Assembly: GCA_943788985.1 (NCBI GenBank)
Contig: CALSSJ010000007.1
Coordinates: 1-64,000 of the forward strand
Direction: 5' to 3'
Source of the DNA: an uncultured Lentisphaerales bacterium
GTDB lineage: Bacteria; Verrucomicrobiota; Lentisphaeria; JABSQK01; UBA12247
Length of the DNA stretch: 64,000 nt
Shown here piece by piece: positions 1 to 64,000 of the stretch. The position numbers were made by a program, and so were the translations under genes. The notes beneath the pieces were generated by a model, which was given only the letters and a program-made list of their open reading frames with translations, was not told the origin of the DNA and made no database searches. Every line of letters starts with the position of its first letter. Position 1 is the first letter of the stretch.

Positions 1-166
1 CAGCGTCCTGTTTTTGGGGGTCTTTCAGGAGTGGGCGTGGCGGATTCTGCAGCTGATCGGCATGGAATATCCGTGAGTTGGCCGGCGAATTCATACGAAT
101 TGTGTAAGATACTCAGTATCTACGTGTAAGGATCAATAGTAGGAACGCTATAGTCAGGAGGTACTC

Positions 167-418
167 ATGAAGCGGTATCAGCGTAGAAAAAAGCAGCAGA
201 ACTGCGGTCAGGCGATCGTAGAGTATGTGTTGATCATCGCCATTGTTGTCGTAGCCGCTGTGGCTATTCTCGGCATTTTTAGCGATACCGTGCGCACGAA
301 GATCGCTGGAATTGTTAAGGTTTTTGATCCGGATGCGGATGTCTCGTCGGTAGACACTACATCTCAGGAGATCATGGAAGACCTCGACGAGACCGGTGTT
401 GACGGTGGTACGCCGTAG
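167..418 (+). CDS. Flp/Fap family type IVc pilin
   Basis: 83 aa; basic leader then G|QAIVEYVLIIAIVVVAAVAILG (prepilin G/xxxxEY motif plus hydrophobic helix); AGGAG RBS upstream. Confidence 0.85.
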   Translation: MKRYQRRKKQQNCGQAIVEYVLIIAIVVVAAVAILGIFSDTVRTKIAGIVKVFDPDADVSSVDTTSQEIMEDLDETGVDGGTP

Positions 419-959
419 CCAGAGCGGACGCCGGGGAAAGATTAAGCCCAGCCAGCGCCATAAGGGGCAGGCTATTGTCGAATCAGTGATCGCCTTCATG
501 GTGATTTTGCTGATCTTCTTTACCCTGACCCAGCTGATGCTGCTGGCTTCCGCCCAGTTTATCGCGGATCATAGTGCGTTCGTTGCGGGCAGATCACATG
601 TGGTCGGATTCGATCATGACGTGGTGCAGCGGGCCAAGGAAGTCGGTTCAATCGGGCTGGCTGGGCACGTAACGAATCCACCAGCGCTGGAGGGTCTGTC
701 CACGCTTGAGCTGGGCGCAATCGAGCCGGTGCTGATCGGGGAGTTTATCCAAGAGTCTGGTTATATCCTGCGCTACGAGCATTGGCATTTGGTGGATCTA
801 ACCCTCCCGGCTAATGAAGATGAGATCGTCGAAACCTTCCAGGTAAACGTGCGCAATTACCCCGTCGATCTGCCGATGAGTGACGCATTTATGGGCGATA
901 CGATCGACTTGCGGGGATCTGCAAAATTGTTCAATCACGCCGCCCTGTACTTGGAGTAG
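396..959 (+). CDS. TadE-like pseudopilin
   Basis: KGQAIVESVIAFMVILLIFFTLTQLMLL prepilin-like helix; directly follows flp; start uncertain. Confidence 0.75.
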   Translation: MLTVVRRSQSGRRGKIKPSQRHKGQAIVESVIAFMVILLIFFTLTQLMLLASAQFIADHSAFVAGRSHVVGFDHDVVQRAKEVGSIGLAGHVTNPPALEGLSTLELGAIEPVLIGEFIQESGYILRYEHWHLVDLTLPANEDEIVETFQVNVRNYPVDLPMSDAFMGDTIDLRGSAKLFNHAALYLE

Positions 960-963
960 CCCC

Positions 964-2604
964 ATGCGGTTTTGCCAACGCCAGCGGGACCGAGGGCAAG
1001 TTCTGATCTTTGCGGTGATCGTTGCGACGATCCTGCTGTTCATGGCGTTTTTTCTTTTTGACCTGCAGTCTATGGTCCGCCTGCGCGCGCGGAGCCAGCA
1101 CGGCGTGGATGCGGCGGTCCTTTCTGCCGCTGCCTGGCAGGGCCGATCGCTCAATACAATCGGCGAGCTGAATCTGCTGAAGGCCTCGCTAAAGCTGATC
1201 ACGGACGTGGATCCTACGGCTGATGACTCGCTGGAAGGACTGCTAGAGTCGGTACAGTTACTCTCCGATATGCAGGTGCGCATCAGCTACGCAGGGCCAA
1301 TGATCGGTGTCGCCACGGCGCAGCAGGCCGCCAAGAACAACGGGCTGCGTACGACCGAAACCTTTACTGGGCATTGGCGGACCCACTTCGACGAGTACAT
1401 CGCGCCGGGAGGCGTCTACGAGGCGACCTACCCGCCCTATCAGGGGTATGATTGGCTACCGAGCTACCAGACGATGCTGGAGCAGGCCATAGCGAATGGC
1501 GTGGCCTGCCAGTTTGTGAACAATCGCTATCTGTCGGGCCTGCCCCAGTTGATTGGAAACGGATCGGACTTTCTGATGGATGTCGGCTTTTACAGTGCCG
1601 TCCATTCGAATCACTACTGCTGGTTTTATCGCCGCGGTATTTCCTACAGCGACAGATATGACTTTAGCTTAATCGAGCTAGATCAGAATCTTGATGACTA
1701 CTTTCCGGGCAGCGAGTTTCTGCCGCTGTATGTCAGGTTTGCAGCGTCCGCACCGCACATCGAATCGAACGCAATGCTGCTAGATCGCGGGTTCGACCTG
1801 CTTGACTCTGAGCAGGAGGGTTATGATCAGATCACATGGGGGTTGTTTGAGGACAATGTGGCTGGCAAGGCTTGGGATGATACGGGGGACTATAACTTCG
1901 TGAATTCTTTTCTTCGTTCGGATTTCAAAGAAAGCTACACGTACGGCGGCGCAGCAGCCCGCGCGATTCTGCAGGCCAAGCCCTCGCTGATTCTCGGCAG
2001 TCCCAGCTGGCGTTATGGCGAAGAAACCGCAGACGATGCGGACACCCTTGGCGACGCGCTCTCGTTTTCTGAAGAGGAGATTCAGGGCGGATCATTCGAG
2101 AGCTACGGCGAGCGCCTGAGTGCGGCCGAGGAGCGGATGCGCTCTCTGTCTGAAGCAGAAATGGTGAAGACATCGGCCGCAGCAAAGGCCTTTGGCCACC
2201 TGGATGAGACCACGCCTCCTCACGCGGCTGGCGTGGTGTTGCCAGTCTTCACCGACGTTCGCCTGATCCCGGCCTCGCTGATCAAGGCCAACAGCACGGA
2301 CCGTAATCCCGAGTTCATGATGTTCCTCATTGAGTATTTCGGGCACCCCTCCTACCCTGCGGTCCCGTCAGACATCCGGGAACGGTACGCCTATTTCATC
2401 AGCGCAATTGAGCGGTTTGACGACAACGCTTCTGGTTTTCGAACCGGGTGGCTTACTTTTGACGCGTGGCGCGCTAGCTGGATGGCAGGGCCAGATGGTG
2501 TGCCTGGGAATGCCGACGACCGCCAAGACCCGTGCCACGTTTCGGGCGGAGGCGGCGGCGGAGGCGGAGGCGGATCCAGTCCTGGCCCACCGATTTTGCA
2601 CTAA
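964..2604 (+). CDS. TadG-like pilus protein (N-terminal Tad domain)
   Basis: ATG 964; RGQVLIFAVIVATILLFMAFFLFD...SQHGVDAAVLSAA Tad-domain pattern; C-terminal GPDGVPGNADD and poly-Gly. Confidence 0.75.
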   Translation: MRFCQRQRDRGQVLIFAVIVATILLFMAFFLFDLQSMVRLRARSQHGVDAAVLSAAAWQGRSLNTIGELNLLKASLKLITDVDPTADDSLEGLLESVQLLSDMQVRISYAGPMIGVATAQQAAKNNGLRTTETFTGHWRTHFDEYIAPGGVYEATYPPYQGYDWLPSYQTMLEQAIANGVACQFVNNRYLSGLPQLIGNGSDFLMDVGFYSAVHSNHYCWFYRRGISYSDRYDFSLIELDQNLDDYFPGSEFLPLYVRFAASAPHIESNAMLLDRGFDLLDSEQEGYDQITWGLFEDNVAGKAWDDTGDYNFVNSFLRSDFKESYTYGGAAARAILQAKPSLILGSPSWRYGEETADDADTLGDALSFSEEEIQGGSFESYGERLSAAEERMRSLSEAEMVKTSAAAKAFGHLDETTPPHAAGVVLPVFTDVRLIPASLIKANSTDRNPEFMMFLIEYFGHPSYPAVPSDIRERYAYFISAIERFDDNASGFRTGWLTFDAWRASWMAGPDGVPGNADDRQDPCHVSGGGGGGGGGGSSPGPPILH

Positions 2605-3296
2605 TGCGTCTTCTGCTGCCATGCCTAGCCCTGGTGCTATCCTGCTCAGGCGACGTCTATACCCTGCGGTCTGGCACGGGCTCCGGGAGCTTGCTGGAGA
2701 GTCTGGATGCGCGTGAAATACTCCGTGACACGATCGAAATGAACGGGGTGCAAGGCGAGCTCGCGGTCCATCACACCACGCTCTGCTGGGAGGAGGTGCG
2801 TGCACAAGTAAAACGCCTCCTTGGCTGCCCGGTGCTGGAGCGCAATCGGAACTCGTTGCTGATTGAGGATCGCCACGGGAAACAACTGACGCGGCACTAT
2901 CTGTTCGCAACCTCGGCCGACAAGCACCCAATCATCTTCTCGATCACCGCACCCGAAAGAATTCTCACGGCCAAAGTGCATGAGTGGCCTGACGCTTTTC
3001 CCCGCCCCACAGCCGCCCACCCCAAGCACGTGATGCATCTAACCAAGCGGCAGGTGGACTTAGCGATCTTTACCACGCCATCCCAGCAGCAGACTGCCGC
3101 CCGCGGTTATGATGCCCAGTTGTCTCTCGACGGCTGGCAGCGTCTCGATAAGGCTGCCATTGGTACTGGAGCGGTATATCTGAAAGAGCGCCCGACACGG
3201 ATCCTCCTCTTTTCCACTCTTGTTAACGACCAGGGCGGCACCACTGCTGCAATATTCATGAAACATGGAGATACGATGGAGACGATCAATGAGTGA
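2604..3296 (+). CDS. exported hypothetical protein
   Basis: ATG overlaps previous stop (TAATG); N-terminal signal-like MRLLLPCLALVLSC. Confidence 0.7.
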   Translation: MRLLLPCLALVLSCSGDVYTLRSGTGSGSLLESLDAREILRDTIEMNGVQGELAVHHTTLCWEEVRAQVKRLLGCPVLERNRNSLLIEDRHGKQLTRHYLFATSADKHPIIFSITAPERILTAKVHEWPDAFPRPTAAHPKHVMHLTKRQVDLAIFTTPSQQQTAARGYDAQLSLDGWQRLDKAAIGTGAVYLKERPTRILLFSTLVNDQGGTTAAIFMKHGDTMETINE

Positions 3297-4026
3297 CCCC
3301 AACACAGACAGCATTGCCCGGGGGGTGAGCTTCCTCAGCTTCCTTGCTGCAGTAATTTCCTTGGCCGGAATTGGCTGGATCATCTATGATTCTCAGCAAC
3401 GGCACCAGGAATCACAGGCCGCGATTGCCGCGCTCTCGGAGGACTTAGCGGCCTCCCGTAAAGAGGTCGCAGACCTGCGCAAGTCTATGGACGAACTCGA
3501 GGCCCTGACCGGTCAGCTGTTTGAAAGCACCCAGGATAGTATGGCCAGAGCCGCGGTGATTGACCGAGAGCGCCTTGATGCCTCCAGCCTTCCCGATGGC
3601 CTCTACACCCTGACCAAGACCGTCGAGCTGCGCTATCCGCGCCGCAGTGGGACCTACACCGAAAAGTTCAACATCGTGCACGCCAAGCAGTCCTATGGAG
3701 AAATTAACGACCGCAAGTCCGTGAATATTGGCTTTGCCTACGTGCTGGGCTTTCGCGCCCCGCAGTTCTATCTGGACTTCAATGGTGACAATGCGATCGA
3801 TGTCAAGGTGATGCACGACGTCGTCCACGCTCTGCCCATGGGCTCCCACCTTTCCCAGACTCTGAACGAGTTCAACTCCCAAGTGATCTACAACACATTT
3901 TTGAGGAACTACGCGGAGGCGGACTACACCAGCATCAAGGATGTGGACAAGAAGGCCGAGGGCACGGCCAGAGCGCTGTGGAAAGTGGTGAATGACACCT
4001 TGATCCCCAGCTGGCTTTCTCACTGA
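3289..4026 (+). CDS. membrane-anchored coiled-coil hypothetical protein
   Basis: Overlaps previous stop; single TM (GVSFLSFLAAVISLAGIGWIIY) then coiled coil; DFNGDNAID EF-like loop. Confidence 0.7.
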   Translation: MSDPNTDSIARGVSFLSFLAAVISLAGIGWIIYDSQQRHQESQAAIAALSEDLAASRKEVADLRKSMDELEALTGQLFESTQDSMARAAVIDRERLDASSLPDGLYTLTKTVELRYPRRSGTYTEKFNIVHAKQSYGEINDRKSVNIGFAYVLGFRAPQFYLDFNGDNAIDVKVMHDVVHALPMGSHLSQTLNEFNSQVIYNTFLRNYAEADYTSIKDVDKKAEGTARALWKVVNDTLIPSWLSH

Positions 4027-4050
4027 GCTGCCAGCTATGGTCGCTTAGTT

Positions 4051-4245
4051 GCCCCGATCCCGTTCCCCTCTTCCTTTGCCGGCCCGTGCCCGTGCCCCAG
4101 AGCACGACGTCCTGGACATCCACACCGCTGCCGTCGATTCCGTCGTCAGCCACGACCCTCTCCACGGTGGCTCCCCTCGTTCTCACGCGGGCGGTGAAAG
4201 AAGCTACCGGACACGGGTAAAGGGTAAAGGGCAGGGGGAAAGGGC
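4051..4245. repeat. imperfect inverted hexamer-repeat arms (CCCGTG/CCCGAT ... CACGGG/AAAGGG)
   Basis: cccgatcccgttcccctc...cccgtgcccgtgcccc at 4051-4098 and cacgggtaaagggtaaagggcagggggaaaggg at about 4212-4245. Confidence 0.55.
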
Positions 4246-4368
4246 TACGCTTTGCTCGACCTTCTGGCGCCGCCTGGCGCGCGGCGCGTGCGCATTAGAG
4301 GTTGCACGAGAAGGGCTTTGCCGGTAGACTATAGGCTTGTACCGCAAAGCGTCCCTTCGGAGAAACCT

Positions 4369-5070
4369 ATGGCTGGGCTGATTGACCAGATTGAGATTGC
4401 CAACACGCAACAACCGCACTGCGCAACAGTCCTGTTGCTGGATACCTCGCATTCGATGACGGTCGGTGGTCGCATTGACCAGCTGAACGAGGGGATCGCA
4501 CTTTTTCATAGCGAGGTCTGTGAGGATGAATTAGCCCGCAAGCGCGTGGACCTCGCTACCGTAACCTTCGGTGAGCGCGTTGAGATTAACCAGCCCTTTA
4601 CGCCGATCGAGCAGTTTCAGCCGCAACCATTGCGAGCCCGGGGCCGCACCCCCATGGGAGCCGCGATTCGGCAGGCGATCGATATGGTGCAGGAGCGAAA
4701 AATCCACTACAAGACGCTCGGCGTAGACTACTACCGGCCTTGGATTTTTATGTTGACCGACGGTGAGCCTACCGACATGCGCGAGGGCTCAGAGGCCTGG
4801 AACGAAACCGTGCAGTTAATTCACAGTGGTGAGGAAGACAGCAAATTCCTCTTCTTCGCCGTTGGCGTGGGGGATGCGAACATGGATGTACTGCACGCCC
4901 TTTCCCCGGCGAGCCGCCCTCCACTGCTGCTGATGGAGAACAAGTTCCGCAGCATGTTTCAGTGGCTCTCCAAGAGCCAGACGCGCGTGTCATCGTCGCG
5001 ACCTGGCGATCACGTGGAGCTCGATGACCCCACGACGGGGGCAACGGCGTGGGCGCGAATCGAAACCTAA
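4369..5070 (+). CDS. terY: TerY-like vWA domain protein (YegL-like)
   Basis: ATG 4369 with GGAG RBS; LLLDTSHSM (DxSxS MIDAS), GRTPMGAA, YYRPWIFMLTDGEPTD. Confidence 0.9.
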   Translation: MAGLIDQIEIANTQQPHCATVLLLDTSHSMTVGGRIDQLNEGIALFHSEVCEDELARKRVDLATVTFGERVEINQPFTPIEQFQPQPLRARGRTPMGAAIRQAIDMVQERKIHYKTLGVDYYRPWIFMLTDGEPTDMREGSEAWNETVQLIHSGEEDSKFLFFAVGVGDANMDVLHALSPASRPPLLLMENKFRSMFQWLSKSQTRVSSSRPGDHVELDDPTTGATAWARIET

Positions 5071-5084
5071 GCCGGTCTGCCCTG

Positions 5085-5843
5085 ATGTCCCATACCTTGC
5101 CTAATGGCTTTGGCTCTTCCGTCGTCGGTGCGCTGCATGAGCGTGACGGTTTGCCGTGCCAGGATGCCTATGCCATGATCCGCGTTGAGCCTGATACGCT
5201 GGTCGTGGCCGTTGCTGATGGGCTCGGAAGCGCCCGACACTCTGCGCATGGATCGGGTACCGCTGCGCGGATTGCTGCCGAGTCTGTAGCCGCAGGGCTG
5301 CGATCTGGGATCAATGCCGATCCCAGCGAATTGGCCGAAGCTGGAATTGTCTCCGCTCGTCTGCAGCTTGAGCAGGAAGCCGAGGCGCTGGGTTGCGAAC
5401 TTCGCGATTTAGGGACAACTCTTATCGTCGCAATTGCAGTCAAGCAGATGCTGGTGGCTGCTCAGATTGGCGATGGTGCTGTGGTCGCAAACCAGCCGCA
5501 AGGCGCGGGACTGGTCATGCCGCCCACCGAGAACGAGTACACGAATGAGGTGGACCCCCTGACCATGAATGACTGGCATGGGCAGATTCGGGTGAGCGCT
5601 CTGTGGCCGGAATGCAATGCCTTCGCCGTCTTCACAGACGGCTGCCAGCGCGCTGCACTCCAACGAGCCAACGGTGACTGGCGAGCATTTCCAGGATTTT
5701 TTCGACCATTATTCTCGTTCGCACGTACAGTTGCTGCCCCTGAAGACGGTGAGATTGCGCTCCGTGAGCTCTTGGAATCAGACAAAGTCTGTGCCAACTG
5801 TGACGACGATAAGACGCTGGTGATAGGAGTTCTTAATGCCTGA
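5085..5843 (+). CDS. PP2C-like protein phosphatase (YegK-like, TerY-P triad)
   Basis: SVVGALH..LPCQDA, VAVADGLGSA, AQIGDG, VFTDG, DDDKTL. Confidence 0.9.
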   Translation: MSHTLPNGFGSSVVGALHERDGLPCQDAYAMIRVEPDTLVVAVADGLGSARHSAHGSGTAARIAAESVAAGLRSGINADPSELAEAGIVSARLQLEQEAEALGCELRDLGTTLIVAIAVKQMLVAAQIGDGAVVANQPQGAGLVMPPTENEYTNEVDPLTMNDWHGQIRVSALWPECNAFAVFTDGCQRAALQRANGDWRAFPGFFRPLFSFARTVAAPEDGEIALRELLESDKVCANCDDDKTLVIGVLNA

Positions 5844-8800
5844 GACGATGACATTATACACATCGAACGGCACCGCCGTAGCACTCACGTCCCTGGGGAA
5901 GGAAGGCGGTGAAGGAGCTATTTACTCCTGCAATGACCGCACGGACCAATGCGCTAAGATCTTTCATAGCCGTCGCATCACCGCAGAACTGCACCAGAAG
6001 CTGCAGGTCATGGCGGAAAATCCGCCAAATGATCCCATGCAGCCGCGCCATCATTCCATTGCGTGGCCCGAGGAATTGCTCTACCGGGATCGTGGCGGGC
6101 AGGATTTCTGTGGCTACCTCATGCCCTACCTGGATGAACGCTTTCGCGAAGCGCACCTTTATTACGATACGCAGGACCGCGTGCGACAGTTCGCCGGCAG
6201 CTTTACCTGGGAGCACCTGCTCTGTGCCGCTTGGAATCTGGCAAGCGCTATCGCCGCTCTCCACGAGAAGGGGCATTGCGTCGGAGATTTGCGCGAGAAA
6301 AACATCCTGATTGCGCCTGACTCGCTGATTACTCTCATTGACTGTGACTCGTTTCAGATTCTCGACAACCAGAGCGGGACCATCTACTTCTCGCGGGTTG
6401 GCTCTCCTGAGTACTTGCCACCGCAGCTGCAGCGTACCTCCTTTCACGATCAGGACCATGATCGTTATTACTCCGATCTATTTTCGCTCGGCGTGCTGGT
6501 ATTCCGCTTCCTGATGCAAGGCTTTCACCCCTTTCAGAGCCGTGGTGCCGCTGTGGAGAATGCGCCGAGCACCGAGGCCAAGATTCAGCTCGGCCTCTAC
6601 CCCTACGAACTTGGCACAGATCCCAAATACGCCGGGCGGCTCTACCCGCCCGCATACGCGCCGCCGTACGCGGCGATGCCATCACCACTGCGCGAGCTGG
6701 CCAAACGCTGCTTTATGGACGGGCTCCATAACGAGCGCAACCGCCCGACCGCTCGTGAATGGTACGATGTCCTCGGTAAGGAGTCTACGCGTTGCCAGAC
6801 CTGCGCCAAGAGTGAAGATCACATTTTTAGCGACGAGCTGGCCGAATGTCCTTGGTGTGCGATCAGTGAGCGTGGACTCGACGACCCTTTTGCCAAAGAG
6901 GCCCCCAAACCAGCCCCCGCTCCTGCGAAGCAGACCCACCTTGGCACACAGCAGCAGTTGCGCGCGGCAACCGCAGCGCCTATGCCGCCGCCATCATCGG
7001 GTGCCCCGGGTATGGAGGCGACTGTAGGCAAGCTTATCTACCACGGCTTATGGGCCTCCGTCATTGTCACCGCCATTTCATCCATGTTTATCAGTATCGT
7101 AATCTGGGTTCCCTTAATGGGGGTCTGCTTTGCCCTGGCAGCGGTATTCTCGCTAATGGGAGGGGGCGGAAAGTTCGGCGTGCAGGCCGTGTGCTCCATC
7201 ATTCTGCCGCTGCTCCTGGGCCTGGGATTCAATCAACGCCCAGAGGACAAATCCGAGGGGCGGGTACAACTTCTGCCCACCTCCGGCAAGCCAAAGGTCA
7301 TGGACGTCATGGACCAAGGATCCGCCCGAATTCGCGCGGATCGCGAGCAAGCGATTGTAGACCGTCAGCTTCCCCGCGACCTTACCGCCTACGTCGAAGC
7401 CGCCAGTGAGGTCTACATGGGCATGGTCCAGGAGCGGAGACGCCTCGCCGTACAGATCGCCAAGGATGAGTTCGAAAAAAGCAGGCGGGCAAACAAAGGA
7501 ATCTTGGACCTCCAAGAGCGCATTCGCGAGCTTGAGCCACATCTTGTCCTTCTCTGGGATCAAGCAGCAGCGGACTTTGATCAGCAACGCGTGACTGTCA
7601 CAAACCCGCTAGTTCTAGATGCAAAGGCGCGTCAGCTGGAAGTCGTGGCCTTCTACCTCTATGAGTATCTCGAAAAAGAACTTGAAGAATCGGTTCGCAC
7701 CGGGGGCCTCCAGCGTCAGGAGACCCAGCAAAAGCTAAGGCGGACCCAGCGCGCCGCTGAATGGGCCGCCGTTTATGTCGAGCGCCACAGTGCCCGGCTC
7801 AAAGCGGAGCTAGAGACGATCCGGCGCCAGAGCGGAGGCGAAAGCGAGGAGTCTGTGCTCAAGGAAGAAGAGTTGCTCCTGCTGATGAATCTCGGAGTGC
7901 GCACGCTCAGGCATCACAACCGGCCAAGCTTTCAGGCGCTTGTGCCCGGCGGGACGTTCATTTGGACACGATCCATTGCCAATGACCCCCAGAACCTGAA
8001 GATCGACATTGCCAAGCCCGTCGCAGACATCAACGGCGTCTACCTCCAGTCTCAGGAAGACAGCGCTCTGCGTGCTGTTCACGCGCAGAATGGCTACCTG
8101 CTCTGGGACATTAAGCAGGAAGTCGTGCGTGATATGCAGGCATATCTGCGCTCAGCCGGTCTGCTCTTCCAAGACGCTTCTCGTGTGTTTAAAGTCGACC
8201 CTCGCACCGGCCGAAACAGCTGGCGCCTGCCACTGCCTAGCTCGTCTGACAGCGACCGCATTGGCATTGGTACGCGCTATCTCGTCATTGCGACCAACAG
8301 CCGCTCACTGCAGATCGCAAACGCCGCAGACGGCACCGGAGTCGCCCGCATCTCCGTCCCCAAGGACATCATCGACATCCACGTCAGTGAAGACGAATCG
8401 CGGGTCTTTGTCGCCAGCCGAGCCACAGTCGCTGCCTATTCCCTTTCGCCCCAGCCGGTCATGCTCTGGGAGCGGCACCTGTTTCACAACACCCACATTC
8501 CTGACGGCTCCATCTATCGCAAGTCACTCAGCGAGCGGGCGGGCCGGTTGATCCTGATTCTCAACGAGAGCTCCAAAGGCCGCCATGAGGCGCGCATTCA
8601 CTGCTTGAGCGGCTCCACTGGCGAGGAGCTCTGGCCCGCGCGCGATGGCCTCAAACCCATGGAGGAGGTACGCGTAGAGCAGACCACATTTGGCATGTTG
8701 ATCCAGCTAGACCGGTCGATTCGGATGATGGACGTCACCACCGGAAACACCATCTGGGAGTGTCCTTTCGACCAGGCGATTGCGGATCTCGCAGTGGGCG

Positions 8801-9234
8801 ACCAAATCGTAGTAGTTGCGACGCGCCGGTTGAACTGCATAACCCTAGCTGGCGGGCAACCGCTGTGGCAGATCGAGGAGGATGGCCTGGTGCATATCGA
8901 AGAGTACGCGAGCCTGTTCCACCCGGGCTACGTCGTTCCTGAGAAGCAGCTGCAGTTTCCCATGTACATGAACGCTCATGGCAAGAAGCTTAGCCGCCCG
9001 GACATCACTGTGGCATCTCGTCCAAGCATTGACGGCAAGATCTGCCAGCCTGCCGTGATCAACAATCGCGTCTATTTCTACAATGCCCGCGAGATGCTCT
9101 ACTGCATCTGGGCCGGAGACCTGTCCAACATCAGCTTTAACGCCGCCGCCACACCCGCCGCACAACCCGCACAACCGGCACAACAGACTCCGCATGCCCC
9201 TGCGCCTCCTGTACACCACTCTGTCGTCCCCTAA
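5836..9234 (+). CDS. YegI-like Ser/Thr kinase with Cys cluster, TM helices, coiled coil and PQQ-like beta-propeller
   Basis: GKEGGEGAIY, CAKIF, GDLREKNILI, IDCDSFQI, GSPEYLPP, SDLFSLG; CQTC..H..CPWC; hydrophobic block about aa 400-465; repeated G..LW blades. Confidence 0.88.
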   Translation: MPETMTLYTSNGTAVALTSLGKEGGEGAIYSCNDRTDQCAKIFHSRRITAELHQKLQVMAENPPNDPMQPRHHSIAWPEELLYRDRGGQDFCGYLMPYLDERFREAHLYYDTQDRVRQFAGSFTWEHLLCAAWNLASAIAALHEKGHCVGDLREKNILIAPDSLITLIDCDSFQILDNQSGTIYFSRVGSPEYLPPQLQRTSFHDQDHDRYYSDLFSLGVLVFRFLMQGFHPFQSRGAAVENAPSTEAKIQLGLYPYELGTDPKYAGRLYPPAYAPPYAAMPSPLRELAKRCFMDGLHNERNRPTAREWYDVLGKESTRCQTCAKSEDHIFSDELAECPWCAISERGLDDPFAKEAPKPAPAPAKQTHLGTQQQLRAATAAPMPPPSSGAPGMEATVGKLIYHGLWASVIVTAISSMFISIVIWVPLMGVCFALAAVFSLMGGGGKFGVQAVCSIILPLLLGLGFNQRPEDKSEGRVQLLPTSGKPKVMDVMDQGSARIRADREQAIVDRQLPRDLTAYVEAASEVYMGMVQERRRLAVQIAKDEFEKSRRANKGILDLQERIRELEPHLVLLWDQAAADFDQQRVTVTNPLVLDAKARQLEVVAFYLYEYLEKELEESVRTGGLQRQETQQKLRRTQRAAEWAAVYVERHSARLKAELETIRRQSGGESEESVLKEEELLLLMNLGVRTLRHHNRPSFQALVPGGTFIWTRSIANDPQNLKIDIAKPVADINGVYLQSQEDSALRAVHAQNGYLLWDIKQEVVRDMQAYLRSAGLLFQDASRVFKVDPRTGRNSWRLPLPSSSDSDRIGIGTRYLVIATNSRSLQIANAADGTGVARISVPKDIIDIHVSEDESRVFVASRATVAAYSLSPQPVMLWERHLFHNTHIPDGSIYRKSLSERAGRLILILNESSKGRHEARIHCLSGSTGEELWPARDGLKPMEEVRVEQTTFGMLIQLDRSIRMMDVTTGNTIWECPFDQAIADLAVGDQIVVVATRRLNCITLAGGQPLWQIEEDGLVHIEEYASLFHPGYVVPEKQLQFPMYMNAHGKKLSRPDITVASRPSIDGKICQPAVINNRVYFYNAREMLYCIWAGDLSNISFNAAATPAAQPAQPAQQTPHAPAPPVHHSVVP

Positions 9235-9514
9235 TCAGGCCGAGGATATCGCGCGTAGCCTGCTCGACGCGCGGCTGATCGCCTGCGCCAACGTCATCCC
9301 GGCCGTGCGTTCGCTCTACCGCTGGCAGGACGAGATTCAGGATGACAGCGAGGTCATCCTTTTGCTAAAGACCACGACCGATTGTCTTGATGCCGTCCGG
9401 GCGCAGATTCTTGCGCTACATCCTTATGATTCCCCCTGCCTCGTGGAAATAGACGCCTCCGTCCTGCACCCGCCCTTTGCCGCCTGGCTGAAAGACTCTG
9501 TCTCCCAACCTTGA
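9194..9514 (+). CDS. cutA: divalent-cation tolerance protein CutA
   Basis: ATG 9194; LYTT...IARSLLDARLIACANVIPAVRSLYRWQ..EVILLLKTT..HPYDSP. Confidence 0.92.
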   Translation: MPLRLLYTTLSSPNQAEDIARSLLDARLIACANVIPAVRSLYRWQDEIQDDSEVILLLKTTTDCLDAVRAQILALHPYDSPCLVEIDASVLHPPFAAWLKDSVSQP

Positions 9515-9542
9515 GCCAAGGGGATCTCTCGTCAACCAACTA

Positions 9543-9827
9543 CCTCCGGGAAAGGGAGCCCCCTGAAGGTGGGGCCGCGGGCGGCTCGCCACAGTCTTTG
9601 CGTCGTGGAAGGGTAGTGGTCCAACTGGTATCCCGAAAGGATAATCGAACGTAGCCGGTGGTCAAATCACCCGAACGGATTGGAAAACGAGTTAGCCCTG
9701 GAAGGGCGAGAGAAGGTGCTGCGTTGGCCACGCATTTCGGCGACGCATCCGGGGCTGGGATCGGTGGTGGTTGGGGACCGATGGTTGCACCACGGGCTAG
9801 GTTATTTACCCCCTCCGGGAAAGGGAG
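9543..9827. repeat. REP-like palindrome cluster bracketed by a 16-bp direct repeat
   Basis: CCTCCGGGAAAGGGAG at 9543-9558 and 9812-9827; internal GAAA/GAAG-loop hairpins (tatcccgaaaggata, gccctggaagggc). Confidence 0.6.
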
Positions 9828-10079
9828 ATGGCCAGGAACTTATGAGCGAAAGCCAAGACTGAGTACCCCGCCTCCCGCTTTGCTCTTGTCGCGATAGCTG
9901 AATCACGATCGAGTCAAAATGGACAGGCCGGATCGCCGCGTTAAGCGAGTAATCTTGCCTGCATCATTTCCTTTTTCTTCCGTCCTGTAACTGACTTAAG
10001 TGGGAGCGCCGCAACTTGCGATCTCCGCAATCGTAACAGAGACAGAATACAAGAGTCGAGTCACTACGGAGGTAGCAGG

Positions 10080-10873
10080 ATGAACGGTCAGTGGAGAATA
10101 TGGGCGATGCTATTTGGCTTGGCTGCAATGCTCTGGGTACGCACTCGGAAGAACCGCGCTTGGGCCCCATAAGTCGCGTGTGCATTGGCCCTTGTGACGC
10201 TCGGCCTAGCGGGTACCCAACTCTATCACGCAACCACGCCCGGCGGCACACACAACTCTAGCTTCCAATTCTATCATCGGGCCTCATACTCACAGCTGGG
10301 GCCTAAACTGCAGAGCTATTTCCGAGACGGCGAATTGCAATCATCATGCTTGGCCGGGAGTATGGCCAGTCGCATTGGAATGAAACCACCTTGAGCTCCC
10401 GTAGGCAAGGCATTGGGGACCAAGCAGAGGCCGTCGCTGTGGAATCAGTGCCTGCTTCGCTCGAAGAGCACTACTTATGTCTTTCGGATGACCACATCCT
10501 GGCGGTCGCCAATCAGCCCCACGTCATTGTCTTCTGCCTGCCCTTGCCCGAGGCCCCTCGAGAACTGGCATACCTGACCGAAGGTGTTGGGCCAGATGGT
10601 GGCCTCAAGCTCATTCTCCCGCTTTCGCCGGTCCTCAGTCTCGGCAACCTGTTGGCAGTCGGATAGATCGACAGCGCTCTGTGTCACAAGCCGGGCTTCC
10701 AGTATCAGCTCAATGCCTTGATTCCTGCTGGCCATGCCACAGACTTTACCGAGGCGTTTCTCATTGTGCACCCAGACAATGTCAGGGACATCGCGACTGA
10801 GCGGCCATCTCTGCTCTCGCCCCTCACAATCGACCAGACCTTCCTCGAGCAACTGAGAGCGGAGTCAGAATAG
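10080..10873 (+). pseudogene. decayed membrane-anchored exported protein gene
   Basis: GGAGG RBS and ATG 10080; in-frame TAA 10170-10172; frame change near 10340-10390; in-frame TAG 10664-10666; protein-like reading continues to TAG 10873. Confidence 0.55.
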
Positions 10874-11311
10874 TCCAATTGCGGCCAGCTGGTGTTTCCT
10901 CTATGTTCTCTCAAGGCAGTTCACCGCCCCCACCATGGATCGGCTCGAGCTGGCCCAGAAACCCTGTGACGCGATCCCACTGTCAGCCTAAATCAAGGGC
11001 GAGAGCCGCCACGCGCCTTAGCACCGTCTGACTCCAAAGATCGTTCACAGACGCCCTAGCCGAGCCTATCCGCCTGCCCGAGTTACTTGGTTAGCCGCTC
11101 AGCTACTCGGTGGGCCAGTTTTAACCGGCCCCACGGCAGGCGCCACGCGGGGCGGGAGCGCGCCTAATGGGCAGGACTCGGTGACTTGATGACTTGGTGA
11201 CGCTCGATAACATCATGACTGGGCTGACGCCGTGGCTACGACTGCTGGTCGGGAGTCATGGCGTTCCCAAACCAACAGGTCCCATTCGATCACGCCGCAA
11301 GGCGTCAGTGC

Positions 11312-12238
11312 TCAACTGAGCTGCGCTAAGTCCTCGTCGCTAAGCCGCAAGTCGGCCGCGGCCAGATTCTCATCGAGCTGCTCGACTGTGCTCGCGGAGT
11401 ACAATGGGATCACTGGCGCTGGGCGCTGTTGCAGCCAAGCGAGTACGACCTGACCCGGTGTCACCCCGTGTGCTTTTGCGATCTTCGCAAGCACCGTCAG
11501 GCGCCCTTGGTTCTCCGGGGTCTTGTACGGCTTCGGAATCGCTCGGTCGGGGCGCTGATAGGCCCCTTTCAATAAGGGCGAGTAGGCGACGCGGGTCACG
11601 CCGATTGCGGACTCCGCATCATCATGTTCCTCGTTGGCTGGTGGCCAGGGGTGGTAGCTGCGACCGCGGACTGGGCGCAGATACGTGTACTTGCTCTGGT
11701 GCGCGCAGAGTGCCTCTCCGGCACGGTCAGCCACCAACGCCAGGCGCCACGCCGCGAAGTTACTGATACCAAGGTGCAGAATCTTCCCCTCGCTGCGCAG
11801 CTGCTGCAAGGCGCCGAGCCACTCCGCGATCGGCACCTCGCGGTCATCTAGATGCGCGTAATACAAATCTATGTGCGAAGTTCGTAATCGTTTAAGGCTC
11901 GCTTCGCACTGCGCGCGAATCCACTCGGGGCGCAGCCCTTGGGGAATCCCCGGCGTGTCAGCGGAAGGTTTACAGCCAAAGCCAACCTTGGTGGCCAGCA
12001 CCACGTTGTCCCGCTCTTGGTTCTCGGCAAGCCAGCTTCCGACCCTGCCCTCGCTATCGCCTGCACGCCCATCTTGGACCCACCCCGCATAGACATTAGC
12101 CGTGTCTAGGAAGGTGCCCCCAGCATCGCGAAAACGCGTCAGCAACGCGGCAGCGTGCGGCGCAGTTCCGAAATACATGGTGCCGAGACAGTGCGCGCTG
12201 ACCTTTGGACCGGTGATCCCTAATTGAAGTGATTGCAT
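11312..12238 (-). CDS. aldo/keto reductase
   Basis: CLGTMYFG, FLDTANVY, LATKVG, SLKRLRTSHIDLYYAH, LGISNF, AYSPL. Confidence 0.92.
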   Translation of the reverse strand: MQSLQLGITGPKVSAHCLGTMYFGTAPHAAALLTRFRDAGGTFLDTANVYAGWVQDGRAGDSEGRVGSWLAENQERDNVVLATKVGFGCKPSADTPGIPQGLRPEWIRAQCEASLKRLRTSHIDLYYAHLDDREVPIAEWLGALQQLRSEGKILHLGISNFAAWRLALVADRAGEALCAHQSKYTYLRPVRGRSYHPWPPANEEHDDAESAIGVTRVAYSPLLKGAYQRPDRAIPKPYKTPENQGRLTVLAKIAKAHGVTPGQVVLAWLQQRPAPVIPLYSASTVEQLDENLAAADLRLSDEDLAQLS

Positions 12239-12331
12239 CACGATCGCGACAAACTCCGGCATTTGTACTTGATATCTTGTTCCCGTAACAAACATTAGCC
12301 GCTTTCGTAACACACTGCGCATTGTAGGCCT

Positions 12332-13207
12332 ATGAAACCTTTCCTCTTCTGTTTTTTCTTGATCTCCTTGCTGGGATCAGTAGCCGTGGCGAGTACGCCA
12401 ACCTTGACCGCAGCCGACATCGATGCGGAGATTTCTGCCGCTGAGCGCCAAGTCGAGCAACTGCGCGCGCAATTCACCAACGCTCTGAACCAGGAAGGCG
12501 CAACGATCGAGAAACTGCTCGAGCCGGGAGCGGATGGCAAAGCCATCGCTGCCGAGTTGGACCAAATTCGGGCGCGAGCAGACAAACTGCAGGAAGGCTT
12601 ACGTCTGGCAGAGAAGAATGTCGCCGAAGTGAAGAAGGGGCGCAAGAAGCGAATTGCCTCGGCCTTGGAGCTCGAACGACGCAAGGCAGATGCCAAAGCC
12701 CGCGCGGAAACTGAGCGGCTCGAGCAGGTTCAAGCACAGCGCAAACGTGAGGAAGCAATCGCCAAGTCTCGGCGCATGAAGCAGGAAGAAGCGGTGCGCG
12801 CAAACACCAAACGCCACAACACCAAGATCTCAGACAAGGCACTTCGCGAGGCCGCGATCAAGAAACGGGTCCATGAGCTTCAGCAGGCTGCTCAAGCCAA
12901 GGCGGAGAAAGCCGCAGCCAAGCGCCGCGGCAAGGCCAAAAAGGAAGTGGCTAAGGTGGGTAAGGTTCGTAAGAAAGTCGACGCACAGCGCGATGCCCGT
13001 GAGGCAGAGCGCGCGGCCAAGCGTAAGCAAAAGGAAGATGTAAAAACAGCCAATGAAATGCGCAAGGATGCGGAGGCACAGATGAGTCGTCAGAACTCAT
13101 CCGCCGCGAAGGTTGCGGCTCAGAAGCTTCGGGAAGCAGAAGCCAGCATGAAAGCTGGCGAGCAAAAGGCCCCGGAGAAAAAGAAGAGTTTCTGGAAACT
13201 CTGGTAG
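12332..13207 (+). CDS. secreted Lys/Ala/Glu-rich coiled-coil protein
   Basis: Signal peptide MKPFLFCFFLISLLGSVAVA; long charged helical region; ends KKSFWKLW. Confidence 0.75.
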   Translation: MKPFLFCFFLISLLGSVAVASTPTLTAADIDAEISAAERQVEQLRAQFTNALNQEGATIEKLLEPGADGKAIAAELDQIRARADKLQEGLRLAEKNVAEVKKGRKKRIASALELERRKADAKARAETERLEQVQAQRKREEAIAKSRRMKQEEAVRANTKRHNTKISDKALREAAIKKRVHELQQAAQAKAEKAAAKRRGKAKKEVAKVGKVRKKVDAQRDAREAERAAKRKQKEDVKTANEMRKDAEAQMSRQNSSAAKVAAQKLREAEASMKAGEQKAPEKKKSFWKLW

Positions 13208-13223
13208 CCCTGCGGGCATGTTC

Positions 13224-13843
13224 TCAGTGGTCTAAGCGCTTCGAACGTTGTCTGGCCTTCGCCAGATCAGGACGCTTTCTGAAAAGCAAGTCCCGCCTCA
13301 GCAGATACTGAGTGGAACAGTAGCCCTCGAGCAGAATCATGCGGAGTCGTGATGCCCCTTCGTAGGCGCTCTCCCCGGCGGAAGTCGTCGCCCGAAGATC
13401 ATCGTGCTGAGCTTTCGGCATCACCCGCGGCAGATGAATCGGCTCAGACACAATCACCGCGGTTTCGAACCGGTGCAATGCCATCGCTCAGAGTCGAGCT
13501 CGACGTATAGATTCTCCGCGGGCACGCCGTGATTGTGCAACCACCGAGCTGCGGTCTCGGCACAGGTGTACGGCTCATCCGGCGTGTGGTCCCCTGTCGT
13601 AATCATGGCTTTGACTAGCCCTTGATCGTAGAGGCTTTTCGCGTACTTGACCCGACGCTCGAAATCCGGCGTGAGCTTCCCCTTTCGGGTTGCCGCTCCC
13701 AAGACGATGACGCAGTCGCTGACGACAGGAGGAGCCGGCACGTAAAAGTGCCTGCGGAGACACCAGTAGGCCGATGTTGCGATCAGCATGCTCGCCGAGA
13801 CTAGGATCAACCAGCCATGGCAAAATACCCGCTTGCATCGCAT
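13224..13843 (-). pseudogene. YdcF/DUF218 (SanA-like) protein, split
   Basis: DCVIVLGA..RRVKYAKSLY..ITTG..GVPAENLYVE in one frame; VIVSEPIHLPRV in another frame; break near 13484. Confidence 0.7.
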
Positions 13844-13848
13844 GCGCC

Positions 13849-15486
13849 CTACTCAGTGGGTGTTTGAAGAATCAGCTCGTGCTGCTCCACGTACTCAGCC
13901 AGCGGTTGCCCGGTAAAGTCCACGTGCCCATCCAGAAAAAGTACATTTACCCCTGCTCCGTGGCTGCCCGGGACATCGTGGGCGATGATCACCTTTCCTG
14001 GAAACTCCACGTCCATTTCCACGCCAACTCCCGCATAAACGTACCCCTGCTTACTTCTCGGGCAGGTCACCGCTCCGCCATCCAAGTAGGGCTTTAAGCT
14101 GCTGAGGTCCCTGGGCAGCGTGGAATTGTTATCCAACGCAAACATCTGTACAGCCACGCCAAGTTGCTTTAGGTGTCCCTGGCAGACGGCTCGGCTCGAA
14201 CTCTTGTCCGCTTGGCCTATCGCTGGCACAACGGTCGCTGCTACGATGCCAAACGGCACCATGGCGAGCCGCCCAACCGCAGCGGCGGCCAAATTCTGGT
14301 CGGCGATGACCGTACTCACGTAGAGGTCATCACGCACCTCGTTGATCCCGTACATCTGCGGAAAGGTTCCCCACGTAGCCATACTCTTCCCGACCATTCC
14401 CATGCCGCGCTTGCCCGCCTGTGATGCATAGACGGAAAAGATAATCTTCTTGTACTCCTTCCCAAATCGCTCGCTGAGAAATGAGAGCCCGACAGCAGGT
14501 GTCGGCGGTAGATGCGCTGCCAGCATCTGGAATTCCGGTGCCTCCTTCAGCCCTGGCTTGTCGCCTCGCTTCACGGCCAGAGCATTGGTCAGCAATGGTT
14601 CGTTTGAGGCAACGAACAGCAGACCGTTTCCGTAGGCAAAGGTAGGCTTCAGAGCAATGGGCAACGGCATTGGAAAGTTCACTGACCGTATCTCAAAGCC
14701 ATCGACCGCTGACTTCTCGACCTTTGGCGCGTCCTTCAGGACTGTTTCCAGGTACTCAAAGATCGTGCCGTCCTCCACACTCAGCACGAGCATGAACTCG
14801 ATAGCGGGAATCTCCATTTTTGGGGCGCCACGACCTGCCTTCCATTCGGTTACTTTCGATGCATCAATCGTCAGGCATATGCCCTGGTTAAGGTTTGCGG
14901 AGCGAACCATCGCCTCCACGTCGACCCCCTTCACTTTGAGATCCTTCATCGCCGTCTCGAAGCTCTCATTCTGCTCGGCAAGCAGCGGATTTTCCAGGAT
15001 CTCAATCACCCAATCCCAGACCTTTCCGAGATCTGCGGTGCCAAAGGAAGCGACGACAGCATCCTGTGGCACATAATCCAGCAAGTCCTGCGCCCTAGCA
15101 TCCGGCGCCAGGCTCCACAGCCGCGAGGGCTCCGCATCCAAGTTGCGGGCGATGACATATCGGTGGCGAAAGAGCTCATCGACCTTCACGACACTTCCGC
15201 CAAACGCACCAAGATCGCGCAAGCCCATGTCCCCCACCACGTCCAGAGCCAGCTTGATGCCCCCCTCCACATCCTCGCGCATGTCCTCTTGCTGCACAGT
15301 CATAGCCAATCCGAGGGAACTGACCGCCTCGGAGAAGGCCTCGTACCATTTTTCGGCGCTCATATACAGATAGAACTCACCACCTGGATCGAGCTCGTTG
15401 GTCACGCGTTGATACGGGGTTTCTGCCGTGCAGACCGAAGCAGCTACGATGAAACAGAGAAGAGAGAGATGGGCTAGGTGTCGCAT
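13849..15486 (-). CDS. exported protein with C-terminal pilin-like / H-X9-DG module
   Basis: Signal peptide; C-terminal GIVAATVVPAIGQA..RAVCQGHLKQLGVAVQMF and HGAGVNVLFLDGH. Confidence 0.8.
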   Translation of the reverse strand: MRHLAHLSLLCFIVAASVCTAETPYQRVTNELDPGGEFYLYMSAEKWYEAFSEAVSSLGLAMTVQQEDMREDVEGGIKLALDVVGDMGLRDLGAFGGSVVKVDELFRHRYVIARNLDAEPSRLWSLAPDARAQDLLDYVPQDAVVASFGTADLGKVWDWVIEILENPLLAEQNESFETAMKDLKVKGVDVEAMVRSANLNQGICLTIDASKVTEWKAGRGAPKMEIPAIEFMLVLSVEDGTIFEYLETVLKDAPKVEKSAVDGFEIRSVNFPMPLPIALKPTFAYGNGLLFVASNEPLLTNALAVKRGDKPGLKEAPEFQMLAAHLPPTPAVGLSFLSERFGKEYKKIIFSVYASQAGKRGMGMVGKSMATWGTFPQMYGINEVRDDLYVSTVIADQNLAAAAVGRLAMVPFGIVAATVVPAIGQADKSSSRAVCQGHLKQLGVAVQMFALDNNSTLPRDLSSLKPYLDGGAVTCPRSKQGYVYAGVGVEMDVEFPGKVIIAHDVPGSHGAGVNVLFLDGHVDFTGQPLAEYVEQHELILQTPTE

Positions 15487-15584
15487 GACGCGCTCCGCAA
15501 GGCAGCGGTTGTCTGGCCAATGTGGTCGATGTTCTACCAAAACGCTAGCTCCCGCCGTCAAATCCGCCCTGCTGATACAGGCTG

Positions 15585-16274
15585 CTACAGAGCGCTCCAA
15601 CGCAGCGCCTTGACTGGCACGTGAAACCAGTGGTTGTCCGTGGGCAGGGCCACGCGAATCACACGCCCTGCCTCTGGGTCGGCAGCAGTCCACGCACCGT
15701 CCCCCAGATAAATCATGACGTGTACGCCATCTTGGGTGATAGCGAGGTCACCAGGTAGTAACTCAGCGCTCTCCTGCAGGGCAGCGACATTCTCTGCAGA
15801 CGCCAGCGCGACCGTCAGCCCTCGATAGCCGTCCCGCAAGGCACGAGCAGTACAGTCATTCCACCAGAGTGATGCAGCGCTCCGGAGGCAGGTACCATTC
15901 ACCGTCTGCATCCCGGTGAGAAACTGCCCGACAATGAACCCCTGCCGAGCCAGGCCAGAGCAATCGATGCCCAGCATATTTTCGCCGCCCCAGACGTAGC
16001 GGGCATGGCCGTGCAACTGCAGGGCGCTCAGATAATTGCGCCGCAAGGCCTCCTGATTCACGGTCCGCCCAGGCAAAGCCAGCAGCAGCAGACACACTGC
16101 GCCTAGACCAAGCAGGCCGAGCCTGAGCCGGCGCCGTTCCCAGCCAAGGTGCAGGAGAATCAAAAAGACCAGCACAGCGCCGGATAGAGTCAGCATTCGC
16201 GTAATTCCAGTCTGGACCGGAAACAACAGCAGCAGCACCCACAGCAGCACAGTCCAAGTCGCAAACTTCTTCAC
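15585..16274 (-). CDS. membrane-anchored NlpC/P60 family peptidase
   Basis: N-terminal TMs; YVWGGE..GIDCSGL, PGDL, HVMIYLGDG. Confidence 0.85.
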   Translation of the reverse strand: MKKFATWTVLLWVLLLLFPVQTGITRMLTLSGAVLVFLILLHLGWERRRLRLGLLGLGAVCLLLLALPGRTVNQEALRRNYLSALQLHGHARYVWGGENMLGIDCSGLARQGFIVGQFLTGMQTVNGTCLRSAASLWWNDCTARALRDGYRGLTVALASAENVAALQESAELLPGDLAITQDGVHVMIYLGDGAWTAADPEAGRVIRVALPTDNHWFHVPVKALRWSAL

Positions 16275-17047
16275 TCCGCGGCCTTCAGCCGAGCCGTCAC
16301 TGGTTCGTGCTGGTTGGCGACATGGACCGTGAGATGCGCCGGAAGGAGCTCCTTGGCCATAGCCTCGACCAACGCAGGATCGTTACATTCATCACTAAGA
16401 TGGGTGAAAATCACATGCTGCGTCTTGGCCGTTGCCGACTCCGCAACACAGGTCAGCGATGTCTGATTGTCGAGATGCCCGCGCTTGCTGCGGATTCGGT
16501 GAATCACCCGCGGTGGCCGCTTGCAGCGCTGCAGCAGATCGGGGTCGTAGTTCGACTCAAGTAGAATCACGTCAGCGCCACTGAGCTTGCGCGGCACCAG
16601 CTTCCCCAGATAGCCAAGGTCGGTGGCAAGCGCGACGGTAGCCCCATTACAGCCCAGGCGATAACCGACAGGATCTACCGCATCGTGACATACCGAGAAA
16701 GGGTCCACACGGAATGCTCCGATGGTGAACTCGACCCCATTCGGGAAAATGTGAACCTCGTTCGGTGCTTTCTTCAGAACGTGCAGCCTCTCAGCCGTGA
16801 GCGCGTTCATATACGCAGGCAACTCGTGTCGATCCGCGAAGACCCGCAAACCACGCACGTGGTCCTCGTGCTCGTGCGTAATGAGGATGCCAGTAATACC
16901 GGCTACCGCCAGATCTGCAGCTGTCAGGCGCCGCTCTGTCTCTTTGGCCGAGAAGCCGATGTCGACCAACAGCAACTGATCATCACAACGCAGCACGACA
17001 AGGTTTCCGGCGCTACCGCTACCGAGGACATGGACTTCGGTCTTCAT
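16271..17047 (-). CDS. MBL-fold metallo-hydrolase (YycJ/WalJ-like)
   Basis: LGSGSAGN, THEHEDH, HDAVDP, ATDLG, ESNYD, GHLDN, HLS. Confidence 0.9.
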   Translation of the reverse strand: MKTEVHVLGSGSAGNLVVLRCDDQLLLVDIGFSAKETERRLTAADLAVAGITGILITHEHEDHVRGLRVFADRHELPAYMNALTAERLHVLKKAPNEVHIFPNGVEFTIGAFRVDPFSVCHDAVDPVGYRLGCNGATVALATDLGYLGKLVPRKLSGADVILLESNYDPDLLQRCKRPPRVIHRIRSKRGHLDNQTSLTCVAESATAKTQHVIFTHLSDECNDPALVEAMAKELLPAHLTVHVANQHEPVTARLKAAE

Positions 17048-19287
17048 AAGCGCTGGAGGCGATCAGCGAGCAGGCTGAAACGCGGGGTCACGCGGGCATT
17101 GTCAACAGCTTGTGCCAGCGCCTTTGGCGAGCCGATCAGGATCAGCAGACGTCTGGCTCGAGTCATGGCGGTGTACAGCAGCTTACGCCGTAACATCACA
17201 TAGTGCGCCATCAAAATTGGCACGACCACCGCCGGAAACTCGCTACCCTGTGACTTGTGAATCGTGGTGGCATAGGCCAGTTGCAGTTGGTCAGCCTCCT
17301 CCCAGGCGTAGGTCGCCGCGTGACCTTCGTAGGAAACCGTCAGCTGCTTGAGTTCCGGGCGAACTTCGATGATGTGGCCGATGTCTCCGTTGAAGACGTG
17401 TAAATCATAATTGTTCGAACGCTGCATCACCTTATCTCCAAGTCGGAAGCGCGTTTCGCCGAAGGGCACAAAAATCTGCCCCTCTCGGTGCGGATTCAGT
17501 AACCCCTGCAAGTGCTGGTTGATCCGGCTGACGCCGACGTCTCCGCGGTTCATCGGACTCAGAACCTGAATGTCACGCTCGGCGACCATGCCGAAGCGCT
17601 GCGGAATCCGATCGCGCACCATGGTCCCGATCAAGGAAACCACTTGCTGCGGGTCTTCCTGTTCGACCCAATAGTAGTCGAGCAATTCCGGTCCCTCGAC
17701 CGGGCGCGTGTAGGGAAGCTTCCCCTCATTGACGCGATGTGCGTTGCGCACGATCAGGCTTCCAGCCCCTTGCCGATAGACGCGCTTGAGCTCGGTTACG
17801 GCAAAGCGATCACAGCGGATCAGGTCGCGCAGCACGGAGCCGGGGCCAACCGATGGCAGCTGGTCGCGATCGCCGACCAGCACGACGTGAATCCCGGGGC
17901 TTATGGCTGCGAACAGCGCCACCGCTAACGGCAGGTCCAGCATCGAGACCTCGTCCACGATCAGCAAATCTGCGGGAAGGGGATTCTCGGCATTGTGCGA
18001 AAAGCCCATGATCTCGGGATCCCAGCGCAACAGGCGGTGGATGGTCTGCGCGTCCTTGCCGCTCGACTCTGCGAGGCGCTTGGCCGCGCGGCCGGTCGGT
18101 GCGCACAGACTGATGCGTAGCGACAGCTCTCTCGCCGCCTGTACGATGGTGCGAGTCACGGTGGTCTTGCCCACGCCTGGGCCACCCGTGATGATGGACA
18201 GGGAGTGAGAAAATGCTGCAGAGACCGCATCCTGTTGCTCCTCGTTCAGCCGCTGCCAGCTCTGTGACTCTACCCGGGGCGCTCCCCCCACGCCCTCAAG
18301 CTGCGGCCCAGGTAGAAAGCACCCCAGCATTCGTACCAGCGCCTGTTCCGCCTCATGGAGCCGGGCTGGAAAAACCAGTGGCTCGTCGCCGCCATCATCA
18401 CTGACCACTGCAGCACCGTCCGCGACAGCTCGTTCAATCCCAAGCTGGACCTTGTCCTCACCGACCTCCAGCATGGCCGCGGCTCGCTCCTCAAGCAGGC
18501 TTATGGGCACGCACGTGTGCCCCTGCTGTTGTGCGAACTCCGCAAGAACGTGCGCGACACCAGCACCCAGCCGAAACGGATTGTCCGCCTCGATATCCAA
18601 GTGGCGCGCGACCACATCCGCCATACGAAACCCAATACCGCGGACATCCGCAGCCAGCCGATACGGATTCTCAGCGATGCGCGTGGGCGCCGCCTCGCCG
18701 TAGACCTTAATCACCCGATTTGCGTAAGCCTTGGACAGCCCGATCCCTTGGAGGTGGGAGAGCAACTCACGTTGGCCGCTCTGCGCATGCCACGCTTCCC
18801 GGATCTTGTGAATCTTGTTCTTCCCCAGACCGGGTACCTCCGAGAGGCGCCCGGAAAACTGATCGAGTACACGGAAGGTATCGGTCCCGAACTGGGCGAC
18901 GATTCTCTCGGCCATCTTCGGGCCCACTCCAGGCAGGACACCGCCAGCCAAGTAGCGCTGCATTCCCTCGGTGGTCTGCGGTAGCACCACACGCAAGTCC
19001 GCCACGCGCAGTTGCTCGCCATAGGCGCGGTGTCTCTCTCGTTTCCCCCGTGCTGCCACGTGCTGCCCAACCTGCAAGTCGGCGACCGCACCAATCAACA
19101 CATGTTCGGTGTCGTCCGAATCGACCACGCGCACGACCGCGTACTCGCCATCTTCGCTCGCATAGACCAGCGCGACCACTTCCCCGCGTACGCCGTGCTC
19201 CAGGGGAGATTCTGCGGCTTGGCTAAGCGGCAGCTCGCCCTGCTCATCCGGGCTCACGGAGTCCCCGGCCGCAGTTCCTGCCGCCAA
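17044..19287 (-). CDS. recD2: ATP-dependent RecD2-like helicase
   Basis: HhH GVGPKMA; GGPGVGKT; APTGRAAKRL; IVDEVSM; GDRDQLPSVGPG; YATTIHKSQGSE; YTAMTRA; start uncertain. Confidence 0.93.
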   Translation of the reverse strand: MAAGTAAGDSVSPDEQGELPLSQAAESPLEHGVRGEVVALVYASEDGEYAVVRVVDSDDTEHVLIGAVADLQVGQHVAARGKRERHRAYGEQLRVADLRVVLPQTTEGMQRYLAGGVLPGVGPKMAERIVAQFGTDTFRVLDQFSGRLSEVPGLGKNKIHKIREAWHAQSGQRELLSHLQGIGLSKAYANRVIKVYGEAAPTRIAENPYRLAADVRGIGFRMADVVARHLDIEADNPFRLGAGVAHVLAEFAQQQGHTCVPISLLEERAAAMLEVGEDKVQLGIERAVADGAAVVSDDGGDEPLVFPARLHEAEQALVRMLGCFLPGPQLEGVGGAPRVESQSWQRLNEEQQDAVSAAFSHSLSIITGGPGVGKTTVTRTIVQAARELSLRISLCAPTGRAAKRLAESSGKDAQTIHRLLRWDPEIMGFSHNAENPLPADLLIVDEVSMLDLPLAVALFAAISPGIHVVLVGDRDQLPSVGPGSVLRDLIRCDRFAVTELKRVYRQGAGSLIVRNAHRVNEGKLPYTRPVEGPELLDYYWVEQEDPQQVVSLIGTMVRDRIPQRFGMVAERDIQVLSPMNRGDVGVSRINQHLQGLLNPHREGQIFVPFGETRFRLGDKVMQRSNNYDLHVFNGDIGHIIEVRPELKQLTVSYEGHAATYAWEEADQLQLAYATTIHKSQGSEFPAVVVPILMAHYVMLRRKLLYTAMTRARRLLILIGSPKALAQAVDNARVTPRFSLLADRLQRL

Positions 19288-19619
19288 TAGGCATCAGTCA
19301 GGAAGGCGGCAAATCTCTCCGCGGGGTAGATCGTTTCGCCCAGCGTAAAGTCCAAAACCACCGGTGGCATGGCCTCGGCATCATAGCGCACTTCCAAGCG
19401 CTCCCAACGATATTTAAGGCCACCAGAGACCCTTACGTAGATTTCGGTCTCCTCACTCACTCTCTCCCAAGACACGTTGTCCAGCAAGTCGCCGTAGGCT
19501 GCCTCTAGGGTCATGCCCTCCTGGAAGCTGTGCGCCTGGATCTCCTCAACCGGCTTCCGGCAGCCAAGCAGGCACAGGCCGAGAGCTACGACTATCCAGA
19601 TGCCGCGGGAATCTCTCAT
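19254..19619 (-). CDS. putative lipoprotein
   Basis: Lipobox-like LLGC; overlaps neighbours in operon. Confidence 0.65.
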   Translation of the reverse strand: MRDSRGIWIVVALGLCLLGCRKPVEEIQAHSFQEGMTLEAAYGDLLDNVSWERVSEETEIYVRVSGGLKYRWERLEVRYDAEAMPPVVLDFTLGETIYPAERFAAFLTDAYWRQELRPGTP

Positions 19620-20302
19620 TGGGCACCCTCCGCAAGCTGTTTTGCCACGCGCTCGCGCAGTGCCGTGATCAACTCGGTACGGTAGGGCAGCTCCTTGAGC
19701 TTGGCATTGACCGCTTTTAAGTCGGTTTCGGCGGTCTCAATACCCCGCAGGACCGCCACGCTCATGTCTCCTGCGTTGAGTCTTGTCCGCAGCTTAGCAA
19801 GCTTTCCAGCCACCGTATTCGCCTGCAATGACAGTGCTTCTCGGAGTCGTTCTGTCTTCTGAAGCTGGGTCAACTCCTGGCTCGCCAGCGCCAGAACCGG
19901 CTGGCTCGGTAACGCACCTTTCAACGCAGCGGCTTCCTGGCTGCGTTCCTGAAGGTTCCGCTTGCTGAGCTCTCCAACTACCCCATCTACGAGCCATTGC
20001 AGCAGTGTGGTGGTCGTGGAGGAGGTGGCGGCGAACCCGAAGGCATCCACGCTGTGGTCTACCGCCCCCGAAATCTCTTTCCAAGAGCCATCCTTGAGAC
20101 GACGTGCCAGTGACCTGAACGGAATAGCCTTCTCCTTCGGAGCCTTGCTCGCAAAGTACTGACAGAGCGTAGCACAGCCGTCCACATCGCCGGTACTCTT
20201 GGCGTAGTCGACCAGCAGTTGAAGCCGGCTGACCAGCGAACGGTCCGCCGCGGTTCCCGCCAGCGCTGCGAAAAGTACGAGTAAACAGCAATAGCGCCTC
20301 AT
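19616..20302 (-). CDS. exported hypothetical protein
   Basis: Signal peptide; 4-nt overlaps with both neighbours. Confidence 0.7.
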   Translation of the reverse strand: MRRYCCLLVLFAALAGTAADRSLVSRLQLLVDYAKSTGDVDGCATLCQYFASKAPKEKAIPFRSLARRLKDGSWKEISGAVDHSVDAFGFAATSSTTTTLLQWLVDGVVGELSKRNLQERSQEAAALKGALPSQPVLALASQELTQLQKTERLREALSLQANTVAGKLAKLRTRLNAGDMSVAVLRGIETAETDLKAVNAKLKELPYRTELITALRERVAKQLAEGAQ

Positions 20303-21534
20303 GTGGAGCTTCGCGAGCCAATCTCGCGATCAATAAACAGCAGGTAGGCGATCACGATTGCACCCGCGATCAGCAACATCGCATAGATCGATGAAAGCCC
20401 CACGTAGGCCGCAGGGATCGGCTTATGGCTCGTGAGCGCATCGGCCATCCAGAACTGCTGCCAGTTCGGAATTACTGCGTGGAGAAACGTCATCACACTG
20501 TTGCGGATGACACCCACAGGCTTGGCCAGCATCGCCATCAACGGGCTGGGTGGTCGGGATGCCACGTCGGAGAAGAAGACGATGACCGCTCGGCCGATGC
20601 AGCAAAGCGAGACGAGCGCGAACCCCGCATGCACCTGCCAGCGCCTGCAATCCGCCCGCTTGCGACGATCATACCGCTTGAGAGCTGCCACCCAGGCCAG
20701 AATGAACAGGGGCAACGCAACCAATGGCCAGAAGTACAATGCATGGGCCAGTTCCACATCGGCCAGAGCCATGGATACGCCATACACGTGATCCGAGATC
20801 AGACCGAGAAAAAAGAACAGCAGGCAACAACTCACGTTGGTCGTCACCGAGAGCTGAGTGGACAGCGCGGTCGCGATGGAGCCCATGGCCAGAGCGGCTA
20901 GAGCGACCAGAATAATCGCATAGACCACGTCGATCGAGTGTCCGGTTGGGGGGCCGACATACCTTCCAGAGCTATACCGCGGCAACAACCCGGTAACAGC
21001 CATTCCCACGAACGTTGCCGCAAACGTGATTAAAGCCGCTGGCTTCGCGTAGGAAGTCTTGCGGCGGTAGTTGAACCAACCGGCAACCAGCTGCGCACCC
21101 AGATAGGCGGCGACCATGGAATAGAAGACTGTGAAATCGTAACGGTACTGGTCGACCGCGATCTGCAACGTGATCAGCAGCGCCATACCCGTAGTGCTGG
21201 CGAAAAGCAGCACGGCAGCAAGAATACCGATGAACTTAGCCAGCAGGAATTGGAACCAGCCTACGGGCTTAGAAAGAATGAGCAGCGCGGTGCCAGACTC
21301 GATCTCCAAGTTGATGGCCCGGTTAGCACAGAAGGCCGCGGCGATCCAGCTGCCGAGCAACACCACCGACAACCCGGCATCGGTCACCAGCTTTTCCTGA
21401 GCGCGAAACACGTACTGCGCCATGGGAGGCTGGAGATGGATAATCATCACGCAGCTGCAGAGCATGACAGAGTAAACCGGTTGGCGCAACGCCTCGGTAA
21501 AGGTCTGACGGGCGATGGAGAGCGTGGGTGACAT
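20299..21534 (-). CDS. ABC-2 type transporter permease
   Basis: SIARQTFTEALRQP; EIESGTALLILSKPV..QFLLAKF motif; many TMs. Confidence 0.85.
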   Translation of the reverse strand: MSPTLSIARQTFTEALRQPVYSVMLCSCVMIIHLQPPMAQYVFRAQEKLVTDAGLSVVLLGSWIAAAFCANRAINLEIESGTALLILSKPVGWFQFLLAKFIGILAAVLLFASTTGMALLITLQIAVDQYRYDFTVFYSMVAAYLGAQLVAGWFNYRRKTSYAKPAALITFAATFVGMAVTGLLPRYSSGRYVGPPTGHSIDVVYAIILVALAALAMGSIATALSTQLSVTTNVSCCLLFFFLGLISDHVYGVSMALADVELAHALYFWPLVALPLFILAWVAALKRYDRRKRADCRRWQVHAGFALVSLCCIGRAVIVFFSDVASRPPSPLMAMLAKPVGVIRNSVMTFLHAVIPNWQQFWMADALTSHKPIPAAYVGLSSIYAMLLIAGAIVIAYLLFIDREIGSRSST

Positions 21535-21575
21535 TCAGGCGCGGGCCAAAGCCGTCCGTGTAGGAAGCAGAGCGG

Positions 21576-22403
21576 TTACTTGCTGTCCCAGAACATACGG
21601 CTGCGCTTGGCATTGCGATGCCGGTGGATGCGCGGGGATGGCCGATGTGCCGGAGAGACGCGACTCGCGGAAGGCAACGGTGGCGCATGCGCGTTGGCTT
21701 GATATGTCGGGCCTGTCTGCGGGGCCGGTGCAGCCTTCGCCGCAGCTTCGGCCTCCGCCTTGGCTTTGGCAGCAGCGGCATCAACAGCCTCAGCTTCCAG
21801 CTTTTTCCGCCGGTCGATCCATTCTTTTCCCTGGCGACCGTCACCGACGACGTATTCGCCAAAGATGGTGTGGTTTACCGGCGACACGATGCGCCCGTCA
21901 GCGTCGACTTGTTCGATCAGCACCAGGTAATCCAAATGGAGATTCTTCACCTGGAGCAGGTCCTCGGTGGAGGCTGCAATCTGGCCCCAGTCCTCGTTGT
22001 TGATGGCCCACGTCGGAATCTCGGCACCGATCAATTTGTCGTGAAAGGCCTGCGGGGCATACCGCTCGCTCCCTAAAAACAGAACTTTCTTGGGGCGCAG
22101 AAAGCGCACAAACTCGAGAAAGTCCCCATCATCGACTTCAAGCGACTGCCCGCTTGGCGGGACATAGTAGCAGCGATCATCTTCCGATCCCGTCGGCAAC
22201 AGCAGCATCGGCTGTTCCAGGCGCTGCTGAATCAACTCAGCCAGCACGCGGGACTCGACGAAGTTTCCGGTCACCACCAAAGCCTCGATTCGCTTAGGCT
22301 TTTTCTTCCCAAGTTTTGGCAACCGCCAATTCGCAGCCGCGTTCGCAGCAAACATCATAAACACAAAAACTGAGAGGACTCGAAACATTTTCATAACCTT
22401 CAC
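21576..22403 (-). CDS. exported hypothetical protein
   Basis: Signal peptide; Ala/Pro-rich tail; start may be 22394. Confidence 0.7.
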   Translation of the reverse strand: MKVMKMFRVLSVFVFMMFAANAAANWRLPKLGKKKPKRIEALVVTGNFVESRVLAELIQQRLEQPMLLLPTGSEDDRCYYVPPSGQSLEVDDGDFLEFVRFLRPKKVLFLGSERYAPQAFHDKLIGAEIPTWAINNEDWGQIAASTEDLLQVKNLHLDYLVLIEQVDADGRIVSPVNHTIFGEYVVGDGRQGKEWIDRRKKLEAEAVDAAAAKAKAEAEAAAKAAPAPQTGPTYQANAHAPPLPSASRVSPAHRPSPRIHRHRNAKRSRMFWDSK

Positions 22404-22507
22404 CTAAAATCTAACTGGTGCCTACTACCGAATAGGCGTATAGATACACGCCACGGAATAGCGGCAGAATGCTCGCCATGTATCGTATACTAAAGATCCC
22501 TTCGCCC

Positions 22508-23446
22508 ATGTCAACGTTTGGTTATCCAAAACCTTCCCTGTCTGCGGAAAAAGTCTCGCTCCAGCCCTTTCTGTCACCGGCAGATCGCGTGCGGCGCGCG
22601 GCTATCTTCATGAGCGGCTCCGGCGCTAACGCGGAAGCAATTCTGCACGCCCTACAGGCAGACCCGCACCCGCAACTCGAGATTGTCGCGCTGGTCACAG
22701 ACCGGCCGACACGCAGCCGCACCCATGAGATCGGCGCGGCTTTCGGCTTGCCGGTGATCGCTCAAGATATTTTTGAGTACTATCGCAGTCATGGCCAGCG
22801 ACGCGTCACACTTGCCACGGCGGAAGGGTGCGAAATGCGCAACCGCTGGACCGACGCGCTGCGCGAACAACTCGTGCCGCTCGCGATCGACTTCGGCATT
22901 TTCGCCGGGTTTGTGCCGCTCTGCAATATTGCCGGAGACTTTCCGTGCCTGAACGTCCACCCCGGTGACCTCACCGTACTGCGTGACGCCCAACGCTACC
23001 TGGTAGGCCTGCATACCACGCCGATCGAACGCGCGATTCTCGCCGACCATGACGCGCTGCGCTCCAGCGTGATCATCGCCGAGCCGTTTACCGCTGGTGG
23101 GGACAACATGGATTCCGGCCCGTTGCTCGGGATCTCCGCGCCAGTTCCGGTGCACCTACAAGGCGCCGCGCTTTGCGAACTCCGCAAAATCTTCGAGGCC
23201 CGACCCGCCATTCGCCCTGCCAAAGGCTATGGTGACCAGTTGGAAGCCATTGCCGATGAGAACCTCGACCGGTTGAAACACGGCGGAGATCTCTTACTTT
23301 TCCCACGCGTTGTTGCGGAGTTCGCAGCAGATCGCTTTGCTCTGGACGAGTGCCAGGCCCTCCACTACGCGAGTGAGGGTACCTGGCGGCCTGTTCAAAC
23401 CGTCGTCTATCACCAGGACGCCAAGCCACGTACCATTCCACGCTGA
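22508..23446 (+). CDS. PurN-like formyltransferase family protein
   Basis: [34 protein letters not shown]. Confidence 0.8.
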
Positions 23447-23453
23447 GGTAGCT

Positions 23454-24044
23454 ATGTCCCGCACCGCCACAGAGTCCCGCACTACTGCGGAAACCAGTAT
23501 CGAGATCAGCCTCAACCTCGATGGATCCGGAATTGCGAACATCGCAACCGGAATCCCATTTATGGACCACATGCTCACGTTATTCAGCCGCCATGGCTAC
23601 TTCGACCTCTCCGTCAAAGCCGCGGGCGACTTGGAAATAGATGAGCACCACACCATGGAAGACCTCGGGCTGGTTCTGGGCACGGTCATTCGCCGGGCGC
23701 TAGGGGACAAGAAAGGGATTCGCCGCTATGGCTTCTTCCTGCTGCCAATGGACGAGACGCTCACTCGCGTCGTCTTGGACCTCTCAGGGCGCCCCTACTT
23801 GTCCTACCACGCCACTTGGCCGTCGGACTACATCAAAAGCATGAACGTGCGCCTCTTCTGTGAGTTCTTCCAGGCGCTGACCAATACTTTGGGCGTAAAC
23901 CTACACATTGACGTGATTCGCGGCGAGGATGTCCACCATATCGCTGAGTCGATGTTCAAGGGTTTTGCTCGCGCGTTGGACGCAGCCACGCTCATTGACC
24001 CGCGCGAAATCGGTGTTCCTTCCACCAAGGGCTCGCTGAGCTAA
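23454..24044 (+). CDS. hisB: imidazoleglycerol-phosphate dehydratase
   Basis: [39 protein letters not shown]. Confidence 0.97.
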
Positions 24045-24092
24045 CAGCCTGACAGGGTGCAAGAACTGCGCCAAGACAGCCTAGCCTTGTCA

Positions 24093-24210
24093 CGGAATCG
24101 AGATCGTTGTCGTTGTCAGCGAATGCGGTTGTCGTTGTCGTTGTCGTCACTCTATCCTTCCGGGACGCAACACGAATACGACATCCGCGACGCTGATACC
24201 GACGAAGATG
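24093..24210. repeat. degenerate hexamer-repeat array (GTTGTC)n with a loosely complementary arm
   Basis: cgttgtcgttgtc...gttgtcgttgtcgttgtcgtc followed by cgaatacgacatccgcgacgctgataccgacg. Confidence 0.55.
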
Positions 24211-24471
24211 AGAGGGAAGGAGACCCTTGGGCCCGTTCGTAGCGGCATTCACTACTCTGCGGCGCTACTCTTTCCTTTTCCGCCGGACGACCGGCTTGCG
24301 CCCCTGCGTGTTCTGGGAGAAAGTCGTCCGCCTGTAGTGCCTCCCCGAGAAACACGGGCACTGCCGCTTACGGCTCGGCTTGCTCAGGTGCAGCAGGCGC
24401 CAAAGCAGCCGACAGCGGCGATCGATGAAACAATAGTTGTGTCCCGATCCTGAACATCGTCTGGAAGCTAA

Positions 24472-24876
24472 TCAAGCGCAGGGCGATTTCATCAAGATCC
24501 CGTTCCGAACTTCCTCTTCCTCTGCGATTTTCTCGGTCAATCCTGGGTCGAATTTGGCACTGAAGATCGACTTTCGCTCGCGCTTCTTTTCTTCCTTCTT
24601 GTCTGGCTTCTTCTCCTGAGGCTTGGGTTGGTCCTTGAGCTTTGGTTTCCGAGCCAAGGCGGCGGCTGCGGGCTCACGGTCGCTTTAGTAGTCCCGCCAG
24701 CGTTGCCACAGGCGCACTGCCGGATAGACCACCCCAATCAGACCAATCATTGCCAGCACAAGATAGACAGCAAAACTCTGATCATTCTTGACAGATATCG
24801 AGGCAAAAACGAGTCGAAACTCGACGCGATCCACCTTGTTATGTATCGCCATCCGAGAGGCGCTTGTAATCTGCAA
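24472..24876 (-). pseudogene. probable decayed gene (TM plus Lys/Glu-rich linker) with internal stop
   Basis: ORFs 24685-24876 and 24472-24657 are in the same frame, separated by TAA 24685-24687. Confidence 0.4.
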
Positions 24877-24904
24877 AGCGAATAGCTCGTTGCTGCGCGA
24901 GCTC

Positions 24905-25708
24905 TCACCTCGAAGCTTTTTCCGACATTCGCTCTGCGATGATCACCACAACCAAAGGAATTGCCGCCGCGAGCGGATAGAGCTCCCGCCATTCAGGGCT
25001 GTGATACGGCATGCGCGCAGCGATCTCCAACTCCGAAAGCACCGGCAGCGGGAGCGGCGATGGCTCCGCGACTTGAACGATGCGCAAACCGGCAGCAGCG
25101 ACCTGTGAGACCAATTCTCCAATTGGTTGCACGCGCGCTGCGATAAACGCATCACTTTCCTCACAGAACCGAACGTCCGCTGGCGGGTTGTAGTAGTCCC
25201 GTACGAACATGCCACTGCCCTCATCATCGATGTCGAGCCACTCTGCCGCGAACAGCGGATGGCCAGTGGTCAGGACCAAATGTCCGCCAGGTCGGAGCAG
25301 CGCAGCCATCGCCCCAATGACTTCTTCGGGAGCTTCCGCGAAGGGCAGGGCGTAGGTGCTGTGGACTAGGTCGAACGTGGGAGTAAGGGGAAACGGCAAG
25401 CGCTCCATACCCGCCTGCACCCAGCAGACTCGATCTGCCCCAGGCAACTCGCGGCCATGTTGCAGCTGGCGCCGTGAGACATCCAGAGCCGTACACCGCA
25501 AGCCCAGACTGGCAAGATAGATGCTGTTCTGCCCAGCTCCTGCGCCGATCTCAAGCGCTGTCTGACCGCCTTGTAGCGGAGGGAGCAGTCCTAATTCTTG
25601 GTCCCCGGGGAGCAGCGGCCCATAGTGAAAGTTGTCTGTGGCGATTCGGGTGACCGCCTGGTACTCATGGGACAAGGCGTCCCAGTATTGCTCGTTGGCT
25701 GCGGTCAA
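24905..25708 (-). CDS. class I SAM-dependent methyltransferase
   Basis: ALEIGAGAG, LDVS, FDLV, LLRPGG. Confidence 0.9.
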   Translation of the reverse strand: MTAANEQYWDALSHEYQAVTRIATDNFHYGPLLPGDQELGLLPPLQGGQTALEIGAGAGQNSIYLASLGLRCTALDVSRRQLQHGRELPGADRVCWVQAGMERLPFPLTPTFDLVHSTYALPFAEAPEEVIGAMAALLRPGGHLVLTTGHPLFAAEWLDIDDEGSGMFVRDYYNPPADVRFCEESDAFIAARVQPIGELVSQVAAAGLRIVQVAEPSPLPLPVLSELEIAARMPYHSPEWRELYPLAAAIPLVVVIIAERMSEKASR

Positions 25709-26373
25709 TCGCCTGCTCTGCCACGCGGACGCTGCGGTCGATCTGGAGCACCTCCACCTCGGCGTGGTGGGCTACTACGGTCTCCGTCACTGCGACGAAA
25801 ACCGCCTTTTCCACCGCCACCGCCACCGCCACTGCTGCTGCCACCACTGCTACCTCCGCGGTAGTCAGACCGGCCTTGTGGCCTAGAACCTCCGCGTTCG
25901 TCCCGTCGACTATCCCCACGATCATCCCGGCGACTGTCGCCGCGGTCATCTCGTCTAATGTTATCCCGGCGGTCGTCACGTCTATCATCTCGGCGATCAC
26001 TCACGGGGCGGCGCGGTGGCGCTGCCTCTTCGCGCGCTTCCTTGCGCTGCTCGGCACAAATCCGGGTCAACTCCTGCGCCTCGTTCAACAGCTTAGGCAA
26101 GGCGCCCGTAGCCGATAGCCGGGCTTCAATGGCTAGCTCAAGCCAATACGCGGTCTCATCAGCAGCAGTCTCTGCTTGGCTGTAGCGCGATCCACGTTCG
26201 AAGCGATTGCGCATGGCGGCGCGTACATGGGCCCCGATGGCCGTACCGATCTGCAATAATTGCACACGAATCAATCGCGCTTGGTGAGAGTCGGGTAGCT
26301 TCTCCGCCTGACTCATTATGGCCAGGGCAAATGCCTTGGAACGTACGTCCAGTTGAAGATTGTCGTCATTCAT
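25705..26373 (-). CDS. four-helix-bundle (23S rRNA IVP-like) protein with Arg/Asp/Gly-rich tail
   Basis: RSKAFALAI..LP..QLLQIGTAIGAHVRAA..ETAYWLEL..LLNEAQEL; tail DRRDDRRDDRRD..GGGGGKGGFRR. Confidence 0.75.
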   Translation of the reverse strand: MNDDNLQLDVRSKAFALAIMSQAEKLPDSHQARLIRVQLLQIGTAIGAHVRAAMRNRFERGSRYSQAETAADETAYWLELAIEARLSATGALPKLLNEAQELTRICAEQRKEAREEAAPPRRPVSDRRDDRRDDRRDNIRRDDRGDSRRDDRGDSRRDERGGSRPQGRSDYRGGSSGGSSSGGGGGGGKGGFRRSDGDRSSPPRRGGGAPDRPQRPRGRAGD

Positions 26374-26449
26374 GCTTAAAAATCCTTATGTGACTGACGC
26401 AGGGGTCAGGAATCAGGGAGCGTATCAGGCGCTGAACCTGCAGGCTCCA

Positions 26450-26677
26450 TCAGCGGTCTTCGGTCTCATGCTCCCGCTCATCGCGCTTGATCAACATCGC
26501 CGCAGTGCGGGCCGAGATGTCAGTCGGGGTTGTGCGTAGCGTGGTCTTCTCGATGTAGGAGGTACGATCACGCAGCAGCTTTCTGGCAAACTGCTCCACC
26601 GAAACAGCGTGGAGCTTGGCCACTTTCGTGTAGTGGGCGTATTCTTCTCCGGGCACTTCTATGACAATCTGCTTCAT
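26450..26677 (-). CDS. small hypothetical protein (ribbon-helix-helix-like)
   Basis: MKQIVIEVP..YTKVAK..SVEQFARKLL pattern. Confidence 0.55.
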   Translation of the reverse strand: MKQIVIEVPGEEYAHYTKVAKLHAVSVEQFARKLLRDRTSYIEKTTLRTTPTDISARTAAMLIKRDEREHETEDR

Positions 26678-26819
26678 GGGCCTGCGTTTCGTGTTTCAAG
26701 AACAGGGTTCAGCTGCGGAATTCAGCGCTCTGCGACTACTGTATCTGAAGCGCACGCCCGCGCGCTGCGAACTCCGCAAATTGGCTCGCACGCTACTCAG
26801 CGCCGTGATCAACGCGGGC

Positions 26820-27821
26820 TCAACCCGCCGTCTCTTCCTGCTGGGCCAGCACTCTCTGTGCTAGCATTTCCCGCAGTGTCTGCTCCAACCCTTCCGCTGA
26901 CTGGGGACGATCATCCGGCTCACGGCAGACCATGGATGTGATCAACTCGACAAGGTCTGGCGAAACCGAGTCTAGTCCGGTGACTGAACGATGCAGGCGA
27001 AACTCACTGACATGCTGACGCAGCAGCGAGTTTGCCTCGCGAGCCGCAAAGTAGGTGGTGCCTACCAGCATCTGATACAGGACCATGCCGAGGCTGTAGA
27101 TTTCGGCCTGAATACCCTCGCCATCTCCCATGAGCCGTTCCGGCGGCACGTAGACCGGCGAGGCCTCGATCACCTCGCCCAAATCACGCGCCGCGACAAA
27201 GCACGGGATGCACAACCCAAAGTCGAACAGCATGGGAAGGCCTTGTTCGTTAATCATCACATTGTCAGGCTTCACGTCGCGAAACAGGTAGTTGAGCGAG
27301 TGAATGTGGCGAATCGCACTGACCAGATCTGCGGCAATCGTCAGCGCCTCGATCTCATCAAGCCGACCGCGTCGCTCGATCCGCTTTGTCAGCGTTTCCC
27401 CACGGATGTACTCACTGGCCATATAGAACTCGTCCTGATGCCAGCCATGGCAGACTACATTGGCAATATTTGGGTGCCCGCTGAACCGCGTTGCCATCTG
27501 GGCTTCTCGCTGTAAAGAGTGACTCAACCGGCGTCGATTCTTGCCCCGCTGCGGCACCAGCTTGATCGCGTAGATTGAGCGACGATGAATCTCATGAAAC
27601 GCCTTGTACACAACGCCCATCCCCCCGCCGCCAACGACTTGGAACAACCAAAACTCCGCGACTGGCGTCGGCACCAGCAGCACATTCCCGCAATCAGGAC
27701 ACGACACCATCTGCAACGGGTGCGTGTGCTGTAAGGACATCGCCAGCTCACAGTACGGGCACTCAAAAATCCCGTTGTGAAAGTTGTCAATGATCTCGGC
27801 GGGCGTGGGACCGGTAGCCAT
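26820..27821 (-). CDS. Ser/Thr protein kinase with N-terminal Zn ribbon
   Basis: CPYC..CPDC; GGGGMGVVYKA, AIK, RDVKPDN, DFG, PPE. Confidence 0.9.
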   Translation of the reverse strand: MATGPTPAEIIDNFHNGIFECPYCELAMSLQHTHPLQMVSCPDCGNVLLVPTPVAEFWLFQVVGGGGMGVVYKAFHEIHRRSIYAIKLVPQRGKNRRRLSHSLQREAQMATRFSGHPNIANVVCHGWHQDEFYMASEYIRGETLTKRIERRGRLDEIEALTIAADLVSAIRHIHSLNYLFRDVKPDNVMINEQGLPMLFDFGLCIPCFVAARDLGEVIEASPVYVPPERLMGDGEGIQAEIYSLGMVLYQMLVGTTYFAAREANSLLRQHVSEFRLHRSVTGLDSVSPDLVELITSMVCREPDDRPQSAEGLEQTLREMLAQRVLAQQEETAG

Positions 27822-27828
27822 GGTGCGA

Positions 27829-28227
27829 CTATCGCGTGCCTAATTCCTGGCGGATAAGCTCTGCGAGGTTCGCAAGCTCCGCCGGGTCAGCGGCGGCTGC
27901 GTTGGCAAAGTTAAGATCTGTCACCTCTTGAATCGGGACGAGGTGCAAGTGCGCGTGCGGCACTTCTAGGCCAGCCACCATCAGGCCGACCTTCCGACAG
28001 GGCACCCCCCTTTCTAGTGCCTGCGCCACAGGCCGCGCAAAAACCATAATCTCGCTCAGCAACTCATTCCCCATCTCGAAAAAGTGATCAATCTCAACTT
28101 TAGGAATGACGAGCGCGTGACCTCTGGCAATCGGCCGGACGTCTAGGAATGCGAGAAAGCGATCGTCCTCCGCAAGCCGATGGCAGGGAATCTCACCGTG
28201 AATGATGCGGCTGAAAATTGTGGTCAT
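27829..28227 (-). CDS. HIT family protein
   Basis: TIFSRIIHGEIP, AFLDVRP, GHALVIPK, VPHAHLHLVP. Confidence 0.95.
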   Translation of the reverse strand: MTTIFSRIIHGEIPCHRLAEDDRFLAFLDVRPIARGHALVIPKVEIDHFFEMGNELLSEIMVFARPVAQALERGVPCRKVGLMVAGLEVPHAHLHLVPIQEVTDLNFANAAAADPAELANLAELIRQELGTR

Positions 28228-28383
28228 ACAGCTTCCCTCGATTTGCTTGCGTTCTTCGATACGGTAGCTGATTCCACGGGGCTGCGCAAGGCAGAAGTCA
28301 GGGATGCCGCTTTTCCGGTTTGCGCACTTCGTCAGCGGCGCTATTCTGCATTGCAACCGCATACCGACCCACGGCCGCACGCA

Positions 28384-30270
28384 ATGTCTGCATTTCTTGA
28401 CGCCATACAGTCCCGCACCCTAATCTGCGACGGTGCGACGGGCTCGCTAATCTTCCGCAAAACCGGAAGACTTTCCGAGCAGAACCACGTCTATGAGTCC
28501 TTCAATGCCGATCAGCCCGACCTCCTACGGGATGTACACTGCGCCTATGTCGAAGCTGGCGTGGACTGTCTCACCACCAACACGTTCGGCGCCAATCCAC
28601 GGGTCCTGCGGCGCTACGGCCTGGAGCATCGTACAGCTGAGTTCAACACCACCGGGGTCATCCTGGCCCGTGAAGCCTTTGCCCGCTACGACCGTCGAGG
28701 CTTCGTCTTGGGCTCCATCGGCCCCACCCCTTCGTCTGCCTGCACGAGTTCCAGACTCAAGCGGATCTACCACACCCAGGCTACCACCTTGGCAGATGCT
28801 GGCGTCGATGCCTTCCTACTCGAAACATTTGCCAATCTCGACATTCTCAGCGGGGTCATAGAGGTCCTCCAGGGCGTATCGACTGAGATTCCCATTATCG
28901 CCCAGGTCACATTGCGCATTCCCCATGGCCACGCAGAAGGCCATATCAAGGCCAAAGCTTTGCTGGATAAGATCGCATCCTCGGGCGTAGCGGTGGTGGG
29001 GGTCAACTGCTGTTCCCCGAGCGAAGTAGAGGGCTTCGTGATTGAACTTGCCGCGGAGCGCGACCGCCGGAAGCTGGACCTAAGCCTCTCGGCCATGCCC
29101 AATATCGGCACTCTCCAGGGGGAAGGAAACCGCCTGGTGAACCTCTCCAACCCAGAGTACATGGGCCGCCAGGCACGCACTCTCTGCGACCTAGGCGTTT
29201 CGTTGATCGGCGGCTGCTGCGAGGTCCACCCCGAGCACATTCGCGAAGTTCGCAACTATGTGCAATCGCGCCAACCTGGCGGGAGAGAGGCCTACCAAGC
29301 TGTAGTTTTTGCCGGTGGCCACAAGCCCGCGGGCCCCACTCGCAAACAAGAGAACGGCCCCTTCTCACGAAAGCTTTTCAACAACGAGTTTGTTGTCAGT
29401 GTCGAGCTGCTACCACCACGAGGCACAGCGCCCAAAACCGTCGACAGCAAGATCGCCTTTGTTTCCGAAATGGCCGAATCCGGCCTCGCAGATGCCATTG
29501 ACATTACCGATGGCTCGCGCGGGATTCCCCTGATGCCACCCGGTGATTTCGCCATGCTATGCCGCCAGGGAATGGCAGATCCCAGTGCCCTCGAAATCAT
29601 CCCGCACTTTACCTCGCGGGATCTGAACACGCTGGGTATTCAAAGCCGGCTCATCGGCTATCACTGGAACCACCTGCGCAATGTCCTCTTTATCACCGGC
29701 GATCCGCCTAAAATGGCACCAGACTACCCCGCCTCCACGGGCGTGTTTGATCTCGACAGCGTCGAACTCGCGCGTATGACTCATCTCGGGCTCAACGCCG
29801 GGCTAGATTTTGGCGGACGCCCCCTCTCGAAGCAATCCCTCCCCTGCCAGTTCACAATCGGGAGCGGCTTCGAGCCTGAAGCGGTTGACCTCGACGCTGA
29901 GGTCCAAAAACTCGAGCGTAAGATTGACGCCGGTGTCGACTACTTCATGACCCAACCTGCCTTTCATCGCGAACCGCTGGACGTGCTCACCCCCTACCGG
30001 GACAGAACCAAGGTCTTAGTGGGAGTTATGGTGCTAAGCAGCCTGGCGCAAGCACAGCGCATTGCCGCCGTCCCCGGCGTCGTCCTCCCCCGGCACATTT
30101 TGGACACGCTCGCCCAATACGACTCCGCCGAGGACCAAGCCAAGGCCGGGATGGACCTCGCGGTTGCCCAGGCCGCCTGGGTGCGCAGCAACGGCTGGGA
30201 CGGCCTTTACATCATGGCACCCGGCAGTCACAAGAAGATCTTAGATATTTTGCGGAGTTCGCAAAGCTAG
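28384..30270 (+). CDS. bifunctional homocysteine S-methyltransferase / methylenetetrahydrofolate reductase (YitJ-like)
   Basis: CDGATGS, TNTFGAN, GVNC, IGGCC; VELLPPRG, TGDPP, KIDAGVDYFMTQP. Confidence 0.92.
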   Translation: MSAFLDAIQSRTLICDGATGSLIFRKTGRLSEQNHVYESFNADQPDLLRDVHCAYVEAGVDCLTTNTFGANPRVLRRYGLEHRTAEFNTTGVILAREAFARYDRRGFVLGSIGPTPSSACTSSRLKRIYHTQATTLADAGVDAFLLETFANLDILSGVIEVLQGVSTEIPIIAQVTLRIPHGHAEGHIKAKALLDKIASSGVAVVGVNCCSPSEVEGFVIELAAERDRRKLDLSLSAMPNIGTLQGEGNRLVNLSNPEYMGRQARTLCDLGVSLIGGCCEVHPEHIREVRNYVQSRQPGGREAYQAVVFAGGHKPAGPTRKQENGPFSRKLFNNEFVVSVELLPPRGTAPKTVDSKIAFVSEMAESGLADAIDITDGSRGIPLMPPGDFAMLCRQGMADPSALEIIPHFTSRDLNTLGIQSRLIGYHWNHLRNVLFITGDPPKMAPDYPASTGVFDLDSVELARMTHLGLNAGLDFGGRPLSKQSLPCQFTIGSGFEPEAVDLDAEVQKLERKIDAGVDYFMTQPAFHREPLDVLTPYRDRTKVLVGVMVLSSLAQAQRIAAVPGVVLPRHILDTLAQYDSAEDQAKAGMDLAVAQAAWVRSNGWDGLYIMAPGSHKKILDILRSSQS

Positions 30271-30291
30271 TCGAGAGCAGGAGGAGCCATA

Positions 30292-30450
30292 ATGGCAGAG
30301 TTACGCGATGAAGTCTATCACCCAAAGGGTGAGTTCAATGGCAACATTGACTTCCTCCTGACCCCAGACACACCAATGGCTCCGGAAGAGATTCCGGACA
30401 GTGTCCCGGTCCTAGGCCCTAACGGCCGCTCCTTCGAAGTTCTTCGCTAA
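30292..30450 (+). CDS. 52-aa small protein (below ORF-track cutoff)
   Basis: AGGAGGAG RBS; MAELRDEVYHPKGEFNGNIDFLLTPDTPMAPEEIPDSVPVLGPNGRSFEVLR*. Confidence 0.65.
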   Translation: MAELRDEVYHPKGEFNGNIDFLLTPDTPMAPEEIPDSVPVLGPNGRSFEVLR

Positions 30451-30650
30451 GGGCGCAAAGACGCTGCCTGCGCGCTGACTCTCTAGGCGGAGCCCCCTTT
30501 TCCGAGCAAGGCAACACCGTTGAGGTTTACCTGGGAGAGGCCCACGTCGGGTCGCTGACGCTCCGGCTCGAAGTCGGCGAAGAACAGCCAGCGGGAAATG
30601 CTGGCTGCAGCAATGCCATAATTGTGCTCGGCCTGACCTGCTGCGCTGCC

Positions 30651-31418
30651 CTACGCGCCTTCCTCCAATAGCTCAACTAGCTTCGCGGTCAGCGTCGGCG
30701 CGGCATAGTAGTCCAAGCGCCCCCAGATAGGACGCTCCCGCACACACTCCACCCGCAAGTGATCTCCCAGGCCCGTCCACGCCCTCGTAGCCTTGGCGGC
30801 CAGGACCACCGCCGTTATCGAGCCCTCCCCGTGCGCCGCCAATTGCTGCTCGAGACTCAAGCCCTCCAAGCCACGAGCCAGCTCTCCAGACACCCAGATG
30901 CCATCCAGGTCGACTGGCTCGCCAGCAGCCCACGCTCGGCGCAATTCCCGCTCACTTGTGCTGGCTTGACCGGCTCCTGCCATTTCCTTGATAAGCCTTC
31001 GACGGATCAACTCGCTCACCAATGCCCCGCCCTTAAGTAACGGGCTAATCAGGATCTTCCGCGCTGCCGGTAGCTCTAGCGCCAGATTGGCCCCTAAACG
31101 CAATCCCATCGCAACCTGTAAGTCTGCAGCGGACGAGCTGACCAACAGCTCCCACGCACGAGCTGCATCCGCCTGCCAATCCGCCAATGAGATTTCTCGC
31201 AGGTCACCAAAACTATCGCCTGTTCCAGCAAGGTCGATGTGCAGCACATCACACCCATTGCGCGCCAAGGTTCGTGCCAAGTGGCAGAGATAGCGATGGG
31301 TCGACCTCCGCTCTTCGCCGAATGCCGGCAACAACAGGATTGCCCGCTTTGCCGACTCCGCCCGATAGAAGCTGGCATACAGATCGCCGTCCGCTAGATA
31401 GCCTCGCTCAACCTCCAC
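30651..31418 (-). CDS. alpha/beta hydrolase-fold protein resembling exosortase-associated hydrolase 2
   Basis: LLPAFGEE, DLAGTGDSFG, WQAD, GLRLGA (Arg at the nucleophile elbow). Confidence 0.75.
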   Translation of the reverse strand: MEVERGYLADGDLYASFYRAESAKRAILLLPAFGEERRSTHRYLCHLARTLARNGCDVLHIDLAGTGDSFGDLREISLADWQADAARAWELLVSSSAADLQVAMGLRLGANLALELPAARKILISPLLKGGALVSELIRRRLIKEMAGAGQASTSERELRRAWAAGEPVDLDGIWVSGELARGLEGLSLEQQLAAHGEGSITAVVLAAKATRAWTGLGDHLRVECVRERPIWGRLDYYAAPTLTAKLVELLEEGA

Positions 31419-32323
31419 CGCACGCCCCCAGTAACCTCTGCGCATCTGCCCGGCTGGGAAGTGCATCGTCCGCCTCCCTGCTCGCCTTGACTGCCGCTGC
31501 TGCCGTCGCAAAACGCAAGGCTGCCCGAGTGTTCAGACCTTCCAACACAGCCACTGCGTAAGCGGCGTGGAACACGTCGCCGCATCCAGTAGTATCTCTT
31601 ACCTCTGCTTGTATCGCACCAAGATGCTCGACGCGCTCCTGGCCACGATCCCAATACCAGCACCCGCTTGCGCCGTCCGTTACCGCGATCATCGCATGCT
31701 GCGAACTCCGCAACTCTCGAACCGCCTCTGCCGCGCTCCCCGCTCCGCTCCAGTCGCAGGCAAACTGCGCCGGCAGGATCAGATGATCAACCAGACCAAT
31801 TAACTCCCCCAACTGCGATCCGACGCGGCGCTCGATATCGCCGAGAATGGGAACACCGGCGGCCTTCGCAATCTTCGCAGCGCGCACCATTCCGGGCACC
31901 CCAAAGTGATCCACCAGCAACATGCGCGAGCCTTGAATGATCTCTGCCGGTGGTTCGCCTAGCGCAGCCCCCCGTGCCTCCGGCACATCAGCCAGGATCG
32001 TTCGGGACCCCGTTACTGCATCCACCAGGATGACCGCGTGAACCGGTTGAGCCGTGGTCTCGCGTAGGGCGTGGGACACATCTACCCCCCCCCGCCACTA
32101 GTGAAGCGAGCACATAGGCTGAGCGGTCTGACCGGTCCAGCGCCCCCGCATACGCACAACGTAGCCCCATCCCTGCAGCGGTAAGAAGCGCGCGCCCCGC
32201 AAGCCCACCACAGACCCGCAAATGGCGAGTCATATAGGTCTTCGTGTCCGCAGCAGGGAAGTTCGGCAGGTAGGCAAGCTCGTCAACTGCTGTGGCACCG
32301 AGAGCGAGAAGGTCATATTTCAC
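31408..32323 (-). pseudogene. PfkB-family carbohydrate kinase, frameshifted at a G9 run
   Basis: N-half LGATAVDEL..GGLAGRAL; C-half VTDGASG, DTTGCGDVFHAA; break at C9 32085-32093. Confidence 0.8.
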
Positions 32324-32487
32324 TGCAAGAACCGACAGATTGATTGAATCAAAATTCAGCATTATAGTCCGCCGTGCAAAATGCACGGCGTTGCACCAAG
32401 TGGGCTTGTGGCTCAGGGGCTCGAATGCCCTAAGATCCACCACTCAATACCCAGCAGCCGGCTCCGAAATCGACGCATCGGCAGGGC

Positions 32488-32524
32488 AAAAAAAGGTCCC
32501 ACGCCGTGGGGACAGCGTAGGACC
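32488..32524 (-). terminator. rho-independent terminator of the rRNA operon
   Basis: GGTCCTACGCTGT-CCCC-ACGGCGTGGGACC followed by T7 on the minus strand. Confidence 0.85.
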
Positions 32525-32541
32525 GGGGGGGAAAGAAAAAA

Positions 32542-32659
32542 GGCTGGCGACGTGCTACTCTCCCATGACATTGCGTCATAGTACCATCGCCGCTGTGGAG
32601 CTTAACGACCGTGTTCGGGATGGGAACGGGTGTGGCCTCCACGCTATGATCACCAGCCA
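32542..32659 (-). rRNA. rrf: 5S rRNA
   Basis: GGCTGGTGATCATAGC...CCCATCCCGAACAC...GGGAGAGTAG...CGCCAGCC. Confidence 0.95.
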
Positions 32660-32820
32660 AAAACCTACAATTGGGTGTCGGACGGGAGCTTTCGCCCTGT
32701 CTCGTCAACGAACACCCTACACTTCACAATTTCACAACATATTTGCCTATGAGTAAGGCACTTTCTAGTTTTATTATTCGGCGCACTACTTTTTCATAGT
32801 CGCAATGCGACGAAGAAAAA

Positions 32821-35712
<2,892 letters not shown>

Positions 35713-35785
35713 AAAAAGTCTTCTTAGACCTTACAAATAGTCAAATTGCTATGAGATTGTTTTGTTAATTGTAGGTTTTCTTTTC

Positions 35786-35797
35786 TTTCAAAGAACA
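35786..35797 (-). promoter_or_regulatory. boxA antiterminator in the 16S-23S spacer
   Basis: TGTTCTTTGAAA on the minus strand. Confidence 0.7.
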
Positions 35798-36030
35798 CCA
35801 CCGCTTGCCCACGTATGAACCAAGCGGAAAATTGTCAGCGTATCACGGCCATTGCGGCTGGCGATACGGAACTGCCGAAGTCTAGCTTCAGCGGGTGTTC
35901 CTCAACAGCTGAGAAGTACGATATACAACTTGATGTCGTTGCCGACACCCACACCCAAAGATTGCTCCTTGGGGCTTGACCATCGAGGGGCTTTTCTGTG
36001 TGCAGAAAAACTGATCCTCGTGCTCCTTAA

Positions 36031-37540
<1,510 letters not shown>

Positions 37541-37671
37541 AAAAGTATAGAACCAAGGCTGTTATACCTTGATAACTTCGTTTGAAAAATTGAGTCTAGT
37601 GCATCGACCTACTGGCTGCAGGTCGATACGACTCATTTTGGTTATTGACGTTGTATATCGTACGTCTCATC

Positions 37672-37683
37672 TGTCAAAGAACA
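37672..37683 (-). promoter_or_regulatory. boxA in the rRNA leader
   Basis: TGTTCTTTGACA on the minus strand, upstream of the 16S processing stem arm. Confidence 0.65.
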
Positions 37684-37988
37684 CTGCCATTTTCGTCTGG
37701 CAAGCGTGTAAGATGCTCGTCATTTTTGAAGGCGCAAGCCGTTCTTCACCAGAAAGACAAATTTGGTCGCTTTTGGCTCAATTTAGCGTGTCATGATGCG
37801 GCGACGGCCTTCTGGATGCAGAGAGGCGAGGCGCCACAGTACCCAAGACGGCAATCGCCAGATTGCGCTGGTATTGGTCGCTGCATCAGACGAATGATTC
37901 AGGCTGATTCCAGCAATGCCGCTTGCCCCATCAGGAGGCGGGTTCTAGAGTTACTTTTTATCGCAGCCGATTCAGGTCCTCCTAGGAT

Positions 37989-39347
37989 ATGCCCCTCCCC
38001 CTCGCCATCTTCCTGCTGGTAGCTCTCACTGCGACTTCTCTAGTCCTCGGGCTGCTTTGCCTGCGCTTCACTCGGCGACTCGGTCAAGCCGAGCGAGCCA
38101 CCGAGCGGGCGCTCAAAGCCTGGGGGGAAGTTTCTAAGGCAATCAGCGAAGCGGTTGAGGATAATGCGGATAGCGCGCTCTGTCGCTTGGCGCGAACAAT
38201 ATCCAAGAGCCTGAAGTCGCCACACGTGTTTGTCCTGCGCAAGTTGGACGACACCATCCAGGAGCTCTATCCAGCGCATCACAACCTCGACGAACTGAAG
38301 CCTTGCGAGCGATCATCCTGTTCGTTCTTCTGGTCCGAGCGTCCCTTGGTCTTTGATCGCCCGGCATTCGAGGCCTGGCTACCATCGTTCAAACTGCCGG
38401 CAGATGACCTGCACGGGCTGTTCTGTCGGGTAGGCGACGGCGACGCACTGTGCTACCTGCTGGTGCTGCGGCCCAAGGGTGATCCCGCTTTCAGCAAGGC
38501 CGAGGCGGAGCGCATGCAGCGAATCCTGCGAATCGCCAATGTGCTCTTATTGATGCATGCTGGCCGCAAGCGAATTGCGGAGCTGGAGCAGCAGGTAGCG
38601 CAGGCGAGGGAGGAAGGTATGCTGGAGATTTCCACCGGCGTTATTCACAACGTAGCCAACGCGATTACCCCCATTGCCCTAGCGCTACAGGGTGAGGGCG
38701 GAAAGGATTTGGAAGATTGCCTGGCGGGGATCGGCTACGTCAACGAGCAACTTGCGAACCCAGATGACGACACGGGCCTAGACCCTTGCGCAGTCTTGGA
38801 GGAAACAGCGGCCGCACTAGAAAAGCACGCGGATTCCTGGACCTTCGCTGCCGATAAGATTCAAGAAGTGTCCGAACTCATTGCGCTACAACAACGTTAC
38901 ATTGGTGAGTTGGGTACCGAGGGCATCGTCAGCATTGACCAATTGGTCCAAGAGATTCAGCGTCTCTGCGTTCTTGCAGTCGAAAGCCACGGCCTAAGCC
39001 TGAAGATAGAGTCTGACGCGACGAAGGAGTTTCTGGGCGACGCGGCGGAGCTTCGCTTCATGATCCTGCGCATGATCAAAGTGGCAGTCGAGTCCTGCGA
39101 CGCAGCAGGCTGCTCTGGGGACATCACGATTCGCGCGCGGGATTGTAATAGCGAAGACGCCGTCCAGATCGAGATTGAGGACCAGGCACCCGGATACTAC
39201 TTCAAGGAGAACGGGTCAGACTCACGGACGCGGGAGTATCTTACCAGCCAGCAGTCGCTGGTCAAGTATGATGCCAAGCTGGAGGTACAGGGCGGCATTT
39301 CCGGCACGCGCGTGCGAATTACTCTGCCAGTGTATCAGGGAAAGTAG
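37989..39347 (+). CDS. membrane sensor histidine-kinase-like protein with degenerate ATPase domain
   Basis: N-terminal TM; H-box GVIHNVANAITPI; N/G boxes altered (RMIKVAVES, EDQAPG). Confidence 0.7.
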   Translation: MPLPLAIFLLVALTATSLVLGLLCLRFTRRLGQAERATERALKAWGEVSKAISEAVEDNADSALCRLARTISKSLKSPHVFVLRKLDDTIQELYPAHHNLDELKPCERSSCSFFWSERPLVFDRPAFEAWLPSFKLPADDLHGLFCRVGDGDALCYLLVLRPKGDPAFSKAEAERMQRILRIANVLLLMHAGRKRIAELEQQVAQAREEGMLEISTGVIHNVANAITPIALALQGEGGKDLEDCLAGIGYVNEQLANPDDDTGLDPCAVLEETAAALEKHADSWTFAADKIQEVSELIALQQRYIGELGTEGIVSIDQLVQEIQRLCVLAVESHGLSLKIESDATKEFLGDAAELRFMILRMIKVAVESCDAAGCSGDITIRARDCNSEDAVQIEIEDQAPGYYFKENGSDSRTREYLTSQQSLVKYDAKLEVQGGISGTRVRITLPVYQGK

Positions 39348-39514
39348 AAAAAGTAGACGTGTATGCAACTTGGGTAAAGCATCAGGCTCTTGGAACTCGC
39401 GCAACTTGGCGCAAGCTACAGTCAGATGCTTTGCGTTCTTTCGCAGCCATGCCGCCAACGCGACTGGGATCTAACTAGGCGCTTGCCTGGTGCTGTGCTC
39501 AACCACGGAAACGA

Positions 39515-39545
39515 CGATTGATGGACGCTGACCGCCCATCAATCG
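39515..39545. terminator. hairpin between convergent genes
   Basis: CGATTGATGG / CCATCAATCG 10-bp stem. Confidence 0.5.
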
Positions 39546-39566
39546 CCTTTGGCTTTTAGCGTTCGC

Positions 39567-40037
39567 TCAGTTTTTGCCGCGCTCGCGCTTAAATCCGCGG
39601 CGTTTTTCAGCCATGGCCCCGAGCTCCTCAGCATCAATTGCACCATCGCCATTGGCGTCGATCTTATCAAGATGGTCCTGCATCATTCCGGGGATTTCAT
39701 CGCCCTTCAAGACACCGTCGCCATCCGCGTCTTTGGCCATCATGCGTTCCACCATCTCTTCAGGTGAAGGGGGCTTCGGGCGTAGCTCTTCGCGGCTCAG
39801 AGCGCCGTCTCCATCCCTGTCCAAGGTCAGCAGCGCAGCAGATGCGTTCGCGATCTCAACTGCGGACACCGAGCCATCCTTGTCGGCATCCAGTGCAGCT
39901 ACCATCGGGCTTCCGCCTCCTCGGGGGCCGTGCATCCCACGCTTGCCTTTGTCTTTGCGCTTGCCTTCGTCCTTGGCACTGGCACCGCAGGCCAGCAGAA
40001 ATGCGATCAATGCGAGAAATGTGAGTGACGTACGCAT
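39567..40037 (-). CDS. secreted EF-hand protein
   Basis: Signal peptide; [48 protein letters not shown]. Confidence 0.88.
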
Positions 40038-40100
40038 AATGGCAGTCTCCTTGTTGGGTGGTTGTTCAAACCGGTATACGTAGCTCAAGGCCATTTCGTA

Positions 40101-40664
40101 TCAGGCTCGTCCTAGGAACTTGGCAGTGCGGGTGTCCACCTTGATCACCTCTCCCGCTGCCAGGTACTCCGGAACCTGTACGATCAGGCCAGTCTGCAAG
40201 GTCGCTGGCTTGGTCCGTGCTGTTGCGGATGCCCCCTTCATGGCTGGCGTAGTCTCTGTCACCTGCAGGTCAATGGTGTCTGGCAGCTCCAGCCCACGTA
40301 CGGCCCCGTCAATTACCAGTGCGTTCAGTTCCATATCTTCAAGCAGGTAGTTCAGCTCCTCCTCCAGCGTATCTTCAGGCATCTGAAAGTCGCTGTAGTC
40401 TTCTAGGTCTAGGAAGAAGCACGTTCCCTGCTTCCGATACATGTACTGAACCGGCCGCTTGTCGACCTCGACCTCTTCGAACGACTGGTCTCCCTTGCAG
40501 CTCTCACTCCGGTTCTGCCCGGAGAGCAGATTCCTCGCCCGGAACTTGTACAGCATGGTACCGCCGCGCGCCGACGGCGAATGCGCGGTGATCTGCTGAA
40601 TGACATGCGGCTGCCCAGCGAGCGTGATCGCGTCGCCCTTTTGAAGTTGGCTTGCTTGTTTCAT
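40101..40664 (-). CDS. yeiP: elongation factor P-like protein (EfpL/YeiP type)
   Basis: SPSARGG loop; KGASATARTKPATLQTGLIVQVPEYL..IKVDTR. Confidence 0.85.
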   Translation of the reverse strand: MKQASQLQKGDAITLAGQPHVIQQITAHSPSARGGTMLYKFRARNLLSGQNRSESCKGDQSFEEVEVDKRPVQYMYRKQGTCFFLDLEDYSDFQMPEDTLEEELNYLLEDMELNALVIDGAVRGLELPDTIDLQVTETTPAMKGASATARTKPATLQTGLIVQVPEYLAAGEVIKVDTRTAKFLGRA

Positions 40665-41134
40665 TGTATGTCTCCCTGTTCATCCCATTCACAAATACAG
40701 CCTATCGGCATCCAGAAGGAGTCGCCTTCTGCAGCGACATCCACCCATAAACCATCATCATAGGTCGCTAGATAGTGCTCATCCTCACCATAATTATTCG
40801 GCTGCCCATCCATCCAACCGGTAAACTCCCAGGCGGCCCCGTTGATCCAGCGCCAGTTGTCCTCTCGTTCTTCATCCGACGCCCCCAACGACAAGTAACG
40901 GCCCGCGGCGAGCTCCGCAATAAATGACTGCTCCCCGGCACTTTCGATCACCGCCAGGTATCCGCCCAGACTTTTGCAGTGCGCCCTCTTCTGATGCCAC
41001 GAACCAGCCATTTCAAATACCTTGTAGCGATGGCCCCCATGCTCCACACTTCCTTGCAGCGCCTCGGCGTCTGGCCGCTTCAGAGTGGTGCAACCGCAGG
41101 CCAACAAGGCCACAACAACAAGCCAGCGCATCAC
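40661..41134 (-). CDS. C-type lectin domain lipoprotein
   Basis: LACGC lipobox; GHRYKVF..W..C..LGGYLAVIES.EQ; WMDGQPNN; WVD; ICEW. Confidence 0.85.
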   Translation of the reverse strand: MMRWLVVVALLACGCTTLKRPDAEALQGSVEHGGHRYKVFEMAGSWHQKRAHCKSLGGYLAVIESAGEQSFIAELAAGRYLSLGASDEEREDNWRWINGAAWEFTGWMDGQPNNYGEDEHYLATYDDGLWVDVAAEGDSFWMPIGCICEWDEQGDIQ

Positions 41135-42261
41135 CCCACCTCCTTCATTGCTGCCACCATCCGCGCCAGAGCCTGCTCCAGCAGCGCCTTGCGACAGCCG
41201 AAATTCAGTCGCACAAAGCCTGGTTGGCCGAAATCCTTCCCGTCCGACAAGCCTACGCCCGCCCGCTCAAAAAACGCATGCGGATACTCCATGCCTGCGC
41301 CCCGGCAGTCCAGCCAGGCCAAATATGTGGCTTCGCCCGGCAGATAGCGGACACCCGGCATTGCGGACACCGCATCCACCACCAGCTGCCGATTCACTCG
41401 CAAGTATGCCAACAACGCCTGCCGCCACTCCTCGCAGTCTCGATAGGCCACCTCACAGGCGACAAATCCCGGCGCACTTACTTCCGCCAGCAGGCCACGG
41501 CCAGACCGCACGAACTTTCGCCGCAGCGCCCGGTTCGGGATCACAGCGAAGGCGCAGCACAGCCCCGGCACGTTGTAGGTCTTGCTGGGCGCCATCAGCG
41601 TGATCGTACGATCTGCGATCTCCGCAGAGAGCGAGGCGATCGGCAGATGTTGCACGTCATCCAGGAGCAAATCACAGTGAATCTCATCGGAGCACAGCAA
41701 CAGATCCCGCTCCAGGCACAACTCGGCGACCTGCTCCAGCTCAGGACGGGTAAATACCCGGCCCGTCGGGTTCTGGGGATTGCAGAACATGAAGGCGCTG
41801 CAAGCCTCGCGAATCTCGGACAGATCCAACGCGTAGCGCCCCTCCTCGATCGCAAGCGGATTCCGCACCAGCGTCCGGCCAGCATTTCCTGGGGCCGTAA
41901 GAAAGGGCGGATAGATCGGTACATTCGAGATTGCTCCTGAGTTCAGCTCGCCACTGATTCGCGTGACCACATTCAGCGCCGGAACCAGCCCGGGAAGCCA
42001 AACCAGAGCGTCCCCATCGATCTCCCACGCATAGCGCTCCTTAAGCGCGGCCACCATGACATCACGCAGCCCAGATGTCGCCACGCAGTAGCCCGGGACC
42101 CCGTCCAAAGCCCAGCGCTCCAGTGCGCTCACGATCTGTGGCGGAGGCTGAAAGTCCATATCGGCAACCCACAAAGGCAGGATATCCCGCCCCTGGTACT
42201 TCGCCCACTTCAGGCTGCCCGTGTGCTGCCGCGACGGCGCGCGGTCGAACCATTCGGTCAC
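41131..42261 (-). CDS. PatB/MalY PLP-dependent C-S lyase
   Basis: SLKW, PLWVADMDF, CNPQNPTGR, SDEIHCDL, APSKTYNVPG, RLNFGC. Confidence 0.92.
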   Translation of the reverse strand: MTEWFDRAPSRQHTGSLKWAKYQGRDILPLWVADMDFQPPPQIVSALERWALDGVPGYCVATSGLRDVMVAALKERYAWEIDGDALVWLPGLVPALNVVTRISGELNSGAISNVPIYPPFLTAPGNAGRTLVRNPLAIEEGRYALDLSEIREACSAFMFCNPQNPTGRVFTRPELEQVAELCLERDLLLCSDEIHCDLLLDDVQHLPIASLSAEIADRTITLMAPSKTYNVPGLCCAFAVIPNRALRRKFVRSGRGLLAEVSAPGFVACEVAYRDCEEWRQALLAYLRVNRQLVVDAVSAMPGVRYLPGEATYLAWLDCRGAGMEYPHAFFERAGVGLSDGKDFGQPGFVRLNFGCRKALLEQALARMVAAMKEVG

Positions 42262-42262
42262 G

Positions 42263-43636
42263 TTATTCGCCCCAAAACTTCTGGCCCCAGCTCGAGTCAC
42301 GGTCACCCGTGCTCACCGAAAGGGCTTCCATCCGTTCGCTTAGTTCGCTGCGCAGCGCAGCATGGTCTGCGGACTCCGCAAGATTCTCACACTCCCAGGG
42401 ATCCGCCTCGAGGTCAAACAGCTGCACCGTCTCGTTTCCATCCACCCGACAGCGAATCAGCTTGTGTTGCGGAGTTCGCACCGCCCGGTGCAGCTGCGTA
42501 TACGCCAGATACACCTCTTCCCGCAGAGGCTCGTTGCGAAACAGCGACTTCCCCTCCACACTCTCCGGAACCGGCAGCCCCGCCAAGTCACACAGCGACC
42601 CGAAGATCTGGTAGAGAAAGGCAAAGTCATCACGTGTTTCCCCCTCGGGAACTCCCGGGCCCGCAAAAATAAGCGGCACACGCACGGAGTGATCGTACAG
42701 ATTCTGCTTCCCCAGCAGACCATGCTGCCCGACAGCCAAGCCGTTGTCCCCAGCGAACACAATGATCGTACTGTCAGCCTTTCCCGTTGCTTCCAGCGCC
42801 TCCAAGACCTTACCGACACGCGCATCCAGGTGCGTGATCATCGCGTAGTAGTCCGCCAAGTGCTCGCGCATCTCCTGTTCCTTGCGCGGATACTGGGCCA
42901 GAACCTCGTCGCGAATCTGATGAACTCCTAGATCAAACGGATGCACCTGCCAGAAGTTATCAGGCAGCGTCAGCGCATTTTCGTCGTACATGTCCCGGTA
43001 CTGCTGCGGCATGCTCCGCGGATCGTGGGGGGCCAGGTAGGAAACATAGGCAAAGAACGGATCCTCGCTGTCGTATCCTTCCAGCCAGTCGGACACCGCG
43101 CCGGACAGCAGGTCCGTGGAGTGGGTACCGCCGTTGATATGATCGCAGCCACGATGCGCAACTTCCTTAGTCTTGAACGGGTCGACAATCAACGGGCAGG
43201 TCCCGTCGAAAGCACCAGTCGGGTCGTAGTCATACGCGGGCACGTTCCAGTGATCCGCCATGCCGCCAAAGAAGATCTCTCCCCCATCGCTGAAACTGCG
43301 CGAGTAGGAATTCTTGCCATTGTGCCATTTACCGGTCCCAAACGTCTGGTAGCCGTGTGCGCGCAAGTGTTCGCCCAGCGTCGTATGCTCCTGCGGGATG
43401 TGACTCCCACCGTCTGCGAGACGGAACAGCGAGCGACCGGAGTGCAGCATTGCACGGCTAGGCATACACACCGCGCCAGACGTCCCCCCGGGAATGTGCG
43501 CATGCGAGAAATGAGTGCCGCGAGCGAGCAGGGCATCCAAGTTCGGCGTCTTGATATCTGGATGACCGGCCGCAGCAATCGTATCGAAACGCTGGTCATC
43601 GGTGAAGAAAAACAGAATATTGGGGCGATCCGGCAT
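42263..43636 (-). CDS. Cys-type sulfatase
   Basis: PNILFFFTDDQR, CMPSRAMLHSGR, GKWH, APHDP, GDNG, LYDHSVRVPL. Confidence 0.95.
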   Translation of the reverse strand: MPDRPNILFFFTDDQRFDTIAAAGHPDIKTPNLDALLARGTHFSHAHIPGGTSGAVCMPSRAMLHSGRSLFRLADGGSHIPQEHTTLGEHLRAHGYQTFGTGKWHNGKNSYSRSFSDGGEIFFGGMADHWNVPAYDYDPTGAFDGTCPLIVDPFKTKEVAHRGCDHINGGTHSTDLLSGAVSDWLEGYDSEDPFFAYVSYLAPHDPRSMPQQYRDMYDENALTLPDNFWQVHPFDLGVHQIRDEVLAQYPRKEQEMREHLADYYAMITHLDARVGKVLEALEATGKADSTIIVFAGDNGLAVGQHGLLGKQNLYDHSVRVPLIFAGPGVPEGETRDDFAFLYQIFGSLCDLAGLPVPESVEGKSLFRNEPLREEVYLAYTQLHRAVRTPQHKLIRCRVDGNETVQLFDLEADPWECENLAESADHAALRSELSERMEALSVSTGDRDSSWGQKFWGE

Positions 43637-43772
43637 ATGGCCTCCAGAGTTTTCTCTCGCAGGAAGCCCATACCATCGCGCGTTCTTAAGGAAAAGAAAT
43701 CTGCGAACTCCGCAAACGCTCGACTTTGCGGTATCGTATGACCGAAACCCATCCCCTCCCGGAGCTCGATCC

Positions 43773-44504
43773 ATGACTCGCTTCCTCTTCCTGCTCGCTG
43801 CCATCTTCGTTGCCACCCCCTTCGTACTCGCAGATCGCGAGGATCGTAACGAGCACCGAGACCGCGGCCAGCGCGATTGGCATGACGAAGAGGAGCGAGA
43901 GGATGACATGGAGCGCTGGGGGGATGAAGACGAAGAGTGGGACGGGGACGACCTCTTCGAGCTCTTGGAGCAAGATCCAGCCCAAGCGATTGTGCAAATG
44001 GGCGCCTCAGCCGGGCTAAAGCCCGAGCAGGTACGCGCCTTGCTCGCCGATGCGATGCCACATCTGGTCAAGCAACTCGAGAAAGAACTGCGCAAGAACC
44101 CAGAGGAGGCCTTTGAGCTCCTCGAAGAGCTCGAGCGACTGTTCCATGAGTTCCAAGAACTGCGTGAAGTAGATCCAGAACTGGCGAATCGCCGCGCCGA
44201 GTATCACCGCCTGAAATACATGGCGCGCGGCATGGGGGCGCACGTCGAGCGTCTACGACGCCAGGCCCGACGAAATGCGTCGCCGCAAGTCAAGGAGGCA
44301 GCCGCCCACCACGAAGCACAACTCCGCAAGATGCTGAATCGTCTCTTTGAGCTTCGCCAGGAGCACACCACCTATGAAGTACAGGACCTTGAGGCAGAGA
44401 TCGAGGAGCTGAAGGAGCTCAAGCAAGAGCGCACCGAAAACCGCGAGGCCATTCTCGAGGGCCAGTTCCGCAAGCTCACGAGACGCAGCACGGATGACTG
44501 GTAG
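43773..44504 (+). CDS. secreted helical hypothetical protein
   Basis: Signal peptide MTRFLFLLAAIFVATPFVLA; acidic linker; coiled coil. Confidence 0.75.
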   Translation: MTRFLFLLAAIFVATPFVLADREDRNEHRDRGQRDWHDEEEREDDMERWGDEDEEWDGDDLFELLEQDPAQAIVQMGASAGLKPEQVRALLADAMPHLVKQLEKELRKNPEEAFELLEELERLFHEFQELREVDPELANRRAEYHRLKYMARGMGAHVERLRRQARRNASPQVKEAAAHHEAQLRKMLNRLFELRQEHTTYEVQDLEAEIEELKELKQERTENREAILEGQFRKLTRRSTDDW

Positions 44505-44555
44505 CGTGGAGTGTGATGGGGCAAGGTGGCCACTCTCTTGCGCGGAGGGCTTACT

Positions 44556-44579
44556 AGAGGCAGAGGCAGAGGCAGAGGC
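44556..44579 (+). repeat. (AGAGGC)4 tandem repeat
   Basis: agaggcagaggcagaggcagaggc, intergenic. Confidence 0.8.
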
Positions 44580-44677
44580 GGCCGGGTAAAAACCTCCGGA
44601 ACCTGCGTCTGGTTGCAACCACCGTGCTGACAACTACCGTACCGGCTTTTCAAATCTTGATATCCTAGTTGAAAGCG

Positions 44678-46336
44678 ATGGCTGGTAAGAAACCCTCCAA
44701 GCGCGAAAAGCGCCAACAAAAGAGCCGAGCAGTCCAGGCCAGAAACTCCTGGCGTATTCGCATCTCCACCTGGTTGGGTGGTAAGGAGCAGCGTCGGCTG
44801 ATGCTGAAGCCCGCTGCGCGCTGGAGTGTCCTGATCGTCGGCCTGCTGTTGATCGGCGTCTGGCAGAACTCGTTCGCACGCAGCCATGAAAAGCTTGACC
44901 GTAATTATGCGCTGCGCGCTTCGTCAGGAATTCATCAGCAGACCCGGCTGCTTTACTTTCTCTATTTTAAGGGCTTGTTTCCCGTAGCAACTGAGGTGCC
45001 TGATGAGGACCTCGAAAAATCTCTTGCTGGCGCTGACAGCGAGATCGCCGAGAATGGCGACAAGCTGCTGACTGAAGTTGGCCATAGCACGCGCTACGGC
45101 GAGCTGGGCAAGACCTACCTCTATCTTCCAAGCATCTGGCGCAACGGCTGGGACGAAGAGCCGAACATGCGTGTGGCCAGCGGCACCGCATTCGCCGTTG
45201 CCCTTATGGGGCTCTTTCTCGCATTCTGGCTAATTCGACGACCAGTCTTGGGCACCTTCCTCGTGATTTTTATCGGCTCTAATCCCTTTCAGCTTTTCGA
45301 GATCTACGGCCGGCAACACGTACCGACCTTCTGGTTTCCTGACGGTCATGATAACATTTTCTGCTGGGTCATTATTACCGCAACAGCCGTTCTTGCCTTG
45401 AACCTACCGCTATTTTCCAGTGGCCAGCGCAAGCTCTATCGCTGGTGCGCACCCGTCCTGACAGGCATCTTGGTTGCCACAATTGGCACCCTGCGCAGCG
45501 AGCCCGTTGCCCTCGTCGGCACCGCAGCCTTCTGCTATCTGTTCGTCGCCCACAAGCGCAGCTGGCCAGTCAGGATCGGGATGCTGGTTGTCCTGTTGGC
45601 CGCCTTCTCGCTCACCAGCCGTAGCTGGGGCTCATTCTTCAAGGGAAAAATCAAGGCAGCCGAGCAAGTGGTCGAGGAAGCTGGCGGCCATGTCTACCCC
45701 GGCCCACGCGACATCAACCACCTGTTCTGGCATCCAATCTGGGTGGGGCTGGCAGACTTCGATCTCGGCACAGATTGGAAGGATCACAAGTCTTCGGACT
45801 TTGCCCTACCCATCCTCAAGGAACAGTACGACATCGAGATTCCGAAGATCGTAGTGCAGAAAGGTACGACTTTTGAACGGGCCTATAAGCCGTGGGATGA
45901 AGCCGGAAAGTTCTACCGCCAAGCGCACGAACTCGATCACTTCGGCGATGTCCTGCGGGATGACCTGATCGAACGCATCAAGAAGGATCCGCTGTGGTAT
46001 CCGGGCATCCTGTTCAGGCGCAGCAAACGGGTTCTGTCTGAGTCCACGCCAATTCGGCTTGCCTGGGGCACCTCCGGGATTACGATCCCGTTCAGTGGCT
46101 GGCTGGTGCTACCATTTCTTGGACTCCTGGTCTGGTGCCGGTCCTGGGTCCCTCTCGCCACTATTTTGGTGTTAGCAGGCACCTCCGCTACTGCGGTCGC
46201 CGTATTCTCAGGCGGTAATACGGCATTCTATTCGACCTTTCACATTGCTGCGATGGCAGCAATCTGCTCCTGTGCCGTCGAAGCAATCCTGAAATACCTC
46301 CGCACCACCAAGCAGGAGCAGGCCGCCCGTGGCTAA
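44678..46336 (+). CDS. polytopic membrane protein (possible GT-C-like)
   Basis: Many TM segments with large periplasmic loops; first gene of a glycan cluster. Confidence 0.65.
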   Translation: MAGKKPSKREKRQQKSRAVQARNSWRIRISTWLGGKEQRRLMLKPAARWSVLIVGLLLIGVWQNSFARSHEKLDRNYALRASSGIHQQTRLLYFLYFKGLFPVATEVPDEDLEKSLAGADSEIAENGDKLLTEVGHSTRYGELGKTYLYLPSIWRNGWDEEPNMRVASGTAFAVALMGLFLAFWLIRRPVLGTFLVIFIGSNPFQLFEIYGRQHVPTFWFPDGHDNIFCWVIITATAVLALNLPLFSSGQRKLYRWCAPVLTGILVATIGTLRSEPVALVGTAAFCYLFVAHKRSWPVRIGMLVVLLAAFSLTSRSWGSFFKGKIKAAEQVVEEAGGHVYPGPRDINHLFWHPIWVGLADFDLGTDWKDHKSSDFALPILKEQYDIEIPKIVVQKGTTFERAYKPWDEAGKFYRQAHELDHFGDVLRDDLIERIKKDPLWYPGILFRRSKRVLSESTPIRLAWGTSGITIPFSGWLVLPFLGLLVWCRSWVPLATILVLAGTSATAVAVFSGGNTAFYSTFHIAAMAAICSCAVEAILKYLRTTKQEQAARG

Positions 46337-47300
46337 TAGGCTCGTCAGCATCGTCGCACCGGTCTACAACGAAGAGACCGTCATCGCAGAGTTGGTCCAG
46401 CGCAGCTGCGACACCATGAAGCCCTTGACAGGCTATGACTACGAGATCGTTCTCGTAGACGACGGCAGTCAGGACAACTCACTCGCAGTGATGAAAGAAC
46501 TAACTGCCCAATACGAGAAACTCAGAGTCGTCGAACTGCGCGGTAACTTCGGCCAAACGCCCGCGCTGCAGGCTGGCCTGGATGCAGCGCAGGGTGAAAT
46601 TGTCATCACCCTGGATGCCGATCTCCAGCACTTTCCGGAGGAGATTCCAAACTTCCTCGCAAAGCTAGATGAAGGCTACGACATGGTCTGCGGCTGGCGT
46701 CATAAACGTGCGGAGGGCGCAATTCGGCGTTGGCCGTCCGCTATTGCCAACAAGCTGCTCAAGCGCATCGCCCGCGTCGACATTCATGACTTCGGCACGA
46801 CCTTCCGCGCCTACGACGCACGCATCATCCCCGATCTCCGGCTCTATGGCGAGTTTCACCGCTTCATCCCCGTACTGGGCAAGATGGCAGGTGCTCGGAT
46901 CGCCGAGATCCCGATCAAGAATATCGAACGCCCAGCTGGCGTAAACAACTATGGGATTGGCCGCACCTTCGGGGTTTTCCTCGACCTGTTCATTCTCTAC
47001 TTCTTCGTCCGCTACATGGACCGACCGATGCGCGCCTTCGGCAAGCTCGCCGCATTCTGCTTTGCGATCGGCAGTGCCAACATCACCTATATGGTCATTG
47101 CCGCCGCAGTTAGAGACTTCCCGATGTTCAAAGAGCACCCTGGCTGGTTCATCTTCTCGGCGATGTTGCTGATGGCCGCCGGACAACTGATCCTGGCCGG
47201 CATCCTGGCAGAGATTCTCGTGCGCGTTCACTACGAACACGGGGACCGTCGTGTCTATAAAGTCCGCAATACATGGCAGGCGAATGACCAGTCGTCGTGA
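46329..47300 (+). CDS. GT2 polyprenol-phosphate glycosyltransferase (ArnC/GtrB-like)
   Basis: APVYNEE, VDDGSQD, NFGQTPAL, LDADLQH, HRFIP; two C-terminal TMs. Confidence 0.92.
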   Translation: MANRLVSIVAPVYNEETVIAELVQRSCDTMKPLTGYDYEIVLVDDGSQDNSLAVMKELTAQYEKLRVVELRGNFGQTPALQAGLDAAQGEIVITLDADLQHFPEEIPNFLAKLDEGYDMVCGWRHKRAEGAIRRWPSAIANKLLKRIARVDIHDFGTTFRAYDARIIPDLRLYGEFHRFIPVLGKMAGARIAEIPIKNIERPAGVNNYGIGRTFGVFLDLFILYFFVRYMDRPMRAFGKLAAFCFAIGSANITYMVIAAAVRDFPMFKEHPGWFIFSAMLLMAAGQLILAGILAEILVRVHYEHGDRRVYKVRNTWQANDQSS

Positions 47301-47318
47301 CCTTGCTGTCCGCGTACC

Positions 47319-49231
47319 ATGTGCGGCATAGTCGGCTTTTACTCGAAGACCGGCGCCCCTGCTCCCCATGAACCGTTGTGGGGCGGGCTGACCGACTCGC
47401 TTGCCCACCGTGGCCCCGACGACGGGGCATACTGGGGCGACGGGCCATTCTTTCTAGGCCATAGACGCCTGTCCATTATCGGGCTCGAAACCGGTGCCCA
47501 GCCCATGCCGTCCGCAGACGGTCGCTACGTTATCGCCTTCAATGGCGAGATCTACAATCATTGCGAACTCCGCAAAACCCTCCAGGCACACGGCTGCGAA
47601 TTCCGCACCGATGCCGATACCGAGGTACTGCTCCACGGCTACCAACGCTGGGGCACAGACCTGCCGAAGCACCTCACCGGCATGTTTGCCTTTGCCATTG
47701 CCGACCGCCTGGAGAACAGCCTCTTCCTAGCGCGCGATCGCTTTGGTGAGAAGCCCCTGCTGGTCTGGAACGGGCCAGAGTACGTGGCGTTCGCATCCGA
47801 AATGCGCCCGCTGGCAGCCTTAAGCGATCTCCCACACGCTGTCGACCGCGTCGCCCTTGGCGACTACCTCTGCCTCAACTACGTGCCTGGCGAGCGGACC
47901 ATGATGGCCGATATCAAGCGCCTGCCAGCCGCCACCTCGCGCCTGTATCGCGGTGGCCGCTGTGAAAGCGAAGTCTACTGGCAGCCCGAGCCCTGTGATT
48001 TGCCGACTTCGATGCCTGACGCGCTGGACGCTTTTCGCGAGCGTTTCGATCGTGCGGTCAAGCTCACGCTCGCCAGTGATGTTCCGGTAGGGATCTTTCT
48101 CTCCGGAGGCATCGACTCCAGCTTGGTTGCGGAGTCCGCAGCGCGCCAAGGCACGCTCACAAACGCCTACGTGCTCGACTTCGCAGAGCAGTCCCACTCG
48201 GAGAAAGGCGCCGCTGCGATGGTCGCGGAGCGGCTCGGCATTCCGCTGCAAAGCGTAGCGCTTGAGCCCACGGCAGACATTCAATCGCTCGTGGATCATG
48301 CCGATGATCCGCTCGCAGACTCCTCCGCGCTTCCTGTGCGGACCATCTCAGAGCTTGCCGTGCAAGGCAACAAAGTCGTCCTAGGCGGCGACGGGGCAGA
48401 TGAGCTTTTCGCCGGATATCTCACCTACCACGCCAGCGAACTTCACCGCCGCTATATCAGCCGCTTGCCAGGTCCAGTCCGGCGATCCATGGCTTGGGTC
48501 GCGCCGCGACTGCCGATCGGAGGCGGCAAGGTCTCGACCAGCTACAAGCTATGGCGCTTTCTCCGCGCCGCACCACTGCCGACCTCGCTCGCGCATCTTA
48601 CTTGGAATGGCACCTGGCTGCCCGACCAGGTCAGCGCCTTCATGCGCGACGCTCCCGAAGCTGCGCCGCTCAGCAGCCTGTATGAAGGCATCGGCCCTCG
48701 AGCCCCGACCTACACGCCCTCCAGCGCCGCGACCAGCGGGAGTACCTCTGCCATGATATCCTGGCCAAGGTCGACCGCATGACCATGTCAGCGGGACTGG
48801 AATGCAGAGCGCCATTCCTGAATCACGATCTGGCTAGCTGGGCCTGTAGCCTCCCCCAGTCGATGACCTACGCTGGCGGCACCCTGAAGCACTTGCTTCG
48901 CACAGCTGCCCACGACATCTATGGGCCTGAGATCAGCGAACGCCCCAAGCAGGGGTTCAGCATTCCCATCCACGAATGGCTGCGCGGCCCGATGCGAGAT
49001 CCACTCACTGAGCTGCTCTCCGAAGAGAGCGTCAATGCCACAGAAGTACTTGCACCCTCGCAGGTTCAGGATACACTGCGCATGCACTTGAGCGGCAGGC
49101 GCTCGTACGGATGGGAACTTTGGGGCCTAGCGGTGTTTGTCGCCTGGCATCGCTGCCGCATCCAGCACCGCCCTGAACTGCCAACCGCGACCTCGCGACG
49201 CCTAACCATCGCCCGAGAATTCACACCGTGA
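47319..49231 (+). pseudogene. asnB: AsnB-family glutamine amidotransferase, frameshifted near 48700
   Basis: MCGI, HRGPD, FNGEIYN, RDRFGEKP, LSGGIDS, GDGADE; YLCHDILAKVDRMTMSAGLECRAPFL and KQGFSIP lie in the shifted frame. Confidence 0.85.
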
Positions 49232-50034
49232 GCAAAGACCAGACAGCCAAAACCATTGACGACTTCGGCGTGCAATGGACCAACTTCCGGGACAACGATG
49301 GCTACTACGGCTCGATCGAGCTGTTCAAGGATGCCTTCCCTCTGGTTCCCGTTGAGGAAATCGAAGGCCAGCACGTGCTGGATATTGGCAGTGGAACCGG
49401 CCGAATCGTAAACATGCTGCTCGCAGCCGGAGCAGGGCACGTCACCGCCGTCGAACCGTCAGACGCCTACGATGTCATGCTGGAAAACACCGAGCATGCG
49501 CGGGAGAAGGTCACTGGCATCCGCTGTCCAGGCAATGAGATCGACCTGGACCAAGCCTGCGACCTTGTCTTCTCCTTCGGCGTCATCCACCACATCCCCG
49601 ACCCCAAGCCGGTACTCGAAGCCGCTTTTCGAGCCCTGAAGCCAGGCGGCAAGATCACGATTTGGGTCTACGGCTGGGAGGGGAATGTCCCCTATCTGGC
49701 AGTCGTACTGCCGATGCGGATGATCACCTCTCACCTGCCACATTGGGCACTACAGCTAGTGAGTAGACTGATGGACATCCCGCTGGTCATCTACGTCTGG
49801 CTTTGCCGCTTCCTGCCGCTCCCGCTGGCAAAATATATGCGCGAAGTCATCGCCAAGCTGACTCCCGAGAAGCGAGTCTGGAATATCTACGACCAGCTTA
49901 ATCCAGCCTATGCCAAGTATTATCGCCGACACGAAGCCATCTCTGTACTCGAAGAAGCTGGCTTCGTCGATGTAGACGCCTTTCATCGTCATGGCTACAG
50001 CTGGTCCGTAGTAGGCACCAAGCCGGAGGCATGA
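49228..50034 (+). CDS. class I SAM-dependent methyltransferase
   Basis: VLDIGSGTGR, GVIHHIPDP, LKPGG. Confidence 0.9.
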   Translation: MSKDQTAKTIDDFGVQWTNFRDNDGYYGSIELFKDAFPLVPVEEIEGQHVLDIGSGTGRIVNMLLAAGAGHVTAVEPSDAYDVMLENTEHAREKVTGIRCPGNEIDLDQACDLVFSFGVIHHIPDPKPVLEAAFRALKPGGKITIWVYGWEGNVPYLAVVLPMRMITSHLPHWALQLVSRLMDIPLVIYVWLCRFLPLPLAKYMREVIAKLTPEKRVWNIYDQLNPAYAKYYRRHEAISVLEEAGFVDVDAFHRHGYSWSVVGTKPEA

Positions 50035-50789
50035 TGGACCTCGAGCAGAAGCAGGCGCAGCACTACGACGCCATCAGCGAAGAATACAACGCCCACTACG
50101 GCGATCCCCAGAGCATTCGCTACCGCCATCGCTTCGTCTTTGGCCCCTTATTGCGCGGGCTAGAGCTCAATGGCGCGACCTTTCTCGACGCAATGTGCGG
50201 GCAGGGCGAAGTCTCAGAGTTTGTGCGCGCCCGGGGTGCCAAGCCCATGGGCCTGGATGTCTCCCCCGAGCAAGTAAAAAGCTACGAGCGCCACTGCCAA
50301 GGCAGCACCGGAATCTGCGCCTCCATCCTGGATACCGGACTGGATAGCGAGAGCGTAGACTACGTCAGCGTCATCGGTGGGCTTCATCATGTCCAACCCG
50401 ATGTCCCCGGGGCTCTCCGTGAAATCCATCGCATCCTCAAGCCTGGCGGCATGCTGCTCTTCTTCGAGCCTCACAAAGGATCATTCTTCGACCTGTTGCG
50501 CCGCGTCTGGTACGGGCAGGATGGATTATTCGAAGACAACGAAGAAGCGCTCGATATGAAGGCACTCCGTGCGGAGTTCGCAGACAGCTATCATGTCGAC
50601 TTCGAGTATTATAAGGGCAACATCGCCTATCTCTTCGTCTACAACTCCATGGTCTTCCGGCTTCCCGTGGGGGCCAAGAAATACTACGCCCCGCCCTTGC
50701 TGTTCCTAGAGCGACTGATCGCCCCCTTCCAGTTTTCCTGGAACTCCTGCTTTGTCATCGGCCGCTGGCAAAAACGCCCGACGCCCTGA
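50031..50789 (+). CDS. class I SAM-dependent methyltransferase
   Basis: LDAMCGQG, GGLHHV, ILKPGG. Confidence 0.9.
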   Translation: MMDLEQKQAQHYDAISEEYNAHYGDPQSIRYRHRFVFGPLLRGLELNGATFLDAMCGQGEVSEFVRARGAKPMGLDVSPEQVKSYERHCQGSTGICASILDTGLDSESVDYVSVIGGLHHVQPDVPGALREIHRILKPGGMLLFFEPHKGSFFDLLRRVWYGQDGLFEDNEEALDMKALRAEFADSYHVDFEYYKGNIAYLFVYNSMVFRLPVGAKKYYAPPLLFLERLIAPFQFSWNSCFVIGRWQKRPTP

Positions 50790-51092
50790 AGTGGGAAGGA
50801 ATTTGGATAGGATCTAATCGGACTGATCGGTTATCCACCGCACCTCCCCGCGCGCCATGCCTGACGTCCCCAGAATGGAGTATACGTATGCCCACACCTT
50901 ACGCTCCCACTTGTCACTCCCTCCGACAGTTTTTGGGGCGTCGATTGTCATGATGATCGACTCTACCCAAGCAAGACCAGCAGTCATGCAGCCCCTCATT
51001 GTCGTCTCGCCTGATCAGTGTCCATCGGTGTTCATCAGTGGTTGATCTTCCCCGCCAGACCCTTTTTGCGAATCCTTTTGTGGTCGACTTTT

Positions 51093-51198
51093 CCGGGAGC
51101 GCGGGCGACTTGCCCGCACTGTAGCAAACCTCTTTGGACGCACAAGGACGAGCCGCAGCTGTGCATTATGGGGCAGGCGGGACGCCTGCGCTCCCAGG
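51093..51198. repeat. inverted REP-like doublet
   Basis: CCGGGAGCGCGGGCGACTTGCCCGC (51093-51117) and GCAGGCGGGACGCCTGCGCTCCCAGG (51173-51198). Confidence 0.7.
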
Positions 51199-51309
51199 TT
51201 GAGCTCACGCTCGGACGCCTCTTACGACGAAATCGCATGAATTAATCGGGCTAAACTCGAACAGACTGCTAGATTTCGGTATTTTCCGCTAGCTAGACGA
51301 GATCAGACG

Positions 51310-52383
51310 ATGAATCAACACCCGACAAATGCTGCTGATGCCTTGGCCTTGATGAAGGAAAAGGTGGGCTCAGTGATTCCGGAGTTCGAACTCGAGGCTA
51401 AGGCCGAGTTGGTCGCGGAGATCGAACGACTCAAGATTGAGCGGAATGCGATTATTCTGGGCCATAATTACATGGAGCCTGCGCTGTTTCATACGGTGCC
51501 GGACTTTGTCGGCGATTCGCTGGAACTCAGCCGCATCGCCGCGGAAGCGGAGCAGGATGTGATCGTCTTTTGCGGCGTCCGCTTTATGGCGGAAACCGCC
51601 AATATCCTGAACCCAAATAAGACGACGCTCATTCCGGCTCGCAAGGCGGGCTGCTCGCTCGCGGAAAGCATCACCGCTCAGGATGTGCGGGACCTAAGGA
51701 AAAAGTACCCGGGTGTTCCCGTGGTGACGTACATCAATACCTACGCGGATGTGAAGGCCGAGTGCGATATCTGCTGCACCTCGGGCAATGCCAATGAGGT
51801 CGTAGAATCCCTGGGATCGGAGACGGTTATTTTTCTGCCAGACGAGTTTCTGGCCAAGAATGTGGCCCGGGAAACGGGGAAGCACATCATCGTACCAACG
51901 CGCGATCCCAAGGTGGATGCCGACGTGGACTACCAGATGATCGGCTGGCACGGGCGCTGTGAGGTGCACGAGAAGTTCACAGTTGCGGACATCGCAGCGG
52001 CACGAGAGAGCTACCCAGATGTGATAGTCCTGACGCACCCGGAATGCCCGCCAGATGTGGTCGAGGCTTCAGATTTTTCGGCCAGCACGACGGCTATGGT
52101 GCGCTTTGTCCAGGCCAGCCCAGCCAAGCACTTTCTGATTCTCACGGAATGCAGCATGGCGGACAATATCGCCGCTGAGAATCCGGAGAAGGAGATGCTT
52201 CGCATGTGCAGCATTCGCTGCCCGCACATGAATGAGATCACGCTCGAGGAAACGCGCGATGCGCTGCGTGATATGCGTTACATCGTCGAGGTCCCCGAGC
52301 CAATTCGCACACGCGCCCGTCGTTCCGTGGAGCGCATGCTTGAGATCATGCCCAAACGTCAGGTTCACGCGGTCACCGATTGA
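51310..52383 (+). CDS. nadA: quinolinate synthase
   Basis: ILGHNYM, GDSLELS, FCGVRFMAET, GCSLA, YINT, CEVHE, HPEC, CPHM. Confidence 0.96.
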   Translation: MNQHPTNAADALALMKEKVGSVIPEFELEAKAELVAEIERLKIERNAIILGHNYMEPALFHTVPDFVGDSLELSRIAAEAEQDVIVFCGVRFMAETANILNPNKTTLIPARKAGCSLAESITAQDVRDLRKKYPGVPVVTYINTYADVKAECDICCTSGNANEVVESLGSETVIFLPDEFLAKNVARETGKHIIVPTRDPKVDADVDYQMIGWHGRCEVHEKFTVADIAAARESYPDVIVLTHPECPPDVVEASDFSASTTAMVRFVQASPAKHFLILTECSMADNIAAENPEKEMLRMCSIRCPHMNEITLEETRDALRDMRYIVEVPEPIRTRARRSVERMLEIMPKRQVHAVTD

Positions 52384-53783
52384 CACCCACCCGGGACTGT
52401 TGCCTGGAGTATGCGCTGGCCAGGCTGGGAAGCCAGCGCGGTATGCAGATCACTGGCGCATGTTTGGGGCTGGTAATCGTTGGGCTCTACCACTGGTTTG
52501 ATGCCCGGGTTCCGTTTCTGCTGCTGTTCAGTATCCCGACGATATTGATCCTGCTGTCGGCGGTCCAGACCTTGAGTAAGGAAGAGGACATCACCGACGA
52601 ATTGCAGCTGATTCGCATTACAGGTGCCCGACCGGTACAGGCCCTGCTGGCCGTGCTGCCTAACAAAGTGCTTGGCCACTTCGCAACGGTCCTGGCTCTG
52701 CTGCCATTTCTGGGGCTGTCCGGCGACAACGTGCTGCGCAACTGGGCGCTGGTCATCCATCTGCTGCTGGCGACCTTCGCCGTCATATTACTGAGCTGGC
52801 TGCTCCGCCTGCTTAGAGTCTTCGTGCGGCTGATGGTGATCGCAATCTTTGGCGGCGCAACGGCTATGCTGGCGATCGCGGCGACCGTCTGGATCTACTC
52901 CTCCGATGCCTCGGCGAACGCCTGCTTGGTTTGCCTCCTCGGTCACGCAATTGTGATCGGCCTGTATTGGGCCGCAGTGAGCCTGTTACAAGAAGGAGCG
53001 TACGCCCGCGTGTACGAGACAAAGCTAACGAAGCATACGGGAAAGCGGGAGCAGCGGCGCTCACGACGCATCACTGGCTCTCCCGCGGAATGGTACGTCC
53101 GCTATCATTGCCTGTGCAGGCTGTCGAACTGGGGACGCTTCTTGATCTGTCTCGCCGGAACCGCAATTCTGTATAGATGCGGTAGGGCTGTTGCCGACGC
53201 CTCGGCACTGCCGGGCGCGATATTTGGTGTCTCCCTGGCAGCGACGGGCATTCTTGCGCTTGTGTGTGAGGCCTTGACGCGCTATAACCACCTGAGTCGT
53301 CAGCACCACGACCTCCGCGCGCTTCCGCTGCGCGCCACCCCCGAGGCACTCGCGTTGTTCCTGCGTGACCCAATTGTTGGGGCACTCAAGGCACTAGCTG
53401 TCCCTTGTGTATTCATTGTGACCGGCTCAATTCTCTGCAAAAGCATCATCCCGCCGCTGATCCTCTTAGTGTTTTTTCAGACCACGGCCGTCCAGTTCAC
53501 ACTGAACTGCTGCTACCCAACCTCCAAAGATCGCACGAGGGCCCGTACCTCCCAGCTTACGGACCCCGACACTACTAGAATCTTCCATTACATGTGGAGG
53601 AAGTTCTGGCACGCTCTTGGCTTTGTCATCCTTTTTATCCCCGGGGTCGGGGCAATCCTTGCTGCAATCTGGGCAGTGAGGCTTTGGCGCGAGGGGAAGG
53701 CAATTCATGATCAGCCCCGCGACTTCTTGCCGGAGCCTAAGGCTACGGATGGCAAGCTGCCAAAAGCGGCAGGCGGGCTATAG
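52380..53783 (+). CDS. polytopic membrane hypothetical protein
   Basis: 467-aa ORF with many hydrophobic segments; overlaps nadA stop. Confidence 0.6.
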   Translation: MTPTRDCCLEYALARLGSQRGMQITGACLGLVIVGLYHWFDARVPFLLLFSIPTILILLSAVQTLSKEEDITDELQLIRITGARPVQALLAVLPNKVLGHFATVLALLPFLGLSGDNVLRNWALVIHLLLATFAVILLSWLLRLLRVFVRLMVIAIFGGATAMLAIAATVWIYSSDASANACLVCLLGHAIVIGLYWAAVSLLQEGAYARVYETKLTKHTGKREQRRSRRITGSPAEWYVRYHCLCRLSNWGRFLICLAGTAILYRCGRAVADASALPGAIFGVSLAATGILALVCEALTRYNHLSRQHHDLRALPLRATPEALALFLRDPIVGALKALAVPCVFIVTGSILCKSIIPPLILLVFFQTTAVQFTLNCCYPTSKDRTRARTSQLTDPDTTRIFHYMWRKFWHALGFVILFIPGVGAILAAIWAVRLWREGKAIHDQPRDFLPEPKATDGKLPKAAGGL

Positions 53784-53791
53784 TCCGCGCC

Positions 53792-55153
53792 ATGAAAATC
53801 GCAGCTACCTTCTTTGTGCTTGCACTCGGCATTGCTGCCCCTCATCCGGCGGTGTTGCTGTTCTGCGGGGTGTTCCTGGTGTTGCTCACTGGCTTCCCGG
53901 TGGCTTTTGCCCTTGGTGGCGTCTCGGTGCTGTTTGCCTTCGCCTACGGAAAAACCGCAGCCCTAGGGTTCCTGCCGCTGCGCATCTGGGGCATTCTTGA
54001 GAACTACGTGCTGATCGCGGTCCCGCTGTTCATTTTTATGGGCATCATGCTGGAGAAGTCGGGTATTGCCGAGGAACTGCTGGAAACCTGCGCACAGTTG
54101 CTGGGGAGGATTCGGGGCGGGCTGGCAATAACGGTGGTGCTGGTGGGGGCGCTGCTGGCCGCGTCAACCGGGATCGTGGGTGCCACGGTGGTGACCATGG
54201 GCTTGTTGAGCCTGCCGACGATGTTACGTCGTGGCTACCATGTGCCGCTGTGTACGGGGACGATCTGTGCAAGCGGGACATTGGGCCAGATTATTCCGCC
54301 CAGTATCGTGCTGGTGCTGCTGGGCAGTCAGCTCCAAGAACCGATCGGCGACATGTTTCTGGCTGCTGTCATTCCCGGCCTGATGTTGGTGGGCATGTAC
54401 CTGCTGTGGATTGTGATCTTGGGGGTAGTGCGGCCCGAGTGGATGCCGCTGGTACCTGAGGAAGAGCGGGCGGAATTCGCAAAGAACGTCTCAGTTGCGA
54501 AGATCGCACGCGCGCTGATCCCGCCGGTGCTCTTGGTCCTGGGTGTTCTCGGTTCGATCTTTGCGGGAATCGCAACTCCTACCGAAGCATCGGCTGTGGG
54601 TGTGGTGGGCGCGGGGGTGCTGGCGGCGATTCGCGGCAAGCTGAGCCTGGAAACGCTGCGCGGGGTCAGCCGCGAGACGGCCTTGCTCACCAGCATGGTC
54701 TTTATGATTCTGATCGGGGCGACCGCATTCTCGCTGGTGTTTCGCAGCCTGAATGGGCACGTGCTGTTGCAGCACACCGTGGAGAACGCCCAGCTCGGCC
54801 CGCTTCAGTTCCTACTGCTGGCGATGCTGGTGATGTTTATCGCTGGCTTCTTCATCGATTTCATCGAGATCATCTTCATCTTTGTGCCAGTGTTGATGCC
54901 AATCTGCCAGGCCTTTGGCCTTGACATGATCTGGGTGGGCATCTTGATCTCGCTGAATCTGCAGACGTCGTTTCTGACGCCACCGTTTGGGTTCGCCCTA
55001 TTTTATCTAAAAGGCGTCGCACCGCCGGAAGTATCGACGCATCAGATCTACCGTGGGATCATTCCGTTCATTATTATTCAGGCGTTGGTGGTCGCGGCGG
55101 TGTTTATCTGGCCGGAGATAGCGCTCTGGCTCCCAGGCCTGAATGGAGAATGA
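53792..55153 (+). CDS. TRAP transporter large permease (DctM)
   Basis: GFPVAFALG, AVPLFIFMG, GTLGQIIPPS, QTSFLTPPFGFALFYLKG. Confidence 0.93.
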   Translation: MKIAATFFVLALGIAAPHPAVLLFCGVFLVLLTGFPVAFALGGVSVLFAFAYGKTAALGFLPLRIWGILENYVLIAVPLFIFMGIMLEKSGIAEELLETCAQLLGRIRGGLAITVVLVGALLAASTGIVGATVVTMGLLSLPTMLRRGYHVPLCTGTICASGTLGQIIPPSIVLVLLGSQLQEPIGDMFLAAVIPGLMLVGMYLLWIVILGVVRPEWMPLVPEEERAEFAKNVSVAKIARALIPPVLLVLGVLGSIFAGIATPTEASAVGVVGAGVLAAIRGKLSLETLRGVSRETALLTSMVFMILIGATAFSLVFRSLNGHVLLQHTVENAQLGPLQFLLLAMLVMFIAGFFIDFIEIIFIFVPVLMPICQAFGLDMIWVGILISLNLQTSFLTPPFGFALFYLKGVAPPEVSTHQIYRGIIPFIIIQALVVAAVFIWPEIALWLPGLNGE

Positions 55154-55274
55154 ACTTCCACTGTCCAACAGCCAGAGGCCGGCCAAGCCAACGAATGTCC
55201 AATTTTCAAACAAAGATGGGACCGGCCAGGGGGCACTTGGAGGAGGAGATTTCACCCTTCAAACTTCAATTTTC

Positions 55275-55754
55275 CTAGAGAAAATTGATGGTCAGCGGGT
55301 AGCGCCAGAGGACGCCTTCCTTGGCTTTGATGGCCCCGATAATCGGGTAGACCACGGTGAGGATACCAAGGATGATCAGCGGGATGAAGCCGATGACAAT
55401 CAGGCAGAGTAGCCCGGAGACCACGGAATAGAGAAAAAGCGAAATGATCCAGTTTACAATCATTTTCCCATGCTCATCCACTGCGCTTGAGGTGTCCTTC
55501 TTCGCGACCCACATCGCGATGGGGACGATCAGCCCGCCGAGTGGGATCAAGTAGCCAAGCAGCTGTGTCAGGTGCATGCACAGCAGATATGTGTCTTCGT
55601 CTTTCATTAAATCACCCACTCCAGTTCCAAGATCCTTGATCACATCGCGGTCTTCTTTCAACAGCGCGGCCTTCGCCGTCTCGAACTCCTCGTCAGTCAA
55701 CGCGCCAGCGGCGTGCAACTCCTGCAGTTTTTCCAGTTCATCGCTCAGGCTCAT
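55275..55754 (-). CDS. SHOCT plus DUF4870-like membrane protein
   Basis: ELEKLQELHAAGALTDEEFETAKAALL; HLTQL..DEHGK..NW..YPL. Confidence 0.85.
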   Translation of the reverse strand: MSLSDELEKLQELHAAGALTDEEFETAKAALLKEDRDVIKDLGTGVGDLMKDEDTYLLCMHLTQLLGYLIPLGGLIVPIAMWVAKKDTSSAVDEHGKMIVNWIISLFLYSVVSGLLCLIVIGFIPLIILGILTVVYPIIGAIKAKEGVLWRYPLTINFL

Positions 55755-56068
55755 CGCCTTCCTCCATTCAGTCGCTCAGTTCGCATCCGTGCAGTTACTG
55801 TGCAGGCCACAGGTCAATCCGCAAAGCTACGAGGTGATGTTTATCGGTACTGGCATTCAGATCGAGACACCGCCGAATCTTACGCGAGGAACGGACGCAT
55901 TAGTGACGTCTATATATGTGGTGCCCAAATGATGTGCCCTCATTTGATTGACAGGTCCGACACGATACTGTTTTGGTTTACTCATCTGAGCACAATCTCA
56001 GATTCTGCGCCAAATTGATGGTGAAAATTGCCCACGCTCGACAAGATGATTAGCTTGGTTTCTTCCGT

Positions 56069-58096
56069 ATGACGCTCCGTAATTGGCTACGCGGCGGATC
56101 GCTCGGATTTCTGGGCGTGTTCCTAATCACCGGGCTCACCTATTTCAACGACAGCTTGCTGCAAGGCACGTTCCTAATCGGGAACAACATGCCGTTCAGT
56201 GTCTATGGCACGCTCGTATTGATACTGGTGGCAAACGGAGCGGTTTACGGTGTGGCACGCAAGCTGGCGCTGACCGGGCCCGAGGTGGCACTGGCCATGG
56301 GGCTGACTCTGGCAGCCTGCTGTATCCCGGGCTCGGGGCTGATGCGGACGTTTCCCAGCAGCATTATCCTGCCGCATCACTACGCCAAGACCAAGATCGC
56401 CTGGCAGAATTCTGATATTCTCTCGTACACACCCAACCAGATGCTTGTGGACGTGTCGGGCGATGAGAGCGGCGTGCTGCTCGAATATATCCAAGGACGA
56501 GACGGCAAGCCCGGAGATCCGCCGTGGGGTGCCTGGATGGAGACCCTGGGATTCTGGATCCCGCTGGTTCTGCTGATCTGGTTTGCCCTGCTTGGGCTCG
56601 CGCTGGTGGTGCATCGCCAGTGGTCGGAACATGAGCACCTGCCGTATCCCCTTGCCACCTTTGTCGAATCCCTGCTGCCGTCGGATAACGGGGAGAAGTC
56701 CAGCGTCTTTCGCAGCCGGTCGTTCTGGGGTGCCTTCACCGTGGTCTTCCTGATCTACACGAATAACTACTTGGTGACGGTCACCGAGATTCCCTGGATT
56801 CAAATGAACCTGTCGGTCGATATGCAGACGATCTTTCGCTACTTTGGGATCGTGAGCCCCGGACGAATGGGCGCGCTGACCATTTACTTCAGCGTCATCG
56901 CCTTTGCCTTTTTCATTGCCACGCACGTCTCGTTTTCGGTCGGGATCTCGGCGTTTCTACACGCCATTTTGGTTACAGTGCTGGTGGGAGCTGGTCTAAA
57001 TATCAACGACGGCGGCTATTTCGCACCGAATCCGCAGAAGTTCATGATCTTCGGGGCATTCCTGATGACGGCGCTGATCGTGGTCTATATCGGCCGAGAC
57101 TACTACAAGCGCGTCGTCATGGCAGCAGTGGGCGCTGGTAAAGGCGGGCAGAAGATTGAGAGACACGCCATCATTGGCCTCTGGCTGGCCGTAGTTGCGA
57201 CCATCGTAGCAATCGCCTGGATTACGCAATTGGGGCTGGACTGGCAGATTTCGACGCTGTACATCCTTTTCACCCTGATGTGTTTCTTTATTCTCTCCCG
57301 CATCCTCGCCGAGACAGGGCTGTTTTTCGTGCAGGCGTACTGGCTGCCATGCACCATTCTCATTGGCGCCCTGGGCCCCCAGGCGCTGGGTACCTCAACC
57401 ATGATCACGTTACTGCTGCTCAGTATGGTCCTGCTGGTCGATCCGCGGGAGGCGTTTATGCCCTTTATCGTGAATGTGTTGCGGGTCTCGGATCGCAAGA
57501 AGGTGAAACTTCCAGCCATGAGCGGTGGCATCATGGTCGCAGTGGTAGTCGGGCTGCTATTCTGCACTTGGTTGACCGTCGGCCTGCACTACCGCTACGG
57601 CGGCCCGATGATGGATGTCTGGGCGACAGCCATGGTTCCGGTAATGCCGTTCGATACCGTCATCAAGGAGCATCAGCGCCTGGAAGCACAGGGCACCCGT
57701 GAACAGGCAGACGCGATTTCTGGCTTTGCCCGGTTTGGCGCGGCCAAACCGCAGGAAACCGATTTCAGCATCTTCTTTGCCTTGGGAATGGGGCTCGTTT
57801 TACTCTGCACGATGGCCCGCTTACGCTGGACCTGGTGGCCGTTGCATCCGGTCGCCTTCTTGATCTGGGCGAGTATGCCAGCCTATGCCTTTGCCTGGAG
57901 CTTTCTCATTGGCTGGGGGATTAAGGCCGCAGTCATGAAGTACGGCGGTGGCACCGTCTACCAGAAACTCAAGCCGCTAATGTTTGGCCTGATCGCCGGA
58001 GAGCTCGTGGCTCTGCTCATCCCGTCACTCATCAGTATCCTCTGGTTTGTCGTGACTGGTGATAAACTCCCACCCTTCAGGGTGATGCCAGGATGA
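56069..58096 (+). CDS. large polytopic membrane protein (DUF6785/DUF6784-like, putative peptide transporter)
   Basis: 675 aa, many TMs; PWGAW..W, HRQWSEHEHLPYPL, RILAETG, WWPLHPVAF, GWGIKAAVMKYGG..Y..LKP..GLIAGE. Confidence 0.75.
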   Translation: MTLRNWLRGGSLGFLGVFLITGLTYFNDSLLQGTFLIGNNMPFSVYGTLVLILVANGAVYGVARKLALTGPEVALAMGLTLAACCIPGSGLMRTFPSSIILPHHYAKTKIAWQNSDILSYTPNQMLVDVSGDESGVLLEYIQGRDGKPGDPPWGAWMETLGFWIPLVLLIWFALLGLALVVHRQWSEHEHLPYPLATFVESLLPSDNGEKSSVFRSRSFWGAFTVVFLIYTNNYLVTVTEIPWIQMNLSVDMQTIFRYFGIVSPGRMGALTIYFSVIAFAFFIATHVSFSVGISAFLHAILVTVLVGAGLNINDGGYFAPNPQKFMIFGAFLMTALIVVYIGRDYYKRVVMAAVGAGKGGQKIERHAIIGLWLAVVATIVAIAWITQLGLDWQISTLYILFTLMCFFILSRILAETGLFFVQAYWLPCTILIGALGPQALGTSTMITLLLLSMVLLVDPREAFMPFIVNVLRVSDRKKVKLPAMSGGIMVAVVVGLLFCTWLTVGLHYRYGGPMMDVWATAMVPVMPFDTVIKEHQRLEAQGTREQADAISGFARFGAAKPQETDFSIFFALGMGLVLLCTMARLRWTWWPLHPVAFLIWASMPAYAFAWSFLIGWGIKAAVMKYGGGTVYQKLKPLMFGLIAGELVALLIPSLISILWFVVTGDKLPPFRVMPG

Positions 58097-58968
58097 GTCG
58101 CGAAATGCAGACCGTATCTTGGCTGGGCATATCTATAGACGTACCGGCGGAATGGGAATTGCTCCAATTCTCCCGCATGGCTAAGGCCGGAAATCTGGCT
58201 TGGGCCGATCGTTATGAGTTTCGCCTGGAGCTGACCTGGAAGGAAGCTGCCAGTGCCCCGGATCTCGATCGCATCATGGATGACTATAAAGCAAGCCTGG
58301 TGGAGGAAGACCAGCCAGCGCCACAGCCGACATCGTGGGGGACCTGGCAAGGCTTGGTGGATGTCCAGCCTGGCGGCATGTCCCGATATGGCCATTACGA
58401 GGAAAGCGTCGGCCGTCTGTTAGAGCTGGTTTTTCTCTGGGAGAAGGAGCGGGACATGGACTTGGAATACGCCGTGCTCAACAGCGTCAAGCCTGTGGAC
58501 CACTGGCAGGCCTTTGGCTTGGAAGTGCGAACTCCGCAATTCCTGGAAATGACCGAATGCACCGTCCAGCCGGCCAATGTGCAGTGGACCTTCAGCGACA
58601 GTAAAAAGGCCAAGCATTCCTGGCACTTCGAGCGCATGGGCATGCTTGACGCTTGGCTCAACGTCCCGCTGGCTGCCTGGCTGCTCGGGAAGGAGCCAGT
58701 GGACCTGATCGATCGTCAGCCACAAGAAGCTCAGATCGCGGGTCATGACCTTGCCACCGTCACGGGGTTCGTGCCCGCCCTAAAATTTCCGCAGTTCAGC
58801 AAGCGCAGTGGCCGCTTTATCGGCGCGGCATGGGTCTGCCCCGTGGACAACCGCCTGTACTATGCCTCCATGATCGTGCCGCGTGACTACGAGGCCACGC
58901 CACAGCTGTTCGGCGGCAGCCTGCGTTGCTGCCCGGCCTGTACCAGCCATTCATTGGCGGCATCATGA
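58093..58968 (+). CDS. conserved-looking hypothetical cytoplasmic protein
   Basis: ATGA overlaps on both sides; two similar W-x-G-x-x-x-x-x-P segments. Confidence 0.75.
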   Translation: MSREMQTVSWLGISIDVPAEWELLQFSRMAKAGNLAWADRYEFRLELTWKEAASAPDLDRIMDDYKASLVEEDQPAPQPTSWGTWQGLVDVQPGGMSRYGHYEESVGRLLELVFLWEKERDMDLEYAVLNSVKPVDHWQAFGLEVRTPQFLEMTECTVQPANVQWTFSDSKKAKHSWHFERMGMLDAWLNVPLAAWLLGKEPVDLIDRQPQEAQIAGHDLATVTGFVPALKFPQFSKRSGRFIGAAWVCPVDNRLYYASMIVPRDYEATPQLFGGSLRCCPACTSHSLAAS

Positions 58969-59330
58969 CCGAAGATCGCAAAACCTGGCGCCTCATGCTG
59001 GCCGGTGTGCCTGTGGCAAACCAAGCCGCAAAAGTCACCTATGTCGACAACTGCGCGCGCATTCTGGTGAAGCGCCACAAGCCGCATTTCCTGATTGCGC
59101 CGCTCTCCTGGGTCATCCGCCCACGTCTTGAGCGCACGGTGGAGCTGGAAGCCCTCGGAACCTACGTGTACGAGCTCTGTGATGGAAAACGTGATGTGGA
59201 ACGGATTGTCGATCGGTTCTGCGCGCGGTACAGTCTTACCTTTCACGAAGCACGCGTGCTTGTCACCAGTTTCCTCCGGGGCTTGGTTGAACGCGGTGTG
59301 GTCGTTATCGTCAGTCCGGAGCGTTCATGA
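58965..59330 (+). CDS. PqqD-family / RRE domain protein
   Basis: VELEALGTYVYELCDGKRDVERIV..FLRGLVERGVV winged-helix RRE pattern. Confidence 0.85.
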   Translation: MTEDRKTWRLMLAGVPVANQAAKVTYVDNCARILVKRHKPHFLIAPLSWVIRPRLERTVELEALGTYVYELCDGKRDVERIVDRFCARYSLTFHEARVLVTSFLRGLVERGVVVIVSPERS

Positions 59331-60760
59331 AACAGATCGACGTCAAGGATCAGCCAAGTTTGGGCGCAGCGCGCACCCTGCGCTTGACCATCAATGGCAT
59401 TCGCTATCGCCTGTTTCGTTCCGCTGTAACCGTGACCGTGATTGTGGTCGCTATCGCCTTCCTCACCAACAGCCTGGCTGAAGGCTTGGTGCGCCGCGCG
59501 GTGGCTGCGGACACCACAAAAGAATTGAAAACAGTCGGCAAGGCCCGCTCTTGGGCGGGACAGCTACAGTCCGTGGGAACCCGCACCGGCATCCTGGATG
59601 CCTTGGTCGCTGGAGAGCCAATCTTTGGCCCCACCCCAGACGCCACGCTGCTTGGCCAACTGAGCCAGACCCAGACGCTGATCCAATCACTAGAATCGCT
59701 GTCATACGGGCATCGCCGAACGCTCGTGCATAATCGCACAGGCACCACCATGCTGGACTACTTGGCCACCACTGATCAACGCGCAGCGACCGAAGCAGCC
59801 CTGACCACCAATCGGCGGATTCGCCTCAGCGCCGAGGGGCCCGCCCTGGGAGCAATCCTCGATGCGTGGCCAACAGTATCCGCAGCGATCGACGCCGAAT
59901 CAGCGGCCCGCAAAGCCGCGCTGAAGGCCCTAGCCCCCGCCTTGGCCGGGAGTACCCCGCTGGAGTGCCTGACTGAGGCGGACGGCCCATTCGGCAAGCA
60001 GATGCTCGACGCAGGCGTACCATTCCCGAGTGCCGACAGTGCGCTCATCGCGGAACAGGCCAAGGAGGCGCTCGAGCAAGCCAAGCTCGAGAAATTCATG
60101 AGTATGGCCAGCGTACGACAGCGTGTCGCTGCGAGACAAGATCTTCTCCCCAACGATGTGACCGCGCCATACCTCTGGAAGTCGCTCCGCAGCAAAAAGT
60201 TCGCCGATTGGTTTGCGACAGCCTGCGCTGAAGAGGACCCCGAAGCGGTGCTTGCGGGAGAGCGCCTGCAGGAGCTGGCCGAGCACTACCGCGCCCATCG
60301 GCGCCTGGAATCCGCCGCAGCCCTCGGCGCCGGGATCAGTGGTGGTTTTCTTGGCCTTGGCCCGCGCCTTGGCTGGCTGCTGTTGATCTCCATGATGGTC
60401 TGTGGTGTCGGCATCGCTAACGCCATGTTGATGACTGTCACCGAGCGTTTCAAGGAAATTGCCACCCTTAAGTGCCTGGGGGCGCTGGATGGTTTCGTGA
60501 TGTTGACCTTCGTGCTTGAGGCCAGCCTACTCGGACTGGCTGGCGGCTCAGTCGGGTCGGTCTTGGGGATGGGAATTGGGCTCATGCGCATGACCACCGT
60601 ATATGGTAGCCGCGCGATCAGCGCCGGTAGCGTCACCGAGTTTTTGCTCGGTATTCTCGCGGCCGTTGCGGTGGGGATCCTGCTGGCCATTGCTGCCGCC
60701 ATCTATCCCTCGCTTCGCGCCTCGCGCCTCGCCCCGATGGAGGCGATGCGCGTAGAATGA
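59327..60760 (+). CDS. FtsX/MacB-type ABC permease
   Basis: N-terminal TM, large extracytoplasmic domain, GIANAMLMTVTERFKEIATLKCLGA, YPSLRASRLAPMEAMR. Confidence 0.9.
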   Translation: MKQIDVKDQPSLGAARTLRLTINGIRYRLFRSAVTVTVIVVAIAFLTNSLAEGLVRRAVAADTTKELKTVGKARSWAGQLQSVGTRTGILDALVAGEPIFGPTPDATLLGQLSQTQTLIQSLESLSYGHRRTLVHNRTGTTMLDYLATTDQRAATEAALTTNRRIRLSAEGPALGAILDAWPTVSAAIDAESAARKAALKALAPALAGSTPLECLTEADGPFGKQMLDAGVPFPSADSALIAEQAKEALEQAKLEKFMSMASVRQRVAARQDLLPNDVTAPYLWKSLRSKKFADWFATACAEEDPEAVLAGERLQELAEHYRAHRRLESAAALGAGISGGFLGLGPRLGWLLLISMMVCGVGIANAMLMTVTERFKEIATLKCLGALDGFVMLTFVLEASLLGLAGGSVGSVLGMGIGLMRMTTVYGSRAISAGSVTEFLLGILAAVAVGILLAIAAAIYPSLRASRLAPMEAMRVE

Positions 60761-60800
60761 AGAGGCACCTTCCAGAATTCCCCAAGGTAAGGGCGCCGGC

Positions 60801-61595
60801 ATGAGCGAAACATCCACCGAACAGCCAGCAGCGGCTCCTGCTGGCGCTGCTTCTACCGACGCCCCGGTCATCATTCGGACTGTCCACCTGAAGAAGGAAT
60901 ACGACCGAAAGGGTGTGATTACGCAGGCGCTACGCGGTGTGGACATGACGATCCATTCTTCGGAATTCATCGCGGTTATGGGACCGTCCGGCTCCGGAAA
61001 AAGTACCTTTTTCAATATGATCGGTGGCTTGGACAGCCCCTCGTCTGGCCGTGTCTTCATCGACGAGGTAGACGTCGCCCAGCTGTCAGCCGGAGAACTC
61101 GCGTTTCTGCGCTGCCGCAAGATCGGCTACATTTTCCAGAGCTATAATCTCATCCAGTACCAGACCGCACTGGAGAACGTCACCACGCCCATGGCTTTCG
61201 CGGGAGTAGATCCTGATGAGGCGCGACGCCGTGGCATGGAACTGCTCGATCTGGTCGGGTTGAAAGACCGCTGGTTTCATCGCCCTATCGAAATGTCCGG
61301 TGGCCAGCAACAGCGTGTGGCCATTGCCCGCTCACTGGCAAATAACCCCATGATCTTGCTGGCCGACGAGCCCACGGCCAACTTGGACCTGCGGACGGGC
61401 CAGGAAGTGCTAAACATCTTGCAGCGTGTGAACGAAGAGAAGCAGGTGACCATTATTTGTGCCACTCACGATCACCGCATGTTGTCTATTTGCGATCGCC
61501 TGATCTGGATTCGCGATGGCGGCATCGAGCGCATCGCTCGCCGAGACGAGGTCAACATCGAGGTTGGCGCCATCGAAGGCGAGGAGGACGAATGA
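60801..61595 (+). CDS. ABC transporter ATP-binding protein (LolD/MacB type)
   Basis: GPSGSGKST, IFQSYNL, MSGGQQQRVAIAR, LADEPT, ATHD. Confidence 0.95.
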   Translation: MSETSTEQPAAAPAGAASTDAPVIIRTVHLKKEYDRKGVITQALRGVDMTIHSSEFIAVMGPSGSGKSTFFNMIGGLDSPSSGRVFIDEVDVAQLSAGELAFLRCRKIGYIFQSYNLIQYQTALENVTTPMAFAGVDPDEARRRGMELLDLVGLKDRWFHRPIEMSGGQQQRVAIARSLANNPMILLADEPTANLDLRTGQEVLNILQRVNEEKQVTIICATHDHRMLSICDRLIWIRDGGIERIARRDEVNIEVGAIEGEEDE

Positions 61596-64000
61596 AAATC
61601 GGTTCTGCCAAAATTCTTGCCGCTTGCCTAAGCCTGTGTCTTTCCCTCTACGCTGGGACATTTAGCGAGGACACAGCGGCGCTGACTTCCACCCCCACCC
61701 GCCTGCTGGGCACCCCTGGCAACGACGCGGCACATGCCTATGTCATCAGCCAGCTCAAGGAAGCAGGCCTAGCCCCGATTGAACAGCCATTCCGCTTTGC
61801 CAAGTATGCCGCCGGGCGTAACGAGTTGGTAGCAGCTGGGAAGTCGCTGCAGTTGCAGCCGATGGCGCCCAATATGATCATTCCGCCAGTCACACCTCTC
61901 GAGGGGGTTACCGGCTGGCTGATTGACGTAGGCGACGGCTCGCTGGCCAACTATCCGCACCCGCTGCCGGACGGCATGATCGTGGTGATGGACTACGCAA
62001 ACGGAGACCGCTGGCGTGATGCGTTTCGCTGCGGAGCCCAGGCCGTTATCTTTGTCGGCGCCCCCGGAGATACCTCGCGCGAATCACAACATTCACTGGC
62101 TCCAGCCAACCTCATACGCGCCTACTACGGGGGCCCACGCTCCGCATTGCCCGTGGCACAGACAGTCACCTTGCACGTCAGTGCGAACTGGGCACCGACC
62201 ATCGCGACCAACGTCATCGCAGTCGTACGAGGGACAGATCCCATCTATGACGAGGATCGCGGTCCAGAGTCTGTGATACTTTCGGCACCGCTCGACTCGT
62301 CAGGCGAGGTCCCACACCGCGCCCCGGGCGCACGCAATGCCGCAAACATGGCCGCCTTGCTCCAAATCGCCCGCGACTACCAAGCCAATCCCCCGCGGCG
62401 CAACACCATCTTCGCGTTCCTGGATGCGGACGCTTGGGGACATCTCGGTGCCGGCTACTTCTACCGTATTTTTGAGCGTGAAAAACTGCTTGGAAACGCT
62501 GCGCTGAGCATCCGCCAGACCTCTTCCCAGGACGAACAGAGCCATTGGGAAACCGTGCTGGAGCAGCTAGCCCAAGATGACCCGTTCAGTGGCGACAAAG
62601 GCGCGCTGATTCTGAAGGAGATGCAGGACTTGGCGTCCGAGAAAGTCGACCGACTCAACGAGGACATCGGCATACTCCGCCTCGCCCAGGAACGGGACAA
62701 GGCAGACCATGCAGCCGAGATTGAGGATCTGGCGACGGAGAAAACCGAATGGAATACGATGCGTCGGTTCGTGGCCACCGAAGACCCAGCAGATTTCAAT
62801 GAGACCGTTGACAAGCGTCGAAGCCAGCTAATTACTGAGTTTCAGGAAAATATCCAAGCTCGCAAGGAAGAACTGGCTACGAAAACCCTCGCCCAAGTGG
62901 CAGAGGCAGCGGTTTTGGAGCAGGCCGGAGGCCCCTTTGTCTCCCTCCATATCTCACTTGCCCTGAGCGATGCCAGCGAGCACTGGGGCGTGGCCATCGG
63001 CGGCGCTTCGCTCTCGCGCACCGGGTACGATATTGACGGCCTTTATTCGCGCATCGGCGCCGCCTGTCAGTCCGCCGCCGCAGACTGCGGATCCGAAATG
63101 ATGGCCGTACAATCGTTCGACGGCAGCCTGGCCAGAGGGGACGCGATCATGGGGACATCCCGCTACACGCACAGCGGTGCTATCGCTGGCATGCAGGGAA
63201 TCTACAACATTTCGCTGGCAACAGTATTCGACTCACGCCCTCGCGAAGGCACCCCCCAGGACACCGTCGCCGCGCTGAATCTCCCGCGCCTTGCCGCGCT
63301 GGCCGCCGACCTGCAGCCCTTCCTGCGCAAGCTGATCGATGAGCCGATGATTTCTAGCGCCCGCGGGATTCGCCCAAGCGCCTTCTACCTTTGGCCCGAG
63401 TTTGACGGGGATAAGGTTAGGGGCGCGCTGGCGGTAAGCGCCGCAGGCGGCAGTTCGATGCCGAATAAACGCACGGTAAACGTCATGGTTTGGTCGCAGC
63501 TGGGCGATCACGCAGCTGCGATGCAGGCAAAGCACATCCCCGGATTTCACGATGGTTTTTTTGCCTTTACAGATCACTCGGGTGCCCTCGAAATGGGGCC
63601 ATTCCCGAGCGTTCGGCGGCCGTCATGGGTCTATGGCTTTGCCGCCACTTTCGACGACCGTGGTGCGGTCACTCGCGCCCTGGCCGACGACAGCGCCTCC
63701 AAGCTTCACGAACGGATGAATCTGTTCGACGTAAGTCATGGCGCCGTTATCCTGCCAGCCACGCTTGACGCCACCTTCAAAGCTGACGTGTTGGACGCCA
63801 GAACAGACGGAAAGCTTGAGCCAAAACGCAGCGCCGTCCTCACGACCGATGGTGTGACTTCCTGGTTCTGTCCCAAAAAAATCACGCGCGTCAAGCTCTT
63901 CCAGGCGGGCCACCGGGCCACCATTTCTATTCTAGGAGCCGAAGGTGAGGTCGCGACGACCGGAAGCGCGCTGGGCAAGGGAATCCCAGTATCGGGTAAA
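61592..64000 (+). CDS. secreted M28-peptidase-fold/PA-domain protein, partial (runs off window)
   Basis: Hand-translated: ATGA overlap, open for 803 codons; signal peptide; RLLGTPGN, NVIAVVRG, VILSAPLDS, APGARNAANMAALLQIAR, PPRRNTIFAFLD, EGTPQDT. Confidence 0.85.
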   Translation, partial: MKIGSAKILAACLSLCLSLYAGTFSEDTAALTSTPTRLLGTPGNDAAHAYVISQLKEAGLAPIEQPFRFAKYAAGRNELVAAGKSLQLQPMAPNMIIPPVTPLEGVTGWLIDVGDGSLANYPHPLPDGMIVVMDYANGDRWRDAFRCGAQAVIFVGAPGDTSRESQHSLAPANLIRAYYGGPRSALPVAQTVTLHVSANWAPTIATNVIAVVRGTDPIYDEDRGPESVILSAPLDSSGEVPHRAPGARNAANMAALLQIARDYQANPPRRNTIFAFLDADAWGHLGAGYFYRIFEREKLLGNAALSIRQTSSQDEQSHWETVLEQLAQDDPFSGDKGALILKEMQDLASEKVDRLNEDIGILRLAQERDKADHAAEIEDLATEKTEWNTMRRFVATEDPADFNETVDKRRSQLITEFQENIQARKEELATKTLAQVAEAAVLEQAGGPFVSLHISLALSDASEHWGVAIGGASLSRTGYDIDGLYSRIGAACQSAAADCGSEMMAVQSFDGSLARGDAIMGTSRYTHSGAIAGMQGIYNISLATVFDSRPREGTPQDTVAALNLPRLAALAADLQPFLRKLIDEPMISSARGIRPSAFYLWPEFDGDKVRGALAVSAAGGSSMPNKRTVNVMVWSQLGDHAAAMQAKHIPGFHDGFFAFTDHSGALEMGPFPSVRRPSWVYGFAATFDDRGAVTRALADDSASKLHERMNLFDVSHGAVILPATLDATFKADVLDARTDGKLEPKRSAVLTTDGVTSWFCPKKITRVKLFQAGHRATISILGAEGEVATTGSALGKGIPVSGK

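Follow-up and report, generated by a model that had tools for sequence, protein, structure and literature searches.

A widely conserved, unstudied eight-gene membrane cassette with two predicted type VII ABC modules in an uncultured Lentisphaerales bacterium

Introduction

In their canonical form, OPT proteins work alone as proton-coupled carriers, and a structure of one of them, the barley OPT/YSL transporter YS1, has reportedly been published. Nicastrin and the transferrin receptor are non-catalytic receptors built on the PA/M28 fold. What a type VII ABC system does biologically depends on its partner proteins. The available part of one account states that substrates do not go through these systems and that membrane-intrinsic partners are possible, with BceAB-BceS as a precedent (PMC12646458). 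In eukaryotes, OPT proteins are known to mediate uptake, and the available part of a second source describes the prokaryotic members as uncharacterised as of 2011 (PMC3061005).

This report describes a locus of an uncultured Lentisphaerales bacterium at the end of a window of 64,000 nucleotides, the whole stretch of DNA that was analysed. The locus encodes a real, widely conserved and unstudied eight-gene membrane machine. A preliminary description, made from the letters alone, knew of no functional characterisation, and the literature search likewise turned up no publication on these genes.

Organization and conservation of the cassette

Six co-directional open reading frames lie on the plus strand between positions 56069 and 64000 of the window. 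They had been described as one tightly packed operon with four ATGA overlaps. The open reading frame list agrees, and ATGA was read at all four sites (58093, 58965, 59327 and 61592); g4 and g5 are separated by 40 nt. The window ends in mid-system. The full cassette comprises eight genes and extends to about position 69025 of the contig (C7). Behind the remainder of g6 come g7, an apparent OPT-family permease, and g8, a second ATPase. The genes are as follows:

g1, 56069..58096, plus strand: polytopic membrane protein of 675 aa (Pfam DUF6785 and DUF6784)
g2, 58093..58968, plus strand: cytoplasmic protein of 291 aa with a predicted tandem PsbP/Mog1 fold (predicted structure)
g3, 58965 (ATG)..59330, plus strand: small cytoplasmic PqqD-like (RRE-like) protein of 121 aa (Pfam PqqD)
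g4, 59327..60760, plus strand: FtsX/MacB-type permease of 477 aa (Pfam FtsX)
g5, 60801..61595, plus strand: MacB/LolD-type ABC ATPase of 264 aa (Pfam ABC_tran)
g6, 61592 (ATG)..64000, cut by the window end and continuing to C7 ~66315, plus strand: giant FtsX fusion with a putative PA/M28-like pseudo-peptidase ectodomain
g7, C7 ~66308-68297, outside the window: predicted OPT-family protein
g8, C7 68294-69025, outside the window: second ATPase

In this assembly, g6 and g7 carry one frameshift each. The frameshift in g6 (C7 ~65628) is missing from three of four other public assemblies of the same organism, and other public assemblies do not share that in g7 either. The locus represents a single copy of a conserved cassette, which consists of two paralogous modules, A (g1, g2, g3, g4 and g5) and B (g6, g7 and g8). 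In each of them an FtsX-type permease is combined with one ATPase and one polytopic membrane protein (g1 or g7). The preliminary description had named a type VII ABC system but had taken it for a single one. Its Pfam calls (PqqD, FtsX, M28 and DUF6785/6784) were recovered, but DUF6784 is no separate gene; it belongs to the same protein as DUF6785 (g1). The C-terminal FtsX domain that it anticipated past the window is present: g6 closes with a putative MacB-type periplasmic domain, followed by an FtsX module.

It had also proposed a check of neighbourhood conservation, and the parts of the cassette do co-occur across genomes, both as neighbours and genome-wide when unlinked. Cassette order is kept in genomes of the PVC group, Planctomycetota, Fibrobacterota and beyond, and the order from g1/g2 to g8 was identical in all four fetched relatives with strong g2 matches. 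When g2 was used as bait, g4, g5 and g6 were all found in 32 of 43 loci with at least 9 kb downstream. Among 301 genomes of the phylum, g7-type genes occur in 44, g1 (DUF6785) in 36 and g2 in 24, with none of the three in 257. The distribution is nested: all 36 g1 carriers fall inside the 44 with g7-type genes, and all 24 g2 carriers inside the 36. In at least eight genomes g2 and g7 lie on separate contigs. Single modules have also been found. One locus (L019) has g6, g7 and g8 together with a g2-family protein (hhalign 98.3%), and another (L020) combines DUF6785 with a short FtsX protein, an ATPase and a member of the g2 family (hhalign 96.6%).

The genes flanking the relatives' loci show no conservation. 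The 5 kb downstream of the cassette in this genome hold only a trypsin-like protease and Ig/cadherin proteins. Defence-specific PADLOC models gave no match to the cassette; the only PADLOC matches were to generic LolE_TM and ABC-ATPase domains, and g1, g2, g3 and g7 had none at all.

The predicted type VII ABC core

The FtsX bundle and the cognate ATPase motifs indicate that g4/g5 and g6/g8 belong to the type VII ABC systems (MacB/FtsX superfamily). In g4, the Pfam FtsX match (2e-12) covers C-terminal residues 352-469 only. Its PDB matches, confined to TM2-4, are led by 5xu1 (6.2e-11) and MacB (2.1e-9), followed by LolF, YtrF and LolC/E. Hydrophobic segments at 29-47 and 341-457 leave a helical extracytoplasmic loop of ~290 aa between TM1 and TM2, and MacB_PCD was not detected by Pfam in g4. 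The ATPase g5 matches ABC_tran (5.2e-31), and its best NCBIfam matches are LolD, DarD, FtsE, DevA and MacB, the closest being LolD TIGR02211 (7.6e-64; 215 bits, under the 307.75 cut-off). Walker A, SGGQ, DEP and the H-loop are intact in all 36 full-length g5 orthologue matches. A match to ABC_tran was obtained for g8 (Pfam scan only), and the ATPase motifs are intact in both g8 orthologues. NCBIfam equivalog cut-offs were missed widely across the cassette: lolCE (38 vs 362), FtsE (196 vs 264.85), FtsX_Gneg (17 vs 255) and MacB (41 and 192 vs 966).

The giant fusion g6 (~1570 aa) is composed, in order, of a signal sequence, a PA/M28-like ectodomain, three TM segments, a putative MacB-type periplasmic domain, TM2-4 of the FtsX module and a cytoplasmic tail of ~175 aa. 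In an unbroken orthologue of 1615 aa, Pfam found M28, FtsX (5.6e-12) and MacB_PCD (8.6e-4; 20.1 bits, under the cut-off of 27). The frameshifted copy of this genome still matches FtsX (2.6e-6), and the PDB matches of g6 include MacB, LolC/E/F and YtrF. Like g4, g6 has a large loop at the place of the Porter/Sabre periplasmic core domain of type VII permeases.

The ectodomain of ~860 aa, with a helical insert of ~250 aa, had been described as an M28-fold pseudo-peptidase, and residue mapping upholds this. The Pfam Peptidase_M28 match of g6 is partial (9e-06; 26 bits vs a cut-off of 21.3; profile positions 1-78 of 193). The ectodomain profile matches the PA/M28 aminopeptidase 2ek8 (9e-11), 3iib (1.4e-6), nicastrin (1.4e-6) and the transferrin receptor (~7e-4). 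Relative to 2ek8, g6 of this genome has Pro for His, Asn and a gap for Asp-Asp, Asp-Ala for Glu-Glu and Gly for the last His. Of the di-zinc ligands and the catalytic Glu, the mapping covered the HxD His, the bridging Asp, the Glu-Glu pair and the last His. Among 34 orthologues, the first His is retained in three and the bridging Asp in none. Glu stands at the first Glu-Glu position in three (L075, L022 and L043), with Asn or Ala next to it, and an intact Glu-Glu pair in none of the 34. A different conserved set of residues stands at the former ligand positions. The M28-like domain is therefore predicted to be a pseudo-peptidase that lacks the metal ligands.

Polytopic proteins and the cytoplasmic pair

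By sequence, g7 is assigned to the OPT family as a permease. An unbroken orthologue (L016:12258-14252) matches OPT PF03169 at 49.7 bits vs a cut-off of 25.8, and the L019 copy at 33.2 bits; the frameshifted halves in this assembly gave no Pfam OPT match. Precomputed PF03169 annotations are found on most of 120 g7 relatives among the matches listed, which carry the names 'peptide transporter' or 'OPT/YSL family transporter'. The length of g7 (~665 aa) is that of prokaryotic OPT proteins, and its mean column identity across classes is 69%.

Both DUF6785 (6.8e-75) and DUF6784 (1.9e-20) were matched in the single protein g1, which has at least 12 hydrophobic segments. Every one of 221 clusters of g1 relatives combines the two domains, and their names are only 'hypothetical' or 'DUF6785 family protein'. 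Kinship of g1 to the OPT family appears only weak. Alignment with g7 by hhalign gave weak similarity (24.7%, E 7.9e-4, 326 columns; 21.5%, 171 columns) and a common S-D-x-E-x-L-P-aromatic-P motif. The feature neighbours of g1 in the ESM Atlas include 'peptide transporter' clusters at 0.75-0.78, which is a lead only. No Pfam OPT match was found among 19 g1 orthologues, even at E<=10, and no OPT cluster was among the g1 matches listed by the ESM Atlas structure search.

The preliminary description had left g2 unexplained; its predicted structure now suggests a cytoplasmic tandem PsbP/Mog1-fold protein. It has no hydrophobic segments and no Pfam or NCBIfam match, and its family numbers 914 representatives at E<=1e-3. 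In the AlphaFold2 model (pLDDT 94.2, pTM 0.89), both halves resemble PsbP, Mog1, TplEi, DcrB and LpqN at Z 10-12.8 in structure comparison; VIA-align gave Z 12.8 (residues 1-137) and Z 11.8 (residues 136-280). Foldseek matched PsbP (7.6e-5) and, across the entire length, TplEi. The columns of His218, Cys249, Cys279 and Cys280 are 98-99% conserved in 113 sequences. The small protein g3 matches Pfam PqqD (9e-10; 39.2 bits vs a cut-off of 23.4) and falls below cut-off for every NCBIfam PqqD, RRE, lasso, GeoRSP and Scm model. Its profile, built from 49 orthologues, has matches to the lasso RRE TbiB1 (E 0.0042) and to PqqD-family chains (0.0098-0.13). In 53 of 58 g2-baited loci g3 follows g2, and natural g2-PqqD fusions exist (P0075 and P0083).

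Possible functions of the cassette

Our tentative preference, held at well short of even odds, is for a type VII ABC mechanotransducer of two modules, which would capture peptide-like oligomers outside the cell and feed them to OPT-type permeases. The preliminary description had inferred a peptide- or protein-handling machine, in which g1 may be the inner-membrane channel. Type VII systems have no transmembrane pathway and perform mechanical work outside, and OPT proteins have a pathway and no motor; a motor-driven handover is therefore proposed. ATP turnover by g5 and g8 would set the outer domains of g4 and g6 in motion. In g6, the pseudo-peptidase ectodomain could act as a receptor that takes hold of a peptide-like oligomer by its end, given that nicastrin and the transferrin receptor use the same fold for binding and not for cutting. 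A paralogous module on contig C14 has the same chassis and a different ectodomain, a swap expected if the ectodomain determines specificity. The captured substrate would pass to g7, and perhaps to g1, for uptake. At the cytoplasmic face, the g2-g3 pair might accept the incoming peptide or act as a gate or regulator. Here we infer which way transport runs, what the substrate is and every contact between the parts.

Several points count against this reading. To our knowledge, the characterised type VII systems all act outwards or within the envelope and none is known for uptake. A cytoplasmic PqqD/RRE-like protein fits the recognition of an export-bound ribosomal peptide more naturally. The weak OPT kinship of g1 weighs on the same side, as do the lack of a detected MacB_PCD in g4 and its sub-cut-off score in g6. 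So does the eukaryotic origin of what is known about OPT uptake, as far as the available part of the source goes (PMC3061005).

Export, for which MacAB-TolC and its periplasmic enterotoxin are a model, is unlikely. The RRE-type cleft of g3 would recognise a cytoplasmic peptide with g2 as scaffold, g1 and/or g7 would carry it across the membrane, and the MacB-type modules would expel or process the product outside. The PqqD match of g3, its weakly lasso-RRE-like profile and the tight coupling and occasional fusion of g2 and g3 fit this, as does the outward action of known type VII systems in the available part of the account (PMC12646458). However, no precursor gene was found in the cassette, its gaps (median <=57 nt across loci) or its flanks, and no conserved small ORF was seen. 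Neither the cassette nor the unconserved flanks hold an outer-membrane channel, a membrane-fusion protein or a tailoring enzyme. In NCBIfam, g3 stays under the cut-off of every PqqD and RRE equivalog, and OPT proteins, where characterised, import.

An equally improbable reading has the ABC modules pulling out a lipid or lipoprotein, or switching an enzyme on the outside, with the polytopic proteins as membrane-intrinsic partners or sensors and not carriers. FtsEX-EnvC, YbbAP-TesA, LolCDE and BceAB-BceS are models for such a role, the last being the precedent for a membrane-intrinsic partner in the available text (PMC12646458). The FtsX/MacB-type permeases and LolD-like ATPases, the long helical insert of g6 and the helical outer loop of g4 are consistent with it. 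Scores nevertheless fall far short of the Lol, FtsE/FtsX and MacB equivalog cut-offs, and other FtsX-ABC sets in the same genome could fill those roles. The trypsin-like protease just downstream in this genome also speaks for this reading, but it is not kept in relatives, and the 69% identity of g7 is the level that a functional carrier would be expected to show.

A cluster for RiPP biosynthesis or immunity, with enzymes encoded elsewhere, is very improbable: a PqqD-family protein does adjoin ABC transporter genes, but no tailoring enzyme (radical SAM, YcaO, lasso B2/C or other) or precursor was found in the cassette, on to the contig end or in relatives' flanks. The preliminary description had likewise seen no RiPP tailoring enzyme, and the constant partner of g3 is the apparently non-enzymatic PsbP-fold g2.

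Comparison with known systems

The cassette resembles the type VII ABC systems MacAB-TolC, LolCDE, FtsEX-EnvC, YbbAP-TesA and BceAB-BceS in its FtsX-type permeases, large TM1-TM2 outer domains and MacB/LolD-type ATPases. It differs from them in having two distinct permeases and two distinct ATPases, in lacking a MacA, TolC, LolA, EnvC or TesA-like gene, and in the ~860-aa putative pseudo-peptidase ectodomain and three extra TM segments of g6. Its partners are instead OPT-family, DUF6785, predicted PsbP-fold and PqqD-like proteins, and in the literature searched none of these appears as a partner of a type VII system. Unlike canonical OPT/YSL transporters, g7-type genes sit with an FtsX fusion and an ATPase. 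The g6 ectodomain shares with nicastrin and the transferrin receptor the apparent loss of the di-zinc ligands; unlike them, it is bacterial, fused to an ABC permease, interrupted by the helical insert and equipped with its own conserved replacement residues. Like the discrete RRE proteins (PqqD; lasso B1 proteins such as TbiB1), g3 is a small, stand-alone member of the PqqD family. Unlike them, it lacks a partner enzyme of the rSAM, B2 or C kind and a neighbouring precursor; its constant partners are the predicted PsbP-fold protein g2 and a transporter.

Gene Content and Extent of the Cassette

Six open reading frames (ORFs) run in one direction on the + strand from position 56069 to the end of the window. 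The preliminary description had read them as one operon joined by four ATGA overlaps, and all four were found in the sequence as four-base overlaps at 58093 (g1/g2), 58965 (g2/g3), 59327 (g3/g4) and 61592 (g5/g6). The fourth and fifth genes are spaced by 40 nt, and the median gap between cassette genes across loci is at most 57 nt. The six genes stand, and the operon reaches past the window border: g6 continues beyond position 64000 and is followed by g7 and g8 on the same contig (C7, CALSSJ010000007.1), whose positions 1-64000 are the window. The observed gene set is real and more than chance, and its earlier interpretation is correct in outline and incomplete in extent.

Genes of the cassette in order on contig C7
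g1, + strand, 675 aa: Pfam DUF6785 (6.8e-75) and DUF6784 (1.9e-20) in one protein
g2, + strand, 291 aa: no match in Pfam
g3, + strand, 121 aa: Pfam PqqD (9e-10; 39.2 bits, cut-off 23.4)
g4, + strand, 477 aa: Pfam FtsX (2e-12), residues 352-469
g5, + strand, 264 aa: Pfam ABC_tran (5.2e-31)
g6, + strand, part in the window: Pfam Peptidase_M28 (9e-06), only profile positions 1-78 of 193
g7: polytopic protein, in this assembly two overlapping ORFs after the remainder of g6
g8, 68294-69025: second ABC ATPase, after g7

Genes g1 to g5 are referred to here as module A and g6 to g8 as module B. Promoter and terminator scans gave signals at or below shuffle expectation. Among relatives, there is no conservation of the genes on either side of the cassette. 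Upstream, the translation reads as a putative 467-aa polytopic membrane protein (52380-53783, + strand) preceding a TRAP-type permease-like ORF, and as a putative small divergent membrane protein (55275-55754, - strand) whose N-terminus resembles a short SHOCT-type helix. Downstream (positions 8600-12572 of L002, the stretch of C7 past the window; C7 ~69599-73571) come the gene of a trypsin-like serine protease, which is split into pieces here, and those of large secreted proteins with Ig/cadherin domains; neither is conserved beside the cassette in relatives.

The assembly comprises 48 contigs and is 83.6% complete; C7 ends at 74267. The reading frame of g6 extends to C7 65662, where its stop falls inside the FtsX domain, and the rest of the FtsX module with the cytoplasmic tail lies on a 218-aa ORF in a different frame. 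Relatives encode g6 and g7 each in a single frame, of ~1570-1740 aa and ~665 aa, respectively. Two single-base frameshifts were located.

Frameshifts in the cassette
C7 ~65628 (L002 4629): single base, in g6
C7 ~67345-67349 (L002 6346-6350): single base, in g7

Contigs of four public sequencing runs were compared over C7 65299-67699. An extra base just behind the g6 break was present in three of them (X2, X5 and the RNA-library run X14), and run X1, with a depth of 3, matches the window sequence there; at the g7 break, all four have one base fewer. Other assemblies of this organism thus have g6 and g7 intact, and the breaks in the present one are either rare variants or errors of assembly. Single-base frameshifts also occur in the trypsin-like gene (L002 8600-9727) and in a paralogous module on contig C14 (54885-61119). 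Because the assembly seems error-prone, broken genes in it are not to be taken as pseudogenes. Near-identical DNA was found in 20 runs among the matches listed, from 10 studies, all of metagenomes from the sea or from estuaries. These runs include two RNA libraries, with 0.83 and 0.66 of the sampled words; contigs from RNA libraries cover the stretch, which is not proof of transcription.

Conservation, Single Modules and Paralogues

The neighbourhood, whose conservation had been proposed as a check, is kept across genomes. All four fetched relatives whose g2 match is strong have the genes in the order g(1)-2-3-4-5-6-7-8. A scan with the g2 alignment, taking one genome per species, gave 63 loci from Lentisphaerae/Victivallales, Verrucomicrobia, Kiritimatiellia, Planctomycetota, Omnitrophota, Sumerlaeia and Fibrobacterota; all counts from it are conditional on the presence of g2. 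Of the 58 loci long enough to contain it, 53 had g3 following g2. Genes g4, g5 and g6 occurred together in 32 of the 43 loci that extend 9 kb or more downstream, and g1 on the locus in 17/38. In the other 11 of the 43, g4, g5 and g6 were not all found: nine had g2 or g2-g3 as sole cassette match (one of them, L064, adds a distant match to a g8-type ATPase), in L046 g1 was present as well, in two copies, and in L047 a g8-type ATPase lay upstream. Where the flanks of such incomplete loci were scanned (seven loci), the named neighbours were unrelated genes: DNA ligase, GH1, a SurA-like protein, a PNP_UDP_1 purine/uridine phosphorylase-family protein, a staphylococcal-nuclease-like protein and a DUF4143/AAA_14 ATPase; the neighbour in locus L035 matched no family.

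An even draw of 301 genomes from the phylum gave a nested pattern. Matches to g7-type proteins (E<=1e-20) occurred in 44 genomes, to g1 (E<=1e-20) in 36 and to g2 (E<=1e-10) in 24, with 257 genomes having none of the three. All 36 g1-positive genomes were g7-positive and all 24 g2-positive genomes were g1-positive; because related genomes are not independent of each other, the nesting counts as a pattern rather than a statistic. In at least eight genomes, g2 and g7 lie on separate contigs, and their link is therefore more than adjacency.

Parts of the cassette also occur as single modules. Locus L019 carries g6-g7-g8 with a g2-family protein (hhalign 98.3%), and Pfam found no PqqD-like ORF in it. 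A reduced variant in locus L020 (genome G011) and its relatives consists of an 830-aa DUF6785/DUF6784 protein, an FtsX protein of 218 aa that has hardly any outer domain, and an ATPase; L020 also encodes a g2-family protein (hhalign 96.6%). Since single modules exist, each module can probably work alone.

Further related genes in the same assembly
C14 54535-61471 (L084): paralogous module; FtsX protein with a large ectodomain, OPT-like protein and PqqD-like ORF
C11 105066-107441: orphan DUF6785/DUF6784 gene, 791 aa, without FtsX or ABC neighbour
C17 156369-158936 and 190539-192499: two further FtsX-ABC sets

The C14 OPT-like protein is 41% identical to g7, the PqqD-like ORF scores 22.5 bits, slightly below the cut-off, and the contig stops before any ATPase gene. 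The ectodomain of its FtsX protein is not M28-like (hhalign 0.1%), which suggests that ectodomains may be interchangeable on a common chassis. One of the C17 sets, a 341-aa FtsX protein with two ATPases, adjoins Opp-type permeases and a TPR protein.

Polytopic Proteins

The unbroken orthologue of g7 matches Pfam OPT at 49.7 bits against a cut-off of 25.8. At least 3806 clusters are related to g7, several of them named ‘peptide transporter’ or ‘OPT/YSL family transporter’ by NCBI, and mean column identity is 69% over 18 orthologues from several classes. The 221 clusters related to g1 all carry DUF6785 with DUF6784, and no functional name is found among them. The g1 protein may be kin to g7 and the OPT family: hhalign gave 24.7% (E 7.9e-4, 326 columns) and 21.5% with deeper alignments, with one loop motif in common, and comparing g1 with each half of g7 by BLASTP gave no better than E 0.042, around a single motif. 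None of 19 g1 orthologues matched Pfam OPT. Feature neighbours of g1 in the ESM Atlas were ‘peptide transporter’ clusters at 0.75-0.78, a lead only, and the structure search there had no OPT cluster among the matches listed. Sequence searches of the PDB with g1 and g7 profiles gave no match.

ABC Modules and the Pseudo-Peptidase Ectodomain

The ATPases g5 and g8 are ~50% identical to each other, each being 70-80% identical to its own orthologues. Their catalytic motifs are complete in 36/36 g5 and 2/2 g8 orthologues. In NCBIfam, g5 is nearest to LolD, DarD, FtsE, DevA and MacB, and g4 to MacB and LolC/E. A Lol, Fts or MacB identity was rejected for g4-g5, all equivalog cut-offs being missed by far. 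The match of g4 to MacB-family permeases is limited to TM2-4, and its ~290-aa outer loop belongs to no family. The two modules may assemble as a single heteromer (g4.g6 with g5.g8, as in LolC.LolE) or as two homodimers.

By hydropathy, g6 has a signal-like N-terminus and an outer domain to ~residue 884, followed by three TM segments. Next come a short cytoplasmic linker, FtsX TM1, an outer domain of ~260 aa, TM2-4 and a cytoplasmic tail of ~175 aa. An FtsX domain had been anticipated past position 64000, and Pfam found it in an unbroken orthologue (5.6e-12), together with M28 and MacB_PCD (8.6e-4, under the cut-off). The tail has no Pfam match, no usable ESM Atlas match and no likeness to g2 (hhalign 0.3%). 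A profile of 25 g6 N-terminal regions matched the PA/M28 aminopeptidase 2ek8 at 9e-11, and also M28 3iib, nicastrin (1.4e-6), YwaD and transferrin receptor 1 (~7e-4). The ectodomain contains an internal helical insert of ~250 aa.

The M28 domain had been called a pseudo-peptidase, and both the window protein and its orthologues bear this out. Four of the five mappable metal-site motif positions are replaced in alignments of the window protein with 2ek8. Among 34 orthologues, the first His is found in three, the bridging Asp in none, and a Glu at the first Glu-Glu position in three (L075, L022, L043), with the pair in none. The replacement motifs are themselves conserved (Asn-Leu-Asp-Ser-Phe-Gly; Pro-Gly-Ala-Arg-Gly-Ala-Ala-Asn; Asp-x-Gln-Ala-Arg-Gly-His), which points to a pocket kept for a new use.

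The Cytoplasmic Pair

By hydropathy g2 is without a TM segment, and its family is without a Pfam model. In a library of 1.84 billion proteins, 914 representatives of the family were counted at E<=1e-3 and 335 at <=1e-30. The AlphaFold2 model (pLDDT 94.2, pTM 0.89) consists of two tandem PsbP/Mog1-type domains (Foldseek, VIA-align). Residues 1-137 match TplEi (Z 12.8) and Mog1 (Z 10.4), and residues 136-280 match cyanobacterial PsbP (Z 11.8) as well as DcrB, LpqN and Tsi3. This is a binding fold and not a known enzyme fold. Across 113 sequences, His218, Cys249, Cys279 and Cys280 show 98-99% conservation, making a metal site plausible.

The PqqD domain ascribed to g3 holds at its Pfam score. A g3 profile of 49 sequences has weak likeness to the lasso RRE TbiB1 (0.0042) and to other PqqD-family chains. 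Two proteins from the g2 search, P0075 and P0083, are g2-linker-PqqD fusions with linkers of 40-50 aa, which may be natural or gene-calling read-through.

Proposed Working and Alternatives

An OPT permease provides a pathway without an ATP motor. In the cassette, motor and carrier are always paired, once per module, which suggests that the type VII motor serves the OPT-type carrier. According to PMC3061005, characterised OPT proteins were importers; prokaryotic ones were then unstudied, and their context suggested peptide transport. The results show the gene set and its domains, the lost metal site of the peptidase, the g2 fold and the co-occurrence; what we infer for the system concerns its contacts, its direction and its cargo. 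A peptide-like oligomer would be captured outside with the help of ATP and passed to g7, perhaps also g1, for uptake, with the g2-g3 pair as a cytoplasmic acceptor or gate. This uptake reading is tentatively favoured, because of the pairing of motor and carrier, the binding-fold ectodomain swapped in the paralogue and the importing role of characterised OPT proteins; its probability falls short of even. A more far-reaching reading is somewhat doubtful: a hybrid transporter, in which a channel-less type VII ABC motor would drive or gate motor-less OPT permeases, a swappable receptor ectodomain outside would set specificity, and the RRE-like/PsbP-like pair inside would receive the imported peptide or report on it.

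How do other explanations compare? The PqqD likeness of g3 fits a system in which g3 recognises a cytoplasmic peptide that is then exported; with the known OPT proteins importing, we regard export as unlikely. Equally unlikely is an envelope mechanotransducer, with the polytopic proteins as its partners and not as carriers. The role of type VII ABC systems is decided by their partners, including membrane-intrinsic ones such as in BceAB-BceS (PMC12646458). A RiPP cluster, which the PqqD domain could bring to mind, is highly improbable: as the preliminary description had found within the window, no RiPP enzyme, whether radical SAM, YcaO, lasso or another, was found up to the end of C7, and the small ORFs upstream of g1 are neither precursor-like nor conserved. 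The probability left over belongs to an explanation not thought of here. A reading of the cassette as an anti-phage defence system was rejected; no PADLOC model exists for it.

Significance and Comparison With Known Systems

A literature search, with most subscription journals outside its coverage, found no publication naming DUF6785 or DUF6784 and none on this gene set, in agreement with the earlier statement that no functional characterisation of the set is known. Many uncultivated bacteria, those of the PVC group among them, carry the cassette. Should it serve uptake, abundant marine heterotrophs would have a new route of oligomer acquisition, and prokaryotic OPT proteins and DUF6785/DUF6784 would have a first role. 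If the hybrid reading is true, there would be importers among type VII ABC systems. An RRE-type fold would then also function outside RiPP and natural-product biosynthesis, which bears on genome mining with RREs as markers of RiPPs.

The classification of type VII ABC systems follows their partner proteins, of which few kinds are known. The cassette falls within this world with partners undescribed so far, adding a set not found in the literature: an OPT-family permease, a DUF6785 protein, a PsbP-fold protein and a PqqD-like protein. Its g6 ectodomain has the same fold as nicastrin and the transferrin receptor, in which the PA/M28-type fold serves binding without catalysis.
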